Below are positions 1 to 57,117 of a DNA stretch of 57,117 nucleotides, piece after piece. The stretch lies in assembly GCA_003445715.1 (NCBI GenBank), contig DMCS01000040.1, positions 967 to 58,083 on the forward strand, in the 5' to 3' direction. The notes beneath the pieces were generated by a model. It had not been told where the DNA came from. It saw nothing but the letters and a program-made list of their open reading frames with translations, and did not search any database. Source of the stretch: Candidatus Mesolinea sp. (GTDB taxonomy: Bacteria; Chloroflexota; Anaerolineae; Anaerolineales; Anaerolineaceae). Both the position numbers and the translations under genes were made by a program. Numbering within the stretch: position 1 is the stretch's first letter; every line of letters starts with the position of its first letter.

Positions 1-10
1 GAGGTGTTTT

Positions 11-1348
11 ATGGATGCCAAAGACTTGTTGAAACGGGTCAAGGAAGACCAGATTAAGTTTATTTCCTATCAATTTACAGATATTAATGGTGCAGTCAAA
101 TCTTTAGATGGACCTGCAGATCGTTTTGCCGAATGCTTGGATAATGGCATTTGGTTTGATGGCTCCTCAATCGAAGGATTCACACGCATTCAGGAAAGTG
201 ACATGCACTTGACGGTCGATGTGGATACCTACGCCGTGCTGCCTTGGTCACCAGAAGAAAACAAGCGCGCCAGGGTGCTGTGTGATGTGCACAAACCCAA
301 TGGGGAGCCGTTTGAGGGTGATCCGCGCGGAAGGTTGAAAGCAAACCTGAAAAAACTCAAAGAGGAACGCGGCTGGATGCTGAACATCGGTCCTGAGCCA
401 GAATTTTTCTTATTCTTACGTAATGGACATGAGAATATTCACCCTGTGCCCTATGATGTAGGCAGTTATTTTGATTTCTCCCCAAACGATCAAGCGCTCA
501 TCGTGCGCACCGAGATAATGTCAGCGCTGAAGACAATGGGTTTGGATATTGAGGTAGGCCATCATGAGGTGGCTTTAGGACAGCATGAGATTGATTTCCG
601 TTTCGATGAAGCGCTCAAAACTGCGGATAACGTACTGACTTTCAAATCAACAGTCAAAGCGATTGCAATGAAACACGGCTTGATTGCATCGTTTATGCCC
701 AAGCCAGTTTTTGGTATCAATGGATCGGGAATGCATTGCCATCAGTCCATCAGTGCCGATGGCAATAACCTCTTTTATGATAGTAACGATCCTGCTCATC
801 TTTCTCAATTAGCATATAGTTTTATTGCTGGCCAACTGAAGCACGCGAAAGCCTTTAGTGCCGTAGTCGCCCCGAGTGTCAATTCGTATAAGCGCTTAGT
901 GCCGGGTTATGAGGCGCCGGTATATATCGGCTGGGCAGAGGTCAACCGCTCGGCACTGATTCGCATTCCAAGGGTGAACAGTGGAAATAACAATGGTGTG
1001 CGCATAGAATTGCGCTGTCCTGATCCTTCAGCAAACCCTTATTTAGCTTTTAATGCGATGCTAGCAGCTGGTCTGGATGGTATAGATCAGAGGTTGGCGT
1101 GCCCAGAGCCACTAAACAATATCAACGTGTACGAGCTAAATGAGGACGAGCGCCGCGCATTTGGAATTGAAATGCTGCCCGGCTCCCTTAAAGAGGCTCT
1201 AGACGAGTTCCAGAAGGATACTGTTTTGCAAGCAGCCTTTGGCGAAACCCTCACAGAAAAGTTTGTAGATTCACGCATGGCTGAATGGGAAGCCTACCGC
1301 ATCAATGTCTCGGATTGGGAAGTGAACCGCTATTTGGAGACTCTCTAA
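11..1348 (+). CDS. glnA: Glutamine synthetase, type I
   Basis: 445-aa ORF, full-length GS-I-like. N-terminal beta-grasp region (WFDGSSIEGF) and catalytic region (GSGMHCHQS, NSYKRLVPGYEAP, RIELRCPD). SD-like GAGGTG lies upstream of the ATG. Confidence 0.95.
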   Translation: MDAKDLLKRVKEDQIKFISYQFTDINGAVKSLDGPADRFAECLDNGIWFDGSSIEGFTRIQESDMHLTVDVDTYAVLPWSPEENKRARVLCDVHKPNGEPFEGDPRGRLKANLKKLKEERGWMLNIGPEPEFFLFLRNGHENIHPVPYDVGSYFDFSPNDQALIVRTEIMSALKTMGLDIEVGHHEVALGQHEIDFRFDEALKTADNVLTFKSTVKAIAMKHGLIASFMPKPVFGINGSGMHCHQSISADGNNLFYDSNDPAHLSQLAYSFIAGQLKHAKAFSAVVAPSVNSYKRLVPGYEAPVYIGWAEVNRSALIRIPRVNSGNNNGVRIELRCPDPSANPYLAFNAMLAAGLDGIDQRLACPEPLNNINVYELNEDERRAFGIEMLPGSLKEALDEFQKDTVLQAAFGETLTEKFVDSRMAEWEAYRINVSDWEVNRYLETL

Positions 1349-1390
1349 TTTATTAATCAACTAGCGTTATCCGTAGCCAGAATATTTGGT

Positions 1391-2062
1391 ATGATTGAAG
1401 GGATGAAACCGAAACCCTTTCTACTCATTCTGTGCCTTCTGGCTGCAGTAGTTTTAAGCGGTTGTGCACCCTCTGGGTTGAGCTTCGATGAGCTGCCTTG
1501 GTTACAGCCAGGTGACGTTATTTTCCAGGACGATTTTTCGGATCCGTCTACGGGCTGGGAGAAAGCCAATTCTCCTTATGAGCTCAAAGGTTACTCCCAG
1601 GACGGCTATTTAATATCGGTTAAGCTTCCAAATTCACGTGCATGGTCAGTTGCTGATTTGCCACTCAGTGACACCGAAATTAGAGTCCAAACCCAGAAAA
1701 TCAGCGGTTCCGAAGATGCGAACTTTGGACTCATCTGCCGATTTAAGAATAAGGATAACTTTTATAGCTTTCTCATTAGCAGCGATGGCTATTACGGCAT
1801 TATGAAAGTGGAGAATGGGGTTGAAACACTGTTGGGCAGCGATCAATTTACTTTTAGTGAACAAATACATAGAGGAGACGCTGCCAATGAGATTATCGCT
1901 ACCTGTATTGGGAATGAGCTCTCCTTGAATGTCAATGGGGACCTTTTGCTGACGGTGAACGACGACAGTTTTACGTCCGGAAAGGCAGGGATGATTGTAG
2001 AAACGCGTGCAGAGGGAGATGCAGCTGTTGTTTTCTCGGATTTTGTAATAATCAAACGTTGA
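1391..2062 (+). CDS. Secreted lipoprotein, LamG/DUF1080-like jelly-roll domain (function unknown)
   Basis: 223-aa ORF. Signal peptide with lipobox (LAAVVLSGC). The beta-rich remainder resembles concanavalin-like/DUF1080 proteins. The family assignment is from memory only. Confidence 0.5.
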   Translation: MIEGMKPKPFLLILCLLAAVVLSGCAPSGLSFDELPWLQPGDVIFQDDFSDPSTGWEKANSPYELKGYSQDGYLISVKLPNSRAWSVADLPLSDTEIRVQTQKISGSEDANFGLICRFKNKDNFYSFLISSDGYYGIMKVENGVETLLGSDQFTFSEQIHRGDAANEIIATCIGNELSLNVNGDLLLTVNDDSFTSGKAGMIVETRAEGDAAVVFSDFVIIKR

Positions 2063-2063
2063 G

Positions 2064-3338
2064 ATGAAAATTTTTTTGGATATGGTTGGCTGCCGGCTCA
2101 ATCAGGCAGAGATTGAGCAGTTGGCGCTCGACTTGACTTCCCGCGGACAGGAAATTGTCGCAGAACCTGCAGAAGCGGATTTCGTGTTGATTAACACCTG
2201 CTGCGTGACAGCCAAGGCCGCAGCTGATTCGCGCAAGATGGTGCGCCACTATCAGCGTGAAACCGGTGCGAAAGTGCTGCCGATAGGTTGTTGGGTGAGC
2301 GCATTCCCGCAGGCTGCCGCGGAATTAGTTAACAGAAATGCAATTTACACCAGTGAAAATATGGATCAAATTCTTCAAATTTTTGAAAATTTAGAAACAG
2401 ATAATGCGCTGAAATGCAATGAAGCTGCTCGGCCTGATTTAGGGAACCGTACGCGCACACGGAGTTTTATCAAGGTGCAGGAAGGTTGCAACAATACCTG
2501 CAGCTATTGCCTCACGCGCATTGCCCGCGGGAAATCGAGAAGCATACCACCTGAGGAGGTTGTGCACCGCATCGGGCAAGCAGAAGATATGGGCGTGAAA
2601 GAAGTGGTGCTTACCGGCGTGCAAATTGGCTCCTGGGGGAAAGATTTGGAAGATAGTTTAAGGATTGCGGACTTGGTACAAGCAGTCTTAGCTCAAACTA
2701 GCGTGCAGAGAATTCGGATTTCCTCGATCGAGCCCTGGGATGTGGATGCGCGCTTATTAGCTTGCTTTGCAGATTCTCGCCTCTGTCCGCATTTGCACCT
2801 TCCCCTACAAAGTGGCAGTGACATCATCCTGAAGCATATGGCGCGCCCGATTACTACCAGCCGATATCGCGAGTTAATCCAAGGCATCAGCGCACTACTG
2901 CCAGAGATGGCAATCACAACCGATATAATCGTCGGTTTCCCTGGAGAAACAGATGCCCTGTTTGAGGAAACAATGCGGTTTCTTGCGGAAATGCCTTTTT
3001 CTGGCGGGCATGTGTTTAAATTTTCGCCCATGCCAGGCACACCTGCAGCTCAGCTTGAGGGTAAGGTGCCAGAGGCAATCAGCCATGTGCGCAGTAAGCA
3101 GGTACGCGATTTGCTCCAAGCCAAGACGCGTGCTATCCAAGCGCGCAAAATCGGCAACATCACTAAGGTGTTGTGGGAAAAAGGCAAGGAGAATAGCACC
3201 CAGAATAGCTACACCGGCTTTACGCCGGACTATTTCCGCGTGCGCACCCATAGCAATGTGGATCTTACAAACACGATCACGTTAACGCGTATCACCGCTT
3301 TGGAGCCCGCGGGCTTACTTTTGGGAGAGATAAATTAA
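2064..3338 (+). CDS. mtaB: Radical-SAM methylthiotransferase, MtaB/MiaB-like tRNA modification enzyme
   Basis: 424 aa. N-terminal UPF0004 domain (GCRLNQAE, INTCCVT) and radical-SAM CxxxCxxC (CNNTCSYC). The start is 2 nt after the upstream stop. Confidence 0.8.
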   Translation: MKIFLDMVGCRLNQAEIEQLALDLTSRGQEIVAEPAEADFVLINTCCVTAKAAADSRKMVRHYQRETGAKVLPIGCWVSAFPQAAAELVNRNAIYTSENMDQILQIFENLETDNALKCNEAARPDLGNRTRTRSFIKVQEGCNNTCSYCLTRIARGKSRSIPPEEVVHRIGQAEDMGVKEVVLTGVQIGSWGKDLEDSLRIADLVQAVLAQTSVQRIRISSIEPWDVDARLLACFADSRLCPHLHLPLQSGSDIILKHMARPITTSRYRELIQGISALLPEMAITTDIIVGFPGETDALFEETMRFLAEMPFSGGHVFKFSPMPGTPAAQLEGKVPEAISHVRSKQVRDLLQAKTRAIQARKIGNITKVLWEKGKENSTQNSYTGFTPDYFRVRTHSNVDLTNTITLTRITALEPAGLLLGEIN

Positions 3339-3397
3339 GGACTTTCAGAATTGCCTTAGATACAAACCACCCCGTACAAACCCCGCACAACTTGCGC

Positions 3398-3427
3398 TTG
3401 ACGCAAATCAGACTAATCAGGTAAAAT
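3398..3427 (+). promoter_or_regulatory. Candidate sigma70-type promoter for rpmH-rnpA operon
   Basis: TTGACG (3398-3403), 18-nt spacer, TAAAAT (3422-3427), about 70 nt upstream of the rpmH start. Sequence pattern only. Confidence 0.35.
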
Positions 3428-3499
3428 CTAAAGGTTAAAAATATAAAAATACTCTGCAGCCATGCATCTGGTGTGCAGGAGCTTGAAAGGATTTATGAA

Positions 3500-3670
3500 A
3501 TGCCCAAACGAACTTATCAGCCCAAAGTCCGCCGACGGGTGCGTGTGCATGGTTTCCGTGCGCGCATGTCTACGAGCGATGGTCGGAATGTGCTTAAGCG
3601 CCGACGCTTACGCGGCCGCCACCGCCTTACGCCCAAGGCGAACAACCATGTCAAGAAGGTGCGCTGGTAG
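3500..3670 (+). CDS. rpmH: 50S ribosomal protein L34
   Basis: [43 protein letters not shown] matches the L34 consensus. I chose the internal ATG at 3500 rather than the ORF-track start at 3473. About 11 extra C-terminal residues compared with typical L34. Confidence 0.9.
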
Positions 3671-3686
3671 AAGAAGTCAGGTTTGA

Positions 3687-4082
3687 TTGTGCCCAGAAAA
3701 ATTGCGCAAATCCATAACTTGCATCAAGAGCTCGCAGGAAATTCATGCCATCCGCCGAAGCGGTCAATCTGTTTCAGACGAGCGGATGGCTTTGGTGTTT
3801 CTGCCAAACGGATTAGATTATTCTCGTGCAGCTGTGCTAGCGAGTAAGGCCGTAGGCGGTGCAGTGCAGCGCAATCGCTGCAAACGGATCCTACGTGCGC
3901 GCTTAGCGCAATTCTGGGAAGAAATCAAACCCGGATTTGACATTTTGGTGATTGCCCGCAAGCGTCTCTTAGAATCTACCACAGCAGAGGTCGATCAGAC
4001 ATTTCAGGAGTTGCTTGTACGGGCGGGCTTAAACGAAAATAAAATTGATGACAGAACAAACCATACCGGTAACGGAACATAA
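3687..4082 (+). CDS. rnpA: Ribonuclease P protein component
   Basis: 131 aa with a TTG start. RNR-type motif [13 protein letters not shown]. Canonical position directly after rpmH. Confidence 0.85.
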
Positions 4083-4344
4083 CCACATTGATCCTCCTTT
4101 GAAGGATCTCCCTATTACGTTGAAGAACTTTCCGCGTCTGGTAGTTCTATTACTAATCAGGGCATATCAAATCGTAGTATCGCCAACCTTACCGCCTAAT
4201 ACTTGCCGCTACTACCCGACTTGTTCACATTACGGTTATCAAGCAGTATATAAATATGGTGCAATCAAAGGGAGCTGGATGGCATTTAAACGCATTTTGC
4301 GCTGTAACCCGTTTAACCCTGGCGGTTACGATCCAGTCCCATGA
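4045..4344 (+). CDS. yidD: Membrane protein insertion efficiency factor YidD
   Basis: Conserved core [38 protein letters not shown]. The start is uncertain and overlaps the rnpA 3' end. Confidence 0.85.
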
Positions 4345-5426
4345 ATTTTTGGAGAAATATGAAGAAACATTTTGGTTTAATCTTGATGCTGGTCTTAGCC
4401 GCTTTGGTGTTAGGCGGCTGTGCGATGGGTCCCCGCGCTGATGGCACGCCTGGCGTAAGCGCAGATGAAACGGCAGCCTACGTTTCTTACCAGCAATTTG
4501 TGTATAAAATCGATGCGGCTACGGGTACGGAAGTTTGGCGCTACCCGCAAAACGCGTCAGCCCAAATCGCTTTTTATGCGCCCCCTCTGTTGGCAGATGG
4601 GAATTTGTATGTGGGAGATCTTGCCAACAGATTCCAGCGGCTTTCAGCAGAAAATGGCAATGTCGATTGGATATTTAGCGAAGCAAAAGGATGGTTCGAA
4701 GCTAAAGCAGCCACCGATGGAAAATATATTATCGCGCCGAACCTTGACCGTAACGTATATTCCCTGACCGTTGATGGTACGTTGGCGTGGACCTATTCCA
4801 GTGAATTTGGTTTTTTAGCGGAACCTGTCGTTGTAGAGGATAAGGTTTATATTAGCTCAATGGATCACCACTTAGTTGCACTAGATATCGCTACAGGTGA
4901 TGTCCTCTGGAAAACCAAACTGAATGGCGCCTTAGTTTCCGCACCCTATTACGACGCCGAGAGCGAGGCTTTGTTCGTAGGTGGCATGGGAAAAGAGCTT
5001 ACTGCTGTAGACAGCCAGAGCGGTGAGATTCTTTGGGTTTTCAATAATAATGGTGAATTATCCAGCGTGTGGGCAACACCGGTGATGTTCGATGGCAGCG
5101 TTGTTTTTTCAGATGAAAGCGGAAAGATTTTTGGCTTGAACCCCGCTGACGGTTCTGTGAATTGGGCTTTGGACGCAGGCGGCAATGTTACCGCCGGCAT
5201 CCTTCCTCTGGAAAGCAGTTTTGTTATTGTCCGCGAGGACGGCACACTAACTGTCTATAATATGAGCGATCGTGCTCCCGTTTGGACCCGCACTATAGAG
5301 GGTCAGGTGTATTCAACACCTATCCTAGTTGGCGATAAAATTTTCATTGGTGTAAAGGGCAGCGTTTTGCTTCAAGCCTATGATCTCAACGGAAATTTAG
5401 TCTGGTCATTTACACCTGGAAGTTAA
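4341..5426 (+). CDS. PQQ-like (BamB-type) beta-propeller repeat lipoprotein
   Basis: 361 aa. Lipobox LVLGGC. Repeated motifs of the form 'G..(V/L)W(R/T/K/V)(Y/F)' spaced about 40 aa apart, typical of PQQ-like propeller blades. ATGA overlap with the yidD stop. Confidence 0.75.
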
Positions 5427-5441
5427 AAGGAAGAAAAAGTT

Positions 5442-6350
5442 ATGTGGGATACAATTATTGTTCAACCCTTTACAAATATTTTGTTGGGAATAACCCTTGG
5501 GGTTAATAATTTTGGCATTGCCATCATTTTATTTACTTTGTTGATTAAGTTAGTTACTTACCCCCTTACAGCTAAACAAATGAAACAGACCAGAGCGATG
5601 ACTGAGTTGCAAAACAGTCCACGCTATAAAAAGATGATGGAAAAGTATAAAGATAACCAAGAAAAACTCGTCGAAGAACGATCGAAGCTTTTTCGTGAAG
5701 CTAAAGTGAACCCGGCGGGTTGCTTATTGTCATCGATTATCCAAATACCAATCATTTTGGGCCTTTACCAGAGCATTATTAAGGTCATGGCTGCCACGCC
5801 ATTGGAACTGATAAAGTTGGAGCGCATGATTTATCCTTTCTTGGATTCCAGTAAGATTCTTCCCGTTCAGAACCACTTCTTGTGGATGGATCTGGGTCAA
5901 CCCGAAAGGCTTGTGGTGGGTGGGGTCTCGATTCCAGTGCTCACAATCCTTGTAGTTTTAACGACATGGATTCAAGGTAAAGTGACGGCAACACCTTCTG
6001 GCGGGGCAAACGACCAAGGAGCAGCGATGTCTAAGAGCATGAATCTGTATATGCCCTTGCTTATGGGCTGGATTTCTTTCACGCTTGCCTCTGGGTTAGC
6101 GCTGTACTTCTTAGCCACCAACGTTGCCACAATAATTCAATATTCGATACAGGGTACGACAGATTGGTCCAAAATACTCCCCTTTATAAAGCCTAAGCCG
6201 GCCCTGGCGCCAGCTTCTAACTTGCCAGCAACTTTACTTGAAGTCCCAGAGGATGAGCCAACCCCAGAACCAAAGAAATCTACACCAAAGCCTTCTGCGC
6301 GCGCTGCAGTAAAGCAGCAGAGGCCGCCACAGAAACGCAAAAAGAAATAG
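5442..6350 (+). CDS. yidC: YidC/Oxa1-family membrane protein insertase (short form)
   Basis: 302 aa with multiple TM helices. Conserved PLTAKQMKQTRAM..LQ and NPAGCLL..IQIPI motifs. Basic C-terminal tail (QKRKKK). Confidence 0.9.
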   Translation: MWDTIIVQPFTNILLGITLGVNNFGIAIILFTLLIKLVTYPLTAKQMKQTRAMTELQNSPRYKKMMEKYKDNQEKLVEERSKLFREAKVNPAGCLLSSIIQIPIILGLYQSIIKVMAATPLELIKLERMIYPFLDSSKILPVQNHFLWMDLGQPERLVVGGVSIPVLTILVVLTTWIQGKVTATPSGGANDQGAAMSKSMNLYMPLLMGWISFTLASGLALYFLATNVATIIQYSIQGTTDWSKILPFIKPKPALAPASNLPATLLEVPEDEPTPEPKKSTPKPSARAAVKQQRPPQKRKKK

Positions 6351-6365
6351 TAAAGGGGTGTATTA

Positions 6366-7145
6366 ATGCATAAAAGTAAAACAACCTTAGAAGTCATCGC
6401 ACCCACTATTGAAGAGGCGATTGATAAAGGCCTTTCTGAGATGGGCCTTACCGAAGACGATGTGGAAATAGAAGTTTTGGATGAAGGCAAACGCAATATT
6501 TTTCATTTTGCCACACGCCAAGCACGTATTCGCCTGACCGTTAAGGATTCGAACCGCGCGATTTACAATGGTTCCGAGTTAACACAATCTGCATCACAGC
6601 CTGTGTTGGAAGAAGCACCCAAGGAAGTAAAACCGATTATCACGCCAGATACTGGACAAGAAAAAATCTCGATTGAACAACAGGTTGCCAAAGAGACAAC
6701 GCTGGAACTGTTAGAGAAGATGGGTGTCAAGGCGGGTGTGAGCGTAGGTTTTGCTGAAACTGAAGCAGACGAGAAACCTGTGATTACGGTGAATATCGAA
6801 GGAGAAGACCTAAGCTTCCTCATCGGGCGCAAGGCAGAAACGCTCAACGCGCTTCAATATCTCCTTAGCCTCATCATTGCGCATAAACTGAACTATTGGG
6901 TTCCGATTCAAGTCGACATACAGCACTATCGCACGAGGCGGGAAAATGAATTGAAGAAATTAGCCCGTCGTGCAGCAGATCAGGTGCAAAAGACGGGACG
7001 AAAGCAAGTTTTAGAGCCTATGCCCCCGAATGAACGACGAATTGTTCATATGGCGCTGCGGGAAAATGCGCATGTTTACACTGAATCTACTGGAGAGGAA
7101 CCTTACCGTAAGGTAAGCGTCTATCCTGCTGAGGATCAAGAATAA
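6366..7145 (+). CDS. jag: Jag/KhpB RNA-binding protein (Jag_N-KH-R3H)
   Basis: 259 aa. C-terminal R3H region (PNERRIVHMALRE). Canonical position after yidC. Confidence 0.85.
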   Translation: MHKSKTTLEVIAPTIEEAIDKGLSEMGLTEDDVEIEVLDEGKRNIFHFATRQARIRLTVKDSNRAIYNGSELTQSASQPVLEEAPKEVKPIITPDTGQEKISIEQQVAKETTLELLEKMGVKAGVSVGFAETEADEKPVITVNIEGEDLSFLIGRKAETLNALQYLLSLIIAHKLNYWVPIQVDIQHYRTRRENELKKLARRAADQVQKTGRKQVLEPMPPNERRIVHMALRENAHVYTESTGEEPYRKVSVYPAEDQE

Positions 7146-7163
7146 TCAAAAGGTTAAAAGCAA

Positions 7164-8471
7164 ATGCGCGCTGTTGATTTAATCATTAAAAAACGGGATA
7201 AGCTTGCCTTGACCAATGATGAGCTTGAATTTTTGGTTCAAGGCTATACCCAAGGCACAATCCCAGATTATCAAATGGCAGCCTTTGCGATGGCGGTTAC
7301 GCTGAATGGGATGACCCATCAGGAAACGACTGACCTTACAATGGCTATGGCGCACTCTGGCGAGATTCTAGACCTCAGCCAAGCAGCACCCATCGTGGTG
7401 GACAAGCATTCCACTGGTGGAGTAGGGGATAAAACGACTCTCACCGTTGCACCGCTTGTAGCTGCTTGCGGTTTACCGGTCGGGAAAATGTCTGGTCGTG
7501 GCTTAGGTTTTAGCGGTGGGACTATCGACAAGCTGGAATCAATTCCCGGGATTAAACTCGATCTAACCACAGAAGAGTTTATCCGCCAACTCAAAGAGAT
7601 CGGCATTGTCTTGACCGGTCAAAGCGCGGACTTAGCACCAGCCGATGGCAAGCTTTACGCGCTACGAGACGTCACCGGCACAGTAGAATCCATTCCCCTC
7701 ATCGCTTCCTCCATCATGAGCAAGAAGATTGCCGCAGGAGCGCATGCGATTGTTTTAGACGTCAAAGTAGGTAAAGGCGCATTTATGCCTACTTTAGAAA
7801 AGGCACGTGAACTTGCTGAGGAAATGGTTGCTATTGGGGAGCTCAGCGGAAGGCGAGTCATCGCTGTGCTTTCGCCTATGGACCAACCGCTGGGTAATGC
7901 TGTAGGAAATGCTCTCGAGCTCCGAGAAGCAGTTGAAATGCTGCACGGTGTAGGACCTGAGGATTATCGCTATCACTGCCTGCATTTGGCTGCATATATG
8001 CTCATTTTAGGGCAGAAAGCACCTGATATAGAAACAGGCTTAGCTATGGCTGAGCGAGCAAGGCAAGATGGCAGTGGTTTGCAGAAGTTCCGAGAGCTGG
8101 TTATCGCACAACATGGTGATGTGAGCACCATTGACAACCTCGATGAACTTCCTAAGGCTAAGTTTATTGAACTTGTTTTGGCTGAAAAAAGCGGCTGGGT
8201 AAACAGCGTAAACGCTAGGGAAGTGGGTGAGACCTCGGTCCAATTGGGCGCTGGCAGAGAAAAGAAAGGCGATCCGATCGATCCAGCAGTGGGGATCATG
8301 GTTTATGCCAAAATTGGCGATCAAGTTCAGGCAGGTCAGACTGTATTTGAGATTCACGCCAATGATTATGAAAAACTTATTCAGGCGAAAGAGCGCTTAA
8401 AAAAAGCCATTGAAATTACACAAGACCGGGTGGAAAGACCGCCGTATTTTCACGGCGTGATAGGATTATGA
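7164..8471 (+). CDS. pdp: Pyrimidine-nucleoside (thymidine) phosphorylase
   Basis: 435 aa. HSTGGVGDKT phosphate-binding motif, SGRGLGFSGGTIDKLESIPG, and a C-terminal PYNP_C-like domain. Confidence 0.9.
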   Translation: MRAVDLIIKKRDKLALTNDELEFLVQGYTQGTIPDYQMAAFAMAVTLNGMTHQETTDLTMAMAHSGEILDLSQAAPIVVDKHSTGGVGDKTTLTVAPLVAACGLPVGKMSGRGLGFSGGTIDKLESIPGIKLDLTTEEFIRQLKEIGIVLTGQSADLAPADGKLYALRDVTGTVESIPLIASSIMSKKIAAGAHAIVLDVKVGKGAFMPTLEKARELAEEMVAIGELSGRRVIAVLSPMDQPLGNAVGNALELREAVEMLHGVGPEDYRYHCLHLAAYMLILGQKAPDIETGLAMAERARQDGSGLQKFRELVIAQHGDVSTIDNLDELPKAKFIELVLAEKSGWVNSVNAREVGETSVQLGAGREKKGDPIDPAVGIMVYAKIGDQVQAGQTVFEIHANDYEKLIQAKERLKKAIEITQDRVERPPYFHGVIGL

Positions 8472-8481
8472 TGAACATCGG

Positions 8482-8504
8482 AACCCGGGCAACCGGGTTT
8501 TTTT
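8482..8504 (+). terminator. Rho-independent terminator after pdp
   Basis: Stem AACCCGG (8482-8488) / CCGGGTT (8493-8499), loop GCAA, followed by a T-run to 8504. Confidence 0.6.
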
Positions 8505-8527
8505 ATAAGTGAGAAGAAGAGGATTAA

Positions 8528-10384
8528 TTGATTACTGAAAGAACTGACCTACGCAATATTGCCATTATTGCCCATGTTGACCATGGTAAGACGACGCTAA
8601 TAGACTCGATGCTGCGCCAAGCGAAGATTTTCCGCGAAAATCAGCGCGTACAGGAGCGCATCATGGATTCTAACGACCTGGAGCGTGAGCGTGGAATTAC
8701 GATCTTAGCAAAAAACACTGCTATCAGCATACCCAACCCCAAAACCGGCGAATTGGTAAAGATCAATATCGTCGATACACCTGGTCATGCTGATTTTGGT
8801 GGAGAAGTAGAGCGCATTATGAACATGGTGGATGGTGTGCTTTTGCTGGTGGATGCCGCCGAGGGACCTAAACCACAAACCCGCTTTGTGCTCAAACAAG
8901 CTATCACTAAGAACCTGAAAACGATTGTGGTGATCAATAAACTGGACCGAAAGGATGCCGATGTTGAAAGCGCAATTAATAACACCTTTGACCTGTTTGT
9001 GGAATTAGGCGCAAGTGATGAATTAACAGATTTTCCGATAATTTATGCCAATGGGCTGGAAGGCAAATCAGGGCTTACCCCTAATCTGGACAATGATTTG
9101 CATGCTTTGTTTACGTGTATTTCGGATAACATTCCTACCCCAAAGGTGGATCTAGAGGCACCTTTTCAGATGCTGGTCACCAATCTTGGTTATGATGAAT
9201 ACAGTGGGGTTACCGCCGTTGGGCGTATCCATGCCGGTAAATTGACCACTGGTCAAATGTTAGCGCGCATCAAGCACGATGGCAGCCTTGAAAAGGTTCA
9301 AGCGCGCTATGTGTACGCATTCCAGGGATTAGATAAAGTGTTGGTTGATCGTGTGGAAGCCGGTGAGATTATTACCATTGGAGGGCTTAAGGATATCCAA
9401 ATTGGAGAGACTTTAGCTGATCTCGAAAATCCAGTAGCGTTGCCTATAATCACAGTGCAGCAGCCTACAGTGCAAATGACCTTTGGAGTTAATACTTCAC
9501 CATTTTCAGGTCAGGAGGGGAAGTGGAGTACATCTCGCAAGCTATTGGAAAGACTACAAGATGAATTGCGTACGAATATAGCATTGCGTGTGGAGCAAAC
9601 CGACGCAAACGATGTCTTTCTCGTCTCCGGAAGAGGTGAGTTGCATTTGGGCATCCTCATCGAAACAATGCGGCGCGAAGGCTATGAATTCCAAGTTTCT
9701 CGCCCTGAGGCGATTGTGGTCACAGGTGAAGATGGTAAAAAGGTCGAACCTTTTGAGGAAGTGCATGTGGATGTCGATCCAGATTATGTTGGCGCAGTGG
9801 TGGAGCTCCTCGGTCAGCGGCGCGGAAAGATGACCAATATGATCAATAACCCTGATAATACTGTGCATCTGACCTATGAAATGCCCACACGGGGGTTGTT
9901 GGGTTTCCGTTACAAATTCCTCACAATCACGCGTGGAAAAGGCGTGTTGAACTCTTTCTATATTGGACTTCGACCGCTAGAAGGACCAATTGAAACAAAA
10001 CAAGCCAGCTCAATCGTCGCGCGGGAGACCGGCGTCACCACCACTTTTGGCTTGAGGAATGCTGAGCAGCGGGGTCAACTTTTTGTTGGGCCGGGTGTTC
10101 CCGTTTATGAAGGTATGATCGTAGGTGAAACACCAAGGCCGCAGGATTTATCCATCAACGTAGCAAAGAAGAAACATCTAACTAACATGCGCCAATCCAT
10201 TCGCGACCTGGAGGATAAACTCAATCCACCGCGATCGCTCAGCTTGGATGAAATGATCGAATATATTGGTCCAGATGAACTTTTGGAAGTGACACCGCAA
10301 AGTCTGCGGATGCGCAAGCGCATTTTAGAGACGCACGAACGCCTGCGTTATGAAAAAACTGGTGAGGTCGTAGAAGACGACTAA
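8528..10384 (+). CDS. typA: Translational GTPase TypA/BipA
   Basis: 618 aa. G1 [10 protein letters not shown]3 DTPGHADF, G4 NKLD. Full-length similarity pattern to BipA. TTG start. Confidence 0.95.
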
Positions 10385-10396
10385 TTATCTGGGGAA

Positions 10397-11278
10397 TCAT
10401 CCTGCAAAGAAATTTGCCGGTATACCAGGGATGAGCGTGCGAAGGTAGAAGAGATCGCCGGCTAAAGGTTGAGCGGTGCGCTCCTCTGGGCTTAATCCTG
10501 TGGAGGCTGAGGTGATATACAGATCGCGCAGGTCTTCGCCGCCAAAGGTTAGTGATGTCGGTCGGCTGACAGGCAAGCGAATTTCCTGCAGCACTTCACC
10601 CTCGGGCGAGAGCTGCAGTATACAACTGCCATCCCAAATAGCCACCCAGATATTCCCGGCTTGATCGACGCACAATCCGTCGGGCGTTGATGCGAGAGCG
10701 AGATTAGAGGGCACATAAAAAACTTCTGGTGCGCATAGCTTAAATCCTCTGAGATTGAACTGGTAGCGGTAGAGCGTTGAGGAACCAGAATCTACATAAA
10801 AACAATAGCGGTTATCTGGGCTCCAGTCGATGCCATTAGAAATTGTGACGCCTTCAAGCACAGTGGTTACCTTACCATCCAGGTCTAAGCAGAAGAGGGA
10901 GGAAGTGCCTTGGGGACCTTTGCTGCCTACCCAAAAGCGGCCAGCAGCATCAACCCGCCCATCATTCAGCATGTTGGCAGAGCCTTTGGGGTATAGGTCA
11001 ATGAAATTCGGGCTTAAGCCATGCTGCTCATTCCAAAATGCTAAGCCGTTTTCGGTCGCGATGACCAAGCCGCCTTTTCGTCGAAATGCGAAGCAGCCAG
11101 CACGTTTACCTAATGAAAAGGTTTCGATATGATCATTGTGAGGATGGTATCTGAATAACATCCCAGCTTCGATATCCAGCCAATACAAACAGGCTTCTAG
11201 TGGATGCCAGAGTGGACCTTCACCTAAAATTGTGTTGAGATGAATACAAGACTGCGAAAGCTGAGTTATTTGGGGCAT
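10397..11278 (-). CDS. SMP-30/gluconolactonase/LRE-family beta-propeller protein
   Basis: 293 aa. EGPLW near the N-terminus and NDGRVD, SNG(I/L)DWSPD, PDG..VD motifs typical of the SGL family. Confidence 0.85.
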   Translation of the reverse strand: MPQITQLSQSCIHLNTILGEGPLWHPLEACLYWLDIEAGMLFRYHPHNDHIETFSLGKRAGCFAFRRKGGLVIATENGLAFWNEQHGLSPNFIDLYPKGSANMLNDGRVDAAGRFWVGSKGPQGTSSLFCLDLDGKVTTVLEGVTISNGIDWSPDNRYCFYVDSGSSTLYRYQFNLRGFKLCAPEVFYVPSNLALASTPDGLCVDQAGNIWVAIWDGSCILQLSPEGEVLQEIRLPVSRPTSLTFGGEDLRDLYITSASTGLSPEERTAQPLAGDLFYLRTLIPGIPANFFAG

Positions 11279-11397
11279 ACTTCACCTTTCTTATGATGCT
11301 CTGGCTTGATTTTGCCATAAGCTTTGAGGGTTGACTTATAATTGACACATCGCTACATAAAATCACAGAAGCTCATTTCACAGAAACTTGCTGTGGA

Positions 11398-12258
11398 ATG
11401 ATTGCTGAAAGTGTAGGAGAAAAAATTTTAAATGAACTATGGAGCATCATGAATAACAACCAAATTACAGAATCTTCGAGCTTAGATTATAGGATTAAAC
11501 TATTTTCGACTCGTGGAAAGGAACCTTGGTTTATTTTGGCAGAATGCATTATCGTTGGAGCAGTTATAGGTGGTCTAATTAGTATATTTTTGAAACCAAT
11601 TTACGAGGCTAAAGCATTGATTACCACTAATATGGAATTGCACACGAATGGCACTATCACTGAAATTATGCTCGATGAACAGATTAGTCAAATCGGAGAA
11701 CTAGTCTTCCATCCGGATGTTGTTTCTAGCTTGATGGAAATTGAAGCAGCACAAGGTAATATGCTCACTTTGGAAGATTTACACAAAAAAACTGATATAG
11801 AGCGTCAACTTATGAATACTCTTATCAAAGTGAAGGATCACGATCCACAAGTAGCGGCACGCATTGCCTCTGAATGGGCTGAAATTCTATTTAACCGCCT
11901 CAATGAAGCATACACACATGCAGTTCGTCTCTCAGAGGCTAAGCTTATGTACGAAATTCTTAGTTCTTGTATAAATGATGCTTCAACAACTTATCAGTCA
12001 TATTGTGAATCCCTCACATATGACCAGATTCAATCTGAGTTGGATCACGTCAATTCTATTATCCTGGAGGAAAGCCCTAAATCTTTGGGGTTGATGTTGG
12101 CGCTAAACGTTAGCCAATATCAACCTGCAGCAATCCCAGCCGAACCACTATATTACCAGCGCGGTACGCTTATACTGTCTGGAGGAGGAATTGGATTAGT
12201 AGTTGGAATTCTCATTAACGAAGCTTTATATAATCAGAAAAAAACTCATGAGTTATAA
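11398..12258 (+). CDS. Polysaccharide co-polymerase (Wzz-like chain-length determinant), putative
   Basis: 286 aa. One TM helix near residue 50 and one near the C-terminus flank a helical soluble domain (PCP topology). Lies next to an O-antigen-ligase-like gene. The start is uncertain (alternative ATG at 11449). Confidence 0.45.
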   Translation: MIAESVGEKILNELWSIMNNNQITESSSLDYRIKLFSTRGKEPWFILAECIIVGAVIGGLISIFLKPIYEAKALITTNMELHTNGTITEIMLDEQISQIGELVFHPDVVSSLMEIEAAQGNMLTLEDLHKKTDIERQLMNTLIKVKDHDPQVAARIASEWAEILFNRLNEAYTHAVRLSEAKLMYEILSSCINDASTTYQSYCESLTYDQIQSELDHVNSIILEESPKSLGLMLALNVSQYQPAAIPAEPLYYQRGTLILSGGGIGLVVGILINEALYNQKKTHEL

Positions 12259-13786
12259 ATATAAAGAATCTTTCCTTAATATCTTTTGGGCTTTGTCATT
12301 AGTATCTTTGCCTGTTACAAGTTTTACACCTTTATCTAGATTATTTGGTGGCACCTCAGTTGCGCCGCTTTCTGCAATATTTTTGTCTATATTAGTAATA
12401 TTATACTTTCTTCCTCATTTTATAAAAACGAAATTAGTTCCTAGACATAGTTTGCCCATTTTGGTTTTTTTTCTCATTACATTGCTCACATTTGCGATGT
12501 CAACTTTTATCCCTTTTGAATCTTTCCGGGATGCTTCTTTTTTCCGAAATGCATTTGAAGGATTTGTTACACTCGCAATGGGCATCGGTTTTTATCTAAT
12601 AACAATATTTGTTATCCGAGATGAAAAATCTTTAAAGAAAACTATTTATTGGATTTATGTTGGAAGTATTATAATTATTTTCACTAGTTTACTACAAGCG
12701 ATTTCTTGGCAATATCTCGGTTACTATCCCCAATTTTTATGGAATATTCAATCCATATTTTCCTCTAGAGGAATGCTTTTTGAAAACCGTGTAACCGGGA
12801 TGGCTTTCGAGCCTTCCTGGCTGGCACACCAACTCAACACGCTCTACATTCCATTATGGTTAGGATTCAGCGTCAAAAATATTTCGATTTCGAAAAAGCG
12901 AATTTTTGGTATTTTGAGCCTCGAAAATATTTTGTTGGTCTTAGGTTTGGGAGTGCTTTTTCTCAGTTTTTCGCGGATTGGCTGGCTGACAACATTGGTG
13001 GTGTTTGCTTTCGCTATTTTCTATATAGCGAATCGGGCGATTAATCATTGGCTGAGCCAACGCAACGAAGCCTCCGGTAAAACAATCAGCCGTACGCGCC
13101 ACTTTATAACCAAATTTGGCATGTGGGTTGGGCTTCTATTGGTCGTTGGCTTGATGATTCTAGCCTCAGGAGTGCTCCTTTCGCGCATCGATCCCAGAAC
13201 GTCAGAACTCTTTAACATAGAGCGACTGCGACGTTTTGGCGTGTTGGGTTGGGCGAGTAAACTCGGCATTGCCGAGCGGTTGATTTACTGGATTACTGGC
13301 TTCCGTGTGTTCTTGGCACACCCGTGGTTTGGGGTTGGGTTAGGTGGCGCTGGGTTCTTTTTCACATCTTTAGTACCTGAGTTCGGCTACGGTTTGCCGG
13401 AGGTGGTCCGTTATCTCTTTTCGCTCAATATTGTACCCAACACAAAAAACTTATGGGTACGGTTGTTAGCCGAAACAGGAATCCTGGGCTTTGCTTTTTA
13501 TGTCTCTTGGGTTTACCTGCAATGGCGCGAAGCCGTTCAATTGGAGAGGACAGGTATGAGCGAACTGGAGCGGGCACTCGGGTTTATTGGCAAATTGTTT
13601 ATCTTGGCGCTAATCATGGAAGGCTTTAGCATGGATACGTTCGGATTACCATATTACTGGATCGCTTTAGGGCTCGTAGTCGCAGCCAGGCGCATCAGCC
13701 AACAAGCCAAAACCCCGCAAAGCGACGAAACCAGAGAAGAATTGACCCGTTCGATAGAGCCTCTGGAAAGCAATCAGCTTGCCTAA
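12248..13786 (+). CDS. O-antigen ligase / Wzy_C-family polytopic membrane protein
   Basis: At least 10 predicted TM helices. Wzy_C-like segment LSFSRIGWLTTLVV and a later HPWFGVGLGG loop. I chose ATG 12248; the ORF track starts at 12203. Confidence 0.7.
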   Translation: MSYKYKESFLNIFWALSLVSLPVTSFTPLSRLFGGTSVAPLSAIFLSILVILYFLPHFIKTKLVPRHSLPILVFFLITLLTFAMSTFIPFESFRDASFFRNAFEGFVTLAMGIGFYLITIFVIRDEKSLKKTIYWIYVGSIIIIFTSLLQAISWQYLGYYPQFLWNIQSIFSSRGMLFENRVTGMAFEPSWLAHQLNTLYIPLWLGFSVKNISISKKRIFGILSLENILLVLGLGVLFLSFSRIGWLTTLVVFAFAIFYIANRAINHWLSQRNEASGKTISRTRHFITKFGMWVGLLLVVGLMILASGVLLSRIDPRTSELFNIERLRRFGVLGWASKLGIAERLIYWITGFRVFLAHPWFGVGLGGAGFFFTSLVPEFGYGLPEVVRYLFSLNIVPNTKNLWVRLLAETGILGFAFYVSWVYLQWREAVQLERTGMSELERALGFIGKLFILALIMEGFSMDTFGLPYYWIALGLVVAARRISQQAKTPQSDETREELTRSIEPLESNQLA

Positions 13787-13800
13787 CAGCCGATGAGCGG

Positions 13801-14832
13801 TTAACGAATGAGAGTGAGCACTGATTGATTGAACTCGGTTAAAGTCTTTTTACCGGTAGCAAACATACAGATACGCAGTTCTTCCAGTATGAGTGTGATC
13901 GTCTTGGCCAATTGGTCATAACCTTCGTTGGCAGCGCGCAGTAGTGGACCCGCGATTCCTCCCAGGGTTGCACCCAAAGCCAAGCTCTTTGCTAAATCGA
14001 TGCCATTTTGCAGCCCACCAGAAGCAAAAACACATGCATTCGGAATTTCTTGTTTAATCTCGGCTAGGCATTGGGCTGTAGGGATGCCCCAGTCCTGAAA
14101 GTGAGCTACCATCTGCGCACGTTGTGGGTCTTTTTGCCGATACATCTCCACCTGGGACCAAGATGTACCGCCTGCACCAGCCACGTCTATGGCTGCTACG
14201 CCGGCTTCCAATAATTGCTTTGCTGCAGCCGCACCAATTCCCCAACCGACTTCTTTAGCAATGACCGGCACGGGCAGCTTCCTACAGATTTCCTCAATGC
14301 GCTTCAGTAAACCGTGAAATTGGGTGTCCCCTTCGGGTTGCAAGGCTTCTTGGAGCGGGTTAAGATGCAAAATGAGCGCATTGGCTGCGAGCATGTTCAC
14401 CGCTCTCTGGCATTCGCTAATACCATAGCCCATGTTGAGTTGTACCGCGCCCAAGTTCGCAAATAGGAGCGCGTCAGGTGCTTCTTGGCGGGTGATGCGG
14501 AAAGTATCTTCAAGAGATGGGTCTTCGAGCGCGGCGCGCTGCGAACCTACGCCTATTGCTAGTCCAAATTCCTGTGCAGCGCGGGCTAAAAGTTGGTTGA
14601 AATGGGCTGCTTTTTGTGTGCCACCAGTCATCGAGGAGATCAAGAGCGGACTGCGCAAGCGCTCGCCAAAAACCGTCAGGCTGGTATCGACCTCAGCCAA
14701 ATCAATTTCTGGCAGAGCTTGATGGCGAAAACGATACGCCTCGAAGCCGTTTGTTAGAGAGGATTTCACCCCCTTTTCCAAATTAATCCGCAAGTGGTCG
14801 TCTTTTCGTGAAGCGGTATGTGCATCCATCAT
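13801..14832 (-). CDS. fni: Type 2 isopentenyl-diphosphate delta-isomerase (FMN-dependent)
   Basis: 343 aa. SSMTGG, VGSQR, KEVGWG and AGAGGTSW motifs characteristic of IDI-2. Confidence 0.9.
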   Translation of the reverse strand: MMDAHTASRKDDHLRINLEKGVKSSLTNGFEAYRFRHQALPEIDLAEVDTSLTVFGERLRSPLLISSMTGGTQKAAHFNQLLARAAQEFGLAIGVGSQRAALEDPSLEDTFRITRQEAPDALLFANLGAVQLNMGYGISECQRAVNMLAANALILHLNPLQEALQPEGDTQFHGLLKRIEEICRKLPVPVIAKEVGWGIGAAAAKQLLEAGVAAIDVAGAGGTSWSQVEMYRQKDPQRAQMVAHFQDWGIPTAQCLAEIKQEIPNACVFASGGLQNGIDLAKSLALGATLGGIAGPLLRAANEGYDQLAKTITLILEELRICMFATGKKTLTEFNQSVLTLIR

Positions 14833-14916
14833 AATCTTCCTGTGTTATAGTAATGGTATTATAATTTGGCAATCAAAAATGCTAAAATATCCAGAATAAT
14901 GACAGTGAGGTGAAGG

Positions 14917-15156
14917 ATGGAAAATACATTTGAAAAAGTAAAAGAAGTCATCGTTGATGTACTCAAGATCGATGGTGATGATATTACGATGGACACGCGT
15001 TTCATTGAAGATCTCAAAGCTGATTCGATGGACCAGTTTTTTCTTATTGACGGTTTTTGCGAGAAGTTCGATATTACCATTTCCGACGAAACTGCGCGCA
15101 GTATACGCACAGTTGGTGATGCGGTCAAAGTGGTTGACGAACTTACCAAAGAGTAA
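14917..15156 (+). CDS. acpP: Acyl carrier protein
   Basis: 79 aa. The phosphopantetheine attachment motif LKADSMD is in the expected position. SD GAGGTGA lies upstream. Confidence 0.85.
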   Translation: MENTFEKVKEVIVDVLKIDGDDITMDTRFIEDLKADSMDQFFLIDGFCEKFDITISDETARSIRTVGDAVKVVDELTKE

Positions 15157-15203
15157 AACAGATTAATTCCTAGAGTAGAGGAGCACTGGGCTCCTCTTTG
15201 TGT

Positions 15204-16073
15204 TTAAGAGGTTGTAATTAGCGAGACGATTTCCTCTGGGAAGGAGACAACTTTCACGCCAGCCTGCCTAAAAGCGGCAATCTTGGATTGTGCCGTACCA
15301 GTGTTGCCCTCGATAATCGCACCAGCGTGCCCCATGCGGCGGTTTTCGGGTGCGGATTTTCCCGCAATGTAAGCGCAAACCGGTTTCGTCATCTCATTAA
15401 CGACAAACTCGGCAGCTTTTTCTTCTTCATTTCCGCCAATTTCACCCACAATAATGACTTGATCCGTGTGCGGGTCATCCTCGAAGAGCTCTAAACAATC
15501 CACAAAGCTCGTGCCTATAACCGGGTCTCCGCCAATGCCAATGCAAGTACTTACACCAATCCCAACCCGCTTGAGCGCTAAGGCTACTTCGTAAGTCAAC
15601 GTCCCTGAGCGGGAAACAATCCCGACTTTACCAGGTATTGCAATGTCTCCAGGGATAATGCCAGCTTTAGCTTGGCCGGGAGTGATAATTCCCGGAGAAT
15701 TGGGACCGACGAGGTAACACTCCTTCCCTGCTAAAACGCGGCGCACTTTGAGCATATCCATAATTGGAATCCCCTCTGTAATGCACACAATCAACTGTAT
15801 GCCTGCGTCGATCGACTCCAGAATTGCATCAAATGCATGGTAGGCTGGCACAAAAACCACGCTTGTATCTGCACCGGTAGACTTTTTTGCTTCCTCAACG
15901 GTATCGAATATGGGGACTTTGCCGTCCAATACCCATTCGCCGCCATGACCTGGGGATGTGCCAGCAACGATATTATGCCCGTAGTCCTGCATGTGCTGTG
16001 CATGATAACGGCCTTCGCGCCCGGTTATACCTTGAACCATGATTTTAGATTTATCTGTGAGTAAGATGCTCAT
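15204..16073 (-). CDS. sucD: Succinyl-CoA synthetase alpha subunit
   Basis: 289 aa. VQGITGREG, SRSGTLTYE and the catalytic-His region MGHAGAII. Confidence 0.95.
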   Translation of the reverse strand: MSILLTDKSKIMVQGITGREGRYHAQHMQDYGHNIVAGTSPGHGGEWVLDGKVPIFDTVEEAKKSTGADTSVVFVPAYHAFDAILESIDAGIQLIVCITEGIPIMDMLKVRRVLAGKECYLVGPNSPGIITPGQAKAGIIPGDIAIPGKVGIVSRSGTLTYEVALALKRVGIGVSTCIGIGGDPVIGTSFVDCLELFEDDPHTDQVIIVGEIGGNEEEKAAEFVVNEMTKPVCAYIAGKSAPENRRMGHAGAIIEGNTGTAQSKIAAFRQAGVKVVSFPEEIVSLITTS

Positions 16074-17215
16074 ACCATTGCTCTTTCAGCAGCATGCACA
16101 GCCATTTCTGCAGCTTGCATGAGGTTCTCTGCGATTAATAGATTGGGTACCTGAGCAAGCAAATTGCGGCCTTCCTCCGCGTTGGTGCCTTCCAAGCGGA
16201 TAATAAAGGGGAGATTGCGTGTGTTTTCTGGCAAGATTGAGATTAAGCCTTTGGCGACTTCATCGCAGCGTGTGATGCCGCCAAAGATATTAATCAGCAC
16301 AGCACGCACGTTTTCATCCGAAAGGATAATCCGCAGGGCAGCTTGGACTTTATCAGCGTTGGCACCGCCGCCAATATCCAGAAAGTTTGCTGGTTCGCCG
16401 CCAGCCTGCTGAATGCAATCCATGGTTGCCATGGCTAAGCCCGCGCCGTTCACCATACAGCCAATATGACCTGAGAGCTGGATGTAAGATAAGCAAAATT
16501 TGCGTGCTTCTTGTTCAGCAGGAGTCTCAACAGCCTGGTCAGTTAATTCCAAGAAATCCTCCTGACGGTAAAGAGCATTATCGTCAATGGTCATCTTTCC
16601 ATCCAGGGCGAGTAATTCTTTATCAGTAGTGATTACTAGTGGGTTGATTTCGACCAAGGTTGCATCCAATTGATCAAACAACTTCCACAAAGATAGGGCA
16701 ATGTGCAGAAGCGGTTTCCACAGGTCATAATCTAACCCAATGTGCGAAGCCATCGCCCGCACCATATAAGGCTGTAGACCTAGCAGAGGATCAATTGCTG
16801 TTCTGATAATCCGATTAGGATGATGGATGGCTAACTCTTCAATTTCTACACCACCTGAGGCTGAGAGGATAATAACCGGTTGGGCTAATGCCCGATCAAC
16901 GGTGATGCCAAGGTAAATTTCCTGGGTGAAATTAATCGCTTGTTCAACCAGGATACGTTGGACAGAAATGCCTTTGATTTTGCTGTTCAAGATGTCATTG
17001 GCGGCAGGATCGAGATCATTTTCGTCCTTAACCAGAAGGATGCCCCCAGCTTTTCCTCTACCACCCACCAAAACCTGGGCTTTTAGCACAACAGGATAGC
17101 CGATTTCAGCCGCAATTTGCTTGGCTTCGGCGGGAGTGGATGCTATTCTTGAGCGAGGAATGGGGATATCTTCACGGTTAAAATATGATTTAGACTGATA
17201 TTCGTGAAGTTTCAT
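16070..17215 (-). CDS. sucC: Succinyl-CoA synthetase beta subunit
   Basis: 381 aa. MKLHEYQSK N-terminus, ATP-grasp region, and GCMVNGAGLAMATMD. 4-nt overlap with sucD. Confidence 0.95.
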   Translation of the reverse strand: MKLHEYQSKSYFNREDIPIPRSRIASTPAEAKQIAAEIGYPVVLKAQVLVGGRGKAGGILLVKDENDLDPAANDILNSKIKGISVQRILVEQAINFTQEIYLGITVDRALAQPVIILSASGGVEIEELAIHHPNRIIRTAIDPLLGLQPYMVRAMASHIGLDYDLWKPLLHIALSLWKLFDQLDATLVEINPLVITTDKELLALDGKMTIDDNALYRQEDFLELTDQAVETPAEQEARKFCLSYIQLSGHIGCMVNGAGLAMATMDCIQQAGGEPANFLDIGGGANADKVQAALRIILSDENVRAVLINIFGGITRCDEVAKGLISILPENTRNLPFIIRLEGTNAEEGRNLLAQVPNLLIAENLMQAAEMAVHAAERAMV

Positions 17216-17259
17216 ACAGCTCCAAAAGATGTGATAATTTATTTTACTCCCATTTAAAC

Positions 17260-17286
17260 AAAAAAGCCCGGCTTAAAATCCGGGCT
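17260..17286 (-). terminator. Rho-independent terminator after the SPFH gene
   Basis: On the minus strand: stem AGCCCGG/CCGGGCT (17265-17271 / 17280-17286 in plus coordinates), 8-nt loop, then a T6 run. Confidence 0.55.
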
Positions 17287-17304
17287 GAACACATGTTTTT
17301 CTGA

Positions 17305-18345
17305 TTATCCTTTGAGGTAATCCTGCAATGCTTCTTTGCTGATGCGATATGCACTCCCAATCTTGCGGGCTTTGAGCTCACCCGCATTAATGGCTGCAAT
17401 AATGTCTTCCTCTGAAACTTTCAGGAAATTAGCGGCTTCAGAAGGGGTCATCACATCTGGAGGCGTTGATGCTCCAGCAGCTGCGCCAGCAGCGCCAGCT
17501 TGTTGCATTCCAGAGAGTGTGCCCCCTAGCACATTCCCGATGCCCATTCCTGCACCAATTCCAGCGGTCAAGCCTGCCCCGCCAGCGGGATTTTGAGCTG
17601 CTTCGCGCATTGCGTCGGCAGCTTGCAGTTGGGTATAGGTCTGCATATCCAACACGCCCATCTGGCGAAGTTCTTCTGCAGATTTATCGGACGGCTTCAG
17701 GTTACCAATGTAGAATGACTTCAGTAGAAGCCCGAGGGCTAAGAAATCATCTTGGGCTTTTGCTCTAACAGCAGCCCCTAACTCCTCAGTAAGCCCAATC
17801 AAATCTAAAACATTGCTTTGGGTTGTTGTTTCTCCAAGCACATCTTGCAGCTTGGAGAGAAGCATGGTGCGCAAACGCGTTTCGATATCAGACATGCGAT
17901 AAGCACCCTGAGCGCCGACTAATTGCGTGACGAACTGCTGTGGATCATTAACTTGGAAGCTGTAGGTGCCGAAGCCTTGCAACAGGGCAATCCCCAAACC
18001 CACACCCACATTACGCACAATGATTGGCTGTGGGGTACCCCATTTACGATCTGGAAACTCGCGCATGGAAACGTAATAAACTTCAGCCGTAAAAGGGGTA
18101 CGGCCTCCAAAAGGGATGCCGATCAAATTGACCAACAGCGGAATGTTCGCGGTGGTAATGGTATGCCGTCCTGGTCCTAAAACATCAAGTGCGCGCCCAT
18201 CTTTAAAGAAAACCACATTTTGTGATTCGCGTACGATCACCTGCGATCCCATGCGTAAGTCTGCAACACCCGTTTCTGGGAAGCGATGCACAATTTCATC
18301 AGTCATCTCGCTGGGATATTCAACAACATCAAAAATTCTAGCCAT
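17305..18345 (-). CDS. SPFH/Band-7-type protein (COG4260-like) fused to C-terminal excisionase-type HTH
   Basis: 346 aa. The N-terminal 250 aa resemble the 'virion core protein-like' SPFH family (VVEYPSE..IVHRFPE..L..GS.VIV.ESQ..VFFKDG). A Gly/Ala-rich linker follows. The C-terminus MTPSEAANFLKVSEEDIIAAINAGELKARKIGSAYRISKEAL matches the HTH_17/excisionase pattern. Confidence 0.75.
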   Translation of the reverse strand: MARIFDVVEYPSEMTDEIVHRFPETGVADLRMGSQVIVRESQNVVFFKDGRALDVLGPGRHTITTANIPLLVNLIGIPFGGRTPFTAEVYYVSMREFPDRKWGTPQPIIVRNVGVGLGIALLQGFGTYSFQVNDPQQFVTQLVGAQGAYRMSDIETRLRTMLLSKLQDVLGETTTQSNVLDLIGLTEELGAAVRAKAQDDFLALGLLLKSFYIGNLKPSDKSAEELRQMGVLDMQTYTQLQAADAMREAAQNPAGGAGLTAGIGAGMGIGNVLGGTLSGMQQAGAAGAAAGASTPPDVMTPSEAANFLKVSEEDIIAAINAGELKARKIGSAYRISKEALQDYLKG

Positions 18346-18381
18346 TTTTATTCCTCCGAATATATTCTATTTTTACGATTA

Positions 18382-18906
18382 TCAACTGGCAGCAATACCT
18401 TTGAGCACCTCTGAGCGCTTGTTGAATGTGTCTAAGCACTCCTGCGCCGTAGTGATCAAGTTTTGTAAAGCTGCCGGTAAGCCTTCTGTACCGATGGACT
18501 CTTCCACATTGCCAATGGCACGGTCAACCGTTTCTGCCAAAGTAAGCAATTGAAGATCAAATTGGTACACCTGTGCTAAGTCATCTTCTTTGATTTTCAC
18601 TGCATCAAAAATGCCTGCATATCCATAGCTTGCCGTTCTTACGCGGTCAATGAATTGGCGTAGCTTAATCGCTGCCGCTTCTAGTTCATCGATATAAGCT
18701 AACCCGCCTTGAGAAATCAATTGACGTTGTAAGCCGGAAATGCGCTGGTAGAGCGGTTCAAACGTGTTAACGACCTGCTCGCGCAGCAGTTTATCGGATC
18801 TGCGGCGTTCAGAGCGCTCGACATAGCCCTTAAACCCAGGAATTTTGGCAAATATTTTTGTCACGGCATCCTGTTCACCGGTAACCTTATCATATATATC
18901 ACTCAT
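18382..18906 (-). CDS. Hypothetical helical protein, co-transcribed upstream of the SPFH-HTH gene
   Basis: 174-aa ORF with no recognised motif, 36 nt upstream of the SPFH gene on the same strand. Coding-like composition. Confidence 0.55.
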   Translation of the reverse strand: MSDIYDKVTGEQDAVTKIFAKIPGFKGYVERSERRRSDKLLREQVVNTFEPLYQRISGLQRQLISQGGLAYIDELEAAAIKLRQFIDRVRTASYGYAGIFDAVKIKEDDLAQVYQFDLQLLTLAETVDRAIGNVEESIGTEGLPAALQNLITTAQECLDTFNKRSEVLKGIAAS

Positions 18907-19069
18907 TTTTCTCCTTTAGTACGTTAATTATTGCGTTATACAAATAATACTATGAGCAAATTGCGATGACCACAGATAATCTATAGAATCCTCCCTTTTC
19001 TGTTTAAAAGCCTTCTTGCTCTGGTGGTATTATAATTGAAAAAAGCATTGTTATTTGTGGAGTGGCTGC

Positions 19070-19207
19070 ATGAGTTCTCATTCCAATCGAGGTTGGGGAC
19101 CTCTGGAATATATCCTACTAATTATCGTGATTTTCTTATTGCTGTTTACTTTGTTTTCTCTTTTTTGGCCAGCAATTCAACTTTTTTATAATTCCAACAT
19201 CCCTTAG
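19070..19207 (+). CDS. Possible 45-aa single-TM micro-protein
   Basis: ATG 19070 to TAG 19205-19207 encodes MSSHSNRGWGPLEYILLIIVIFLLLFTLFSLFWPAIQLFYNSNIP. Below the ORF-track length cut-off. Ends 9 nt before comF. No homology evidence. Confidence 0.3.
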   Translation: MSSHSNRGWGPLEYILLIIVIFLLLFTLFSLFWPAIQLFYNSNIP

Positions 19208-19216
19208 AGGGCAACT

Positions 19217-19981
19217 TTGGGGATAGTTGATAAGTTCGGGATCCAGGCAAAAGCATACTGGTTTTTCTGGAACGGCGTTGATTGGCTGTTTCCTCCGGAA
19301 TGCATCGGCTGCGGTAAGGAGGGCGCAATAATTTGCCCCGAATGCTTACATGGCATGATGCGTGCTGAATTAAATTCCTGTATTTATTGTGGGGTAAAGC
19401 TTCCTAAGAGAGGTGTATGCACGCGGTGCGGACATATACCGCATGCTATTCATGAACTTCGTTACGTGGCTGCCTATCAAGGGGTGATGCGCACCGCGAT
19501 TCAACGCTTGAAATACGAGCGAGATTTAGGTGTTGGGCTGGAGTTAGCCAAAATGCTAGCGCAGATTGTGCAAGTGACTGACTGGCAGATCGATTTGATT
19601 ATGCCCGTGCCTTTAAGTGAAAAGCGCCAAGCTCAGCGTGGTTACAATCAAGCTGCGTTATTAGCCTACCCTCTATCTCTACAATTACATCTCCCCGAAA
19701 ACACAAAGGGCTTGGTGCGTGTTCATGAGACCAGATCCCAGGTAAACCTCAACTTTCAAGAGCGCCAGGAAAACGTACAAGGCGCTTTCTGCGCTGATCC
19801 ATCCATTGTGAAAGATAAAACAATACTTCTGGTTGATGACGTCTTCACCACAGGCGCAACTATAAACGCAGCAGCTGCAGCTCTCAGAGAATCTGGGAGT
19901 AAACGCGTTTATGCGCTTACAGCTGCGAAAGCCTTAGGAAGACAAGTCACGATTGAAAATGCCCCTGCATTCGATGTATAA
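19217..19981 (+). CDS. comF: ComF-family protein (phosphoribosyltransferase domain)
   Basis: 254 aa. N-terminal Cys4 zinc finger (CIGCG..CPEC..CIYCG..CTRC) and C-terminal PRTase motif ILLVDDVFTTGATI. Confidence 0.85.
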   Translation: MGIVDKFGIQAKAYWFFWNGVDWLFPPECIGCGKEGAIICPECLHGMMRAELNSCIYCGVKLPKRGVCTRCGHIPHAIHELRYVAAYQGVMRTAIQRLKYERDLGVGLELAKMLAQIVQVTDWQIDLIMPVPLSEKRQAQRGYNQAALLAYPLSLQLHLPENTKGLVRVHETRSQVNLNFQERQENVQGAFCADPSIVKDKTILLVDDVFTTGATINAAAAALRESGSKRVYALTAAKALGRQVTIENAPAFDV

Positions 19982-20063
19982 TTTGGTTATGAAAATCCAA
20001 GGTGTAATCAGTTAGGGTTGAAAAGACTTTGGGTAAATTCCACAATTGACTAAGGAGGCTAGT

Positions 20064-20624
20064 ATGGCACTCGAGATTGATGTTTTTACTAAGGATTTGG
20101 ATCTTACCGATAAAATTCACGATTATGCGATTAAAAAAGTATCAAAATTAGAAAGATTTTTAAGTGGTATTGATGATTGCCGAGTGGACTTAGCCTATGT
20201 CAAAACAGCCAGGAAAGCAAGTGACCGCTTTATTTCGCAAATCACGATCCGTGGTAAAGGTTTTATCCTGCGTGTAGAAGAACGAGCCGATTCAATCGAT
20301 GCGGCTATCGATAAATCAGTGGATAAAATGACTCGCCAAATTGAACGTTACAAGGGAAAACATTGGGATCATCGTGCAGAAGGGGTGGCAACAAAGACAA
20401 TCGAAAAAATCACGAAAGAAGCCGAGGAAGAGGAGCAGCCAGTTATTGTGCGCCGAAAAAGCTTCGTGCTTGTGCCCATGACTGAAGAAGAGGCTTTGGA
20501 AGAAATGCAGCTTTTGGGTCACGAAGAATTTTTCGTGTTTTATAATGCCACAACCAATAAAATCAACGTACTTTACAAACGGCGCGACGGCACTTACGGC
20601 TTGATTGACCCTATTCTTGCCTAA
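20064..20624 (+). CDS. hpf: Ribosome hibernation promoting factor, long form
   Basis: SD AAGGAGG (20052-20058) precedes ATG 20064. N-terminal S30AE/YfiA domain and a C-terminal dimerisation domain (VVRRKSF...PMT.EEA...M.LLGH.FFVF.N). Confidence 0.9.
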   Translation: MALEIDVFTKDLDLTDKIHDYAIKKVSKLERFLSGIDDCRVDLAYVKTARKASDRFISQITIRGKGFILRVEERADSIDAAIDKSVDKMTRQIERYKGKHWDHRAEGVATKTIEKITKEAEEEEQPVIVRRKSFVLVPMTEEEALEEMQLLGHEEFFVFYNATTNKINVLYKRRDGTYGLIDPILA

Positions 20625-20642
20625 GCTTATATAAAGTCTATC

Positions 20643-20667
20643 CAGCCCCTATTGGGGCTGCTTTTTT
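20643..20667 (+). terminator. Rho-independent terminator after hpf
   Basis: Stem CAGCCCC/GGGGCTG with TATT loop, followed by C-TTTTTT. Confidence 0.6.
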
Positions 20668-20693
20668 GTTAGAATGCGTGCGGAGGTATGATA

Positions 20694-21317
20694 ATGGACT
20701 GTGAAAAACCTTTAATCAAAGCAGCTGACTTGTTTTGTGAAACCGATATGGACATTAACACAATCGAGAAAGCGACCACCAAAGTCCTTGAGGCGATTGG
20801 TGAAAATCCCAAGCGGGAAGGATTATTGAAAACCCCTTCGCGCGTGGCGCATGCCTATGAGGAAATCTTGGATGGCTATCGCATCAATCCTGAAGAGTTG
20901 ATCAACGACGCTTTTTTTACTGTTGCCTATGATGAACTCGTCATTATTAAGAATATTGAATTTTATAGCCTGTGCGAACATCATATGCTGCCATTCTATG
21001 GCGTGGTGCATGTCGGCTACATCCCAGACGGCAAAGTCATCGGGCTTTCCAAGATCCCGCGCATTGTCGATATGTTTGCGCGGCGCTTACAGGTGCAGGA
21101 GCATATGACTCAGCAAATTGCTGATTTTTTGCAGGAAAGTATGCAACCGCAGGGGGTTGGCGTTGTCGTTGAGGGCAAGCACCTATGCATGATGATGCGC
21201 GGAATTAAAAAACAAGAAGCTTCAATGACCACATCGGCAATGTTGGGAGTTTTCCGGTCTCAGCCCTCAACACGCATGGAATTCCTAAATCGCATCGCCT
21301 CTGAAGAGAAGATTTAA
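20694..21317 (+). CDS. folE: GTP cyclohydrolase I
   Basis: Conserved CEHHMLPF and HVGYIP..KV.GLSK..R motifs. I prefer ATG 20694, which is 7 nt after GGAGG, over 20688. Confidence 0.9.
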   Translation: MDCEKPLIKAADLFCETDMDINTIEKATTKVLEAIGENPKREGLLKTPSRVAHAYEEILDGYRINPEELINDAFFTVAYDELVIIKNIEFYSLCEHHMLPFYGVVHVGYIPDGKVIGLSKIPRIVDMFARRLQVQEHMTQQIADFLQESMQPQGVGVVVEGKHLCMMMRGIKKQEASMTTSAMLGVFRSQPSTRMEFLNRIASEEKI

Positions 21318-21673
21318 ATGTTACTTTTTCGGCGAAAGATCTCAACACCAACGCGTGTTGTATTGGAAACTTTTTTCGGTTTCTCCACGCGAATGCGCAC
21401 AGCTTTAAGTGGGTAATTTTGTAAGAGGAACCGAGAAAGATGGTTGGCTAAAGCCTCCACTGTATGAAAATGTGTTTCTGAGACCTGTGCTGCAACTGCT
21501 TTAGAAATGGTGGAATAATTGATTGTATCGAGGATGTTATCGCTCTCGCCAGCAGCACTCAGATCGCGATAAAGCGTGAGGTTAATAAGGAGAATTTGTG
21601 GCTTATCGCGTTCTGGATGTTTGACACCAATAATTCCCGTTGCTTGCAAATCTGTAATAATGATTTTATCCAT
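21314..21673 (-). CDS. folB: Dihydroneopterin aldolase
   Basis: 119 aa from MDKIIITDLQATGIIGV...; the FolB-like pattern continues through to the C-terminus. The longer ORF-track version (to 21862) would overlap the next gene and adds non-homologous residues. Confidence 0.85.
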   Translation of the reverse strand: MDKIIITDLQATGIIGVKHPERDKPQILLINLTLYRDLSAAGESDNILDTINYSTISKAVAAQVSETHFHTVEALANHLSRFLLQNYPLKAVRIRVEKPKKVSNTTRVGVEIFRRKSNI

Positions 21674-21715
21674 AGTTACCTCTCGGGCTAATTTTACGAC
21701 AAAAGGACGTCTACA

Positions 21716-23119
21716 TTGAAAATAGTCTGCTTCTCGATAAATCCAATTTTTGCCGGTCAGGTGACTGGCGGGGCTTCGAAACACTTTATGAATATCTGCC
21801 AATTTTTGGAGCAGCAGGGACACGAAGTTGTGATTCTCTGCGCGCAGGCGGATGAAAACCATACCTCATTCACCCTTGGGCAGAATATCAAAGTTAAACC
21901 CGAATTACCCTTTCACTTGCCTTTCCCTCAGCCTTACCAAATACCGCCAGGCGATTTAGCACTTATCTGTGAGCTGGTTGCGCGTGAGCTTGAAGCTGCT
22001 GATCGCTTTTATATGCATGATGGCGAATTATTGCTTCCATTCCTCTATGCAGCCGTTCCCACAGTGAGCTCATTTCGGGATAACTATTATCCCGAATCTA
22101 TCTTAGGCACGTTTTTGACACAAGCAGATGCGATTATTGCGGTTTCTGGGTTCTCGGCAGAGGTGATTAAAGTCTCCGCTGGCAGGGTTTTCCCTAAGCT
22201 GAAAGAACGGATTCACACTGTCTTGAATGGTATTGATACCCAGCTTTATCACGCCGTGGACCCCACACCTGTTTTTCGCCGCTATGCGCTAGACCCCGCC
22301 GTTCACCAGATTATCCTGCATCCCCACCGACCGGATGCTGGCAAAGGATTATTACAAACGATCCTGGTTGTGGAAAAGTTAGTAAAGGAACATGGCTTTA
22401 CCCAATTGCGTGTCCTCGTCCCAGAATGGTTAGACGAGATGAACGGGAAGGGTGAGAGTGAATTTCACGCACAAATCTCTGCGGAACTTCGCCACCGCGG
22501 ACTAGAAGAATACTTTATCTTTCATCCATGGCTCAGCCAAGAGGAAATGCCAGCATATTATTCCGCCGCCAGCCTGACGCTTTGCCTTGGGAATATGGTC
22601 GAGGCTTTCGGCAATGTGGCATATGAGTCTTTAGCCTGCGGGACGCCCAGCATCGTTGCTAAAGTTGGTGTGCACCGCAGCCAGCTGCCCGATACGCTCA
22701 TCGACAAAGTAGAGTATGGCGATATCGAAACTGCAGCCCAGATCGCTGTGGGGATATTGCGCGCCCATAGGCGCGTTGAGGGGGAACACTTAGCGCAGAT
22801 TCTGAATTACTTTTCTATTGAAGCGCAGTTAGAAGCTTACGCCGAAATCATCACCAAGGTTCAAAAATTGCCCAGGTTGGAACATCAAACCATTACGATT
22901 TCACTAGAAACGAAATTTCAATTAGCGCCTTGGTGTTATCTTTCCTCACGAGGCATCTTTCATGATTACCACGCAAAATATTACTCCATACCTGAGCTCG
23001 AAGCTTGGTTAACCGAAGAGGATACGCTTTGTTTTTCTGCAAAGGCAGAGCGCTCAATTTCATGGAATGCAATGCTTGATTTGTATCGCTTGGGGATCCT
23101 TATACCATTGCCCGCTTAA
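21716..23119 (+). CDS. Glycosyltransferase, GT-B fold (GT4-like)
   Basis: 467 aa. N-terminal GGASKH motif and C-terminal E.FGNVAYESLACGTP motif typical of GT4 retaining glycosyltransferases. TTG start. Confidence 0.8.
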   Translation: MKIVCFSINPIFAGQVTGGASKHFMNICQFLEQQGHEVVILCAQADENHTSFTLGQNIKVKPELPFHLPFPQPYQIPPGDLALICELVARELEAADRFYMHDGELLLPFLYAAVPTVSSFRDNYYPESILGTFLTQADAIIAVSGFSAEVIKVSAGRVFPKLKERIHTVLNGIDTQLYHAVDPTPVFRRYALDPAVHQIILHPHRPDAGKGLLQTILVVEKLVKEHGFTQLRVLVPEWLDEMNGKGESEFHAQISAELRHRGLEEYFIFHPWLSQEEMPAYYSAASLTLCLGNMVEAFGNVAYESLACGTPSIVAKVGVHRSQLPDTLIDKVEYGDIETAAQIAVGILRAHRRVEGEHLAQILNYFSIEAQLEAYAEIITKVQKLPRLEHQTITISLETKFQLAPWCYLSSRGIFHDYHAKYYSIPELEAWLTEEDTLCFSAKAERSISWNAMLDLYRLGILIPLPA

Positions 23120-23847
23120 GCCCACTCACCACCATCAATGCGGATCACCGTGCCAGTCATGAAATCCTGGTGGAGAATGTGAAGGACATTCTCCGCGATG
23201 ATTTCGGGGCTGCCAATACGCTTGAGAGGGATGCGCCTTTCCGCTAAATCTTGCAAATCTGCGTCTTCATTACCAGCCAGCGGGAGCATAATCCCCGGCG
23301 CAATAGCATTGACCGTAATATGAGGGGCTAATTCCAAGGCAAAGAGCGCTGTCATCTCATTGATGCCATTCTTGGTAAGGCGGTAAGCGAAGTGATCAGG
23401 CTGGTGACGGAAAACTTTCGCATCGGAAATATTAATGACCTTACCCGGAAACCCTTCAGGGAGCTGCTGTGCAAAGGCGCGTGTCAGCAATAAAGGTGCA
23501 AACAGGTTGACATTGAAGACCTGTTCAAGCAGTTCTGACGTTGTATCCATGCCTTTACCTTTGGGATAAATTCCAGCATTGTTAATCAGGATATCAATAT
23601 GGCCAAAAGCAGCTGCCACAGCATGCATCATCTGCTGCAGCTGTTCTGGGTTAGATAAATCTGCCTGGAAAATCTCTGCCCGCACACCGGCTTCATCCGC
23701 CTCTATTTGCACTTCGCGTACTTCTTCTTCGGAATGGTGGTAGTGTAGCGCTAAGTTGCAGCCTTCAGCCGCTAGCGCAAGCGCAATTGCTCTGCCAAGC
23801 CGAATGCCGCTTCCGGTAATCAACGCGTTTTTCCCTTTGAGCTCCAT
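23116..23847 (-). CDS. SDR-family oxidoreductase, pteridine-reductase (PTR1/FolM)-like
   Basis: 243 aa. TGSGIRLGRAIA..LHYHHSEEE resembles the PTR1/FolM N-terminal signature. NNAG and Y-x3-K (YRLTK) catalytic motifs are present. Confidence 0.8.
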   Translation of the reverse strand: MELKGKNALITGSGIRLGRAIALALAAEGCNLALHYHHSEEEVREVQIEADEAGVRAEIFQADLSNPEQLQQMMHAVAAAFGHIDILINNAGIYPKGKGMDTTSELLEQVFNVNLFAPLLLTRAFAQQLPEGFPGKVINISDAKVFRHQPDHFAYRLTKNGINEMTALFALELAPHITVNAIAPGIMLPLAGNEDADLQDLAERRIPLKRIGSPEIIAENVLHILHQDFMTGTVIRIDGGEWA

Positions 23848-23936
23848 CTGGTCTCCTTGTTGTGAAAATGCTGCCTAAATCGAAAGTATTGTATAATTTT
23901 TGGCGAGTGCTTTCAAGAAACTGTGGAGACTTTAAA

Positions 23937-24377
23937 TTGAAATATTTATGTGTTGATCCGGGTGAGGTACGCATTGGCATTGCGATTAGTGATGAAACTG
24001 GCTCATTAGCCCGTCCGCTTGCTATTCTCGGTCATGTTTCAAGAGTAATTGACGCTATGGGGATTATGCAATTGGCTCTTGAAAACCAGGTGGACGCTAT
24101 TGTGGTTGGGCAGGCATTAGATAGCAACGGCAAGCCTGGACCCAAAGCGCGCTCTGCAGCACGGTTAGCTGAAGCCTTGCGTGTACTTGGAGAAATGCCA
24201 GTTTACCTTTGGGACGAGAGCTATTCATCCCAAAAAGCAGCCGAGCTGCGCATAGCAAAAGGCATATCGCGAAAGAAGCGCGCCCAACCCATAGATGACT
24301 TGGCAGCGGCGGTCATCTTACAAGATTTTTTAGAGCACTACTCCGGGATGTCAGAAACAAATGGCACAGAACAATAA
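23937..24377 (+). CDS. ruvX: Holliday-junction resolvase-like nuclease RuvX (YqgF)
   Basis: LCVDPGEVRIGIAISD matches the YqgF N-terminus. The in-frame TTG at 23937 has GGAG about 8 nt upstream. The ORF-track start at 23862 adds 25 non-conserved residues. Confidence 0.8.
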   Translation: MKYLCVDPGEVRIGIAISDETGSLARPLAILGHVSRVIDAMGIMQLALENQVDAIVVGQALDSNGKPGPKARSAARLAEALRVLGEMPVYLWDESYSSQKAAELRIAKGISRKKRAQPIDDLAAAVILQDFLEHYSGMSETNGTEQ

Positions 24378-25500
24378 GCCTTCAGCATTTCCTAAAGCTT
24401 TAGTCATCTTACTGGTAATCTTGCTTTGTGCACTTCTCGGCACGCTGATAGGCGCACCAGCAATGGCAGCAAAGTCATTTGGTCCAGTTGATCGCGGGCT
24501 AAACCCGATTATGCGGGCGCGCTACGCCGTTGCGCTTTTACAAACAAAAGAAGAGCTGCTAACCAGTACGCAATGGTCCCAAGTTCCACGCAAATTTAGC
24601 ATCCAACCAGACGAATCTGTTGAAGCGATCTGCTGGCGTTTAGAAAACGAGGGTTTCACCTCTTCAGGGAGCTTGATCTGCACGTACTTGATATATTCCG
24701 GGCTGGACCGCAAAATTCAATCGGGCACGTTCACGCTCAGATCAGAGCTGAGCAGTGTTGACATTGCACATACCATCACAGACCCAGAAGCTAGGGATAT
24801 CGCTTTTTATATCTATCCGGGCTGGCGCTTAGAAGAAATCGCCGAGAGCATCGACTTGTGTGGCTTCACATTTAGCGGCGAAGAATTTTTGACATATGCA
24901 TACGCTCCACCAGAAAAAGTGCGGACTCAGCTACAACTTCCGGAACAAGCATCTTTAGAGGGTTACCTTTATCCAGACGAATACAGCCTCGAACCGCATA
25001 TAGACTTAGAAAGCACTGTAGAGGTCTTCTTATCCAATTTTCGCGTCAATATGCAGTCTCCAGATGTACTAGCAGGTATCGCAGAGCAAGACCTTAGCTT
25101 CCATGAAGCCCTGACTTTGGCTTCGATCATCGAGCGCGAAACCCGCGCTGATGAAGAAAAAGCCACGATTGCATCCGTTTTTTATAACCGTTTAGCCGAA
25201 GGGATGCGCTTACAGACTGATCCGACAGTCCAATATGCCCTCGGATTTGACGAAACAGAACAAACTTGGTGGAAGACCCAACTCACAGAAGCAGACCTGC
25301 AAGTCGATTCGCCCTATAACACCTATTTTTACGCCGGTTTGCCACCTGGACCAATTGCAAACCCCGGCTTAGCTTCGCTGGAGGCGGTAGCATTTCCAGT
25401 GCAAACCCCTTATTTTTATTTCCGCGCCAAATGTGATGGGAGTGGAACCCATGTTTTTTCTGTCACCTTTGACGAACATTTAAATAATGCATGCCCTTAA
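24361..25500 (+). CDS. mltG: Endolytic murein transglycosylase MltG (YceG-like)
   Basis: 379 aa. N-terminal TM helix. Conserved LASIIERE, FYNRL..GM.LQ.DPTV.Y, YNTY...GLPPGPI.NPG. Confidence 0.9.
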   Translation: MAQNNKPSAFPKALVILLVILLCALLGTLIGAPAMAAKSFGPVDRGLNPIMRARYAVALLQTKEELLTSTQWSQVPRKFSIQPDESVEAICWRLENEGFTSSGSLICTYLIYSGLDRKIQSGTFTLRSELSSVDIAHTITDPEARDIAFYIYPGWRLEEIAESIDLCGFTFSGEEFLTYAYAPPEKVRTQLQLPEQASLEGYLYPDEYSLEPHIDLESTVEVFLSNFRVNMQSPDVLAGIAEQDLSFHEALTLASIIERETRADEEKATIASVFYNRLAEGMRLQTDPTVQYALGFDETEQTWWKTQLTEADLQVDSPYNTYFYAGLPPGPIANPGLASLEAVAFPVQTPYFYFRAKCDGSGTHVFSVTFDEHLNNACP

Positions 25501-25518
25501 ACATCACGAGGAGGATTT

Positions 25519-26265
25519 ATGATTACATTAGGTATTGATATCGGGGGATCCGCGATTAAAGGCGCACTCGTAGACTTGGATCAAGGGAAGTTGGTATCCG
25601 AGCGGTTGCGCTACGAAACAGAACCCTTATATAAGCCTCGGGTTGCAGCCGAATTGGTCGAAAAAATCCGCAAGAAGTTGGACTACCATGGCATCGTTGG
25701 CGTGGGTTACCCCGGAGTGGTCAAAAAAGGGGTTGCCTATACCGCAGCTAATTTGCACAAAAACTGGATTGGCACAGATATCTCGCTATTACTTTCCAAT
25801 CAGACTGGGCAGCCTGTAACTGTTCTAAACGATGCTGATGCTGCGGGCTTGGCGGAGATGCGCTTTGGCATCGAGGATGCACATCTTTACAAGGCTGTGT
25901 TATTCCTCACAGTAGGGACTGGGATCGGCTCGGCGATTTTCGTTGACGGACATCTCATGCCCAATACGGAACTCGGGCACCTGATGGTGCGCGGCAAAGA
26001 AGCTGAACATCGCGCTTCTGATGTTGTCCGTCGGCAGAAAAACCTTAGCTGGAAACAGTGGGGCAAGCGCTTTACCGAAGTATTAAATACTTATGAAAGT
26101 TTACTCAACCCCGATCTTTTTATTATCGGTGGAGGGGTCAGCGCCAAGTTTGAGAATTACGCTGAATATCTGAAGATTCAAACGAAGATCCTACCCGCCA
26201 AACTAGAGAACTTAGCCGGAATTATCGGCGCAGCAATGGCTGCCAAAGAAGCCGAATTACCTTAA
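25519..26265 (+). CDS. ppgK: ROK-family polyphosphate glucokinase
   Basis: 248 aa. GIDIGGSAIKGA ATPase motif. Length and pattern are typical of PpgK. Confidence 0.8.
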   Translation: MITLGIDIGGSAIKGALVDLDQGKLVSERLRYETEPLYKPRVAAELVEKIRKKLDYHGIVGVGYPGVVKKGVAYTAANLHKNWIGTDISLLLSNQTGQPVTVLNDADAAGLAEMRFGIEDAHLYKAVLFLTVGTGIGSAIFVDGHLMPNTELGHLMVRGKEAEHRASDVVRRQKNLSWKQWGKRFTEVLNTYESLLNPDLFIIGGGVSAKFENYAEYLKIQTKILPAKLENLAGIIGAAMAAKEAELP

Positions 26266-26270
26266 ATGGA

Positions 26271-26681
26271 TTAGAGCAGCGCTTCATAACCGGGACCTCT
26301 TTCAAAAAAGTCCCGATTGGCTTGGATTGCGGGCGTGAGATCGACGATTTCACCTTCTGCAACTACACGGGTAGCAGAAATATGGACTGGGTCGCCCTCG
26401 TAGGTAGTTGTATCCAACGGCTGATCGTAACCTGGAGTTCCTACGGGGGCACTAAGCACTTCGCCACCCCGAGCAATATAGGCTGAGGGTACATCTTGCA
26501 ACGTAAAAATAGCACCATATGGGCATTCTGGGATGCAAGCACCACAATCGATGCAGGTATTAGGGTCAATATAGTAGAGTGGCCATTCTGTCTCGGGTTT
26601 ACCAGGAACGATGCAAGAAACCGGGCAAACCGCCATACATCCGCCATCGCGGAGACACAAATTGGTAATAACAAAAGCCAT
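26271..26681 (-). CDS. 4Fe-4S dicluster ferredoxin
   Basis: 136 aa. Cys motifs C..GGC..VCP and CIDCGACIPECP. Confidence 0.8.
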   Translation of the reverse strand: MAFVITNLCLRDGGCMAVCPVSCIVPGKPETEWPLYYIDPNTCIDCGACIPECPYGAIFTLQDVPSAYIARGGEVLSAPVGTPGYDQPLDTTTYEGDPVHISATRVVAEGEIVDLTPAIQANRDFFERGPGYEALL

Positions 26682-26741
26682 TTTCTACTCCAAAGGTAAA
26701 ATTAGTGGGGTAAGTTTATCACGATTGAATAGGCCTCAGAT

Positions 26742-27680
26742 TTGAAACCTAAACATCCTATCAAACCTTATCTCTTGCTCTTCATAGGAATCTTAGCGGT
26801 CTCCACTGCTGCCATATTTATCCGCTTAGTTTTACGCGAAGCGAGTGCATTAGTCGTCGCGGCTTACCGCTTGGCACTTTCAGCCCTCATCAGTGGGTTT
26901 CTCTTGCTCATCTCTAAGAAAGGTCAACGGGCGCATGTAGAACGGAAGGATATCAGCCTACTCATCCTTTCAGGCGTGTTTTTGGCTGCGCATTTTGCTG
27001 CATGGATTACTTCCTTGGAACACATCAGTGTGAGTAGTTCTGTGATTTTAGTAACAACCACGCCTCTCTGGGTGGCGCTGCTTTCGCCCATCGTGCTCAA
27101 AGAGAAGGTTAGCTCGCGCTTTTATTGGGGCATGCTTGTGGCAATTATTGGAGGAATCAGCATCGCTATGAGTGGTCCTTGCCGGTTCAGTGCGGCTGGA
27201 TTTAGCTGCTCGGGGAGCATTTTTGACAGCGGCAGCCAAACCCTCCTTGGCATGGCGTTAGCGCTCTTTGGCGCCTGGATGGCTTCGGGTTATATGTTAA
27301 TCGGCAGAAAAATGCGCCTGAAAATGGATAATTTGAGCTATACGACATCTGTTTATACCGTTTCCGCCATAGTTTTGATTTTGGCGCTTATTTTGCGCGG
27401 AGAAAAGGTTTTGGGTTATTCCCCCCAAGTTTATGCGCTTTTTGTAGCTTTAGCCGTTATCCCGCAGCTCTTAGGGCATTCGGTTTTGAATTACTCATTA
27501 GAAGCTTTGCCGGCAACAGTTGTTTCTATGGCGTTATTAGGCGAGCCAGTGGGTTCTACCATCTTGGCTGTCATCTTCTTAAACGAAATACCGTCGACTC
27601 TAGAAATAATCGGCGGTATTTTTATCTTGTTCGGTATTGTGATTTCAGTGCTACCCGAACGCAAGCCTAATGTGGTTTGA
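26742..27680 (+). CDS. DMT-superfamily (EamA) transporter
   Basis: 312 aa with about 10 TM helices in two EamA-like halves. TTG start. Confidence 0.85.
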   Translation: MKPKHPIKPYLLLFIGILAVSTAAIFIRLVLREASALVVAAYRLALSALISGFLLLISKKGQRAHVERKDISLLILSGVFLAAHFAAWITSLEHISVSSSVILVTTTPLWVALLSPIVLKEKVSSRFYWGMLVAIIGGISIAMSGPCRFSAAGFSCSGSIFDSGSQTLLGMALALFGAWMASGYMLIGRKMRLKMDNLSYTTSVYTVSAIVLILALILRGEKVLGYSPQVYALFVALAVIPQLLGHSVLNYSLEALPATVVSMALLGEPVGSTILAVIFLNEIPSTLEIIGGIFILFGIVISVLPERKPNVV

Positions 27681-29226
27681 CAGTTCCGGATAACTCGGCA
27701 TTCAACTTAGCGCTATAACGTGCTTTCTCTTCCGGTGGCAGCCGGCTGTAGAGCAGATTAAGCTCCCACATGCGTTGGCGTAAAGGCTCGGTGATAGCAT
27801 CGGGAAGCATGCGCCAAGCCCAGTTGCTGCCCTGGGAACCTGGTAAATTCATGCGTGCTTCAGCGCCTAAGGAGAGCAAATCTTGCATAGGCGCAACAAC
27901 ATCATTTGCCACAGATTGCCAGATAGCGCGCATCATCGACCAAGAGATATCATCTCCAGAAACATTGAGATAACGCCGGCAAAAGTCCTGCTCGCGTGCC
28001 GAAGCTTGCTCATACCAACCCTTTGAGGTGTTATTATCGTGCGAGCCAGTGTAGGCAAAGCAATTCACAGGGTAGTGGTGGGGGAGGAAATCGTCCTCAG
28101 GATCGCCCGTGAAAGCAAATTGTAGTATCTTCATCCCTGGGAGGCCAAAGCTATCACGCATATCCTCGACATCTGGTGTGATGACGCCCAAGTCTTCAGC
28201 AATGATAGGCATCTCAGGGAACTTCTGCTTGAACGCCTTAAAAATCTCTTTGCCCGGACCTGGCACCCACTCACCTTTGCGCGCAGTAGTCTCCCCAAAG
28301 GGAATATGCCAAGCGGCTGCAAAACCGCGGAAATGGTCCAAGCGGACCAAATCGACCATTTTCAAGATAGCTGCCATACGATCGAGCCACCATTGGTAAC
28401 CTTGCGCACGATGAACGTCCCAGTTATAAAGCGGATTACCCCATAATTGGCCATCTCGGGAGAAATAATCTGGTGGCACACCCGCTACAAAGGTGGGGTT
28501 GAGTTCTGCGTCCATTAAGAAAAGGTCAGGATTTGCCCAAACGTCCGCGCTATCAAGTGCGATCACGAATGGCACATCGCCAATAATGCGGATACCATTT
28601 TGCTGAGCATAAGCATGCACTTTTCCCCACTGGTTGAAGAAGAGAAATTGATTGAACTGGTGCCTCTCGATGTTTTCAGCAAACTGCGCCGAGAAATCCG
28701 CCATAGCTTGCGAATCGCGGTATTTTAAAGGTTCTGGCCAAAGGTTCCATTGTTGCCCATTTTGACTTTCTTTGATAGCCATAAATAAACTGAAATCTCC
28801 AAGCCAAGCTTGGTTTTCTTGGCAGAAGCGTTCGAAGGCAATCTTGATCGCATGAGATTGCAAAGAACGAAAACGGGAAAATGCTCGCTCTAAAAGCCTG
28901 TTTTTCCAAATAATCACGGGTCCAAAATCGACGCGATCGGCAGGGAAAGCAGGTCGGTCAGCAATATCAGAAATTTCTAGAACACCATCTTCGATTAAGA
29001 GCAAAGGGCTCACCAATAAGGGGTTGCCAGCAAAGGCAGAAAAACATTGGTAAGGGGAATCACCATAACCCGTGGGTCCTAAGGGCAGAATCTGCCACAT
29101 TTGGCAGCCTGAGGCTTTTAGAAAGTCGATCCAGCGATAGGCTTCTGGGCCCAAATCGCCGATGCCATCAGGACCGGGAAAACTGGTTGGATGAAGTAAA
29201 ATTCCGGAAGCACGCTCAGTAAGCAT
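27667..29226 (-). CDS. malQ: 4-alpha-glucanotransferase (amylomaltase, GH77)
   Basis: 519 aa. GILLHPTSFPG, SPYQ..S.FAGNPLL, VRLDHFRGF, AEDLG motifs. Confidence 0.92.
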   Translation of the reverse strand: MLTERASGILLHPTSFPGPDGIGDLGPEAYRWIDFLKASGCQMWQILPLGPTGYGDSPYQCFSAFAGNPLLVSPLLLIEDGVLEISDIADRPAFPADRVDFGPVIIWKNRLLERAFSRFRSLQSHAIKIAFERFCQENQAWLGDFSLFMAIKESQNGQQWNLWPEPLKYRDSQAMADFSAQFAENIERHQFNQFLFFNQWGKVHAYAQQNGIRIIGDVPFVIALDSADVWANPDLFLMDAELNPTFVAGVPPDYFSRDGQLWGNPLYNWDVHRAQGYQWWLDRMAAILKMVDLVRLDHFRGFAAAWHIPFGETTARKGEWVPGPGKEIFKAFKQKFPEMPIIAEDLGVITPDVEDMRDSFGLPGMKILQFAFTGDPEDDFLPHHYPVNCFAYTGSHDNNTSKGWYEQASAREQDFCRRYLNVSGDDISWSMMRAIWQSVANDVVAPMQDLLSLGAEARMNLPGSQGSNWAWRMLPDAITEPLRQRMWELNLLYSRLPPEEKARYSAKLNAELSGTVKPH

Positions 29227-29241
29227 AAGTTTATTCCTCGC

Positions 29242-30702
29242 TTATATTGAATTTTGACTTAATTCTTGATAAATTTGTAGGTATTGGAGAGCTGACCTTC
29301 TCCAGCTAAAATCTGCAGACATGGCGTTACGCTGCAACCGATACCAAATTTGTTTATTTTTAAACACATTCAGAGCCGATTCAAGGGCATTTTTGAGTCC
29401 TTCAGCCGATTTTTCTGCGAACAAAAAACCGGTTGCATTTTCTGGAGAGGCATAAAAATCGATAATCGTATTTTTCAGTCCGCCCGTTGCTCGGGCGACT
29501 GGAATATTCCCATAGCGCATAGCAATCATTTGGGAAAGTCCGCAAGGCTCATAAAGAGAGGGCATGAGAAATATATCTCCACTTGCGTATAGCTTATGGG
29601 ATAAGACGTCATCGTACTTCTGTATGCTGATGATTTTGTGCGGATATGCTGCAGCAATATCCCGTGCCCGTTCTTCCAGTTCTTTTGCGCCTGTGCCGAG
29701 GATTACGAGCTGCCAATTCTGATGAGCCAGATCGGGGATTGCATCGAATATCAAACCGATGCCTTTCTGAAAATCTAGCCGGCTCACTACGGTGAACAAG
29801 GGAAGTTCTGGGTTCATTTCCAAGCCTAATTCTCGCTGAAGATCAAGTTTATTTAGCTGTTTGCTATGCAAACGATCGATGGAGTAAGGATGCCCAATGT
29901 ATTCATCTGTTTCCGGGTTCCACTTTTCGAGGTCGATGCCATTTACAATCCCGCTGAGCTTCTCCTGATGCAGCCTTAAGAACCCATCCAACCCGCAGCC
30001 ATAATCAGGGGTCAATATTTCCTCTGCATATCCCGGGGAGACAGTAACAATGCGGTCCGCAGCAGCTAAACCCAGAGGCAATGGCGTTAGGCGTGCCCAA
30101 TCAGGCAGATCTGGATCACGGCAGGGCGTGAAACCTAAATCTGTCATCGCCGCATCAGCACCGAAGCCATTGTAAGGGAGATTGTGGACGGTAAGAATAG
30201 CCTTCGTATGTATAAAAAATGGGTCTGCTTGATACAAGTCTTTGAGTGCATAGACCGCTAAGGCAGAGTGCCAATCATTCGCATGCAAAATATTTATTTG
30301 CCAATCGATGAAGCGCATTGCTTCCAAAAGGGCAACGGAAAACTGAGCATACTTACGTCCATCCAGGGATGCATCCCCATAGTAAACAGGCGAGTTGTGA
30401 TTGATACCATCGCTATCCAATAAATATGTGATGACGCCATCGAGATCAGTAACATAGAGATCGCAAAGCAATTGCCCTGCTTTAGTCTTTATCGGAAATG
30501 AGCCAATTAACCCAACAGGTGGATTCTTTTGTTTTATTACCGCGTGAAACGGGATGATCAAACGGATATCCACTTGTTCTCCGGCAGTGCGCATTATTTC
30601 AGCGGGTAATGCGCCTGCCACATCCCCCAAACCGCCGACTTTGGCTAAAGGCTCTGCTTCGGAACAAGCAAATAGGACGTGTAATTTTTGCGTAGAACTC
30701 AT
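29242..30702 (-). CDS. glgA: Glycogen synthase (ADP-glucose type, GT5)
   Basis: 486 aa. KVGGLGDV motif near the N-terminus. HNL.YNG, SLYEPCGL..M.AMRYG..P. Confidence 0.92.
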   Translation of the reverse strand: MSSTQKLHVLFACSEAEPLAKVGGLGDVAGALPAEIMRTAGEQVDIRLIIPFHAVIKQKNPPVGLIGSFPIKTKAGQLLCDLYVTDLDGVITYLLDSDGINHNSPVYYGDASLDGRKYAQFSVALLEAMRFIDWQINILHANDWHSALAVYALKDLYQADPFFIHTKAILTVHNLPYNGFGADAAMTDLGFTPCRDPDLPDWARLTPLPLGLAAADRIVTVSPGYAEEILTPDYGCGLDGFLRLHQEKLSGIVNGIDLEKWNPETDEYIGHPYSIDRLHSKQLNKLDLQRELGLEMNPELPLFTVVSRLDFQKGIGLIFDAIPDLAHQNWQLVILGTGAKELEERARDIAAAYPHKIISIQKYDDVLSHKLYASGDIFLMPSLYEPCGLSQMIAMRYGNIPVARATGGLKNTIIDFYASPENATGFLFAEKSAEGLKNALESALNVFKNKQIWYRLQRNAMSADFSWRRSALQYLQIYQELSQNSI

Positions 30703-32696
30703 GGCTGCTCTTCTCCTTCTTCAACGAGATAGATATAATCCTTCGTCACCAAGGGCTGGGCGGTTAATCCTAAGGTAACCAGTAATTTCTGCATTAATTT
30801 AACTTTGTGCTGAGCATCTTGGCGGCTCCAAGTGCGGCTTTTAATTTCCACAAATTTTCCCAAATTTGGTTTAATAACCTCATCTAAGTTGACAAAGAAT
30901 TCTGTGTCCTCGAATTTGATTAAAAAGCGGCGGCGATCTTTGAAAATCTCGGTGATTTCTACAGGTTTAAAGTACTCTCGATAGAAGCGTAAGCTCTGTG
31001 TGGCTGGAGCCAGAAAGCGGCTGCGGGAGAGCATAATCTCTTCGCCATTTAAGTGGGATTTTTCCCTAGTTTCTCCAATGAGCGTCAGGCGGGAGCGCAC
31101 ATTGGTAACTTCTCCATTTTTGCCAATAAATTCATCCTCACGGTAGCGTAAGCGGCCTTGGCTTGGATCTGCCTGGCGGAAGTATGTATCATATTCGTGA
31201 TAATGACGCTCGCGGACAATCTCAATATCAGATTGGCGGAGGGCATTGAGCACTGGCTCTAGGTCATCCACACGCACCTTAGCCTGCACCTCGAAGCTCT
31301 CTTCCTGCATGGCACCACCGATTGCGACCAGCTTGGAGAGCACTGATTCCTCGCGGTCTTTTAGGAATAGATCAATTTCCGTTGCAATACCTTGTGCTTC
31401 TGCAATTAAGGCTTGCTCATCAAGAGTGAGGAGCTGCTGGTTGCGCATGAGCCATTGACCATTGACCATCACGTCAGTGATGTCGGTCGATTTGCTGGCA
31501 TAAATAATCTGCGCATAGATATTATCACCATTGCCGCGGAAACGGGGTTGGTTATGCAGTGGTGAAATGTCCATCAAGAGCAAATCTGCCCGTTTGCCTG
31601 GCTCTAAGCTGCCCGTAATCTTGCCGAGATGCAATGCCCGCGCGCCCATACTAGTCGCCATCGCAAGCGCAATTTTCGCTGGCAATGCCGTAGGATCCTC
31701 ACTCACCGCTTTAGAAACTAGGCTTGCGAGCCGAATCTCGTCGATCATATCCAAATCGTTATTTGAAGCCGGACCATCAGTGCCAATACCTACATTGACG
31801 CCGAGCTCGATCATGCGCTGCACCGGTGCAAAGCCGGAAGCGAGCTTAAGATTGGAGGAGGGATTGTGCGCAATCCCCGCGCCAGCATGCTGGAGTGAAC
31901 GAATTTCACCTTCATCCAAGTGTACACAATGAGCAGCGATCAACTTCGTATCCAGCATCCCAAATTTACGAATGTAAGGCACCTCAGGCATGCCCTCTTC
32001 CTCGCGCAGAGCTTCCACCTCAGAAGACACCTCAGCCACATGAAAGTGCACCGGAACATCATACTTTTTAGCCATCTCACTTACCGCCGTAAGGATTTCT
32101 GGGGTGGTAGTGTAAACGGAATGGGGCGCAATGGCAGGAACGATCAGTGGATGCCCTTTCCATTTTTGGATAAGAGCTTCAGCCAACTCCAAAGCCACCT
32201 CGTAAGAGCTCGAATCTGGGGCAGGATATTTCATTACAGTTTGACCGACGACAGCACGTAAGCCAACTTCTGCAGTCGTTTCGGCAATTGCGTCTTCGAA
32301 ATAATACATATCATTGAAGCAGGTTACCCCAGAGCGGATAAATTCGGCACAGGCAAGCTTCGTACCCAGACGTACAAAATCTGGTGATACGAACTCTCGT
32401 TCAACCGGCATTATATAACCCATCAACCATACATCTAAGCGTAAATCATCCGCCAAACCTCGTAGAAGTGTCATTGGGACGTGCGTATGCGCATTGACCA
32501 AGCCTGGCATGAGTACCTTGCCTTGGCAGTCAAGCATTGCCTCGCTTTGGTACGCACCTAAAACCTCGTCTTGGCTGCCAACGGCTATGATGTCTTTCCC
32601 AGAAATGGCGAGGGCACCGGGCTCATAAAGGTTATAAGTTTCATCCATGGTGAGGAGGATAGCGTTATAAAGGATTTGGTCGGCTTGTTTTTTCAT
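30699..32696 (-). CDS. MTA/SAH-deaminase-like amidohydrolase fused to C-terminal CYTH (CyaB-like) domain
   Basis: 665 aa. The N-terminal 440 aa carry amidohydrolase motifs (PGLVNAHTHVPM, HFHVAE, GIGTDGPASNN). The C-terminal 190 aa show a CYTH pattern (FEVQAKVRV, YDTYF, RLRYRE, FVNLDEV..LGKFVEIKS). Confidence 0.8.
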   Translation of the reverse strand: MKKQADQILYNAILLTMDETYNLYEPGALAISGKDIIAVGSQDEVLGAYQSEAMLDCQGKVLMPGLVNAHTHVPMTLLRGLADDLRLDVWLMGYIMPVEREFVSPDFVRLGTKLACAEFIRSGVTCFNDMYYFEDAIAETTAEVGLRAVVGQTVMKYPAPDSSSYEVALELAEALIQKWKGHPLIVPAIAPHSVYTTTPEILTAVSEMAKKYDVPVHFHVAEVSSEVEALREEEGMPEVPYIRKFGMLDTKLIAAHCVHLDEGEIRSLQHAGAGIAHNPSSNLKLASGFAPVQRMIELGVNVGIGTDGPASNNDLDMIDEIRLASLVSKAVSEDPTALPAKIALAMATSMGARALHLGKITGSLEPGKRADLLLMDISPLHNQPRFRGNGDNIYAQIIYASKSTDITDVMVNGQWLMRNQQLLTLDEQALIAEAQGIATEIDLFLKDREESVLSKLVAIGGAMQEESFEVQAKVRVDDLEPVLNALRQSDIEIVRERHYHEYDTYFRQADPSQGRLRYREDEFIGKNGEVTNVRSRLTLIGETREKSHLNGEEIMLSRSRFLAPATQSLRFYREYFKPVEITEIFKDRRRFLIKFEDTEFFVNLDEVIKPNLGKFVEIKSRTWSRQDAQHKVKLMQKLLVTLGLTAQPLVTKDYIYLVEEGEEQP

Positions 32697-32722
32697 AAAC
32701 TCCTTTCCTTTCTTAGTGTTAT

Positions 32723-33880
32723 CTAATTTTCTATCAAATAGCGGCGGAGGTAATCTAAGGCAGAGTTCACTGCCCAGATTTGCCCGTCACCAGGAGGACC
32801 TCCATAGGAGCGCTCACCTTCTTTTATGATTTCTTCGCCCCGCAACACGAGTAGGAGGTCTTGCCTATCACCATTGGAAACCAAGCGGACGCCAAGAGCT
32901 AAGTCAGCTTGTTGCTGTGCCTGGGATTCTTTTAGCAAAGTTTTTAAGGTCTCATTGGAAACATAAGAGTCGATAAACTCTCCATTCGTAAGATCGGGCA
33001 CTTGAGACTTAAGCTTGGTAAGAATTTCTCCCTTGGTGCCAACTTCGATAATCTCTAGGCTAATGTGATGATCTGCAATGAGATTGCCAACCGCTTCTTC
33101 TAAGGTGGTTTCGTTTTCGCCGTAGATATATTTGCCCAATTGCTCGCGAATGCGTTGAAGAACGGGAGCCATCATCTGCTCGGCTTCGGCTAACGAGCTC
33201 GCTTTAGCCGTAACACGGATATCGGTTTGTCCAGGATGCGCTAAGAGCCCTACTGTGGGATTACTAAGTTCTTCCAAATCTCCGATTATCTCGTCGATAT
33301 TGGATTCACCCTTAGAAATTGTATGGATAACCCAGGGTTTAATTACAGTTTCTTGTAAGCCATAGCGCCGTTTGAGGTAATCGCGCACAAAATGTTCAAT
33401 TAGATATTCCATTTCTCGCGGGACGCCCGGTAAAGAAATCACCACTTTCGTGCCAAGTTCAAATGCAAAGGCAGGTGCTGTGCCCACCGGATTGGCAATC
33501 GGAATACTATTGGCTGGAATGTATGCTTGGCGTTTGTTATTTTCGGTCGGCTTTTGGCCGTAATGTTTGTAACGCTCCAATATTTGCTCCCAAAGCTCTT
33601 CATGGTAAACGAGCGGTACATTGAAAGTATTTGCTACAGCCTGGCGGGTAGGATCATCTACTGTTGGCCCCAGTCCGCCAGTCGTGATGACGATGTCGGC
33701 GCGCATTAAGGCTTCTTGCAGCGTGGCAGTGATGCGTTGGACGTTATCGCCAACGGTACTCAGGCGGTACAAATCAACGCCTATATCCCGTAAAAAGCGG
33801 GCAATATATTTAGAGTTGGTATCTTGTATTTCCCCCAAGAGCAGTTCTGTACCAATAGTAACAATTTCCGCAACAGCCAT
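32723..33880 (-). CDS. cinA: CinA-like competence/damage-inducible protein (MoCF-binding domain)
   Basis: 385 aa. N-terminus AEIVTIGTELLLGEIQDTNS..., ...VITTGGLGPT.DD.T matches the CinA N-terminal domain. The C-terminal part looks atypical or short. Confidence 0.8.
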   Translation of the reverse strand: MAVAEIVTIGTELLLGEIQDTNSKYIARFLRDIGVDLYRLSTVGDNVQRITATLQEALMRADIVITTGGLGPTVDDPTRQAVANTFNVPLVYHEELWEQILERYKHYGQKPTENNKRQAYIPANSIPIANPVGTAPAFAFELGTKVVISLPGVPREMEYLIEHFVRDYLKRRYGLQETVIKPWVIHTISKGESNIDEIIGDLEELSNPTVGLLAHPGQTDIRVTAKASSLAEAEQMMAPVLQRIREQLGKYIYGENETTLEEAVGNLIADHHISLEIIEVGTKGEILTKLKSQVPDLTNGEFIDSYVSNETLKTLLKESQAQQQADLALGVRLVSNGDRQDLLLVLRGEEIIKEGERSYGGPPGDGQIWAVNSALDYLRRYLIEN

Positions 33881-34067
33881 AATCTATTTTACTCGGTTCT
33901 TTCCAAAATTTTTACCATTTTATCCCAAAGTGATGATTATTTGCGAAGGCGATAGGTATATTCGATGGGTAATTTGTTGATGCGGTGTATTGCTATGTGT
34001 TACCTTGGGCTTGTCTCAACGTTTAATCTCGGTGCAAGCTCGAGTATACTAAACCCTAGGTAATGAC

Positions 34068-34448
34068 ATGGCACACGGATACCGTAAAACCTTAGGTGAT
34101 TGGGGTGAACAAGCTGCCAGCACTTACTTGGAAAAGCTAGGCTACGAAATCATTGCCCGCAATTTTCACACCCGCCATGGCGAATTAGACCTGATTGCCA
34201 TGAAGGACAAATGCTTATGCTTCATCGAGGTGAAAACGCGTTCAAATCATGCTTATGGGCTTGGGGAAGAGGCAATCACTGCTAAAAAGCTTCAGGCAAT
34301 GTTGGCTAGCATTGCGGTTTATTTGGAAAGTTTGGGCAATGAGGCGCCGATTGAATGGCAAATTGACGCGGTCATTGTAGAAGGCTATAAAGGTGACCCC
34401 GCTCCAATGATTTTGCATTTTGAGAACATTGGCGAGGATGCTTTATGA
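34068..34448 (+). CDS. yraN: YraN-family (UPF0102) endonuclease-like protein
   Basis: 126 aa. G..GE..A..YL...GY.I.ARNF....GE.DLIA......FIEVK.R pattern. Confidence 0.85.
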   Translation: MAHGYRKTLGDWGEQAASTYLEKLGYEIIARNFHTRHGELDLIAMKDKCLCFIEVKTRSNHAYGLGEEAITAKKLQAMLASIAVYLESLGNEAPIEWQIDAVIVEGYKGDPAPMILHFENIGEDAL

Positions 34449-35383
34449 ACGGATTGCAAATGCCTAACTTGTTGGTTTTGGTAGGACCAACTGCTTCTGG
34501 AAAAACGGTGACAGCAATACAATTAGCCGAGGCACTTGATGGGGAGATTATCTCCGCCGATTCGCGCTGTTTGTATCAGGACCTCAACATCGGCACTGCT
34601 AAGCCCACCCCAGAGGAACTTGCCCACGTTCCGCATCACCTCATCAACGTTACCACGCTGGATAAACCCTGGAGTTTAGGTGTATATCAAAAGGCTGCAC
34701 ATCAGCTAATTGAGCAAGTCAATTCACGCGGACATCTGCCAATCTTAGCAGGCGGCACCGGGCAATATATTCGTGCCATCACCGAAAATTGGCAAATCCC
34801 TGCCCAAGCTCCAAACCATCAGTTAAGAGATGCCATCGAGATGTGGGGGAAACGTATTGGCTTCGAAGCGTTGCACCAACGTTTGGCGCGTTTGGATCCG
34901 GAAGCTGCCAAGCTGATTGATTACCGCAATAAAAGGCGCACCATCCGTGCTTTAGAGGTCATATTTACCACAGGGCAGCGTTTTTCGGAACAGCGCAAGA
35001 AGGTTGCCCCTGCATATCATCAGCTCGTCGTTGGCATCACTTTACCACGCGAATTGTTATATGAGCGCATTGACGCCCGCATCGATGGAATGTTTGCTGC
35101 CGGGTTGGTTGATGAAGTGCAAGGACTGGTTGAGCAAGGCTATGCAGAGACGCTCAAGCAAATGGGGATCATTGGATATTGCGAAGTGCTTCAATACTTA
35201 GAAGGACAGTGCTCATTAGAAGAAGCCAAACAGCTCATCCGGCATAATACGCGCGTATTCGTACGCCGGCAAGCTAATTGGTTTAAAGCTAACGACCCAA
35301 AAATTCACTGGTTTAACGCAACAGATCCAGCCATGCTTGCGCATATGCTGGATCTGATTAATGCGACTTTTACAAAAGCTTAG
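34445..35383 (+). CDS. miaA: tRNA dimethylallyltransferase
   Basis: 312 aa. P-loop GPTASGKT, SADS...Y..L.IGTAKP, GGTGQY. 4-nt overlap with yraN. Confidence 0.92.
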   Translation: MNGLQMPNLLVLVGPTASGKTVTAIQLAEALDGEIISADSRCLYQDLNIGTAKPTPEELAHVPHHLINVTTLDKPWSLGVYQKAAHQLIEQVNSRGHLPILAGGTGQYIRAITENWQIPAQAPNHQLRDAIEMWGKRIGFEALHQRLARLDPEAAKLIDYRNKRRTIRALEVIFTTGQRFSEQRKKVAPAYHQLVVGITLPRELLYERIDARIDGMFAAGLVDEVQGLVEQGYAETLKQMGIIGYCEVLQYLEGQCSLEEAKQLIRHNTRVFVRRQANWFKANDPKIHWFNATDPAMLAHMLDLINATFTKA

Positions 35384-37263
35384 GCAGCTGATTCGCCGGG
35401 TGTGAGCCCGATTACAGGCATTGGAATACCAGCATTCTTTGGAACTGGGGGCGGGAATATAGCTTCGAACTCCTCGCGGCTCAGCTGTTCCACTTCCAAA
35501 AGCTTTTCAGCTACTTCAATCAGCTTATCTTTGTATTTTATAAGGATATCTTTCGCCTGTTGGTAAGCTCTATTGACCAGCTCTTGAACTTCCTGATCAA
35601 TCTGCTCAGCAACTGCTTCGGAGTAATCCCTTTGCTCGGAAATTTCCCTACCCAAAAAAACCAGTTCTTCTTTTTCGCCAAATACGAGCGGTCCCAATTT
35701 TTCGCTCATACCTAAGCGGGTCACCATACGGCGTGCAAGCTTAGTTACATTTTCGATGTCATTCGAAGCGCCAGAGGTAATGTCATTGAACATAATCTCT
35801 TCGGCAGCGCGACCACCCAAAAGCGTTACCATATTGGCGAAGATTTTCCTTCGCGAATCTAAAACATGATCTTCGGTAGGTAGCGCTAAAGTATATCCGC
35901 CAGCCATTCCGCGAGAAATAATCGAGACTTTCTGAACCGGGTCTCCTTCAGGTAGCGCATTGGTTACAACCGCATGACCCGCCTCGTGGTAGGCGATGAT
36001 GCGGCGCTCATCTGGGTGAATCAGGCGGCTCTTGCGTTCTGGGCCAGCGATCACTCGCTCGATAGCTTCTTCAAATTCGGCTTGTTCGATAATCTTCTTA
36101 TTGCGGCGGGCTGCCAAGATTGCAGCTTCGTTAACGAGGTTTTCCAAATCAGCGCCGACGAAACCAGGCGTTGCTCGCGCAATGACTTCCAAGTCCACAG
36201 AAGGTGCCAAAGGTTTACCGCGCACGTGCACCTTGAGTATTTCATAACGGCCGCGCATATCCGGTCTATCTAAAATCACGCGTCGGTCGAAGCGCCCTGG
36301 CCGCATTAAAGCAGGGTCGAGAATATCTGGACGGTTGGTAGCTGCCATCACGATAACGTTTGTGTCGGTTTCAAAGCCGTCCATTTCTACAAGCAATTGG
36401 TTCAAGGTTTGCTCGCGTTCGTCATGGCTGCCGCCCAAGCCAGCACCGCGGTGGCGGCCAACGGCATCGATTTCATCCACAAAAACGATGCAAGGGGAGT
36501 GTTTCTTAGCTTGGTCGAAAAGGTCGCGCACCCTGCTGGCGCCCACACCCACAAACATTTCCACAAACTCTGAGCCAGAAATCGAAAAGAAAGGAACACC
36601 AGCTTCACCGGAGACAGCCTTAGCCATCAACGTTTTGCCTGTTCCAGGGGAACCTACGAGCAAGACGCCTTTAGGGATACGCGCGCCTAATGATATAAAT
36701 TTTTGCGGCTCTTTCAAAAATTCAACCACTTCTTGCAGTTCTTCTTTAGCTTCATCTACACCAGCAACATCATCAAAGGTGACGGTAGGGTGCTCACCAG
36801 TCATCATGCGGGCGCGAGACTTGCTGAAAGCCATAGCAGCATTATTCGAGCCTTGCATCTGACGTACGAAGAAAATCAGGATTCCAAACATAAAAACAAG
36901 AGGCAAGATAAAGCCTAAAATGTCTAAAATCCCAATCCAAGCGCTCGGCTTTCTAATCTCAATGCTCAAGCTCTCGTCTTGCAACTTTTCAGGTGTGACT
37001 CCAAGCTGAACCAGTTGGTCAATCAGTCCAGAATTTGTCTCTTTGGTAGATTCTTTTATTTCCAAATTTTTATATGTAATGGTCAAATCGTCACCATTGG
37101 CGACAACTTTTGATACCTTGCCTGCTTCAATATCCGCAGCTAATTGGTTGATCGGGATTGTCCTTACCTCGGCAGCTTGTTGCTGGAAATTAAAAAACAG
37201 CATGGTAATAATTGCCATGAACAATAAAAGGTAAATCACAAATGTTTGGTTACGTGAATTCAC
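35380..37263 (-). CDS. ftsH: ATP-dependent zinc metalloprotease FtsH
   Basis: 627 aa. Walker A GSPGTGKT, Walker B VFVDEID, SRH region, zinc motif HEAGHA. Confidence 0.95.
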
Positions 37264-37379
37264 TAAAAACCTCCAATACTGGATACTAAAAAGTATCTTT
37301 AGGCATTTTTATTATATCAGCAGCCCGTTTATACAGATCAATGCGTCTAATCTTCAGGGCAATTTCTAAGAATTCTCTA

Positions 37380-37706
37380 TTAGTTTGAATCAGAACCTGC
37401 CGAGAATATCCCTTTGTGGCAAATTTCACAGCCTACGTTTGGATCTTTAACCTCACTGTGGGATTTTGTGCAGTAAGCGCTCACCTGAACGCGGCGACTA
37501 AAGAGAGATTTTTTGATTTTCCCGCTCAGAACCATATATTGGCAGGCATTATTCGCTAGAATTCCAGGAACGGGGCAGTTCTTACAGAGGACTGGCTCCC
37601 ATTGTTGTTTATCTCCCTCAGGTAATAAACGACATTCTTCGAAGTTCCTGCCACGGTAATAATCCCCATAAAAGAAGCGGCATTCTCTACCATACGGTGT
37701 TTTCAT
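37380..37706 (-). CDS. Cysteine-rich hypothetical protein downstream of efp
   Basis: 108 aa with 8 Cys, including CKNCP and CEIC pairs. Starts 8 nt after the efp stop on the same strand. No recognised family. Confidence 0.5.
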   Translation of the reverse strand: MKTPYGRECRFFYGDYYRGRNFEECRLLPEGDKQQWEPVLCKNCPVPGILANNACQYMVLSGKIKKSLFSRRVQVSAYCTKSHSEVKDPNVGCEICHKGIFSAGSDSN

Positions 37707-37713
37707 ATTTGAG

Positions 37714-38271
37714 CTAAACTCTGGTGATATATTCCCCAGTGCGGGTATCCACGCGGATCACATCACCTTCTTCAACGAAGGAGGGAACCTGGACTTTCAG
37801 GCCGGTTTCGGTGACGATTTGCTTCGTGACGCCGGTGGCTGTATTGCCTCTGGCTGATGGTTCCGCAGTAACAACTTCCAAATCCACGCTAGTGGGCAAC
37901 TCGATATCTAAAGGCTCGTCCCCAAAAAAGGTCAGTTTCACCTCCATATCTCCTTTGAGGAAACCGGCATAATCACCTATCAGCTCAGCGGGGATGGCGG
38001 GTTGTTCGAAGGTGTTCATGTCCATAAAGTAGAAGAAATTATCATCGCGGTAAAGGTATTGCACATTATGGTAATCCAGCTGGATATCTTGCACGCGATC
38101 CCCGGAGATAAAAGTCATTTCAAGCATATTACCCTTGCGCAAGTTGCGCGCTTTCACGCGGATGGTGGCTGTCCCCCGGCCAGGTTTATTGTGCGTATAG
38201 TCTAAGACTTTATAAAGCTCACCATCCAGCTGAAAGGTAACGCCTTTGCGCAATTCATTTACATCAATCAT
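37714..38271 (-). CDS. efp: Elongation factor P
   Basis: 185 aa with three-domain EF-P pattern. The loop sequence is KPGRGTA, with Arg32 at the position of the usually modified Lys. Confidence 0.95.
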   Translation of the reverse strand: MIDVNELRKGVTFQLDGELYKVLDYTHNKPGRGTATIRVKARNLRKGNMLEMTFISGDRVQDIQLDYHNVQYLYRDDNFFYFMDMNTFEQPAIPAELIGDYAGFLKGDMEVKLTFFGDEPLDIELPTSVDLEVVTAEPSARGNTATGVTKQIVTETGLKVQVPSFVEEGDVIRVDTRTGEYITRV

Positions 38272-38435
38272 ATAGTAAACCTCTCACAAAATTTTCTGTT
38301 AACGGGCAGATTATAAATCAGGCAAAGGGCAATGACAAGCCCGATAAAAATGTAACGAATGCTCGTTTAGTGGGTTTATAATATCAGAAAAGTAAAGTCC
38401 ATACCACGTTAATATATCCTTAGGAAAGAGAAATT

Positions 38436-39563
38436 ATGATCACTATTGTTCCAGTCAATAGCAAAAAACTACAAAAGCAATTTGTCGAATTCCAATACCA
38501 GCTCTACGAGAACTGCCCACAATTTACCCCACCGATAAAAAGTGATATTTACGCAATGATGAATCCTAAAAAGCATCCCTATTATGAGCATTCGGATGCC
38601 GATTTTTTTCTAGCACTGGATGGAGATAAAGTTGTTGGCCGTATTGCAGCCTTGCAAAACAAACCCTTTAACGCTTACCATCACACCAAGGATGCCGAAT
38701 TTTATCTGTTCGACTGCATTGATAGCCAAGAAGTTGCAAATGCACTCTTTGACCGGGTTGCGGAATGGGCGAAAGCCCGCGGAATGAACCGATTAGTGGG
38801 TCCTAAAGGCTTTGGCCCGCTGGATGGCTATGGCATTCAAATCGAGGGCTTTGAACACCACCAGATGATGAACATGATGAATTACAACTATCCTTACTAC
38901 CGCGATTTGGTGGAAAATTATGGCTTTGTCAAAGAGGTTGACTTTGTATCCAGTTATGTCAATCCACAGAATCTCGAGGTACCAGAAAAGGTGGCTAAGG
39001 CGGTAAGCATAGCCAAAAAACGCAACACACTGACAATCAAGAATTTTAAGAATAAAGCCGAAATCCGCAAATGGGCACCCAAGATTCGGGAAGCCTATAA
39101 CGGTGCTTTCGTCAATAACTGGGAATACTATCCTCTCACTGAGCGGGAGATTAACTTTGTGGTGGATAATGCCATCATTTTGGTAATTCCTGAACTTCTG
39201 CAACTGGTGCTCAAAGGCGATAAGGTGGTTGGATTTGTGCTGCCCTTTCCGGATGTCTCCGAAGCATTTAAGAAGAATAAGGGTAAATTAGGGCCGATTG
39301 AAATCTTGCGCATCCTGCGGGAAATCAATAAGACTAATTGGATCGACTTTAATGGCATCGGCATTTTGCCAGAAGCGCAAGGTTTTGGCGGTAACGCACT
39401 CATATATGACATTCTCATTCGATCGGTTAGAGATAATCCACGTTATCAGCATGCCGAGCTGACCCAGGTGGCAGAGACAGCGGAGCAGATGCGTAAAGAT
39501 TTGCTTAACCTCGGCTGCACGTTTTACAAGAACCACCGGGTGTATAAAAAAGCGCTCGCGTAA
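38436..39563 (+). CDS. GNAT-like N-acetyltransferase family protein (putative)
   Basis: 375 aa. Resembles a family of long GNAT-fold hypothetical proteins (C-terminal GILPE.QG.G.N). Assigned from memory only. Confidence 0.55.
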   Translation: MITIVPVNSKKLQKQFVEFQYQLYENCPQFTPPIKSDIYAMMNPKKHPYYEHSDADFFLALDGDKVVGRIAALQNKPFNAYHHTKDAEFYLFDCIDSQEVANALFDRVAEWAKARGMNRLVGPKGFGPLDGYGIQIEGFEHHQMMNMMNYNYPYYRDLVENYGFVKEVDFVSSYVNPQNLEVPEKVAKAVSIAKKRNTLTIKNFKNKAEIRKWAPKIREAYNGAFVNNWEYYPLTEREINFVVDNAIILVIPELLQLVLKGDKVVGFVLPFPDVSEAFKKNKGKLGPIEILRILREINKTNWIDFNGIGILPEAQGFGGNALIYDILIRSVRDNPRYQHAELTQVAETAEQMRKDLLNLGCTFYKNHRVYKKALA

Positions 39564-39583
39564 AATCAAAGCAAAACGCAATT

Positions 39584-39616
39584 AACAGCAGGCTTTATCA
39601 GAGTCTGCTGTTTTTT
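39584..39616 (+). terminator. Rho-independent terminator after the GNAT-like gene
   Basis: Stem AACAGCAG (39584-39591) / CTGCTGTT (39605-39612), 13-nt loop, T-run to 39616. Confidence 0.55.
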
Positions 39617-39679
39617 ATAGATGCACCCCAGGTATAATTGAAGAAAAACTCGTCTAGTTGGTAAAGGAGGGACAAGGCA

Positions 39680-40429
39680 ATGGCAAAATATAAACAGCGC
39701 AAGCGTAATCTCTATGAAAACACTTCCGATACTTATGCAATCTCACGATCTAAGATAGACCTGTTTATCAACTGCCCGCGTTGTTTTTATCTTGATAGGA
39801 AGCTTGGCTTGGCTCAGCCTTCCATGCCAGGCTGGCCTCTCAATTCTGCAGTTGATTACCTTCTGAAGCAGGAATTTGACTATTATCGAAAACTGCAACA
39901 ACCTCACCCAATTATGCTTCAATATGGCATTGATGCCGTCCCTTTTTCTCATCCCGATTTACCATTTTGGCGAGATGACGTCTACCATTATGTGGGGGCT
40001 TCCGTTGTGGATGAACAAACTGGTTTCCAGGTTCAGGGAATTATTGATGATGTATGGATCACACCTCAAGGGGAACTCCACATCGTAGACTACAAGTCCA
40101 CTTCTACCTCCAGTGAAATTAGTTTAGAAGATGAATATAAACGGCCTTACAAGCGTCAAATGGAAGTCTACCAATGGATTTTCAGGAAAATGGGCTTTAA
40201 GGTCTCCTCGGTGGGGTATTTTGTTTTTGCTAATGCTTTGAAGGACCGCGATTTTTTTGATAACAAACTTGAGTTTGAACTAACGATTCTCTCTCATCAC
40301 GGGGACGATTCTTGGGTTAGTCCCACTCTGATGGAAATGAAAACAGTTCTGGATAGCGATACTTTACCAGAGGCAAATCCTGATTGCGAATATTGTGAAT
40401 ACCGCCGGTTAATCAAAGAAGTGGAATAG
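39680..40429 (+). CDS. PD-(D/E)XK nuclease, Cas4/RecB-like with Cys cluster
   Basis: 249 aa. N-terminal CPRCFY, GIIDDV, the nuclease core IVDYKST, QMEVY, and C-terminal CEYCEY (2+2 Cys, potentially an Fe-S or Zn site). SD AAGGAGG lies upstream. Confidence 0.75.
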   Translation: MAKYKQRKRNLYENTSDTYAISRSKIDLFINCPRCFYLDRKLGLAQPSMPGWPLNSAVDYLLKQEFDYYRKLQQPHPIMLQYGIDAVPFSHPDLPFWRDDVYHYVGASVVDEQTGFQVQGIIDDVWITPQGELHIVDYKSTSTSSEISLEDEYKRPYKRQMEVYQWIFRKMGFKVSSVGYFVFANALKDRDFFDNKLEFELTILSHHGDDSWVSPTLMEMKTVLDSDTLPEANPDCEYCEYRRLIKEVE

Positions 40430-40647
40430 TCAAAAAGGGGAGCACATTGTTCCATGTCCGTTTAGGCACCAAAAAATCCCACAATCTGCCGGCGCCATGT
40501 TAATGCTCATGCCGATGATGGAGATCGGGCGTGTTTTTGTATTCCTGTGTTTCGTGAGTATGTATGTGGTTGTGGAAATGACTGTGTAGGATCTGCCTCT
40601 TAATGAACAATGCGCGTTAAAAACCTACCAATTATCTGAAATATTAG

Positions 40648-40671
40648 AGCGGGTGATGGGATTCGAACCCA
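40648..40671. repeat. Direct repeat copy 1 (orphan copy of tRNA-Gly 3' end; distal att site of island)
   Basis: AGCGGGTGATGGGATTCGAACCCA is identical to 42997-43020. The flanking bases differ on both sides. Confidence 0.85.
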
Positions 40672-40739
40672 TGGTACGGTATAATAGATAAATGATATAG
40701 GCTAATCTTAGTAAATTATCACAATAAATTTGCAATCAT

Positions 40740-42242
40740 ATGAAAACAATAATCGATCTTTCTAATGAAGAAGCAAAAGTTTATTTTCTTAAGGGAAGTA
40801 GCTATTTTAATAATGATTTGCCCAACTATGTTAGCTTTGAACCAATTCTAACTAATGTTTTGAAAATATTAGACGGAAATGATATCAAAATATTCCAAAA
40901 AAGAAATCCAAGTGATTTTTCAGATGTAAATTATAGTTTAATCACTAACAAAGATGGTAAATTTGCTTGGCGGCCGATTGAATTAATTCATCCAGTAATT
41001 TATGTTTCTTTAGTAAATTTGATATGTGAACCTACTAACTGGGCTATTATTTTGCAACGTTTATCAGAATTTGAGAGTGGGCCAATTGACTGCTGCAGCT
41101 TGCCGACGGTATCTACTGATCAACAAAAAGATGTTGAGGAGACAATAAAAAATTGGTGGCAAGAAATTGAGCAAAAATCTTTAAAACTTTCTTTAGAATA
41201 TAGCCACATCCTTCAAACTGATGTAGTAGATTGTTATGGTTCTCTTTATACACACAGTATTCCTTGGGCAATTCATGGACGTGATGAATCAAAGAAAAAA
41301 AGAGCGGATAAATCTCTATTAGGAAATAAAATTGATAGTCTAATCCAAGCGGGTAGATATGGACAAACCAATGGAATTTCTCAAGGTTCGACTTTAATGG
41401 ACTTTATAGCGGAACTTGTTCTTGGATTTGTTGACTCACAAATCAGTCAAGAATTAAAAGATAAAAAAATAGAGGATTTTCATATTCTTAGATATCGTGA
41501 TGATTATAGAATTTTTGGGAACAGCGATGAGACGGTTGAAGCTATTTTACAAGTGGTTAGTGAAAAATTAAGAATGGTGGGCATGAAATTAGGAACATCC
41601 AAGACACAATTAAGCAGAAATATTGTAGGTGGATCTATAAAACCAGATAAATTAGCTGCTATAGCGTTGTCTGATTTAGGGGAAGAAAATGCACAGACAT
41701 TACAAAAGCAACTTCTTCGGCTTCATTCTTTTGGCCTACAATATCCTAACAGTGGTGCGCTTCGACGTTTACTTAGTATTTATTATAAAAATTTATCTGA
41801 TAACAAGGGAAAGCCAAAAGACCTTGAGGTATTATTAGCAATTGCAACTGATATTGGGTTTGTTTCCCCATCTACCTTTCCAGGTATAGCTGGTATATTA
41901 AGCTATTTGCTCTCACTAGCTCCACCTGGACAAAAAAATAACTTGTGGGATAAGGTACTCAAGAAAATGAAGCATATTCCTTATAATGGATTTCTTGAAA
42001 TATGGCTTCAACGAATAGTCGTACCAAAAGAAATAAACATCTCGTTTGAAAGTGCTGAGGCAATATGTAGAATTGTTAATGGTCAATCCATAAATTTGTG
42101 GGAAAACGGATGGATTTCTAATAATGATCTCAAGAAGGCATTAGATACCTCAAATATTGTCGTAAAGATTGCATCTGAAGTAGAGGAAGTTGTCCAATAT
42201 GACGAAATCGCATTATTCAACCAGAAGGCAATAGAATATTAG
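40740..42242 (+). CDS. Reverse transcriptase, UG/Abi/DRT-like (defence-associated type)
   Basis: 500 aa. Motif A LQTDVVDCYGSLYTHSI (Asp161). Motif B GISQGSTLMDFIAELVL. Motif C ILRYRDDYRIF (Asp254-Asp255). KLGTSKT beta-hairpin motif. About 150 aa N-terminal extension and about 200 aa helical C-terminal region. Confidence 0.85.
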   Translation: MKTIIDLSNEEAKVYFLKGSSYFNNDLPNYVSFEPILTNVLKILDGNDIKIFQKRNPSDFSDVNYSLITNKDGKFAWRPIELIHPVIYVSLVNLICEPTNWAIILQRLSEFESGPIDCCSLPTVSTDQQKDVEETIKNWWQEIEQKSLKLSLEYSHILQTDVVDCYGSLYTHSIPWAIHGRDESKKKRADKSLLGNKIDSLIQAGRYGQTNGISQGSTLMDFIAELVLGFVDSQISQELKDKKIEDFHILRYRDDYRIFGNSDETVEAILQVVSEKLRMVGMKLGTSKTQLSRNIVGGSIKPDKLAAIALSDLGEENAQTLQKQLLRLHSFGLQYPNSGALRRLLSIYYKNLSDNKGKPKDLEVLLAIATDIGFVSPSTFPGIAGILSYLLSLAPPGQKNNLWDKVLKKMKHIPYNGFLEIWLQRIVVPKEINISFESAEAICRIVNGQSINLWENGWISNNDLKKALDTSNIVVKIASEVEEVVQYDEIALFNQKAIEY

Positions 42243-42348
42243 ATTAATTAATACTAGAAACCAAAATAACATTAACTTTTATCTAAACAGATACATATAA
42301 TAACTCACTGTGGCAAGTGATTCGATTCGAATTACAATCTATAATTAA

Positions 42349-42954
42349 TTGGATATGGATAATCAATCAAAATCAAAATGGGAACATTTTCTTGACCCAG
42401 AAGTTTTAAGGCCAAACTTAATTTTTGCATCAATTTATATTGCTGCTTTTGAAATCCTGCAAAATTCTATTGTTGAGCGGATTAAAGATTTTTATACAAT
42501 AGAATTTAATGAAAATGGTTCGATAATCATGCCTGAATATCAAGAAGACGTTTTATCCAAAGATAAAAGTCATACTTATGCTTCGCTGAAATGGCTAAAA
42601 GAAAATAGTGCAATTGATGATGAAGATTTTGAAAAGTTCGAGAAAATCAAAGATTATCGTAATCTTTTGGCTCATGAGATTTCAAGAATGTTGATGGATG
42701 GTCTACCGCCTGATATTGGAGATAGATTTAAGGACATGATTTCATTATTAGACAAGATAGAAAAATGGTGGATTATCAATTTTGAGATTCCGATAAATCC
42801 GGACTTCGATGGTAAACACGACGAAATTAATGAAAGCGAAATATTTCCCGGACCAATTTTGATCTTGAAAATAATGATTGATGTTGCTCTCGGATCTGAA
42901 GAAGAGGCAAATTTCTATATAAATGAATATAAGAAAAGCTTAAGAAGCTCATAA
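42349..42954 (+). CDS. HEPN-like (Rx4H) putative RNase effector partner of the RT
   Basis: 201 aa, soluble and predicted helical by eye. KIKDYRNLLAHEIS contains R104-N-L-L-A-H109, the HEPN Rx4-6H signature with Asn after Arg. The start could be TTG 42349 or ATG 42355. Confidence 0.5.
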   Translation: MDMDNQSKSKWEHFLDPEVLRPNLIFASIYIAAFEILQNSIVERIKDFYTIEFNENGSIIMPEYQEDVLSKDKSHTYASLKWLKENSAIDDEDFEKFEKIKDYRNLLAHEISRMLMDGLPPDIGDRFKDMISLLDKIEKWWIINFEIPINPDFDGKHDEINESEIFPGPILILKIMIDVALGSEEEANFYINEYKKSLRSS

Positions 42955-42996
42955 TCAATTTTGGGGGAAAACATAATGCTGAAAGGGCGGAAAAAA

Positions 42997-43020
42997 AGCG
43001 GGTGATGGGATTCGAACCCA
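42997..43020. repeat. Direct repeat copy 2 (within the intact tRNA-Gly 3' end; proximal att site)
   Basis: Identical 24-mer to 40648-40671. Covers tRNA positions from the 3' half of the T-arm through the discriminator base. Confidence 0.85.
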
Positions 43021-43068
43021 CGAATGGTAGCTTGGGAAGCTACTGCCTTACCACTTGGCGACACCCGC
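42997..43068 (-). tRNA. tRNA-Gly (anticodon CCC)
   Basis: Folded by hand. 7-bp acceptor stem GCGGGTG/CACCCGC. D-arm with GG loop. 5-bp anticodon stem GTAGC/GCTAC with loop TT-CCC-AA. 5-nt variable loop. T-arm GTGGG-TTCGAAT-CCCAT. U discriminator. CCA is not encoded. Confidence 0.9.
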
Positions 43069-43197
43069 TTTGCACATATATTTTATCGCAAATTTTCAAA
43101 ACGCAATCGCTTTGTCTCCAAAAAACACCAAATTTCTTTTTATCCTTATAATTAGGGTTGATCAGGCGCGATCGAAACTTAAAAAGGAGAGCAAACT

Positions 43198-43623
43198 ATG
43201 GACGCAAGTGCTAAGAGGGAGCAATTTCAGCGAAAAAAACCCTCAGCCCTAAAATTGTTTTTAAATTCGCGTGGTAATTCTTTTAAGTATGCTAGCCGAG
43301 GGTTGCGCTATGTCATCCGCACACAAAAAAACGCCTGGATCCATTCTGCGATAATGCTCGTAGTCATTGCAGTTAGTTTTTGGCTGCAATTAGAACGCAT
43401 GGAATGGGTAGCGATCCTTTTGGTCATTGGCATGGTATGGACGGCAGAATTTATTAATACCTCTTTAGAGAGCATTGTTGATATGACCAGCCCAGAGCGC
43501 CATCCGCTCGCGCAAGTAGGCAAGGATGTTGCTGCTGCAGCAGTTCTGTTTGCTGCGATTATCGCTGTTATTGTTGGAATCTTGGTTCTAGGCCCACATT
43601 TGCGAATTAAACTTGGGTTGTAA
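43198..43623 (+). CDS. dgkA: Diacylglycerol/undecaprenol kinase (DgkA family)
   Basis: 141 aa with 3 TM helices. R..N..IH, E.(I/L)NT..E..VD motifs. SD AAAGGAGAG lies upstream. Confidence 0.85.
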   Translation: MDASAKREQFQRKKPSALKLFLNSRGNSFKYASRGLRYVIRTQKNAWIHSAIMLVVIAVSFWLQLERMEWVAILLVIGMVWTAEFINTSLESIVDMTSPERHPLAQVGKDVAAAAVLFAAIIAVIVGILVLGPHLRIKLGL

Positions 43624-43703
43624 TAAAGTTGAATAAGGTTTCAACTTTTCATGGAAATTATTCATGTATACTATCGTCAGAAATTAATTGAAGGAGATTA
43701 TAA

Positions 43704-44057
43704 ATGATTAGTGAACCGATTCATGTGACTGACGCAGCATTCCAGAAGACCGTGCTGGAATCCCCCGTCCCTGTGATTGTGGACTTTTGGGCACCTTGGT
43801 GTGGTCCCTGCCGAATGGTTGCGCCCACCTTAGAGAAGGTTGCCAAAGAATATGCTGATAAACTCATCGTAGCTAAGGTCAACACCGATGAAAATCAACA
43901 ATGGGCAAGCAAATACAATGTAGAAGGTATTCCAACAATGTTAATGATCGCTGACGGGAAAGTGGTGCATCGCCAGGTGGGGGCATTACCTGAGCCGATG
44001 CTACGGGAGGTCATCGATCAGTTCTTGAAAGTAGTTGACGGCCACAAGAAGAACTAA
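43704..44057 (+). CDS. trxA: Thioredoxin
   Basis: 117 aa. Active site WAPWCGPCRM. SD GAAGGAGA lies upstream. Confidence 0.95.
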   Translation: MISEPIHVTDAAFQKTVLESPVPVIVDFWAPWCGPCRMVAPTLEKVAKEYADKLIVAKVNTDENQQWASKYNVEGIPTMLMIADGKVVHRQVGALPEPMLREVIDQFLKVVDGHKKN

Positions 44058-44163
44058 ACCCAATTAGAAAAAGAGAACATTATGCACTGTGCCCTAAAAG
44101 TTGGACAAAAAATCCGACAGAAAGGGTGCAGTGCCATTAGCCCTCTTTTTTTTTATTCTTTAT

Positions 44164-45450
44164 TTATTTATTCCCATTCTCGCGAACGATATCAGCGCCC
44201 AGCGCGGCTAATTTTTGATCGATGCGCTCATAACCACGATCAATCTGGCTCACGTTGCGGATAACAGAGGTTCCATTGGCAGAGAGCGCAGCCAGCACCA
44301 AGGCAATCCCCGCCCGGATATCAGGGCTATCTAACTTTTCACCATTGAGTCGTGTTGGTCCTTGCACAATGCAGCGGTGTGGATCACACAATACAATTTG
44401 AGCGCCCATTGAGACCAATTTATCCGTAAAGAACATGCGGCTGGGATACATCCAGTCATGAAAGAGGATGCTGCCAGTGGATTGTGTGGCAATCACGATG
44501 GCAATACTCATCAAGTCAGTGGGGAACGCTGGCCAGGGCATGACGCTAATCTCGGGAATGGCATTTCCAAAATCGGGTTCAATCACGAGCCGTTGATTGG
44601 AGCCAACCCAAATGTCATCTCCAATAAAGTCGAAATCTACGCCTAAGCGGCGCAGGACAAGTTGAATCATCTTGAGATGCTCAACGCCCGCGTTTTTGAT
44701 GCGGATTTCGCCATGCGTCACGACGGCTGCACCCACAAAACTTATCACTTCCAAGTAATCTGGGCCAATGGTAAACTCGCCGCCATGCAACTCCTGAACT
44801 CCGTCAATAATAAGTGTATTTGAGCCGATGTTCTTTATATCAGCGCCCAGCTGATTGAGGAACTGACAGAGTTGCTGGATGTGAGGTTCAGAGGCTGCGT
44901 TACGGATTATGGTACGTCCTTCAGCTTTCACCGCTGCCATAATGGTATTCTCAGTTGCCGTTACGCTAGCTTCATCCAGCAAGATTTCGGTTCCAATCAA
45001 TTTTGGGGCAGAAAAGTGAAAACAATTGTTGTACGAAAAAGTCGCTCCAAGCTTGTTGAGCGCTAATATGTGGGTATCTACACGCCGGCGCCCAATCACA
45101 TCTCCTCCTGGTGGGGGGAGTAAAAGATCCCCTGAACGCCCAAGCATAGGCCCAGCCAGCAAGATTGAAGCACGAATTTGCTGGCAAAGGTCGGGGTCAA
45201 GGTCGGAAGCACGAATATCTTTGGCAACGAACTCATATGAAGAAGCGTCGACCTGCCGTACCTGGACGCCCAAGCTTTCCATTAGTTTACGCATCGTTTG
45301 GGTATCGGTAATGTTGGGCATATTATGCAAAACGATCGGTTCTTCGGTTAGCAAACAAGCTGCCATTAGTGGAAGGGCAGCATTTTTATTACCAGACGGG
45401 ATCATAGACCCAGTTAGAGGTTTTCCCCCATGAATGATGAATTTATCCAT
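44164..45450 (-). CDS. murA: UDP-N-acetylglucosamine 1-carboxyvinyltransferase
   Basis: 428 aa. SGNKNAALP, the catalytic-loop region PPGGDVIGRRRVD (Asp rather than Cys at the loop position, as in some MurA lineages), and the PAFPTD motif. Confidence 0.95.
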   Translation of the reverse strand: MDKFIIHGGKPLTGSMIPSGNKNAALPLMAACLLTEEPIVLHNMPNITDTQTMRKLMESLGVQVRQVDASSYEFVAKDIRASDLDPDLCQQIRASILLAGPMLGRSGDLLLPPPGGDVIGRRRVDTHILALNKLGATFSYNNCFHFSAPKLIGTEILLDEASVTATENTIMAAVKAEGRTIIRNAASEPHIQQLCQFLNQLGADIKNIGSNTLIIDGVQELHGGEFTIGPDYLEVISFVGAAVVTHGEIRIKNAGVEHLKMIQLVLRRLGVDFDFIGDDIWVGSNQRLVIEPDFGNAIPEISVMPWPAFPTDLMSIAIVIATQSTGSILFHDWMYPSRMFFTDKLVSMGAQIVLCDPHRCIVQGPTRLNGEKLDSPDIRAGIALVLAALSANGTSVIRNVSQIDRGYERIDQKLAALGADIVRENGNK

Positions 45451-45480
45451 AGGAACTCCTTTCCAAATAGCAAACAGCTA

Positions 45481-47070
45481 TTAGAGTGTAATGCGGGGTC
45501 CAGCAGCACGAACTTGCTGTGATACTGTGTTTTCATAATTCTTAAAGTTTTCAGCAAACCGTTGCGCTAAGTGCAGGGCTTCTTGTTGATAGGCAGTTTG
45601 ATCGCTCCAAGCTTTCTCTGGGTCGAGGACGTTTTGTGGAATACTTTCGACCTCATTCGGTATGGCGAGGTTGAACACAGGGTGGTTACGTGTTTCCACG
45701 TTGTTTAGCTGATCGGAGAGAACGGCGTTTATCATTGCACGAGTCAGCGGGAGTGCAATGCGCTTACCGACACCATAACCACCGCCAGACCAACCTGTAT
45801 TGAGCAGCCAAACGTGGGTTTCATGCTTTGCCAATTTATCAGCAAGGAGATTGGCGTAGATTGAGGGCTTGAGCGGCAAGAAAGGTGCTCCAAAACAAGC
45901 CGAGAAGGTGGCTTCGGGCTTATCGCCCAAGCCGCGCTCGGTGCCTGCCAACTTGGAAGTATAACCGCTCAGAAAGTAGTACATCGCTTGTTCGATGGTT
46001 AATTTTGCTAAGGGTGGAAGCACTCCAAAAGCATCGGCTGTCAGCAAGAAGATATGTTTCGGGTGAGCACCTTGACCAGAAGGCTCATAATTAGGGATAA
46101 AGTCGAGTGGATAAGAAGCGCGCGTGTTTTCGGTAATCGCGCTGCTATCGAAATCTGGTTGACGTTGGGCATCCAACGGGACATTCTCTAGCAAGCAACC
46201 GAAGCGGTTGATGGCAGACCAAACTAAAGGCTCAAGTTCTGGATTAATGCGAATAGTTTTTGCGTAACAGCCGCCTTCAAAGTTGAAAACGCCACGATCA
46301 TTCCAGCCGTGTTCATCATCTCCAATTAGCCTTCTTTGCGGATCGGAAGATAGGGTGGTTTTACCGGTGCCACTCAGCCCAAAGAACAAGGCGACGTCCC
46401 CTGCCGCACCCTTATTGGCAGAGCAATGCAGAGAAAGCACGCCGCGTTTCGGCATCACATAATTCATGAAGGTAAAGACGGATTTCTTGATTTCACCTGC
46501 ATAGCGTGTTGTGCCAATCAGCACGAGCTTTTCCTCAAAGTTCATGATAATAAAAGCTGGCGAGCGCACACCATCCATTTTAGGGTCAGCTGCAAAAGAA
46601 GTAGCCGCTATAACGGTCAAATCAGGATTGATTATGGGCTTGCCACCAGAAAGTGGGATAAACATATTGCTGGCAGTAAAGTTCTGCCAAGCAAGGTCGG
46701 AAATGATGCGAATCTTGAGCGTTTGGTCTGGATCAGCGCCCGCACGCATATCCCGAACATAAAGTTTCTGGCGTTGCAGATGCGCCATTACTTTAGTCTT
46801 GAGAGCTGAATATGTGTTGTAATCCATGGCTTGGGTCCCACTGGCATACCATAAGTCAGGATCATCGTTTGTAACCAAGTATTTGTCGTTAGGCGACCTG
46901 CCCGTATAAGGCGAGGTATTGACCGCAAAAGCACCTGCATGAGAAAACATGCCTTCCTGGTTGGCTAAGGCAGCTTCGACTAACTCCGCCCGGTTGAGAT
47001 TATAGAAAATAGCTTGAGGGTTTGAAATGCCTAATTTTGAAAGTTCTTGACCTAAGAGTTCGTGTTCCAC
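45481..47070 (-). CDS. pckA: Phosphoenolpyruvate carboxykinase (ATP)
   Basis: 529 aa. Kinase-1a GLSGTGKTT, GDDEHGW, FEGGCYAK motifs. Confidence 0.95.
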   Translation of the reverse strand: MEHELLGQELSKLGISNPQAIFYNLNRAELVEAALANQEGMFSHAGAFAVNTSPYTGRSPNDKYLVTNDDPDLWYASGTQAMDYNTYSALKTKVMAHLQRQKLYVRDMRAGADPDQTLKIRIISDLAWQNFTASNMFIPLSGGKPIINPDLTVIAATSFAADPKMDGVRSPAFIIMNFEEKLVLIGTTRYAGEIKKSVFTFMNYVMPKRGVLSLHCSANKGAAGDVALFFGLSGTGKTTLSSDPQRRLIGDDEHGWNDRGVFNFEGGCYAKTIRINPELEPLVWSAINRFGCLLENVPLDAQRQPDFDSSAITENTRASYPLDFIPNYEPSGQGAHPKHIFLLTADAFGVLPPLAKLTIEQAMYYFLSGYTSKLAGTERGLGDKPEATFSACFGAPFLPLKPSIYANLLADKLAKHETHVWLLNTGWSGGGYGVGKRIALPLTRAMINAVLSDQLNNVETRNHPVFNLAIPNEVESIPQNVLDPEKAWSDQTAYQQEALHLAQRFAENFKNYENTVSQQVRAAGPRITL

Positions 47071-47087
47071 TATTTCCTTCCTAAGTT

Positions 47088-49523
47088 TTATTCAGCATCG
47101 GGTGTGCTGTTAGATAGCAGCTGCATCGCGGGTTTGCCGTAAACAGACGAGGAAAAATCTTGCAGTTTGACAACCGGGAAAAAGCCACGCGAGCTAATGC
47201 CTTGCACCCAGCTTCGTTGGCTCAGCGCGCTTCCATAGACTTGATAAAAGTTAAACTGGGCATCTAAATCTATTGGATAGTCAACATAAGCTGATGCTCT
47301 GGGGCTGATGAGGCAGTCTGCGGGTGGACAACTAAAATCACCTAACGAAAGAGCAGGAGCATTCAATCCAGTGAAATATTGCTTATCAGTAAAATTCCTC
47401 TGGAAATCAACGACGAAGTTATTAAGGGTTATGTCTACGGTCTGGTGGTCATAGCCTCCATAAGCATCTGCGGGAGGCTGGAATTGTAAGTAAAATCCGC
47501 CGATCTGATCGAAAAAAACATATTCGGGAAGCTCTGACTCCCCGACAGGCAGTGCCCACAGCAGCAGTCCGGAGTAATACTGATTTACCTTTTGGAGCAG
47601 AGCACTCCAAAGCTGATCGGCGTTCTTAGGGGTGCCTTTATTGTTTATCGTTGTCTCAATGCCGCCTGGAAGGCTCGGGCTGACGTCCACGCCGCCAAGA
47701 ATAAGTTGGTCAACCTCATAATTAGCTGCAAATTGCGTATAGCTAATGATAAACTGTTCGCATTCTTGATACCATTGCTGCCACCACAGAGCGTCCCGTT
47801 GCGTGGATTGCCACCATTTAGCGGAATCCATAGAATAATCCAGACGTGGGTAAAGCCCAACGGTAAAACCGTAATCTTTGGCTATCTGGATCAAATCGGC
47901 TAAATCCATCAGCAGCATACTTCGCCCTAGGTTATTAGGGGAGAGCTGTGGAAGATTATTTGAGATCGTAACCCTCCACGTTGGAGAAAAAATGACCCAA
48001 TTAATACCTAATTGTTGGAGTTCCTTTAAGCTATCACGATAACGATTGAGGTCAGCGGGTTGATAATCAGTGGTAAATTCAACACCGATAAGATTCGTGT
48101 CATCGCCTAAAAATATAGTTTCAGTGTTGTTACTGATTTGCGGTTGCCAAGCATGCCAGCTTTCGACAGTATGCACACTTGTATTTACGTCTATCGTGCT
48201 TAATGGAACTGGAGCCGTGAAGCTGGCTTCATCATAGGCAAGGTCACATTGGGCATTTCGGCAAATGCGGTATTGTGTGTCTTGTCTTGCCTCAGGGCTT
48301 AAGAAAAGCAGGTACATCCATTGGTTATTACCCAGAGGCCACATAGGGATCGGTTGTTGCCATGTTCCCTGAAGGAATTGAATGAAAACAGAGTCTTCTG
48401 AAGGTGTCTCAGAGGGAACAGTGACTTTGATTGTTATTGGTTCCGCGCCTGCCACACCCCATGATTTAACCTCATCTTCTATGGTTACATCACGATTAGG
48501 AACAATGATACGCCTGGTAACCAACTTGCCATCCTTATCCCGTTCAGTGTTGAGGTAGCCATCACCGAGAGTGTATCGGTAAACCAATGCAGATCCTGCA
48601 TACATTTTGACCTGTAGTGAGTACTTGCCATCGTCTAAACGGCTAAGTATGGGCATTTGCGAAGCCAAGCTGCTCACACCATGAGATAGGTCAGCATATA
48701 CATTGCCCAGTTGGTAAAAGTTTCCAGCTAATCGCACCGGTGCACCGCTGGCTTCTTCTGGAACACTGACGATAAAGGTGACATTTACCTCAGGTAAAGG
48801 TGTCAGTGCGATTACTGCCGGCGTCGAAAGGTCCGCAATGATATTGGCTTCTTGTTGAAAAGGGAGAAAAGCACCATCAATAGAAAAAGCAGAGAGATGT
48901 TGAATCCCAACTGGGAGTTGGTCAAAATCAAAACGCCCAGTGGCATCCGTGATGGTCTGGTAACCAGCCATGGTGACGAATATATCAGCTAAAGGTTGTT
49001 TTGAGCTTTGATCAGAAATGATTCCGGTGAGTTTGCCGAGTTCACCTTTGTAAGGGAGCTCAGGCCAGCCAGCGATGATATCATTGATGGTAGTGTTATT
49101 TGCCACGGTCATTGTACGGTAGAGTACCGTAGTGCCATCTGCCGCAGCTTCAGGTTGGTTGATCGGAAAGGTACTCACATAACGATATTTAATAATTTCT
49201 CCATAGGGCAGTATCAGCGTCCCAGCATAATGGTTCTCTTCGATTTTAGTCAATTCGTAGCGGTTGATATTGCGGTTCAGCCCGCTGAGCTCATCCAGCA
49301 CCTCAATGGCAATCACGGTTTCATCAGAGTAACTGCGCCGCAGCTCCACATGGAATACCACCGGTACAAGCTCTGGTTCTTCGATGCGCGCAGGTAAGGC
49401 TAAGGGGGTTTCCTCTGGTTTTTCAGTTTTAGGAACGATAGAAAGAGCACATCCTGAAAGAACACCTAAAACGATTATGCTGCAAAAATAAGTGGAGAAC
49501 TGCCTAACCGTTTTCGGTTTCAT
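47088..49523 (-). CDS. Large secreted lipoprotein with carboxypeptidase-regulatory-like domain and possible glycan-binding / TIM-barrel-like regions
   Basis: 811 aa. Lipobox LSGC. CarboxypepD_reg-like segment (GIISD...PLADIFV...TDATGRFDFDQLPVG). The C-terminal half is Trp/Tyr-rich and loosely resembles glycoside-hydrolase barrels. Function not established. Confidence 0.5.
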   Translation of the reverse strand: MKPKTVRQFSTYFCSIIVLGVLSGCALSIVPKTEKPEETPLALPARIEEPELVPVVFHVELRRSYSDETVIAIEVLDELSGLNRNINRYELTKIEENHYAGTLILPYGEIIKYRYVSTFPINQPEAAADGTTVLYRTMTVANNTTINDIIAGWPELPYKGELGKLTGIISDQSSKQPLADIFVTMAGYQTITDATGRFDFDQLPVGIQHLSAFSIDGAFLPFQQEANIIADLSTPAVIALTPLPEVNVTFIVSVPEEASGAPVRLAGNFYQLGNVYADLSHGVSSLASQMPILSRLDDGKYSLQVKMYAGSALVYRYTLGDGYLNTERDKDGKLVTRRIIVPNRDVTIEDEVKSWGVAGAEPITIKVTVPSETPSEDSVFIQFLQGTWQQPIPMWPLGNNQWMYLLFLSPEARQDTQYRICRNAQCDLAYDEASFTAPVPLSTIDVNTSVHTVESWHAWQPQISNNTETIFLGDDTNLIGVEFTTDYQPADLNRYRDSLKELQQLGINWVIFSPTWRVTISNNLPQLSPNNLGRSMLLMDLADLIQIAKDYGFTVGLYPRLDYSMDSAKWWQSTQRDALWWQQWYQECEQFIISYTQFAANYEVDQLILGGVDVSPSLPGGIETTINNKGTPKNADQLWSALLQKVNQYYSGLLLWALPVGESELPEYVFFDQIGGFYLQFQPPADAYGGYDHQTVDITLNNFVVDFQRNFTDKQYFTGLNAPALSLGDFSCPPADCLISPRASAYVDYPIDLDAQFNFYQVYGSALSQRSWVQGISSRGFFPVVKLQDFSSSVYGKPAMQLLSNSTPDAE

Positions 49524-49532
49524 AAACCACCT

Positions 49533-49961
49533 TTATTGAGAAAGTGCTTGTTTTAATGCATCCAAATTGGCAGCCAGGCTACCTAAAACACCGTTGATAA
49601 AACGGGGTGAACTATCTGTGCCAAAAGTTTTGGCTAGCTCAACCGCTTCATTGATGCCCACCTTGAGGGGAGTTTTCGGGTAAACAGCTATCTCCCACAA
49701 GGCGATGCGTAAAATATTCCGATCGATAATTGCGACCTGATCCAGAGGCCACTCGGGTGCATGCTGCGCGATCAATCGATCCAAACGGTCTTTATTCTCG
49801 CTGACACCCAGTGCAATTTCTTGGGCGAAATCGTATTCCGCAGCTTCTAGCTCGTTTTCCTGTGCGCGTTCTTGAAGTACCGTACCCAAAGGGTGATTAG
49901 TCATATCCACCTCATATAGGGTTTGCAGTGCGGTAAAACGCGCTTTCGTGCGAGATTTCAT
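49533..49961 (-). CDS. nusB: Transcription antitermination factor NusB
   Basis: 142 aa. R..A.Q.LY......, [10 protein letters not shown]......F(I/V)NGVL pattern. Confidence 0.9.
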
Positions 49962-49967
49962 TGAAAA

Positions 49968-50303
49968 TCACGCTTCAAGATCAACATCCGTAACATGAAC
50001 ATTAACATATGCAACATCCATACCAACCATTTCGGAAATCGCTCTGGTAACGCGCTTCTGAATCGCTTCGGCAACTACACGCACGTTTTCTTCGCCATTA
50101 ATGACGACATAAACATCCACATATATGGTTGAGTCTTTGACGACAATTTTTACCCCTTCATCATCACGGTGTTCGGATTTGGCTACTGGGAAAAATACAG
50201 GCGTCATGCGGCTGACGCCTGGGGTCTCGAGTGTCGTCAGGCGCACAATGGTATTGAGGACAGATGGAGCAATCGTAGTTTTGCCAGAAGTTGTTTCTTC
50301 CAT
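49968..50303 (-). CDS. Asp23/Gls24-family envelope stress protein
   Basis: 111 aa. G.T.IA..V...I......E..GV pattern and V.V.V.DV at the C-terminus. The Asp23-nusB linkage is typical. Confidence 0.85.
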   Translation of the reverse strand: MEETTSGKTTIAPSVLNTIVRLTTLETPGVSRMTPVFFPVAKSEHRDDEGVKIVVKDSTIYVDVYVVINGEENVRVVAEAIQKRVTRAISEMVGMDVAYVNVHVTDVDLEA

Positions 50304-50324
50304 TTTTCTCCTTAATGCGTATTG

Positions 50325-50846
50325 TTATTCTTCCACAGCGGGTTCTGAGCCAGGAAGACGCCCAGTTAACCAAACGGTCATTAGCGAAATTTCATCAGGG
50401 CTGGCCTCAAGATTGCTTTTCTGTTTCAAGAGATCAGCAAGCTTAGTGAAGCTCAAATCCTCTGGCCAACCGACGAGAAATGCATTATCTGGATCGGGGT
50501 AGAGGGGTGTTTGCCCGTTTGTCTCGAAGCCAAATTCAGATAGGAGAGGTTCTATTTTTGCTTGTAAGTCCGTGTTGACTTCTGCCCAGGCAGAGAGGAT
50601 CGTTTTGACGAATCGGGATTCTTTCTCAAACGGTGCTTCCATTGCGCGCACGAGGAGAGCTTGTGGAGCAGCCAAGGGATTGCGAAAACCACTAATTTTC
50701 ACAAATTCCTTGATTGCTTGTGTAAGCTCTCGTTTTTTTTCTGGCGAAAATATATCCCAGTGATCAACTACGGTCGTGAAAATATCCCGTCGAAATTCTG
50801 GAAGTAAATAGACGTTCAGTGAAATCATGGGCAATAAACTATTCAT
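50325..50846 (-). CDS. Hypothetical protein
   Basis: 173-aa ORF, co-directional with the Asp23/nusB genes. No recognised motif. Confidence 0.5.
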   Translation of the reverse strand: MNSLLPMISLNVYLLPEFRRDIFTTVVDHWDIFSPEKKRELTQAIKEFVKISGFRNPLAAPQALLVRAMEAPFEKESRFVKTILSAWAEVNTDLQAKIEPLLSEFGFETNGQTPLYPDPDNAFLVGWPEDLSFTKLADLLKQKSNLEASPDEISLMTVWLTGRLPGSEPAVEE

Positions 50847-50925
50847 TTCGGCACCTCACCGTTGGAGATCCATTATGTACCCCCAACTGTCTGTTTTGAG
50901 AAGAATCATAAATATGAAATTGTAC

Positions 50926-51177
50926 CTAAAACTCATCACTCTCGTCTTCTTCTTCGTCTTCTTCCTCTTCTAACTCTTCCCACTCATCACTTTCATCTTC
51001 CGGGACTAGGATTTCCCATTCATCCAAATCCTCATCTTCCCAGTTTTCTGTTCCAGCTTCCTCGTCAGGAGTGTAAGTCTGGCAACCTGTATCCGGATTC
51101 AGTTCGATTGCAGCAGCGGTGCAATAGCCGTCGTCAAGGAACAGGCAATCTAAATAGTGACAGCGAATTTTTGGCAT
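50926..51177 (-). CDS. Small DUF1540-like Cys-motif protein with poly-acidic tail
   Basis: 83 aa. N-terminal IRCHYLDCLFLDDGYCTAAAIEL...GCQTY resembles DUF1540. The C-terminal 50 aa are almost entirely Asp/Glu/Trp. Confidence 0.5.
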   Translation of the reverse strand: MPKIRCHYLDCLFLDDGYCTAAAIELNPDTGCQTYTPDEEAGTENWEDEDLDEWEILVPEDESDEWEELEEEEDEEEDESDEF

Positions 51178-51262
51178 TCAAATTCTCCTTAAAATATAAG
51201 CTAAAATCTCGGCTGGCATTTTACCTTAGGTTAAGTCAGCCGTAAAGCACATTTGATGTATT

Positions 51263-53461
51263 TTATCCTGGTTTAACGCGAATTGCCTCAATAACATTAG
51301 GAATGTTTTCCAGCCTTGCAAGCAAGCGGCTCAATTGGCTGATGCCGCCTACCTCTATTTCCAAGTTGATGACAACGATATTCTGGCGGCTATTCATAGA
51401 AAGGTCTATCAAATGCACTGGTTCGCTGGAGATTACATTGGAAATATCCGACATCAACCCTTGGCGGTCATAAGCCTTGATTTGTAAAGGTATGGGGTAG
51501 GATTTTTCCTCCATACCCCAATCGACTTTTATCAGCCGCTCTTTGTCTTTGACGCGTAGGACGTTAGGGCAGTCAGAGCGATGAATGGTAACACCGCGAC
51601 CGCGTGTAATGTAACCAATAATTTCGTCGCCAGGCATCGGATTGCAGCAGCGTGCCATGCTTGTTGCTAAACCCTTGAGTCCCATCACCATGATTGTATC
51701 GCCGGGCCTAACCTTGGCTGGTGCCGTAGGCATGACCATAATCGTTTCAGGTTCAGGCGCACGTTGGGTTTCAGCTATGCGGTTTACCAAGCGGCCAATA
51801 GGAATATCTCCACAGCCAATCCCAACGTATAAATCATCCAAAGTTTTTACGTGGAATTCATCCACAAATTGATTCAGATCAATCTGTCCAATTCCGAGGC
51901 GTTTGAACTCTTTTTCGATGATCATCTTACCGTGGTCGAGGTTTTGCTCACGGTCCTGCTGCTTAAACCACTGCTTAATCTTGGAGCGGGTTCTGGCTGA
52001 CTTGACCAACCCCAGGTTCGGGTTTAGCCAGTCTCGGCTGGGACCCCCTCGATTGGCAGTTAAAATCTCGACTTGATCACCGGTTTTTAGCTGGTAGTCC
52101 AATGGAACCAACTTGCCATTGACTTTGGCACCGCGGCAGCGATGACCAACATTGGTGTGTACTGTATAAGCAAAATCAATTGGCGTGGCGCCATAAGGCA
52201 GCTCGACTACGTCTCCCTTGGGCGTGATGACATACACGCGATCTTGCAGCACGTCTAGGTGCTCTCTATCGGGGCTTTCAGAATCTTCCTCGATATCCAT
52301 GCTCCAAGAGAGCAAGCTGCGTAAGATGTTGACTTTTTGCTCATAATCATTAGAAATAGGCGTTTTATTTTCTTTGTAGCGCCAATGCGCAGCCACACCA
52401 TATTCAGCGTTATAGTGCATCTCCCATGTACGGATTTGGATTTCTAAGGGTTTTCCATCCTTGTATATGACCGTCGTGTGTAAGGATTGATAGTTATTTG
52501 GCTTTCTGGCAGCAATGTAATCGTCAAACTCGCCAGGGATGGGCTGAAACTGCATGTGGATTATCCCTAAAACTTTATAACAGGTTTCAACGTCATCGAC
52601 GATGATGCGCACAGCACGTAAGTCACGAATCGATTCGAAGGTTTCACCCTTCTGTAACATCTTGCGGTAAATCGAGTATATATGCTTGGGACGGCCGGTA
52701 ATTTTTGCTTTTACATCGGATTTGCGTAAGAGCTCATCCAAATCCCCAATGATTGCGTTAATTTCTTCTTCCCGTTTGGTTCGGCGGGAAGCAAGTTGCT
52801 CTGCAATTTTGCTATATTCGTCCGGATTGACGTAACGGAAAGCTAAGTCTTCCAGCTCCCATTTGATCTGCCAGATGCCCAATCGGTTTGCTAATGGGGC
52901 AAAGATATCGAGTGTTTCTTGTGCGATGCGCTTCTGCCTATCTGGAGGTAGGTCTTTCAGCGTGCGCATGTTATGCAAGCGGTCCGCAAGCTTGACGATT
53001 ACGACATGCACGTCTTCGCCAATTGCCAGAAGCATCTTGCGTAAGGTCTCAGCGGCATTATCTGCATTCCAGGCAGAGCTCGAACTCTCAGCCTCAGGGA
53101 GCGGCTGGCGTTCGGCTGGGTGTTGATCCGCACGGTTCAATTGGGGAAGGCTGGTAATCTTGGTGAGGTCTTCAACATATTTGGCTACTTGATCGCCAAA
53201 TTGAGCTCGAATTTCATCCAAGGTTACATTTGTGTCGATGAGAATATCGTGCAGTAAACCAGCAATTACTAAGTTCGGATGCACTTCCATATCCAGCAAG
53301 ATATTCGCCACGCCAACACAGTGAGAGACGTATGGTAAGCCTGAAGCGCGCGTTTGCCCAGCGTAAGCTTGTTCAGCGAGCAGGTAAGCTTTTTTTATCT
53401 GCTCGATGTCGCTTGCAGAATAATTAGCAGGAAATTTATGAAAAGCTTTTTCGAACTCCAT
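51263..53461 (-). CDS. rel: Bifunctional (p)ppGpp synthetase/hydrolase (RelA/SpoT homologue)
   Basis: 732 aa. HD hydrolase domain (HCVGVA..LHDILIDT), synthetase domain (RPKHIYSIYRKM, YQSLHTTV), and TGS and ACT-like C-terminal domains. Confidence 0.95.
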   Translation of the reverse strand: MEFEKAFHKFPANYSASDIEQIKKAYLLAEQAYAGQTRASGLPYVSHCVGVANILLDMEVHPNLVIAGLLHDILIDTNVTLDEIRAQFGDQVAKYVEDLTKITSLPQLNRADQHPAERQPLPEAESSSSAWNADNAAETLRKMLLAIGEDVHVVIVKLADRLHNMRTLKDLPPDRQKRIAQETLDIFAPLANRLGIWQIKWELEDLAFRYVNPDEYSKIAEQLASRRTKREEEINAIIGDLDELLRKSDVKAKITGRPKHIYSIYRKMLQKGETFESIRDLRAVRIIVDDVETCYKVLGIIHMQFQPIPGEFDDYIAARKPNNYQSLHTTVIYKDGKPLEIQIRTWEMHYNAEYGVAAHWRYKENKTPISNDYEQKVNILRSLLSWSMDIEEDSESPDREHLDVLQDRVYVITPKGDVVELPYGATPIDFAYTVHTNVGHRCRGAKVNGKLVPLDYQLKTGDQVEILTANRGGPSRDWLNPNLGLVKSARTRSKIKQWFKQQDREQNLDHGKMIIEKEFKRLGIGQIDLNQFVDEFHVKTLDDLYVGIGCGDIPIGRLVNRIAETQRAPEPETIMVMPTAPAKVRPGDTIMVMGLKGLATSMARCCNPMPGDEIIGYITRGRGVTIHRSDCPNVLRVKDKERLIKVDWGMEEKSYPIPLQIKAYDRQGLMSDISNVISSEPVHLIDLSMNSRQNIVVINLEIEVGGISQLSRLLARLENIPNVIEAIRVKPG

Positions 53462-53499
53462 GATTTACGGCAGCTATAGTATGCCACATTTTGCCTGTT

Positions 53500-54660
53500 T
53501 TATTTTAATCTTTCTTCGCTTGTAAATGCCCGCTGTAAATTTAAGCTTTCAAGGCAAGCTTGTTCTTGTGGATTCAGGCAGCCTTCGACCAAGTGTGTCA
53601 ACAAGCGCGCAATGCCTGGTCCTAACATGAAGCCTTGTCCACATAAGCCAGTCGCTAAAATGTACCCATCCACCGAATCAACGCTACCAAGGATTGGCAA
53701 GCCATCTGGAGTCATTGGATAGGTTCCGCGCCAGGAACGCCTTAGACGTAAGTTCATCAGCTTTGGCATAAGATCGATCAGACGCTGTGAGCCGGCTGTG
53801 AGGAAACCACTCGTGTTTTGGTTCAAAAACCCAAGAATGGGTGGATCGGGAGTAAGGCAAAAGATGATTTTGCCGGTAGGATGTTGATAAAAGTAAAAGT
53901 TATTTGAGCCAGGCATAGGACGCATATCGACAACCATGGCATCAAACAATGGCTGTGTGGGTTCAGTGATTGCGGCTTCATGCGCTTCGGGCTGCACTGG
54001 AAGAGGAACGCCCAACATTGCTGAAACTTCTCCTGCCCAAGAACCAGCAGCGTTAATAAAATATCTGCACGTGTAGCGCTCGCGATCAGTGATCACCCAT
54101 TGAATATGCCCATGCTCTACATTAACCTGACGAACTTTTTCATTGAAGTGAAAGTCTGCACCAAAATTTTTAGCATGCTCATAAAAAGCTGCAACTGTCT
54201 TGAGGGGAGAGGCTGAGCCGTCTTCAGGAGAAAATGTGCCCCCGCGCAAGCCTTCTGGCTGCAGGCCGGGGATAGGCTGTAGAATTTGGTCTGCACTAAG
54301 CCAATCGATATTCAACCCCAAGGATTTCTGCACAGCCAGCAAGCTTTTTAGGTTAGCTTCAACGTTCTCATCATAAGCGACAAAGCTATAGCCACCTGAG
54401 CGCCATTCGATATCGTCACCATAGGTTTCTTGCCATGTAGACAAAATATCAATGCTATCTGCGCATAGATATATCTTCGCGGGATCTGAATGCGTGGCAC
54501 GCACACCGCCGATGGCGTGCTTATTGGAAGCTTGGCCACAGCTGGGCAAAGTCTCAAGGACCAAGACACTCAAGCCTGCCTGAGCTAAATACATAGCCGT
54601 AGGGGTGCCAACCGAGCCGGCGCCAGCAATGATAACATCATAAACTTGTTCCTGGTTCAC
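53500..54660 (-). CDS. FAD-dependent oxidoreductase, sarcosine oxidase beta / L-proline dehydrogenase beta / HcnC-like
   Basis: 386 aa. N-terminal dinucleotide fold DVIIAGAGSVG and a DAO-family pattern throughout. 4-nt overlap with the upstream large subunit. Confidence 0.85.
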   Translation of the reverse strand: MNQEQVYDVIIAGAGSVGTPTAMYLAQAGLSVLVLETLPSCGQASNKHAIGGVRATHSDPAKIYLCADSIDILSTWQETYGDDIEWRSGGYSFVAYDENVEANLKSLLAVQKSLGLNIDWLSADQILQPIPGLQPEGLRGGTFSPEDGSASPLKTVAAFYEHAKNFGADFHFNEKVRQVNVEHGHIQWVITDRERYTCRYFINAAGSWAGEVSAMLGVPLPVQPEAHEAAITEPTQPLFDAMVVDMRPMPGSNNFYFYQHPTGKIIFCLTPDPPILGFLNQNTSGFLTAGSQRLIDLMPKLMNLRLRRSWRGTYPMTPDGLPILGSVDSVDGYILATGLCGQGFMLGPGIARLLTHLVEGCLNPQEQACLESLNLQRAFTSEERLK

Positions 54661-56777
54661 TTGGCACCTTCAGCATGATTATTATCGGTTTGGATATTTG
54701 CCAATACAGAAAGGGGGACCTCCACAAAAACTGGCCGCACCGGTGGTTCCGCGACCTCCGAAAGGGGGATGCCTTCTGCTTCATAGAGGCGCTTAATGAG
54801 GCTCAGGCAGGTTTTCCCTCCGCAGGAACCCATACTTGCGCGGGTGAGGGCTTTGATTTGGTTGATATCGCGTATGCCCGCACGGATCAAACTGCGAATT
54901 TCACCGACTTTCACGCGTTCACAGCGGCAAATATAGGCTTCATCGCTCAAATCCTGGGGGAACTGTTTGACTTGGTCAAAAGGCTCGGGCTTGCTCTGAG
55001 CGATCAGACGTAAGCCGGCGATGCGTGTTGCCAGCTCTGTGGGAGTCTCAACGGTAACGATGGTCGTGCCACTATAAACAGGCAATTGCCGAAGGCGCAA
55101 CACAGGAAAACGGCCTAAGCTTTGTCCGTCCGTATCGGTTACTTCAACCAAATCGCCAATTTTTAGGTTTTCAGCTTGAAGCTCGTAGGGCAGTGAAACC
55201 AAAGCGGTCTTTTGGCTCTTGCGGAAGTCCACCAAGGTGATTGCCAATCCGGGGCAAACCGCAACACAGCGCAAGCAGCCTGTGCAGCCTTTCTGTTCGT
55301 CTTGCAAAAAACGCGGTAATGAACGAATGTCTTCCGGATCCACTTGGATGAGATTTCGGGGACAAACACGAGCACATGGGTCACAAGGAATTTCCTGAGC
55401 GCAGTGCAACACCGGAAAAACCCCTTTATTCTGGGACAAAGGCATTTCTGGTAGGGTTTTACCAGGTTTTGATTTGAGGATCTCTTCGATGCGGTACCAA
55501 TCTTGTGGAATAGGCTCGGTGCTTCTGCCCAAACGTTCGGCAATTTCAGTGCCGACAATCTTCCCCGAGAAAATTGCTGCAGAAGCCTCCGCAATCTCGT
55601 TCGCATCGCCAGCTGCATAGACTGGTAAGCCCACCTCCTGTGCTTTCCGGATAAATTCATCTACTGGGTCCAACCCAACCGCTATAAGGAGTGTATCGCA
55701 AGAGAACCGTTTTTCCGTGCCCGGGATAGGTTGGAAGTGCTCGTCAACTTGAGCGATCACCACCTTTTCCAAATGGTCTGTACCTATCGCCTCTAAGACA
55801 GTATGCGAGGTATAAATCGGTACACCTGACCGCGCTAATTTATCCTGATGCACCTTGTAACCGCCGCATTGCGGGGCAGCCTCCACCAGGCCAGCCACGT
55901 GAATACCTGCTTGAATGGCATGGTAGCCGGCAATTAAGCCTACGTTCCCGCCACCCACAATGAATAGGTTCTGACAAGGTCGTACCAAATCGCGATTTAC
56001 CAGCGTTTGAAACGCGCCTGCCCCATAGATGCCTGGCAAGGTGTTACCAGGGAAGGCTAAGCTCTTCTCGCGTGCGCCTGTAGCCACGAGCAAAACCTGT
56101 GGGTGAACTAACACATATTCGGAACCTTCACGGAGCACCCCGACAGAATGATCTTCAAATATACCTATCGCTGTGGAGCTTAGCCAAACGGTCACGCTTT
56201 GCAGGGCTTGCACTTGCTCTTCCAACTTTTTGGCAATATCGATCCCACGCGTGCCAGCGAAAACGGCTTCTTTGGAACCAAAAAAGCGGTGCGTTTGCAG
56301 CACCAGTTTTCCGCCAAGTTTGCTCTTATCGTCAATGAGCAAGACTTGCACACCGAGTTCGCCAAGCTCTTTAGCAGCTGAAAGCCCTGCCGGACCACCA
56401 CCGATAATGAGCACCTCAACCGCATATTCAGGTACAGGGGCACCAAGATATTTCTGCATGGGGACTTCTGGCAGCATAGGCAAGCCTTCAGCTGGCGTGA
56501 TGCGCATATCTGAGCGGACTGCGGTCATACAGGCTTTAACCGGTAAGCCGTCAGCAATAACCATACATTGCGCGCATTGCCCATTCGCACAAAAAATACC
56601 TTGAGGGGCATTGTCTTTAGGGTGATGGCTAAAGATGCGAATTCCATTGGCGTACAAGGCTGAAGCGATCATTTCGCCGGGCTTTGCAAAAAACTGTTGA
56701 TTTTTCCAATAAAAGGGAATGGTTGGTTTTGAATTATCGTGCAAAATGGGGTGAGAATGAATGCGATAATCCGTCAT
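54657..56777 (-). CDS. Fused 2Fe-2S / pyridine-nucleotide-disulfide oxidoreductase / 4Fe-4S / BFD-like subunit (HcnA-HcnB, OoxA, PDH-alpha-like)
   Basis: 706 aa. N-terminal 2Fe-2S region (CANGQCAQCMV). Two Rossmann motifs (IIGGGPAGLSAA; IVGGGNVGLIAG). Ferredoxin-like Cys motifs (CDPCARVCP; CTGCLRCVAVCP). BFD-like region (CRCERV...CGGKTC). Confidence 0.85.
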   Translation of the reverse strand: MTDYRIHSHPILHDNSKPTIPFYWKNQQFFAKPGEMIASALYANGIRIFSHHPKDNAPQGIFCANGQCAQCMVIADGLPVKACMTAVRSDMRITPAEGLPMLPEVPMQKYLGAPVPEYAVEVLIIGGGPAGLSAAKELGELGVQVLLIDDKSKLGGKLVLQTHRFFGSKEAVFAGTRGIDIAKKLEEQVQALQSVTVWLSSTAIGIFEDHSVGVLREGSEYVLVHPQVLLVATGAREKSLAFPGNTLPGIYGAGAFQTLVNRDLVRPCQNLFIVGGGNVGLIAGYHAIQAGIHVAGLVEAAPQCGGYKVHQDKLARSGVPIYTSHTVLEAIGTDHLEKVVIAQVDEHFQPIPGTEKRFSCDTLLIAVGLDPVDEFIRKAQEVGLPVYAAGDANEIAEASAAIFSGKIVGTEIAERLGRSTEPIPQDWYRIEEILKSKPGKTLPEMPLSQNKGVFPVLHCAQEIPCDPCARVCPRNLIQVDPEDIRSLPRFLQDEQKGCTGCLRCVAVCPGLAITLVDFRKSQKTALVSLPYELQAENLKIGDLVEVTDTDGQSLGRFPVLRLRQLPVYSGTTIVTVETPTELATRIAGLRLIAQSKPEPFDQVKQFPQDLSDEAYICRCERVKVGEIRSLIRAGIRDINQIKALTRASMGSCGGKTCLSLIKRLYEAEGIPLSEVAEPPVRPVFVEVPLSVLANIQTDNNHAEGAK

Positions 56778-56835
56778 GGTGTGAGATTTCTAACCTCCGC
56801 TGGTTTAATCGGAGAATATCATACCATTAAGTGAG

Positions 56836-57117
56836 TCAATCAAAGATTTCCATATACTTACGGTCAAGTTCCTCATCACTCAGGTGGCTATAACGCTGGG
56901 TCACCGCAATGTTCTGATGTCGGGCGAGCTCCTGCGCTAACTTGAGGTTGCCGGAGGCAAGCAAGATCGTGGTTACAAAGTAATGACGGAAGGAGTGGGG
57001 GGTGATGGTACCCACAGCTTCCTCGCCAAGCGCCTCACGTACCCGTTGGTTGACAATCTCGCGACCGGTGGTGGTGGAAATGGGTTTGACCTTCTTTCCG
57101 CTGCCTTTATCATGCCG
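56836..57117 (-). CDS. Tyrosine recombinase/integrase, C-terminal fragment (gene runs off the window)
   Basis: My own minus-strand translation gives ...KGSGKKVKPIS...ITPHSFRHYFVTTILLASGNLKLAQELARHQNIAVTQRYSHLSDEEL...D*. It contains the HxxR box and the H..(x)..Y catalytic Tyr region. Absent from the ORF track because the start lies outside the window. Confidence 0.8.
   Translation of the reverse strand, partial: RHDKGSGKKVKPISTTTGREIVNQRVREALGEEAVGTITPHSFRHYFVTTILLASGNLKLAQELARHQNIAVTQRYSHLSDEELDRKYMEIFD

Follow-up and report, generated by a model that had tools for sequence, protein, structure and literature searches.

Cis-mobilizable elements (CIMEs), defined for the ICE/IME systems of streptococci (PMC5704250; ICEberg 2.0, PMC6323972), sit at the 3' terminus of the gene that they target, keep the attL and attR direct repeats, carry no genes for integration or transfer, and presumably rely on a related element that encodes an integrase. 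The islet described here, found in DNA of an uncultured Anaerolineaceae lineage (Chloroflexota) from sludge-type metagenomes, resembles them in all these respects, the att function of its repeats being putative. It differs in its very small size (2.3 kb), in its host and in its cargo of two defence-type genes, and in that no partner ICE, IME or phage was identified for it in the 57 kb of genome seen (the whole stretch of DNA that was analysed, hereafter the window). In the same phylum, horizontally acquired genomic islands are described at the tmRNA gene ssrA of Dehalococcoides (PMC3146451); these likewise use a small stable-RNA gene as integration site, but the target gene is a different one and the islands are much larger.

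As regards the cargo, Abi-P2 enzymes perform protein-primed, template-independent DNA synthesis and act by abortive infection, and their genes are classically carried by prophages (PMC9508834). With Abi-P2 of the E. coli P2-like prophages P2-EC30 and P2-EC58 (PDB 7R08; PMC9508834), the reverse transcriptase (RT) of the islet shares full-length homology, the YRDD motif, the priming tyrosine and a helical C-terminal domain region; however, it is only 34-35% identical to the two prophage enzymes, it is located outside a prophage, and its activity is predicted by homology. A second Abi-type RT is AbiA of Lactococcus (PMC11077055), which the islet recalls in that an Abi-class RT adjoins a module with a HEPN-type R-x4-H motif. 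In the islet, however, the two are separate genes in facultative association, the RT matches the AbiA models weakly (E ~7e-10), and the HEPN fold of the neighbouring protein is unconfirmed. Finally, homologues of this second, 201-aa protein occur in integron arrays, as single-gene cassettes with attC-like sites on either side (L159, L162/L163); this accords with a compact function that is complete in itself and relies for its movement on a recombinase from another locus. The gene in the window differs in being part of a tRNA-att-bounded islet, and it was ruled out as an integron cassette itself because no attC-like repeat is present at 42243-42996.

Our preferred reading, to which we assign a probability of about 0.62, is that the locus is a CIME-like, trans-dependent defence islet, i.e. 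a recombinase-less 2.3-kb cassette held between attL/attR-type repeats of tRNA-Gly(CCC). Its features are:

40430-40647, no strand: displaced native sequence from downstream of the tRNA, aligning with the L006 spacer between the tRNA and a PD-(D/E)XK gene
40503-40574, minus strand: 3'-terminal remnant of a His-rich EamA-type gene (tblastn with the EamA tail of L007 matches 40574-40503)
40648-40671, no strand: orphan duplicate of the final 24 nt of tRNA-Gly(CCC), forming the distal att-like repeat
40672-42996, no strand: islet body of 2325 bp, AT-rich, about 91% coding, without a recombinase gene
40740-42242, plus strand: Abi-P2-family reverse-transcriptase-like polymerase of 500 aa (PADLOC, Pfam and PDB matches)
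42312-42335, plus strand: possible third, degenerate copy of the 24-mer (15/24 positions) in the spacer between the RT and the second gene
42349-42954, plus strand: 201-aa protein (199 aa if begun at the ATG at 42355); its family is unannotated, all-alpha and marked by an RNxxxH motif
42997-43020, no strand: proximal att-like repeat, within the intact tRNA-Gly(CCC)
42996-43069, minus strand: intact tRNA-Gly(CCC), the integration target (ARAGORN; Rfam)

Within the window, the 24-mer AGCGGGTGATGGGATTCGAACCCA is present exactly twice, at the positions that an earlier, sequence-only reading had reported (40648-40671 and 42997-43020). No further copy was found in the 57 kb when up to three mismatches were allowed, and the chance expectation from 100 shuffles was 0 copies. 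ARAGORN finds a single tRNA in the window, a minus-strand tRNA-Gly(ccc) at 42996-43069, which Rfam matches at 42997-43068 with 65.2 bits. Read on the strand of the tRNA, the repeat is TGGGTTCGAATCCCATCACCCGCT, the final 24 nt of tRNA-Gly(CCC), and takes in all but the first base of the T-arm, together with the 3' strand of the acceptor stem and the discriminator. The second copy had been described as the 3' part of an intact minus-strand tRNA-Gly(CCC), which is correct; its extent, given as the 3' half of the T-arm onwards, was set slightly too short. To the right of the 40648 copy, the sequence (TGGTACGG...) diverges from the tRNA and ARAGORN calls no tRNA there, so that this copy is indeed the orphan fragment that it had been taken for. 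The position of tRNA-Gly(CCC) beside DAGK-Trx-MurA is constant across Anaerolineaceae. Besides this tRNA, Rfam detects no structured RNA within the islet or close to it, and an ncRNA partner of the DRT style is therefore unsupported.

The islet (40672-42996) has a G+C content of 0.323; the value is 0.462 for the 10 kb on its left and 0.465 for the 10 kb on its right. The estimate of about one third made by eye was therefore accurate for the islet, while that of about one half slightly overstated the flanks; the compositional break as such is upheld both by these values and by the sliding-window profile. Only two substantial ORFs are present, 40740-42242 and 42349-42954, both on the plus strand, and since they fill about 91% of the interval there is no room for a recombinase. 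The gaps between genes and repeats measure 68 nt and 42 nt, the two genes are 106 nt apart, and no trace of pseudogene DNA was seen inside the islet. That no recombinase is encoded, as claimed beforehand, follows from the identity of the two ORFs, an Abi-P2 RT and a protein without a Pfam domain. On the scale of the 57-kb window, Pfam found no integrase among ten mid-sized ORFs, and the remaining ORFs appeared housekeeping-like by inspection. Scans for promoters and terminators gave results no better than those of shuffled sequences.

The islet is an accessory insertion, whose site is empty in the congener L006 (Ca. Mesolinea sp.). In L006, the PD-(D/E)XK gene is followed by about 200 nt homologous to positions 40480-40647 of the window and then by an intact tRNA-Gly, so that the flank meets the tRNA without any cassette between them, which is the arrangement that the sequence-only reading had asked relatives to show. 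In more distant Anaerolineaceae, the tRNA-Gly is followed directly by a GNAT gene. Relatives without the cassette are also without a second copy of the 24-mer, and this, together with its two copies in the window, shows that it is not a dispersed repeat. The attB junction would read ...CTGAAATATTAG + 24-mer + CGAATGG..., and the circle junction ...GGGCGGAAAAAA + 24-mer + TGGTACGG.... The exact empty-site junction (left flank, 24-mer and tRNA body) gave 0 matches in the metagenome and genome collections, the left junction (end of the 24-mer and start of the cassette) gave 0 matches in viral contigs, and neither an excision product nor an attP junction was found in the searched collections. It was only by way of L006, a diverged congener, that the empty site came to light.

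The cassette was found at the same tRNA-Gly, with the same junctions, in four further metagenomic lineages. That of L091 has 91.4% nucleotide identity to the window, and those of L203, L204 and L205 about 75-78%; the orphan repeat carries 4 mismatches in L091 and 4 in the latter group, at other positions. The search for the same cassette beside tRNA-Gly genes of other genomes, which the earlier reading had suggested, was successful, and the orphan copies there are decayed. Samples in which the element is present are SRR6485978, SRR1977249 and JGI 3300010235/3300010236. Considering the empty site, the break in G+C content, the non-dispersed 24-mer, the carriers that share the site and the viral contigs with the 24-mer beside an integrase (see below), the earlier conclusion that a cassette without its own recombinase was inserted at the tRNA-Gly 3' end, between att-like repeats, holds. 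The islet is genuine but, as a mini-island that lacks a recombinase, fairly ordinary; some related species have it and others do not. In the genus, it exists as two alleles that have diverged to an RT dS of ~0.9, which indicates that it has long been associated with this site and is not the result of a one-off recent event.

Judged from its sequence, the 500-aa gene encodes a full-length Abi-P2-family polymerase in which the YRDD motif and the priming tyrosine are conserved. The match to the PADLOC AbiP2 model has an E-value of 3.9e-192 and aligns residues 1-497 with positions 4-487 of the 489 of the profile; Pfam RVT_1 scores above its cut-off, and residues 1-462 match PDB 7R08 (Abi-P2) with E 5.5e-80. 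The palm motif RYRDDYRIF is identical to that of 7R08 in the alignment, and among 29 homologues R251, R253, D254, D255 and Y256 are invariant and Y252 nearly so. The priming residue Tyr61 of 7R08 (LPAY) aligns with Y30 of the islet enzyme (LPNY), which is invariant in the homologue alignment A3. The clade is very large and environmental (3856 proteins at E<1e-30 among 8000 candidates scored), and a scan of viral contigs with this RT returned one relative, with 41% identity.

The 201-aa protein has at least 184 homologues, all hypothetical by name and without a Pfam domain. In 35 sequences, R104, N105 and H109 of its RNxxxH motif (R104-N-L-L-A-H109) are invariant, and a conserved HEPN-type R-x4-6-H motif is therefore present. 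The Pfam models HepT-like, RiboL-PSP and Cthe2314 match with E-values of 0.006-0.02, all below their cut-offs, and a PDB profile search gave nothing. The AF2 model has a pLDDT of 88.8; Foldseek retrieved no structure at E<0.001 with it, the best being Csm6 (E 0.37) and HepT/MNT-HEPN (E 2-5). A HEPN-like nature is thus unproven. A scan of viral contigs found no relative of this protein. In our reading, the gene is an independent, separately mobile module, probably defence or toxin-like, with a HEPN-type RNxxxH site. The family travels in integron cassettes and in small repeat-bounded inserts, which makes it a plausible new stand-alone defence or toxin gene.

In the mechanism that we propose, a tyrosine integrase encoded by another element would join a tRNA-Gly-like att site of the incoming DNA to the T-loop/acceptor end of the chromosomal tRNA. 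Recombination would rebuild the tRNA-Gly and leave the orphan 24-mer beside the original downstream flank. The cassette behaves as accessory DNA: it is absent in a congener, it occurs as two diverged alleles across lineages, and one allele is common to two lineages, the window and L091, whose flanking core gene is far more diverged (dS 1.24, against 0.12 for the RT). Since the islet contains no integrase, its movement needs either an integrase acting in trans or homologous recombination, and at present it would move only by one of these routes, the latter at the conserved tRNA and flank. Of its cargo, the RT is predicted by homology to synthesize DNA in a protein-primed, template-independent way and to abort phage infection alone, and the 201-aa gene would be an independent cargo module that the RT does not need.

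Integrases associated with the same sequence exist. In the viral contig L214, a tyrosine integrase is located 80 nt from a tRNA-Gly(CCC), of which the contig includes 52 bases that differ from the window tRNA at a single position; in the viral contig L211, an integrase is followed by a 3' fragment of tRNA-Gly(CCC). The exact 24-mer is present in both contigs. These are the only integrase pairings among the 21 viral contigs with the 24-mer, which mostly encode tRNA-Gly genes. In addition, an RT 68% identical to that of the islet is found directly downstream of a tyrosine integrase in L200, a 9-kb contig with no att repeats. A parallel to the islet is offered by another Anaerolineae genus, where a solitary RT of 65% identity lies between tRNA-Asn and a 37-nt copy (35/37) of the 3' half of tRNA-Asn.

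An alternative that we consider rather improbable, even if it has to be taken seriously, is that the islet spread among Mesolinea-like species by homologous or homology-facilitated recombination, through the conserved tRNA/DAGK side and the 24-nt orphan repeat; the direct repeat would then be a relic of past events that no longer functions as an att site. The pattern of synonymous divergence is mosaic, as such exchange would have it. Between the window and L091, dS is 0.12 for the RT and 0.16 for the second gene, but 1.24 for the adjacent GNAT gene, so that the RT of L091 is about ten times nearer to the window copy than the neighbouring core gene is; that GNAT gene is in turn nearly identical (dS 0.054) to the one of L007, which has no cassette, and the PD-(D/E)XK gene of the window shows dS values of 0.30-0.33 with L006, L007 and L010. 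Given this local mosaic, the likeness of the window and L091 cassettes could be due to homologous rather than site-specific recombination. The left flanks of the carriers also differ, the PD-(D/E)XK gene being there in the window and L204 and missing from L091, with about 20 nt beside the orphan repeat still similar, and the orphan repeats of L091 and L203/L204 are decayed. Between the two alleles, the RT dS of ~0.9 is comparable to the value of 1.24 for the PD-(D/E)XK gene of the same lineages, and therefore much of the distribution could reflect vertical inheritance and loss. Nevertheless, homologous exchange explains neither the initial duplication of the tRNA end nor the parallel islet at tRNA-Asn, and the repeat in the window is still perfect.

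It also appears doubtful that the islet is what remains in situ of a larger integrase-bearing prophage or island at tRNA-Gly, from which deletions spared the two selected defence genes and the att ends. The integrase-bearing L211 and L214 use the same att sequence, a related RT adjoins an integrase in L200, and Abi-P2 genes are classical prophage cargo (PMC9508834), all of which speaks for this history; deletions at the locus are clear as well, the EamA gene being reduced to its tail and the second gene gone in L203. However, the islet itself does not look like a residue, considering its ~91% coding density, its gaps of 68 nt and 42 nt to the repeats and its lack of pseudogene DNA. Dead DNA does persist here, because the inactivated second gene of L091 is still full length at a dS of 0.16, and a decaying integrase should accordingly have left remnants. 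Moreover, both diverged alleles have identical compact boundaries, and the RT-only islet at tRNA-Asn in another genus is equally compact. The compactness of the islet thus favours a trans-mobilised cassette over a decayed remnant, the two origins between which the sequence-only reading had left the choice.

That reading had further treated the cargo as an RT/HEPN-like pair. Its strict form, in which the RT and a HEPN-like protein make up an obligate two-gene system, a split version of the AbiA fusion with the islet as its minimal unit, is very unlikely and largely refuted. The two genes do share a strand at a distance of 106 nt, and an independent adjacency in the opposite order, 201-aa homologue first and RT second, occurs in L172-L175 (identities of 59% and 64%). 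The RNxxxH motif is invariant, and in AbiA the Abi-type RT reportedly carries a HEPN domain. However, among about 85 loci with a 201-aa homologue, an Abi-P2-like RT is nearby only at the tRNA-Gly-site cassettes (L091 and the window) and in L172-L175. In L159 and L162, the second gene forms an integron cassette by itself. Conversely, RT homologues are solitary in L176 and L180 or have another partner (RNase_T) in L184. At the tRNA-Gly site, L091 has a pseudogene copy of the second gene, interrupted by several in-frame stops, and L203 has lost this gene by deletion, the RT being intact in both. The second gene, usually solitary and lost twice here with the RT kept, is by its distribution not an obligate partner of the RT; with the HEPN match being weak in addition, a two-gene system is not demonstrable.

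The idea that the 24-mer is repeated by chance or as a dispersed element, with no tie to insertion, suggested by the fact that this common tRNA-Gly 3' end also occurs in phage-encoded tRNA genes, is already refuted by the expectation of 0 copies, by the position of the second copy at the tRNA end and of the first against the native tRNA-downstream flank, by the empty site of L006, and by the occurrence of a second copy in relatives only together with the cassette.

The islet is a clean, well-bounded case of a single-gene antiviral system kept and exchanged at a tRNA hotspot without a recombinase of its own, and the comparative series, with its empty site, two alleles, decayed repeats and two losses of the second gene, represents a natural experiment on islet gain, loss and decay. 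Should compact att-bounded cassettes turn out to be mobile in trans, they would offer a simple route for the exchange of defence genes, and one missed by island-finding tools keyed to integrases. A broader and speculative reading, which at present we think unlikely, is that in Chloroflexota single defence genes circulate in minimal cassettes that form a class of their own, lack a recombinase, have copies of the 3' ends of tRNA or other genes as their boundaries, exploit in trans the tRNA-targeting tyrosine integrases that phages or islands encode, and stack by tandem accretion. If true, such cassettes would be a tRNA-att analogue of integron cassettes and not debris of larger islands, and the islet in the window may consist of two of them, in the order orphan repeat, RT, 42312-42335 repeat, second gene and tRNA. 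The degenerate repeat at 42312-42335 is a weak lead for such accretion, post hoc and statistically insecure: about 10% of shuffled islands yield a comparable match, and the corresponding site of L091 keeps 14/24 positions.

Some other loci were considered and set aside. A tmRNA suspected next to the RT island of L184 was not confirmed by ARAGORN. The large apparent islands that follow the tRNA-Gly in L011-L018, with no integrase and no repeat, are composed of metabolic genes (PTS, transketolase, PEP-utilising) and say nothing on the use of the att site. In L007, L009 and L010, the tRNA is separated from the PD-(D/E)XK gene by metal-transport genes, with no tRNA-end repeats.

The 24-mer AGCGGGTGATGGGATTCGAACCCA, which the sequence-only reading had placed at both ends of the islet, occurs exactly twice in the window. 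No further copy was found over the whole window when up to three mismatches were allowed, and none was expected from shuffled sequences. The repeat corresponds to the terminal 24 nt, on the tRNA strand, of tRNA-Gly(CCC), i.e. the T-arm minus its first base, the 3' strand of the acceptor stem and the discriminator. This is the only tRNA found by ARAGORN in the 57 kb, and is also matched by Rfam (65.2 bits). The distal copy lies outside any tRNA, and the sequence that follows it is unrelated to a tRNA. The features are:

40648-40671: distal (orphan) copy of the repeat, exact 24-mer match
40740-42242: RT open reading frame, 500 aa, same strand as the second gene
42349-42954: open reading frame of the second gene, 201 aa, same strand as the RT
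42996-43069, minus strand: tRNA-Gly(CCC), found by ARAGORN and Rfam
42997-43020: proximal copy of the repeat, inside the 3' end of the tRNA-Gly, exact 24-mer match

The G+C content of the 2325 bp between the repeats is 0.323, compared with 0.462 and 0.465 in the two 10-kb flanks, in agreement with the AT-richness that had been judged by eye. The two open reading frames take up about 91% of the interval, leaving spacers of 68 nt and 42 nt at its ends; no pseudogene DNA was found within the islet, and, as had been claimed, it encodes no recombinase but only the RT and the second gene. Elsewhere in the window, Pfam revealed no recombinase among ten mid-sized open reading frames, and the remaining ones appeared housekeeping-like by inspection. 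A second stretch of low G+C content (0.38-0.42, at 11398-13786) carries genes for membrane proteins of Wzz-like and O-antigen-ligase-like type and probably represents a variable cell-surface locus.

A scan with the MurA protein placed the window in the Anaerolineaceae near Candidatus Mesolinea, the best genomes showing 93-94% MurA identity. The gene order PckA-MurA-Trx-DAGK-tRNA-Gly(CCC)-...-GNAT-EF-P-FtsH is kept across dozens of Anaerolineaceae genomes; six of them (L021, L023, L024, L026, L028 and L029) have some 4.3 kb of additional sequence inserted between the MurA and thioredoxin genes (about 11300-15640), which is absent from the window and from the other relatives. In more distant Anaerolineaceae, the GNAT gene directly follows the tRNA-Gly. 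Within the Mesolinea group, what follows the tRNA differs between genomes: it includes a PD-(D/E)XK (Cas4-like) gene, accompanied in the loci L007 and L010 by a His-rich EamA-type permease (L007:12649-13755, between the tRNA and the PD-(D/E)XK gene), and in L009 by a P-type ATPase and an EamA-type permease (L009:12645-16050). None of these three loci has the tRNA end in duplicate. Of the permease, the window retains only the last codons, encoding the His-rich C-terminus (40503-40574, minus strand), a remnant shared by L006. Because of these variable genes and this remnant, the 3' flank of the tRNA-Gly is a long-standing, layered hotspot of gene gain and loss.

The empty site that the insertion model called for was found in L006 (Ca. 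Mesolinea sp. R103_9), a species other than that of the window. Here, the approximately 200 nt after the stop codon of the PD-(D/E)XK gene align with window 40480-40647 and run straight into an intact tRNA-Gly, so that the islet is an insertion. A search for the exact junction found no conspecific empty site. Independent metagenome assemblies identical to the window (L002-L005) share their break points: 40436 is the start of both L002 and L003, which overlap by 99 nt with L005, whose end is at 40534; on the other side, L004 stops at the repeat (43022) and L003 at 43075. These shared breaks (40436-40534 and 43020-43075) suggest branches of the assembly graph, and hence strain heterogeneity around the islet.

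The search for the cassette beside the tRNA-Gly of other lineages was also successful. A locus from activated sludge (L091) carries it at the same tRNA, with the same junctions and 91.4% nucleotide identity; the GNAT gene is separated by about 230 nt from a decayed orphan repeat AGCGGaTGATGGaAcTtGAACCCA, after which come the cassette and then the tRNA with its perfect copy of the 24-mer; the PD-(D/E)XK gene is missing. Three more loci (L203, L204 and L205) carry a diverged allele at the same tRNA and junctions (amino-acid identity 71-72% for the RT and 74% for the second gene), whose orphan repeat AGaGGGTGATGGGATTCGAAttaA has four mismatches, at positions other than in L091.

Between the window and L091, synonymous divergence (dS) is 0.12 for the RT and 0.16 for the second gene, against 1.24 for the adjacent GNAT gene; the GNAT genes of L091 and of L007, which is without the cassette, differ by only 0.054. 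Between the window and L204, dS is 0.88 for the RT and 1.24 for the PD-(D/E)XK gene. Taken together, these values show that the cassette has long been associated with the tRNA-Gly site, as two alleles, that it is polymorphic among close relatives, and that it crossed lineages at least once, far later than those lineages diverged. The PD-(D/E)XK gene of the window is at dS 0.30-0.33 from those of L006, L007 and L010, and adjacent genes thus have discordant histories (39680-40429, PD-(D/E)XK, 0.30-0.33, versus 38436-39563, GNAT, 1.24). As other genes of the region are mosaic, homologous exchange is active at the site too, and spread of the cassette between congeners by homologous recombination is credible.

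The 500-aa protein is an Abi-P2-family polymerase. It matches the PADLOC AbiP2 model over its full length (E 3.9e-192) and the Abi-P2 structure 7R08 over residues 1-462 (E 5.5e-80), shares with 7R08 an identical palm motif RYRDDYRIF, and is 34-35% identical to the RTs of the phages P2-EC30 and P2-EC58. Tyr61 of the crystallized Abi-P2 construct primes DNA synthesis (PMC9508834); it aligns with Y30 of the RT, which is invariant in 29 homologues. By homology, the RT should be capable of protein-primed, template-independent DNA synthesis, and should act as a stand-alone abortive-infection gene. Its very large clade comprises 3856 proteins at E<1e-30 among 8000 candidates scored, from several phyla. 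Homologues stand alone among core genes in L176 and L180. In L184:6001-8249 (and L185-L192), a gene for an RNase_T-family 3'-5' exonuclease, a different candidate partner for the clade, begins 36 nt after a 63%-identical RT, and the surrounding region abounds in toxin-antitoxin genes (HicA, ParD-like, DUF3800, HNH). In L200:120-3290, a tyrosine integrase (PF00589 and PF13495) and a 118-aa gene are directly followed by a 68%-identical RT, with nested palindromes TTTCTTATATAAGAAA immediately before the RT (1618-1696); the contig showed no att repeats. On an 84.6-kb viral contig (L090:9549-11497), the start of a 41%-identical Abi-P2-like RT lies 378 nt beyond a tRNA-Asp(GTC), with no repeat of the tRNA end within the 21-kb locus.

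Of the proposed RT/HEPN-like pair, then, the RT stands; the other half is a reasonable guess, and an obligate pairing did not hold. The family of the 201-aa protein has at least 184 members, all unannotated and without a Pfam domain, in which R104, N105 and H109 (RNxxxH) are invariant. Its matches to HEPN-type Pfam families are below threshold; its AlphaFold model is confident (pLDDT 88.8) and all-alpha, and Foldseek gave no significant match to it, the top weak ones being the HEPN proteins Csm6 and HepT. The second gene has several in-frame stops in L091 and is reduced by a deletion to its last 50 nt or so in L203, the RT being intact in both. Among about 85 loci with a homologue, only the tRNA-Gly cassette lineages have a neighbouring Abi-P2-like RT, together with L172:10001-12229 (also L173-L175), where the order is reversed (a 207-aa RNxxxH protein, then a 498-aa RT, 108 nt apart); the latter is a second, independent pairing of the two families. 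The two genes thus do not appear to form an obligate pair. One homologue (L159:468-2862, gene at 582-1160) belongs to an array whose attC-like repeats (468, 1147, 1757, 2264 and 2779) are spaced 500-700 nt apart, and another (L162:9462-10630, also L163) lies between 59-nt sites that resemble classical attC (59-be) sites; both are single integron-type cassettes. In L087:9591-10641, a solo homologue lies in a butyrate-type operon between the 3HCDH (hbd-type) and enoyl-CoA hydratase genes. Around it are three diverged copies of the 3HCDH gene's terminal 25 nt (100, 80 and 76% identity), an arrangement that looks like a tandem insertion of two small cassettes at the 3' end of that gene. The second gene behaves as an independent, highly mobile single-gene module.

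Integrases using the tRNA-Gly 24-mer as att site appear to exist. In most of the 21 viral contigs with the exact 24-mer, there is simply a tRNA-Gly gene; on L214, a tyrosine integrase lies 80 nt away from a tRNA-Gly(CCC) matching the window tRNA at 51 of the 52 bases present, and on L211 an integrase is followed by a 3' fragment of tRNA-Gly(CCC). In addition, a second tRNA in Anaerolineae bears an RT islet of the same minimal design. In L176:7752-9630 (Anaerolineae bacterium DUED01000030; also L177 and L178), a 1.8-kb islet without integrase combines tRNA-Asn(GTT) and an AT-rich spacer with a solo 65%-identical Abi-P2-like RT and a 37-nt tRNA copy that matches the 3' half of the tRNA-Asn, from the anticodon stem on, at 35 of 37 positions. 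Because these integrases exist, because the architecture recurs and because slow decay would not have left so tidy an islet, we favour a compact cassette that would have been delivered, and possibly re-delivered, to the tRNA-Gly by an integrase acting in trans. The alternative, in-situ decay of a larger integrase-bearing island, seems less likely to us, considering the short end spacers and the lack of pseudogene DNA, and that the second gene of L091, although inactivated, retains its full length at dS 0.16.

All components of the islet have precedents: tRNA 3' ends as integration sites, Abi-P2 as mobile-element cargo, the clustering of defence genes at hotspots, and integrase-less, att-bounded derivatives. 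The latter, cis-mobilizable elements (CIMEs), retain att sites and lack the integration and transfer genes (PMC5704250, PMC6323972), a definition that the islet matches. Somewhat unusual are its very small size, the same minimal design at two tRNAs, and the uncharacterized RNxxxH family. That it represents a dedicated class of trans-mobilized, tRNA-att-bounded single-gene defence cassettes, stacking by accretion, is of rather low probability. A 15/24 match to the att 24-mer, not statistically secure, lies in the inter-gene spacer (42312-42335) and hints at tandem accretion of two single-gene cassettes.

Follow-up and report, generated by a model that had tools for sequence, protein, structure and literature searches.

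An Abi-P2-family polymerase and a probably HEPN-like protein encoded side by side in a small tRNA-Gly islet of an Anaerolineaceae-like bacterium

The islet and its insertion site

The window analyzed here, the whole stretch of 57,117 nucleotides, contains an AT-rich islet of 2,325 bp (40672-42996) with a GC content of 0.323 vs. 0.463 over the whole window. Two co-directional genes, ORF1 and ORF2, are its only cargo; no other ORF of at least 50 amino acids was found in the islet outside those nested in ORF1 or ORF2, and pseudogene debris is absent. A perfect 24-nt direct repeat, AGCGGGTGATGGGATTCGAACCCA, bounds the islet at 40648-40671 and 42997-43020. The right copy is the 3' end of a minus-strand tRNA-Gly(CCC) gene (42996..43069), which was identified by ARAGORN and matched the Rfam tRNA family RF00005 with 65 bits. 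The features of the locus are as follows.

40648..40671, unstranded: left direct repeat (attL-like), the displaced last 24 nt of tRNA-Gly; a perfect repeat, present as a single copy at the empty sites of L176 and L177
40672..42996, unstranded: integrase-less AT-rich islet, 2,325 bp, at the 3' end of tRNA-Gly(CCC); delimited by its GC content and its absence in L176 and L177
40740..42242, plus strand: ORF1, Abi-P2-family RT-like polymerase, 500 aa; assigned from PADLOC AbiP2 and PDB 7R08
42303..42342, plus strand: conserved block in the ORF1-ORF2 spacer, ACTCACTGTGGCAAGTGATTCGATTCGAATTACAATCTAT; delimited by conservation with L007
42355..42954, plus strand: ORF2, 199 aa, unannotated family, probably HEPN-like; assigned from invariant R/N/H residues and homologues
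42996..43069, minus strand: tRNA-Gly(CCC), the integration target, whose 3' 24 nt (42997-43020) form the right repeat; ARAGORN and Rfam

Two sister genomes, L176 and L177, carry the empty site, where the flanks abut and the 24-nt sequence is present only once. Window positions 38000-40671 match L176 4321-6989, and positions 42997-44024 match L176 6966-7995. These empty sites prove insertion of the islet into tRNA-Gly(CCC). Together, the repeats derived from a tRNA 3' end, the deviant composition and the empty site in relatives characterize a tRNA-targeted island. A preliminary description of this DNA had reported two co-directional ORFs, 106 nt apart, as the sole cargo of an AT-rich insert with repeats of a tRNA 3' end; each of these elements, and the motifs and residues named there for both ORFs, was recovered at the same positions, and the pair does sit in a mobile insert. 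The ORF content of the islet (40672-42996) includes no integrase, and a crude regular-expression search of the 57-kb window returned no candidate for a tyrosine-recombinase C-terminal motif. Integron attC sites were not recognizable at the window copies of the genes or at L170, a second locus with both genes, the best scores being at most 6.5 vs. a threshold of 11.

Other components of the locus were considered and rejected. The islet has no apparent ncRNA partner of the kind found in retrons or DRT2, since Rfam searches at E<=1 returned the tRNA alone; this fits the template-independent chemistry of Abi-P2. A PD-(D/E)XK/Cas4-like gene located upstream (39680-40429) was rejected as a third component because it is located beyond the repeats, resembles the host in GC content, has a dN/dS of 0.045, occurs at the empty sites, and is missing from 80 of 80 RT loci. 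The spacer block at 42303..42342, ACTCACTGTGGCAAGTGATTCGATTCGAATTACAATCTAT, is conserved with L007, and the distal half of the spacer has diverged. This block contains a palindrome, TTCGATTCGAA, at 42321-42331 and a -10-like TACAAT at 42333-42338, and is possibly a promoter or operator of ORF2. Such a function is put forward only tentatively because a scan of the islet found promoter-like hexamers and terminators in numbers no higher than shuffled expectation.

The same tRNA is present at the syntenic site of L176, L177, L178 and L180, and the states found at this one chromosomal site are empty, RT with ORF2, RT only, and other cargo. Both genes lie between the repeats in the window lineage and have stayed intact across about 22% nucleotide divergence from L007. 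Comparison with L007 gave dN/dS values of 0.20 for ORF1 and 0.27 for ORF2, showing that both are under purifying selection. At this site L180 and L007 share 93% identity; in L180 a deletion has removed 535 nt of ORF2, and the RT beside it is intact at 504 aa, with YRDD and LPxY present. Depending on the age of this deletion, the L180 RT could be a recent relic.

Some of these observations might suggest decay from a once larger integrative element, with one gene or both left as non-functional relics: the lack of an integrase in the islet, the negative outcome of the crude recombinase-motif search of the window, the degenerate left repeat of L007 and L180, the loss of ORF2 in L180, and the presence of a related RT beside an integrase in L181. 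We consider this very improbable, as neither ORF is truncated or lacks a key residue, both evolve under the constraint described above, and the window islet is compact, free of debris and bounded by perfect repeats.

ORF1 and the Abi-P2 family

ORF1 matched the PADLOC model PDLC03744 AbiP2 with E=3.9e-192 and 637 bits, residues 1-497 aligning to positions 4-487 of the 489-position profile. Runner-up PADLOC models were RT_UG14 (168 bits, 1e-49) and Drt6 (163 bits). Chain A of PDB 7R08 was matched across residues 1-462 (E=5.5e-80), and the prototypes P2-EC30 and P2-EC58 are 34-35% identical to ORF1 (34.7% for P2-EC30) over 92% of the protein (E=3e-76). Pfam RVT_1 scored 45.3 bits vs. a cutoff of 29.6. 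The sequence alignments also run through the C-terminal helical (alpha-repeat) domain, which Abi-P2 has where a thumb would be, from residue 293 to residue 462 with 7R08 and to residue 497 with the AbiP2 profile.

The active site of the polymerase is intact, as had been proposed from the sequence. The motif A region, LQTDVVDCYGSLYTHSI, occupies residues 158-174 and includes D161 (nt 41220-41222); GISQGSTLMDFIAELVL is found at residues 212-228, and motif C, ILRYRDDYRIF, at residues 249-259 with D254/D255 at nt 41499-41504. Y252-R-D254-D255 aligns with RYRDDYRIF of 7R08. Abi-P2 is primed by Tyr61 on a fingers loop, and its Y61F mutant is inactive (PMC9508834). Using the alignment offset, in which ORF1 residue 1 corresponds to 7R08 chain residue 32, this tyrosine (LPAY) maps to Tyr30 of ORF1 (LPNY, nt 40827-40829). 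Judged by these alignments, ORF1 is a full-length Abi-P2-family polymerase with conserved catalytic YRDD and priming Tyr30. Abi-P2 performs protein-primed, template-independent ssDNA synthesis, assembles into trimers or hexamers and confers phage resistance (PMC9508834); by homology, ORF1 would be expected to do the same.

Abi-P2 is listed among stand-alone proteins (PMC9226505) and, according to literature cited via PMC11077055, is by itself experimentally sufficient in E. coli. ORF1 resembles it in matching the full profile, in having fingers, palm and helical domain alignable to 7R08, and in sharing YRDD, the priming tyrosine, the lack of a conserved partner gene and carriage on mobile DNA. 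However, ORF1 shares only about 35% identity with the prototype from E. coli and belongs to an Anaerolineaceae-like bacterium, whereas the prototype host is an enterobacterium (E. coli). Its 2.3-kb integrase-less tRNA islet also contrasts with the hypervariable region of a P2 prophage in which the prototype resides. Further differences are the occurrence of some ORF1 relatives in integron cassettes and the HEPN-like gene that adjoins ORF1 in the window lineage.

The AbiP2 match agrees with the earlier assignment of ORF1 to the UG/Abi-type defence RTs. The same description had set the gene apart from Abi-P2 and called the pair a split AbiA-like architecture. Both statements proved wrong because the AbiP2 profile matches over its full length and the AbiA match is weak and partial, and the PADLOC and RT-family comparison it had proposed as a check places ORF1 inside the well-characterized Abi-P2 family. 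The PADLOC AbiA model aligned to residues 66-293 of ORF1 with E=7.2e-10, NCBIfam abortive_AbiA gave 38 bits vs. a cutoff of 250, and ORF2 gave nothing at E<=1 against the AbiA model of 604 positions. AbiA does share with the window the combination of an Abi-type RT-like polymerase and a HEPN-like module. It carries out protein-primed untemplated synthesis, and its HEPN domain is fused at the C-terminus, mediates dimerisation and is catalytically inactive (PMC11077055). The HEPN-like gene of the window, in contrast, is separate, dispensable as seen in L180, and mostly solo elsewhere.

ORF2 and its unannotated family

ORF2 was called at 42349..42954 on the plus strand, encoding 201 aa from a TTG start with a gap of 106 nt to ORF1. 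Homologues start with 'MD......WERFL' and the L007 gene is called from the equivalent ATG; because these agree, the ATG at 42355 is the more likely start, giving 199 aa and a 112-nt spacer. Searches with the single sequence found 184 homologues, and a family profile found at least 1,111 clusters at 90% identity. Family members among the best 120 of the 1,111 clusters had no Pfam domain through which ORF2 could be tied to a named HEPN family.

KDYRNLLAHE begins at residue 101 of ORF2, with R104 at nt 42658-42660 and H109 at nt 42673-42675. R104, N105 and H109 were invariant in all 62 family members compared, which are 50-93% identical to ORF2. The best Pfam matches of ORF2 were HepT-like (0.0059), RiboL-PSP (0.011), Cthe_2314 (0.02) and DUF4145 (0.021), all below the gathering score; we take these four to be HEPN-clan families. 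Across the 62 members, matches at E<=0.05 were obtained to DUF4145 (27), HepT-like (16), Cthe_2314 (14) and RiboL-PSP (8), with E<=1e-3 to HEPN-clan Pfam families reached by only 2 + 2 of the 62. PADLOC, NCBIfam and PHROGs provided no usable match for ORF2, the best PADLOC model being Csx1 at 0.011 and NCBIfam HepT_toxin scoring 15.5 bits vs. a cutoff of 60.

The AF2 model of ORF2 (pLDDT 89.8, pTM 0.84) is helical and places the RNxxxH motif within helix 91-117; it also has an extra beta-hairpin and C-terminal helices. Foldseek against PDB gave Csm6 as best match at a non-significant E of 0.4. Further weak matches include the HEPN proteins 1wty, 1wwp and 6m6u, with target-normalised TM of at most 0.48. 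Neither Foldseek against BFVD nor a search of PDB sequences with the family profile returned anything significant. Of the earlier proposal that ORF2 is a HEPN protein, the Rx4H motif with Asn after Arg has held up, its residues being invariant, and the fold search and the family profiles have not provided a significant match.

Relatives of ORF2 were found beside unrelated defence genes (TIR PDC-S35, AbiJ-like, HEPN_AbiU2), and defence or toxin-antitoxin (TA) genes are frequent in their neighbourhoods. Taken together, ORF2 is probably HEPN-like and a member of a large unannotated family of about 200 aa, and it may have HEPN RNase activity. It is similar to stand-alone HEPN proteins such as HepT, AbiU2, AbiJ/Abi_C, RiboL-PSP and DUF4145 in being small and helical, in its Rx4-6H motif with Asn after Arg, in weak profile similarity to several of them and in its defence-island-like neighbourhoods. 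It differs in staying below threshold for every family, in having no significant structural match, and in its larger size of about 200 aa with the extra beta-hairpin and C-terminal helices. ORF2 also differs from the HepT-MntA type VII toxin-antitoxin system in having no MNT-type antitoxin neighbour; neither an MNT nucleotidyltransferase nor any other conserved neighbour was found in 89 ORF2 loci.

Mobility of relatives and linkage of the two genes

Relatives of each gene are mobile as cassettes or islets. About 18 of 78 ORF2 loci are attC-bounded integron cassettes, compared to 2 of 390 shuffled controls, and attC sites were detected at 7 of 80 RT loci and, on visual inspection, also at L090. 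These sites have the form of an imperfect palindrome, RYYYAAC ... GTTRRRY; detection was recalibrated against shuffles, a stricter form having missed inverse cores embedded in stop codons and GAAC variants. L090 is an RT-only integron cassette with attC sites homologous to those of ORF2 cassettes, and L092 is an RT-only islet between repeats of a tRNA-Asn 3' end. Long repeats flank several RT loci, and an integrase adjoins the RT in L181. None of the loci examined showed an integron integrase. Scans of viral contigs gave one locus each and were uninformative.

Phage defence genes are known cargo of integron cassettes, and integrons have been described as defence biobanks (bioRxiv 10.1101/2024.07.02.601719; PMC12614218). 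ORF2 relatives and some ORF1 relatives are alike in this respect, being single genes between attC sites; the window copies differ from such cassettes in having no recognizable attC and in sitting in a tRNA-targeted islet. Integron cassettes encode many functions, and ORF2 could be neither a HEPN RNase nor a defence gene but another cassette protein, for example an addiction toxin or a stress adaptation protein, that uses RNxxxH otherwise. Consistent with this, no structural match to HEPN or any other protein was significant, all profile matches were sub-threshold, and PADLOC gave none except Csx1. We nevertheless regard it as unlikely. The families matched by many members are all HEPN-clan, the weak Foldseek top matches are enriched in HEPN proteins (Csm6, 1wty, 1wwp, HepT), and R-N-x3-H is invariant on a long helix. 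The frequent defence or TA neighbours and the known phage defence genes of integron cassettes (bioRxiv 10.1101/2024.07.02.601719) point in the same direction.

Conserved linkage of ORF1 and ORF2 is lacking. ORF2 relatives were found within +-6 kb of ORF1-like RTs (39-66% identity) at 0 of 80 genome loci, RT genes were found at 0 of 80 metagenome ORF2 loci, and HMM searches covering 459 kb and 875 kb agreed in revealing no further pairs. A recurrent neighbour is absent from both families, the largest clusters comprising 4 of 89 ORF2 loci and 7 of 80 RT loci. RT-ORF2 fusions were not seen among the best 120 homologues listed per search, in which RTs measure 496-523 aa and ORF2 proteins 161-268 aa. 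The nearest non-syntenic relatives of ORF1 and of ORF2 are solo cassettes. The pair is limited to two lineages, the window/L007/L008 group and L170-172, which have opposite gene order, co-directional genes and spacers of about 106-108 nt. These lineages appear independent; finding the adjacency twice is more than one might predict if chance alone were at work, and synergy between the two functions could be the reason. A single circular RT-ORF2 element opened at different points was considered as their common source and rejected, the window and L170 junctions being dissimilar.

The preliminary description had presented the pair as one system, with an RT that licenses a HEPN-like RNase by sensing infection or by making a DNA product. 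This would in effect be an Abi-P2 + HEPN variant akin to AbiA-large or UG22 with its HEPN gene. Among UG/Abi and retron systems, RT has been combined with HEPN more than once (PMC9226505; PMC11077055). UG22 with a HEPN gene (cluster 79) and UG19-small with a distant-HEPN gene (cluster 1465) are multi-gene Class 1 UG/Abi systems whose HEPN genes were systematically found next to the RT (PMC9226505). They already represent, for other groups, the architecture that the preliminary description had put forward, and the window is comparable in that its Class 1 UG/Abi RT has a HEPN-like gene as a separate neighbour; the twofold co-directional adjacency in opposite orders and the retention of both genes in one repeat-bounded unit in the window and L007 also speak for one system. 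However, the association is sporadic in our data (0/80 in both directions). In PADLOC, ORF1 matched other UG-group models far less well than AbiP2, RT_UG19 at 1.2e-10, and RT_UG22 was not among the 25 models listed. Solo cassettes as nearest relatives, the RT-only islet of L092, the deletion of ORF2 beside an intact RT in L180, the absence of fusions among the homologues listed, and the sufficiency of Abi-P2 alone in E. coli, as cited in PMC11077055, make a two-gene system improbable, and the check suggested in the preliminary description, whether ORF2 is a conserved neighbour of ORF1 homologues, came out negative.

Two neighbouring single-gene modules are the most likely explanation because ORF2 relatives travel alone almost everywhere else. 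We consider it probable that the small tRNA islet, which has no integrase, carries two defence-type modules of one gene each that are independent of one another, and not one two-gene system. The islet would have been inserted by site-specific recombination into the tRNA-Gly(CCC) 3' end of an Anaerolineaceae-like bacterium, possibly mobilised by an integrase supplied in trans, and the adjacency of the genes may derive from two neighbouring cassettes. By homology, ORF1 would form oligomers, use its own Tyr30 as the attachment point of the first nucleotide and from there synthesise random-sequence ssDNA without a template via the YRDD site, and this untemplated synthesis would underlie abortive-infection-type phage resistance. 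ORF2 is probably a divergent HEPN-type RNase with R104, N105 and H109 as predicted catalytic site; like other HEPN proteins, it probably forms this site across a homodimer, and it would act alone, without ORF1. Either gene may serve in defence in this host.

We assign a low probability to a functional partnership of the Abi-P2 polymerase and ORF2 in the window/L007 and L170 lineages, assembled at least twice from neighbouring cassettes. Protein-linked ssDNA or the polymerase oligomer could then gate the ORF2 RNase; if true, this would provide the first effector for an Abi-P2-type polymerase.

For ORF1, our results mean annotation as an Abi-P2-family defence polymerase and not as a novel RT system. 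They extend Abi-P2, a family described chiefly from P2 prophages of E. coli, to the Chloroflexota and show it travelling in tiny integrase-less tRNA islets and integron cassettes. ORF2 is the more useful lead, with at least 1,111 clusters (90% identity) entirely unannotated and an invariant RNxxxH. As its relatives recur as single-gene cassettes and beside defence genes, this single 600-bp gene may reasonably be considered a candidate for a HEPN-like gene of a new, stand-alone kind, with a role in defence or as a toxin. The series of states at one site (empty, RT with ORF2, RT only, other cargo) may prove useful for asking whether ORF1 and ORF2 interact; such an interaction, if true, would bear on how untemplated DNA synthesis of the Abi-P2/AbiK type stops phage.

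Insertion at the tRNA-Gly site

The gene for an RT-like polymerase (ORF1) and the adjoining, probably HEPN-like gene with the motif KDYRNLLAHE (ORF2) occupy an AT-rich islet at the 3' end of a tRNA gene. The features of this region are:

39680-40429, plus strand: PD-(D/E)XK / Cas4-like nuclease, 249 aa (Pfam PDDEXK_1 1.8e-16; PADLOC Cas4 models down to 6e-10)
40648-40671: perfect second copy of the last 24 nt of tRNA-Gly(CCC)
40740-42242, plus strand: ORF1, 500 aa
42349-42954, plus strand: ORF2, co-directional with ORF1, 201 aa from a TTG start
42996-43069, minus strand: tRNA-Gly(CCC), the integration target

All sequence features, motifs and residue coordinates of the preliminary description were reproduced, and the sole correction concerns the start of ORF2. 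The spacer between the two ORFs is 106 nt when the TTG start is used. Since ORF2 homologues and the called gene in the syntenic relative L007 begin at a Met equivalent to ATG 42355, ORF2 probably starts there and is 199 aa long. An ORF2-proximal block of the spacer (42303-42342) is conserved with L007 and the distal part is not. This block holds the perfect palindrome TTCGATTCGAA and a TACAAT just 17 nt before ATG 42355, and could be a promoter or operator of ORF2's own, giving a very short leader.

GC content is 32.3% in the 2,325-bp islet, versus 46.3% for the whole window. Two sister Anaerolineaceae-type contigs, L176 (MAG GCA_036744375.1) and L177, have the same gene order as the window (GNAT, PD-(D/E)XK, tRNA-Gly, DAG kinase, thioredoxin), and in them the window flanks meet at a single copy of the 24-nt repeat unit. 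These empty sites prove that the islet is a genuine insertion. No integrase was found in the islet, nor by a crude motif search of the 57-kb window; mobilisation in trans, or loss of an integrase, must be assumed. Contents of the tRNA-Gly site differ among related contigs:

L176 and L177: empty, flanks about 80% identical
The window and L007: RT and ORF2
L180: RT only
L178 (6856-10421) and L179: EamA transporter and P-type ATPase instead of the islet

The flanks of the last two are 98-99% identical to window positions 38000-40534 and 42993-43152. Their cargo, of host-like GC (0.50-0.55), lies between the PD-(D/E)XK gene and tRNA-Gly; the second tRNA-end repeat is absent from both, and window positions 40535-40647 are missing too. 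This intergenic site is a strain-variable hotspot. Judged by dN/dS, purifying selection acts on the RT (0.20) and on ORF2 (0.27), though less strongly than on the neighbouring PD-(D/E)XK host gene (0.045). The latter, directly upstream of the islet, was considered as a part of it and rejected, as it is a conserved gene with this low ratio and is present at the empty sites.

Family assignments of ORF1 and ORF2

The preliminary description had not recognised the pair as Abi-P2 and proposed a split AbiA-like architecture. This does not hold: the PADLOC AbiP2 model matches ORF1 end to end (E=3.9e-192), the runner-up models of other UG/Abi groups trail by about 470 bits, and the AbiA model reaches only 7e-10. 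The solved Abi-P2 structure 7R08 aligns with ORF1 residues 1-462 (E=5.5e-80) and has the RYRDDYRIF motif C in common with it, and over 92% of its length ORF1 shares 34-35% identity with the Abi-P2 prototypes from phages P2-EC30 and P2-EC58. Tyr61 of Abi-P2, shown with a Y61F mutation to be the primer for DNA synthesis (PMC9508834), corresponds to ORF1 Tyr30 in LPNY by the offset of the 7R08 alignment. Together, these correspondences place ORF1 in a characterised family, of which it is, judged by sequence, a divergent new member. Its RT relatives amount to some 3,900 clusters. Enzymes of this family carry out protein-primed, template-independent synthesis of ssDNA (PMC9508834) and are classed among stand-alone defence proteins (PMC9226505). 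An Rfam search of the islet returned no RNA besides the tRNA, which fits a template-independent enzyme.

A single-sequence search returned 184 homologues of ORF2 and a profile search at least 1,111 clusters; among the matches listed, nearly all are 195-210 aa long and none is annotated. The earlier reading of ORF2 as HEPN-like stands in its motif, with R104, N105 and H109 invariant in 62 of 62 family members, and is less firm for the fold. The only Pfam matches of the family are DUF4145, HepT-like, HEPN_Cthe2314, RiboL-PSP-HEPN and MAE_28990-HEPN, all of them HEPN-type families, and each match falls below threshold. Modelling with AlphaFold2 gave a confident prediction (pLDDT 89.8) of a helical protein, in which helix 91-117 carries the motif. 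Foldseek found no significant match to this model in PDB or BFVD, while the weak matches were enriched in HEPN proteins (Csm6, 1wty, 1wwp, HepT). Because of the sub-threshold Pfam matches and the Foldseek result, we grade ORF2 only as probably HEPN-like.

Association between the RT and ORF2

Two sets of loci were compared. No ORF2 relative was found within 6 kb on either side of ORF1-like RTs (39-66% identity) at 80 species-representative genome loci, and no ORF1-like RT occurred near ORF2 relatives (48-71% identity) at any of 80 metagenome loci. Family HMMs run over all frames of these 459 kb and 875 kb agreed in showing no linkage, which speaks against the two-gene system proposed earlier. 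The architecture itself, a separate HEPN gene with an RT, has already been described for UG22 and UG19-small (PMC9226505). Clustering of neighbours revealed a recurrent partner for neither family. Genes near ORF2 relatives were varied and included TIR PDC-S35, AbiJ-like Abi_C, HEPN_AbiU2, a methylase, TA modules and plain metabolic genes.

The pair recurs in just two places. One comprises the syntenic L007 and L008, whose sequence is colinear with that of the window and 78% identical to it at the nucleotide level; in the other (L170-172) the order is reversed, with an ORF2-like gene, a 108-nt gap and then the RT. L180, at the same tRNA-Gly site and 93% identical to L007, has a natural internal 535-nt deletion (its 2127-2353 versus L007 2989-3588) that removes ORF2 codons ~3-181 and retains the spacer and the final ~57 nt. 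Its RT is intact (504 aa, with YRDD and LPxY). A true functional partnership of ORF1 and ORF2 has in its favour the two juxtapositions and the retention of the RT-ORF2 unit across divergence, but we regard it as improbable given the lack of co-occurrence in both sets. We rather favour, with reasonable though not full confidence, an islet of two autonomous single-gene defence-type modules, one a divergent Abi-P2 member, the other belonging to an uncharacterised family that is cassette-borne and probably HEPN-like.

Mobility of both families and possible origin of the adjacency

Integron cassettes account for many of the solo ORF2 relatives: a GTTRRRY core precedes the ATG by 10-30 nt, and an attC starts within the stop codon (GGC-TAA-C ...). 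An attC detector calibrated against shuffled sequences to at most 0.75% false positives found sites on at least one side of 18 of about 78 ORF2 loci and 7 of 80 RT loci. Single-gene cassettes of ORF2 relatives with textbook attC (GGCTAAC...GTTAGCC), whose inverse core takes in the stop codon, are L001, L009, L010, L013, L014, L016, L024, L043, L050, L051, L056 (attC at 965-1024 and 1633-1692), L057, L066, L067, L071 and L074.

Two further settings of ORF2 relatives were observed. The sole relative above 40% identity in the annotated plasmid collection is WP_025639236.1 of Salinivibrio kushneri (NZ_CP114591.1 174751-175341; L175 6001-6591; 43% identity), annotated as a hypothetical protein on a 607-kb replicon and surrounded by small hypotheticals, a nucleotidyltransferase-domain gene, IS transposases and an integrase. 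In L020, L022 and L027, a TIR protein gene of ~505 aa (PADLOC PDC-S35 E~1e-67; Pfam CAP12-PCTIR_TIR; 4463-5980 in L022, 601-2121 in L027) ends 21 nt upstream of the ORF2 relative, and a conserved 159-aa ORF lies just downstream; these may form a small recurrent defence cluster of one lineage.

The closest non-syntenic RT in the 80-locus genome set, with 66% identity to ORF1, likewise forms an integron cassette, ~1.7 kb in size (L090, Candidatus Abawacabacteria MAG MEWR01000025.1). Its ~130-nt attC sites (4314-4443 and 6057-6185) align with those around the ORF2 cassettes in L009, L013 and L024, and therefore the nearest relatives of both genes share one cassette pool. Probable Bacteroidota-type attC sites were also seen beside the RTs in L135, L148, L156 and L163. 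A 1.8-kb RT-only islet without integrase in an Anaerolineae MAG (L092 5752-7630, DUED01000030.1) lies between tRNA-Asn and a 37-nt stretch that repeats the 3' end of this tRNA at 95%; it has the same design as the window islet, at another tRNA and without ORF2. Other RT loci lie between exact repeats, 24 to 108 nt long. In L181 120-3290 (ENA ERZ4756918 NODE_12505), a 375-aa tyrosine integrase (Phage_integrase) is followed 546 nt downstream by a 68%-identical RT; a 118-aa ORF separates the two. The arrangement could represent the integrative element in its complete form, from which integrase-less RT islets derive.

On either side of the L170 pair lies one copy of an imperfect direct repeat of ~105 nt (5818-5921 and 8562-8666, 71% identity). 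On the minus strand both copies resemble the LGHS...Y.H motif at the C-terminus of tyrosine recombinases (AGMLGHSISILLNTYAHFIPTMQDQAA), and they appear to be decayed integrase fragments. A cassette array produces co-directional genes in either order at spacings of about 100 nt, and we therefore suspect that the RT-ORF2 adjacency began as two neighbouring integron cassettes. We offer this as a hypothesis only, because the calibrated detector recognised no attC in the window or L170. The chief value of this locus lies in the corrected annotation and in a lead on the ORF2 family that can be put to the test.

Follow-up and report, generated by a model that had tools for sequence, protein, structure and literature searches.

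A stretch of 57,117 nucleotides from Candidatus Mesolinea sp. (Anaerolineaceae, Chloroflexota), here called the window, carries at 40740..42242 on the forward strand an intact reverse transcriptase (RT) gene of 500 amino acids, which by its sequence is a member of the AbiP2 family of Class 1 UG/Abi polymerases. We consider it probable, at roughly 80%, that the gene encodes a stand-alone AbiP2-family abortive-infection polymerase with an Abi-P2-type mechanism, as judged by homology, that it is carried as the cargo of a small island, and that the HEPN-like gene beside it is a separate module. The family is already known and well studied and the window RT is an ordinary member of it; the island context, with a facultative HEPN-like neighbour, is newly found here.

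The family was assigned by comparison of profiles, sequences and structures. The PADLOC profile AbiP2 (PDLC03744) matched the RT with E = 3.9e-192, residues 1-497 aligning to positions 4-487 of the 489 in the profile, and the second-best PADLOC family was UG14 (E = 9.8e-50), with Drt6 at E = 2.7e-48. The sequence of the Abi-P2 structure (PDB 7r08) aligned over residues 1-462 with E = 5.5e-80, and the founding, phage-borne RT of P2-EC30 is 34.7% identical with 92% of the query covered. The Foldseek search with the predicted model of the RT placed 7r08 on top (E = 2.5e-18, 464-472 aligned columns), followed in order by DRT4, UG15, DRT6, AbiK and AbiA. Pfam gave RVT_1 alone (E = 1.1e-11), and the NCBIfam equivalog Drt4 scored 119.6 bits, below its cut-off of 450. 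The full-length AbiP2 match stands far above the sister families, and the homology spans both the RT-like fingers and palm (approximately residues 1-300) and the helical C-terminal domain (approximately 300-500). An earlier note on this DNA, made from the letters alone, had placed the enzyme among the UG/Abi-type defence RTs and proposed a comparison with RVT_1 and UG/Abi profiles; the placement is borne out by PADLOC, 7r08, Foldseek and the P2-EC30 match, and the two profiles compare as given above.

Conservation was counted over 145 diverse representatives of the AbiP2 family and, separately, in an alignment of 29 close homologues. The motifs lie where the earlier note had put them, the first recognisable one (WRPIELIHPVIYVSLVNLI) beginning at residue 77, motif A (DVVDCYGS) at residue 161 and RYRDDYRIF at residue 251 with YRDD at 252-255, followed by KLGTSKT at 283-289. 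The motif A catalytic aspartate, Asp161 (TDVVDCYGSLYTHS; codon 41220..41222, forward strand), is invariant in the close homologues and is Asp in 144/145 representatives. The conserved fingers/palm motif QTNGISQG in the motif B region (residues 209-216; 41364..41387, forward strand) keeps each of Q209, T210, N211, G212, Q215 and G216 in 137-143 of the 145. The motif C catalytic box RYRDDYR, with Arg at the x position of YxDD (residues 251-257; 41490..41510, forward strand), has R251 in all 145 representatives, R253, D254 and D255 in 144 each, Y256 in 141, Y252 in 130 and R257 in 129, and all nine residues of RYRDDYRIF are identical in the E. coli Abi-P2 of 7r08. YRDD had been described as non-canonical, which is correct against retroviral or intron RTs only; within AbiP2, where a single representative departs from R253, it is nearly invariant. 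KLGTSKT (41586..41606, forward strand) closes the series of conserved palm motifs, with the helical domain following it; K288 is kept in 145/145 and T289 in 141/145, and to call it thumb-proximal was a misnomer because Abi polymerases have no thumb. Misplaced motifs or catalytic aspartates lost among homologues had been named as grounds for dropping the UG/Abi reading; the motifs are correctly placed and the aspartates are conserved in 144/145. The RYRDDYR box and the predicted priming tyrosine are family-wide constants which are useful for annotation.

The long N- and C-terminal extensions described earlier are present, but they are the normal anatomy of the family and not oddities. The N-terminal one is, by alignment, the fingers segment with the putative priming tyrosine: Tyr30 (PNY30VSF; codon 40827..40829, forward strand) occupies the alignment position of Tyr61 in the 541-residue Abi-P2 construct, which lies in the alpha2-alpha3 loop of the fingers, and is the predicted primer, being invariant in the 29 close homologues and Tyr in 138/145 representatives. 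The C-terminal one, approximately 200 residues which had been read as helix-rich, is helical in a structure prediction of the kind the earlier note had suggested, with nine predicted helices in residues 321-499; the helix-rich stretch which that note quoted begins at residue 321, and the region aligns to the helical domain of 7r08. As modelled, it is a helical (alphaRep) domain replacing the thumb. Confidence in the model is modest (pLDDT 65, TM approximately 0.4 to 7r08), and nothing is claimed from it about structural detail.

Abi-P2 is template-independent, primed at Tyr61, trimeric and without a thumb, and the Y61F change abolishes its synthesis (PMC9508834). PMC9226505, which describes AbiP2 as a stand-alone protein of RT and alpha-repeat parts, cites a report that P2-EC30 protects by abortive infection from phage T5. 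The window RT, which is only approximately 35% identical to the characterised Abi-P2, would most likely act by protein-primed, template-independent synthesis of ssDNA leading to abortive infection. By homology to the E. coli enzyme it may form trimers or hexamers, would prime DNA at its own tyrosine (predicted Tyr30) and would extend random-sequence ssDNA with no template, Asp161, Asp254 and Asp255 being the presumptive catalytic residues and the helical C-terminal domain probably standing in for the thumb and cradling the nascent strand. The trigger model is borrowed from DRT4 and DRT6 and not from Abi-P2; in the DRT4/DRT6 defence model a phage ssDNA-binding protein protects the ssDNA product (PMC12783706). 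By analogy, the ssDNA made by the window RT may normally be held harmless, and a phage factor may cause it to build up until the infected cell and the phage are halted.

The closest known system, Abi-P2 of E. coli P2-like prophages (P2-EC30 orf570, PDB 7R08), has the same length class and two-domain layout as the window RT, and its priming Tyr61 and DNA-contacting Tyr282 correspond to Y30 and Y252; both are stand-alone genes on mobile DNA. The two differ in host, which is an enterobacterium for Abi-P2 and an Anaerolineaceae member for the window RT, and in carrier, a prophage variable locus as against a 2.3-kb integrase-less tRNA island. DRT4 (UG15) and DRT6, the next-best structural and profile matches, are families distinct from AbiP2; each works as a single gene and synthesises random ssDNA primed by protein, and theirs is the only tested activation model (PMC12783706). 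AbiK and AbiA of Lactococcus resemble AbiP2 in being template-independent, protein-primed and thumbless and in having a C-terminal domain that is helical; their helical domains are unrelated in sequence to that of the window RT, and the similarity is confined to the palm region (PDB AbiK, E = 2.9e-11 over residues 158-256). The RT itself changes little in what is known of these enzymes; it adds a Chloroflexota member to a family whose structure and biochemistry are already characterised.

The RT gene is the cargo of an inserted island of 2,325 bp (40672..42996), delimited by composition, an empty site in a sister genome and a metagenome contig, at the 3′ end of a tRNA-Gly(CCC) gene (42996..43069, reverse strand; ARAGORN, Rfam tRNA 65.2 bits). 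The GC content is approximately 0.32-0.35 in the island and 0.47 in the flanks. Two ORFs make up its whole gene content, the RT gene and its HEPN-like neighbour, so that the island has no integrase. It is bounded by a perfect direct repeat (24/24 nt), of which the right copy (42997-43020) is the 3′ 24 nt of the tRNA gene and the left copy AGCGGGTGATGGGATTCGAACCCA (40648..40671) is a displaced, att-like tRNA-Gly 3′ end. The empty site was found assembled in the sister genome L167, where BLAST homology stops exactly at 40671 and the HSPs overlap by 24 nt; in the contig, from metagenome run X3, 40647 is followed directly by 42997, so that 2,349 bp are absent, and the two sides share 24 nt. The read depth of the island relative to its flanks is approximately half in run X1 and a tenth in run X2. 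The island resembles CIME-type elements, which are att-flanked derivatives of integrative elements that have no integrase, in its short cargo, direct repeats from a tRNA 3′ end, precise empty site and lack of a recombinase of its own; if the 24-nt repeats recombined and the island was lost, the same signature would be left. The RT of locus L171 (68% identical) adjoins a tyrosine integrase, and similar mini-islands at other tRNAs (L004, L052) illustrate the shuffling of single defence genes between genomes. What the window adds is a cleanly bounded 2.3-kb defence cassette without integrase, with occupied and empty tRNA sites in natural populations. A second low-GC patch, at 11-13 kb of the window, carries polysaccharide genes (Wzz, O-antigen ligase), and no integrase or defence gene was found in it.

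Only 68 nt of non-coding DNA had been described upstream of the RT. This number is correct as the spacing from the 24-nt repeat at the island boundary to the RT start, but the gene-free interval is actually 310 nt (40430-40739). The 68-nt leader is approximately 94% conserved in L087, a diverged version of the island, and TATAAT was read in it by eye at 40680..40685 (forward strand); the consensus promoter scan missed this hexamer, and it is therefore only a possible -10 element.

The second gene of the island (42349..42954, forward strand) encodes 201 amino acids from TTG 42349 or 199 from ATG 42355, and carries the Rx4H motif RNLLAH at 42658-42675 (forward strand), whose R104, N105 and H109 are invariant across 40 homologues. 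The Pfam and PADLOC matches among these homologues were all sub-threshold, namely to Pfam DUF4145 (23/40), HepT (14/40) and HEPN_Cthe2314 (10/40), and to PADLOC Csx1 (21/40) and CARF_HEPN (10/40). The predicted model is confident and helical (pLDDT 89.5); Foldseek against the PDB listed HEPN proteins on top with a best E of 0.5, which is not significant, and neither PHROGs nor a profile comparison with the sequences in the PDB gave anything significant. The neighbour is a separate, facultative module, and it is dispensable because the HEPN-like gene has stop codons in L087 and is deleted, with a remnant left, in a further island version, L173, both of which have kept an intact RT. Around the RT the neighbours are essentially all different over 80 genomic loci. 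This HEPN-like family is uncharacterised and occurs repeatedly beside AbiP2 genes; it is a candidate defence gene in its own right.

It is also conceivable, though unlikely, that the two genes form one defence system in which infection is sensed, or the partner restrained, by the RT or by the DNA that it makes, and the HEPN-like protein is the RNase effector, in parallel to AbiA (an RT-HEPN fusion), UG22 with HEPN and the type IX retrons. RT-HEPN pairings recur among UG/Abi systems (PMC9226505), the RNxxxH motif is invariant, and two usually solitary families turn up side by side in several contexts unrelated to one another, with either gene leading: RT first in the window, in L087 and, as a remnant, in L173, and HEPN-like gene first in L082/L083 and L051, where no bounding repeats or tRNAs were found around the L082 and L051 pairs. 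An RT at 3/86 HEPN-like loci is far above random adjacency, but the pair occurs at just one of the 80 RT loci and in only 2/36 loci that extend 700 nt or more each way, and no RT lies near the next-closest HEPN-like homologues (66-71% identity). The partners are separated by approximately 106 nt with promoter-like matches inside the spacer, and the literature lists AbiP2 as stand-alone (PMC9226505). In AbiA the HEPN part is fused and constant, whereas in the window it is a separate facultative gene. An obligate RT and HEPN system was rejected on the co-occurrence counts and the two independent losses of the partner. A looser arrangement, to which we give slightly less credence, is a facultative module in which the covalent random ssDNA of the RT, or the RT itself, would gate the HEPN RNase, on a cassette moved by a recombinase encoded elsewhere; if true, a tRNA cassette without an integrase would carry a sensor and its effector as a minimal pair resembling a retron.

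Far less probable is that the RT is a decaying, non-functional remnant in a degraded island. As evidence of selection on the intact RT, dN/dS against L087 is 0.47 for the whole gene and 0.35 for its core. The missing integrase and the only moderate constraint at 0.47 would agree with decay, but the full-length ORF retains all family-invariant residues, and the RT is intact in three diverged island versions (window, L087 and L173) whereas its neighbour decays. The sign of transcription is thin, a single 206-nt metatranscriptome contig, the RNA contigs being fragmentary and one 'RNA' run possibly containing DNA.

The poorest candidate of all is a templated enzyme, either one that copies a nearby ncRNA as retrons, DRT2 and DRT9 do or an RT of the group II intron kind. 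Its RT domain weakly resembles the group II intron (TIGR04416, 38 bits) and retron (NF038233, 20.8 bits) profiles, but these scores are far below the cut-offs of 300 and 235, and the closest characterised relative, Abi-P2, is template-free. Retron and group II intron RTs were rejected on these cut-offs, on domain content (RVT_1 only, without maturase (X) or endonuclease domain) and on Rfam, where the tRNA was the only match over 39000-44000 at E <= 1, with no msr/msd or intron RNA; the absence of these hallmarks and of intron-like flanking RNA agrees with what had been read from the letters. The non-coding DNA of the island next to the RT, 68 nt and 106 nt, has no convincing or conserved structure. 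Fold z-scores of the non-coding stretches flanking the RT and HEPN-like genes were 0.45, -2.24 and 0.04; neither the 68-nt leader nor the 42-nt tail has a fold of note, and the weak hairpin in the 106-nt spacer (approximately 42318-42340, z = -2.24) is broken by a 28-nt deletion in L087. A dedicated ncRNA in the island was rejected on these grounds, and the earlier expectation of no large template ncRNA stands.

Carriage of the window RT subfamily by phages was also considered and rejected, as the scan of IMG/VR with peptide patterns of the subfamily found no relatives. The AbiP2 relatives present in GenBank phages belong only to distant E. coli and Listeria lineages.

The RT gene (40740..42242, + strand, 500 residues) encodes an ordinary member of AbiP2, a known and structurally characterised family. 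The PADLOC AbiP2 profile was matched at E = 3.9e-192, with residues 1-497 lying on profile positions 4-487 of 489, and the runner-up PADLOC families (UG14, Drt6 and Drt4) all fell between 1e-50 and 1e-38. The closest solved structure was Abi-P2 of an E. coli P2-like prophage (PDB 7R08; E = 5.5e-80, residues 1-462), which has the identical RYRDDYRIF box, and P2-EC30 and P2-EC58, the phage genes that founded the family, were found at ~35% identity with 92% of the query covered. The AlphaFold model of the RT is of modest quality (pLDDT 65); it was compared with known structures and 7R08 ranked first (E = 2.5e-18), followed by DRT4, UG15, DRT6, AbiK and AbiA. The earlier note had placed the enzyme among the UG/Abi-type defence RTs, and the full-length AbiP2 match, together with the first rank of 7R08 by sequence and by model, bears this out. 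In the classification of Mestre et al. AbiP2 falls in Class 1 of the UG/Abi RTs (RT plus alpha-repeat); the protein works on its own, and the family is highly mobile (PMC9226505).

The motifs read from the sequence alone in the earlier note were located at the residues given there, namely WRPIELIHPVIYVSLVNLI at residue 77, DVVDCYGS at 161, RYRDDYRIF at 251, KLGTSKT at 283 and the quoted helix-rich stretch from 321. RVT_1 (residues 128-292, E = 1.1e-11) is the sole Pfam domain of the RT, no maturase or endonuclease domain was found in it by Pfam, and the Rfam search over 39000-44000 at E <= 1 returned nothing but one tRNA; with the motif positions, these results confirm the original observation. 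The scores of the RT against NCBIfam models were below the cut-offs for a group II intron maturase (38 bits vs 300), a retron (20.8 vs 235) and Drt4 (119.6 vs 450), and with the Pfam and Rfam results they agree with the reported lack of retron and group II intron hallmarks. The 68 nt said to lie upstream of the gene are correct as the distance from the end of the 24-nt repeat at 40648-40671 and not as the distance from a gene, the gene-free interval 5′ of the RT being 310 nt (40430-40739).

The conservation of these residues was analyzed at two depths. Among 29 close homologues R251, R253, D254, D255, Y256, R257 and D161 are invariant. An exhaustive phmmer search with the RT against 1.84 billion cluster representatives gave 561 clusters at E <= 1e-30, and the diverse set consisted of 145 full-length representatives with 36-53% identity to the RT. 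In this set R251 is present in all 145, R253, D254, D255 and D161 in 144 each, and Y252 in 130 (Phe in 10). Because R253, D254 and D255 are near-invariant here, YRDD with Arg at the x position is, on these counts, the hallmark of the AbiP2 family. The YRDD box and the long N- and C-terminal extensions, which had been taken as peculiarities, are present and are not odd, as they are the defining traits of the family. What was read as an N-terminal extension corresponds to the first portion of the fingers and bears the predicted priming tyrosine. Figiel et al. reported that DNA synthesis by Abi-P2 is abolished by Y61F and not by Y46F (PMC9508834), both numbered on a 541-residue construct. In the 7R08 alignment Tyr61 corresponds to Y30 of the RT (PNY30VSF), which is invariant in the close homologues and Tyr in 138/145 diverse members; Tyr46 corresponds to Y15, a position occupied by Phe in 104/145. 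The residues called a C-terminal extension form the helical domain; Abi polymerases have this domain instead of a thumb, hold the growing single strand with it and assemble their trimer through it (PMC9508834). Membership in AbiP2 and conservation of the catalytic and priming residues are established for the RT at the level of sequence.

By homology to Abi-P2, the RT would act as an oligomer which synthesises ssDNA without a template, protein-primed at Y30. For the downstream anti-phage logic the DRT4/DRT6 type of model is most likely by analogy; these are neighbouring stand-alone families, and their model is the best-tested one. In DRT4/DRT6 random ssDNA is made constitutively and cleared by a host 3′-5′ exonuclease, and the ssDNA-binding protein of phage T5 shields it so that toxic ssDNA builds up (PMC12783706); the product of the RT would accumulate toxically in the same manner during infection. 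AbiP2 of P2-EC30 is cited in PMC9226505 as active against T5. The earlier argument against a large template ncRNA is consistent with these data: the non-coding DNA adjoining the RT inside the island amounts to only 68 nt and 106 nt, the folding test of these two stretches gave no convincing structure (z = 0.45 and -2.24), and in the closest relative a 28-nt deletion breaks the small hairpin of the 106-nt stretch.

The RT lies in a tRNA mini-island bounded by a perfect 24-nt direct repeat, AGCGGGTGATGGGATTCGAACCCA (40648-40671 and 42997-43020), the right copy of which is the 3′ end of a tRNA-Gly(CCC) gene (42996-43069, - strand). GC is ~0.32-0.35 in the 2,325 bp that the repeats enclose vs ~0.47 around, and this interval contains only the RT and a 201-aa ORF, with no integrase among these genes. 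Judged by the names in the cluster of EF-P, the host belongs to Anaerolineaceae. A sister MAG (GCA_036744375.1) has the same order of FtsH, EF-P, GNAT, PD-(D/E)XK, tRNA-Gly, DAGK and thioredoxin without the island, its BLAST segments stopping at 40671, restarting at 42997 and overlapping by exactly 24 nt. In metagenome run X3 a contig fuses 40647 to 42997, omits 2,349 bp and has 24 nt that match either side, and the island/flank read depth is about half in run X1 and about a tenth in run X2. From this empty site and these three runs it is concluded that the island is a precise insertion which is polymorphic in nature, and an integrase-less tRNA island so cleanly resolved, with natural empty sites, adds slightly to the interest of the locus. 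At 90% clustering the RT is the sole member of its cluster; that of the flanking PD-(D/E)XK gene has 173. This Cas4-like nuclease gene (39680-40429, + strand) lies just beyond the island and is common in Anaerolineaceae; it is missing between GNAT and the island in the diverged version L087 and has no AbiP2 association elsewhere. Run X2 also has contig joints at 39556/42992 and 42082/42991, with anchors of only ~30 nt, and the latter may represent an RT-only island like that of L173, a second diverged version.

The 201-aa neighbour (42349-42954, + strand) carries an RNxxxH motif, belongs to no family catalogued in Pfam or PADLOC, and is probably a HEPN-like RNase. R104, N105 and H109 are invariant in 40/40 members of its family (~184 clusters, without a Pfam domain), and its structure model is helical and confident (pLDDT 89.5). 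The weak profile matches of these members are all to HEPN-type families, both in Pfam (DUF4145 23/40, HepT 14/40, HEPN_Cthe2314 10/40, RiboL-PSP 6/40) and in PADLOC (Csx1 21/40, CARF_HEPN 10/40), and the Foldseek hits, though non-significant, have Csm6, HepT and other HEPN structures at the top.

It is unlikely that the two genes form one system. The families adjoin each other in several contexts that are unrelated, with the RT first in the window and L087 and the order reversed at L082/L083 and L051, so that an RT stands beside the HEPN-like gene at 3/86 HEPN-like loci, far above random adjacency; however, only 1/80 RT loci have a HEPN-like gene alongside, neither family has a recurrent partner, the HEPN-like members being mostly solitary in variable neighbourhoods, and the three pairs are no closer mutually than ordinary family members. 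Most telling are the two diverged relatives in which the neighbour is lost and the RT is intact. In L087 (RT 89% identical) the HEPN-like ORF (2630-3232) is interrupted by in-frame stops and lacks 28 nt at its start, and the RT shows a dN/dS relative to the window of 0.47 overall, falling to 0.35 in the core. In L173 (RT 71% identical), whose locus matches the window in PD-(D/E)XK, RT, tRNA-Gly and DAGK, the HEPN-like gene (region 2127-2353) has its body deleted and its last codons alone are left. Both relatives have a degenerate left att repeat (20/24 nt). We regard the RT as autonomous and the HEPN-like gene as a separate or accessory module; a neighbour which is recurrent yet dispensable raises the interest slightly.

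Other AbiP2 genes also lie in compact units with repeats at the borders, and the family may often move in minimal cassette form. Two of these units are single-gene mini-islands: L004 (5752-7629) consists of tRNA-Asn, the RT and a 36-nt tRNA repeat, 1.8 kb in all, and L052 (4134-7798) has a tRNA-Lys and a 45-nt repeat around 3.6 kb. In L001 (4424/6166/7265), L026/L027 (L026: 629/3200/4725) and L072 (936/2598) AbiP2 sits among short repeats or in arrays that resemble cassettes. In L171 (120-3290) a 68%-identical RT directly follows a tyrosine integrase and an ORF of 118 aa, with no tRNA or att repeat within the 7.3 kb available, and this is possibly an integrase-bearing counterpart of the mini-island. 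AbiP2-like genes occur in 220 plasmid records, and the GC of the RT is below that of its flanks at most loci; repeat-bounded units, plasmid carriage and low GC match the highly mobile label of the literature. A second RT paralogue (~545 aa) with a conserved partner of ~220-250 aa lies within a few kb of the AbiP2 gene in L022 and L080, which points to different UG/Abi RT systems gathering in defence islands. A second low-GC patch of the window (11000-13800, GC 0.36-0.39), encoding Wzz-like and O-antigen-ligase-like proteins, is a polysaccharide locus unrelated to the RT island.
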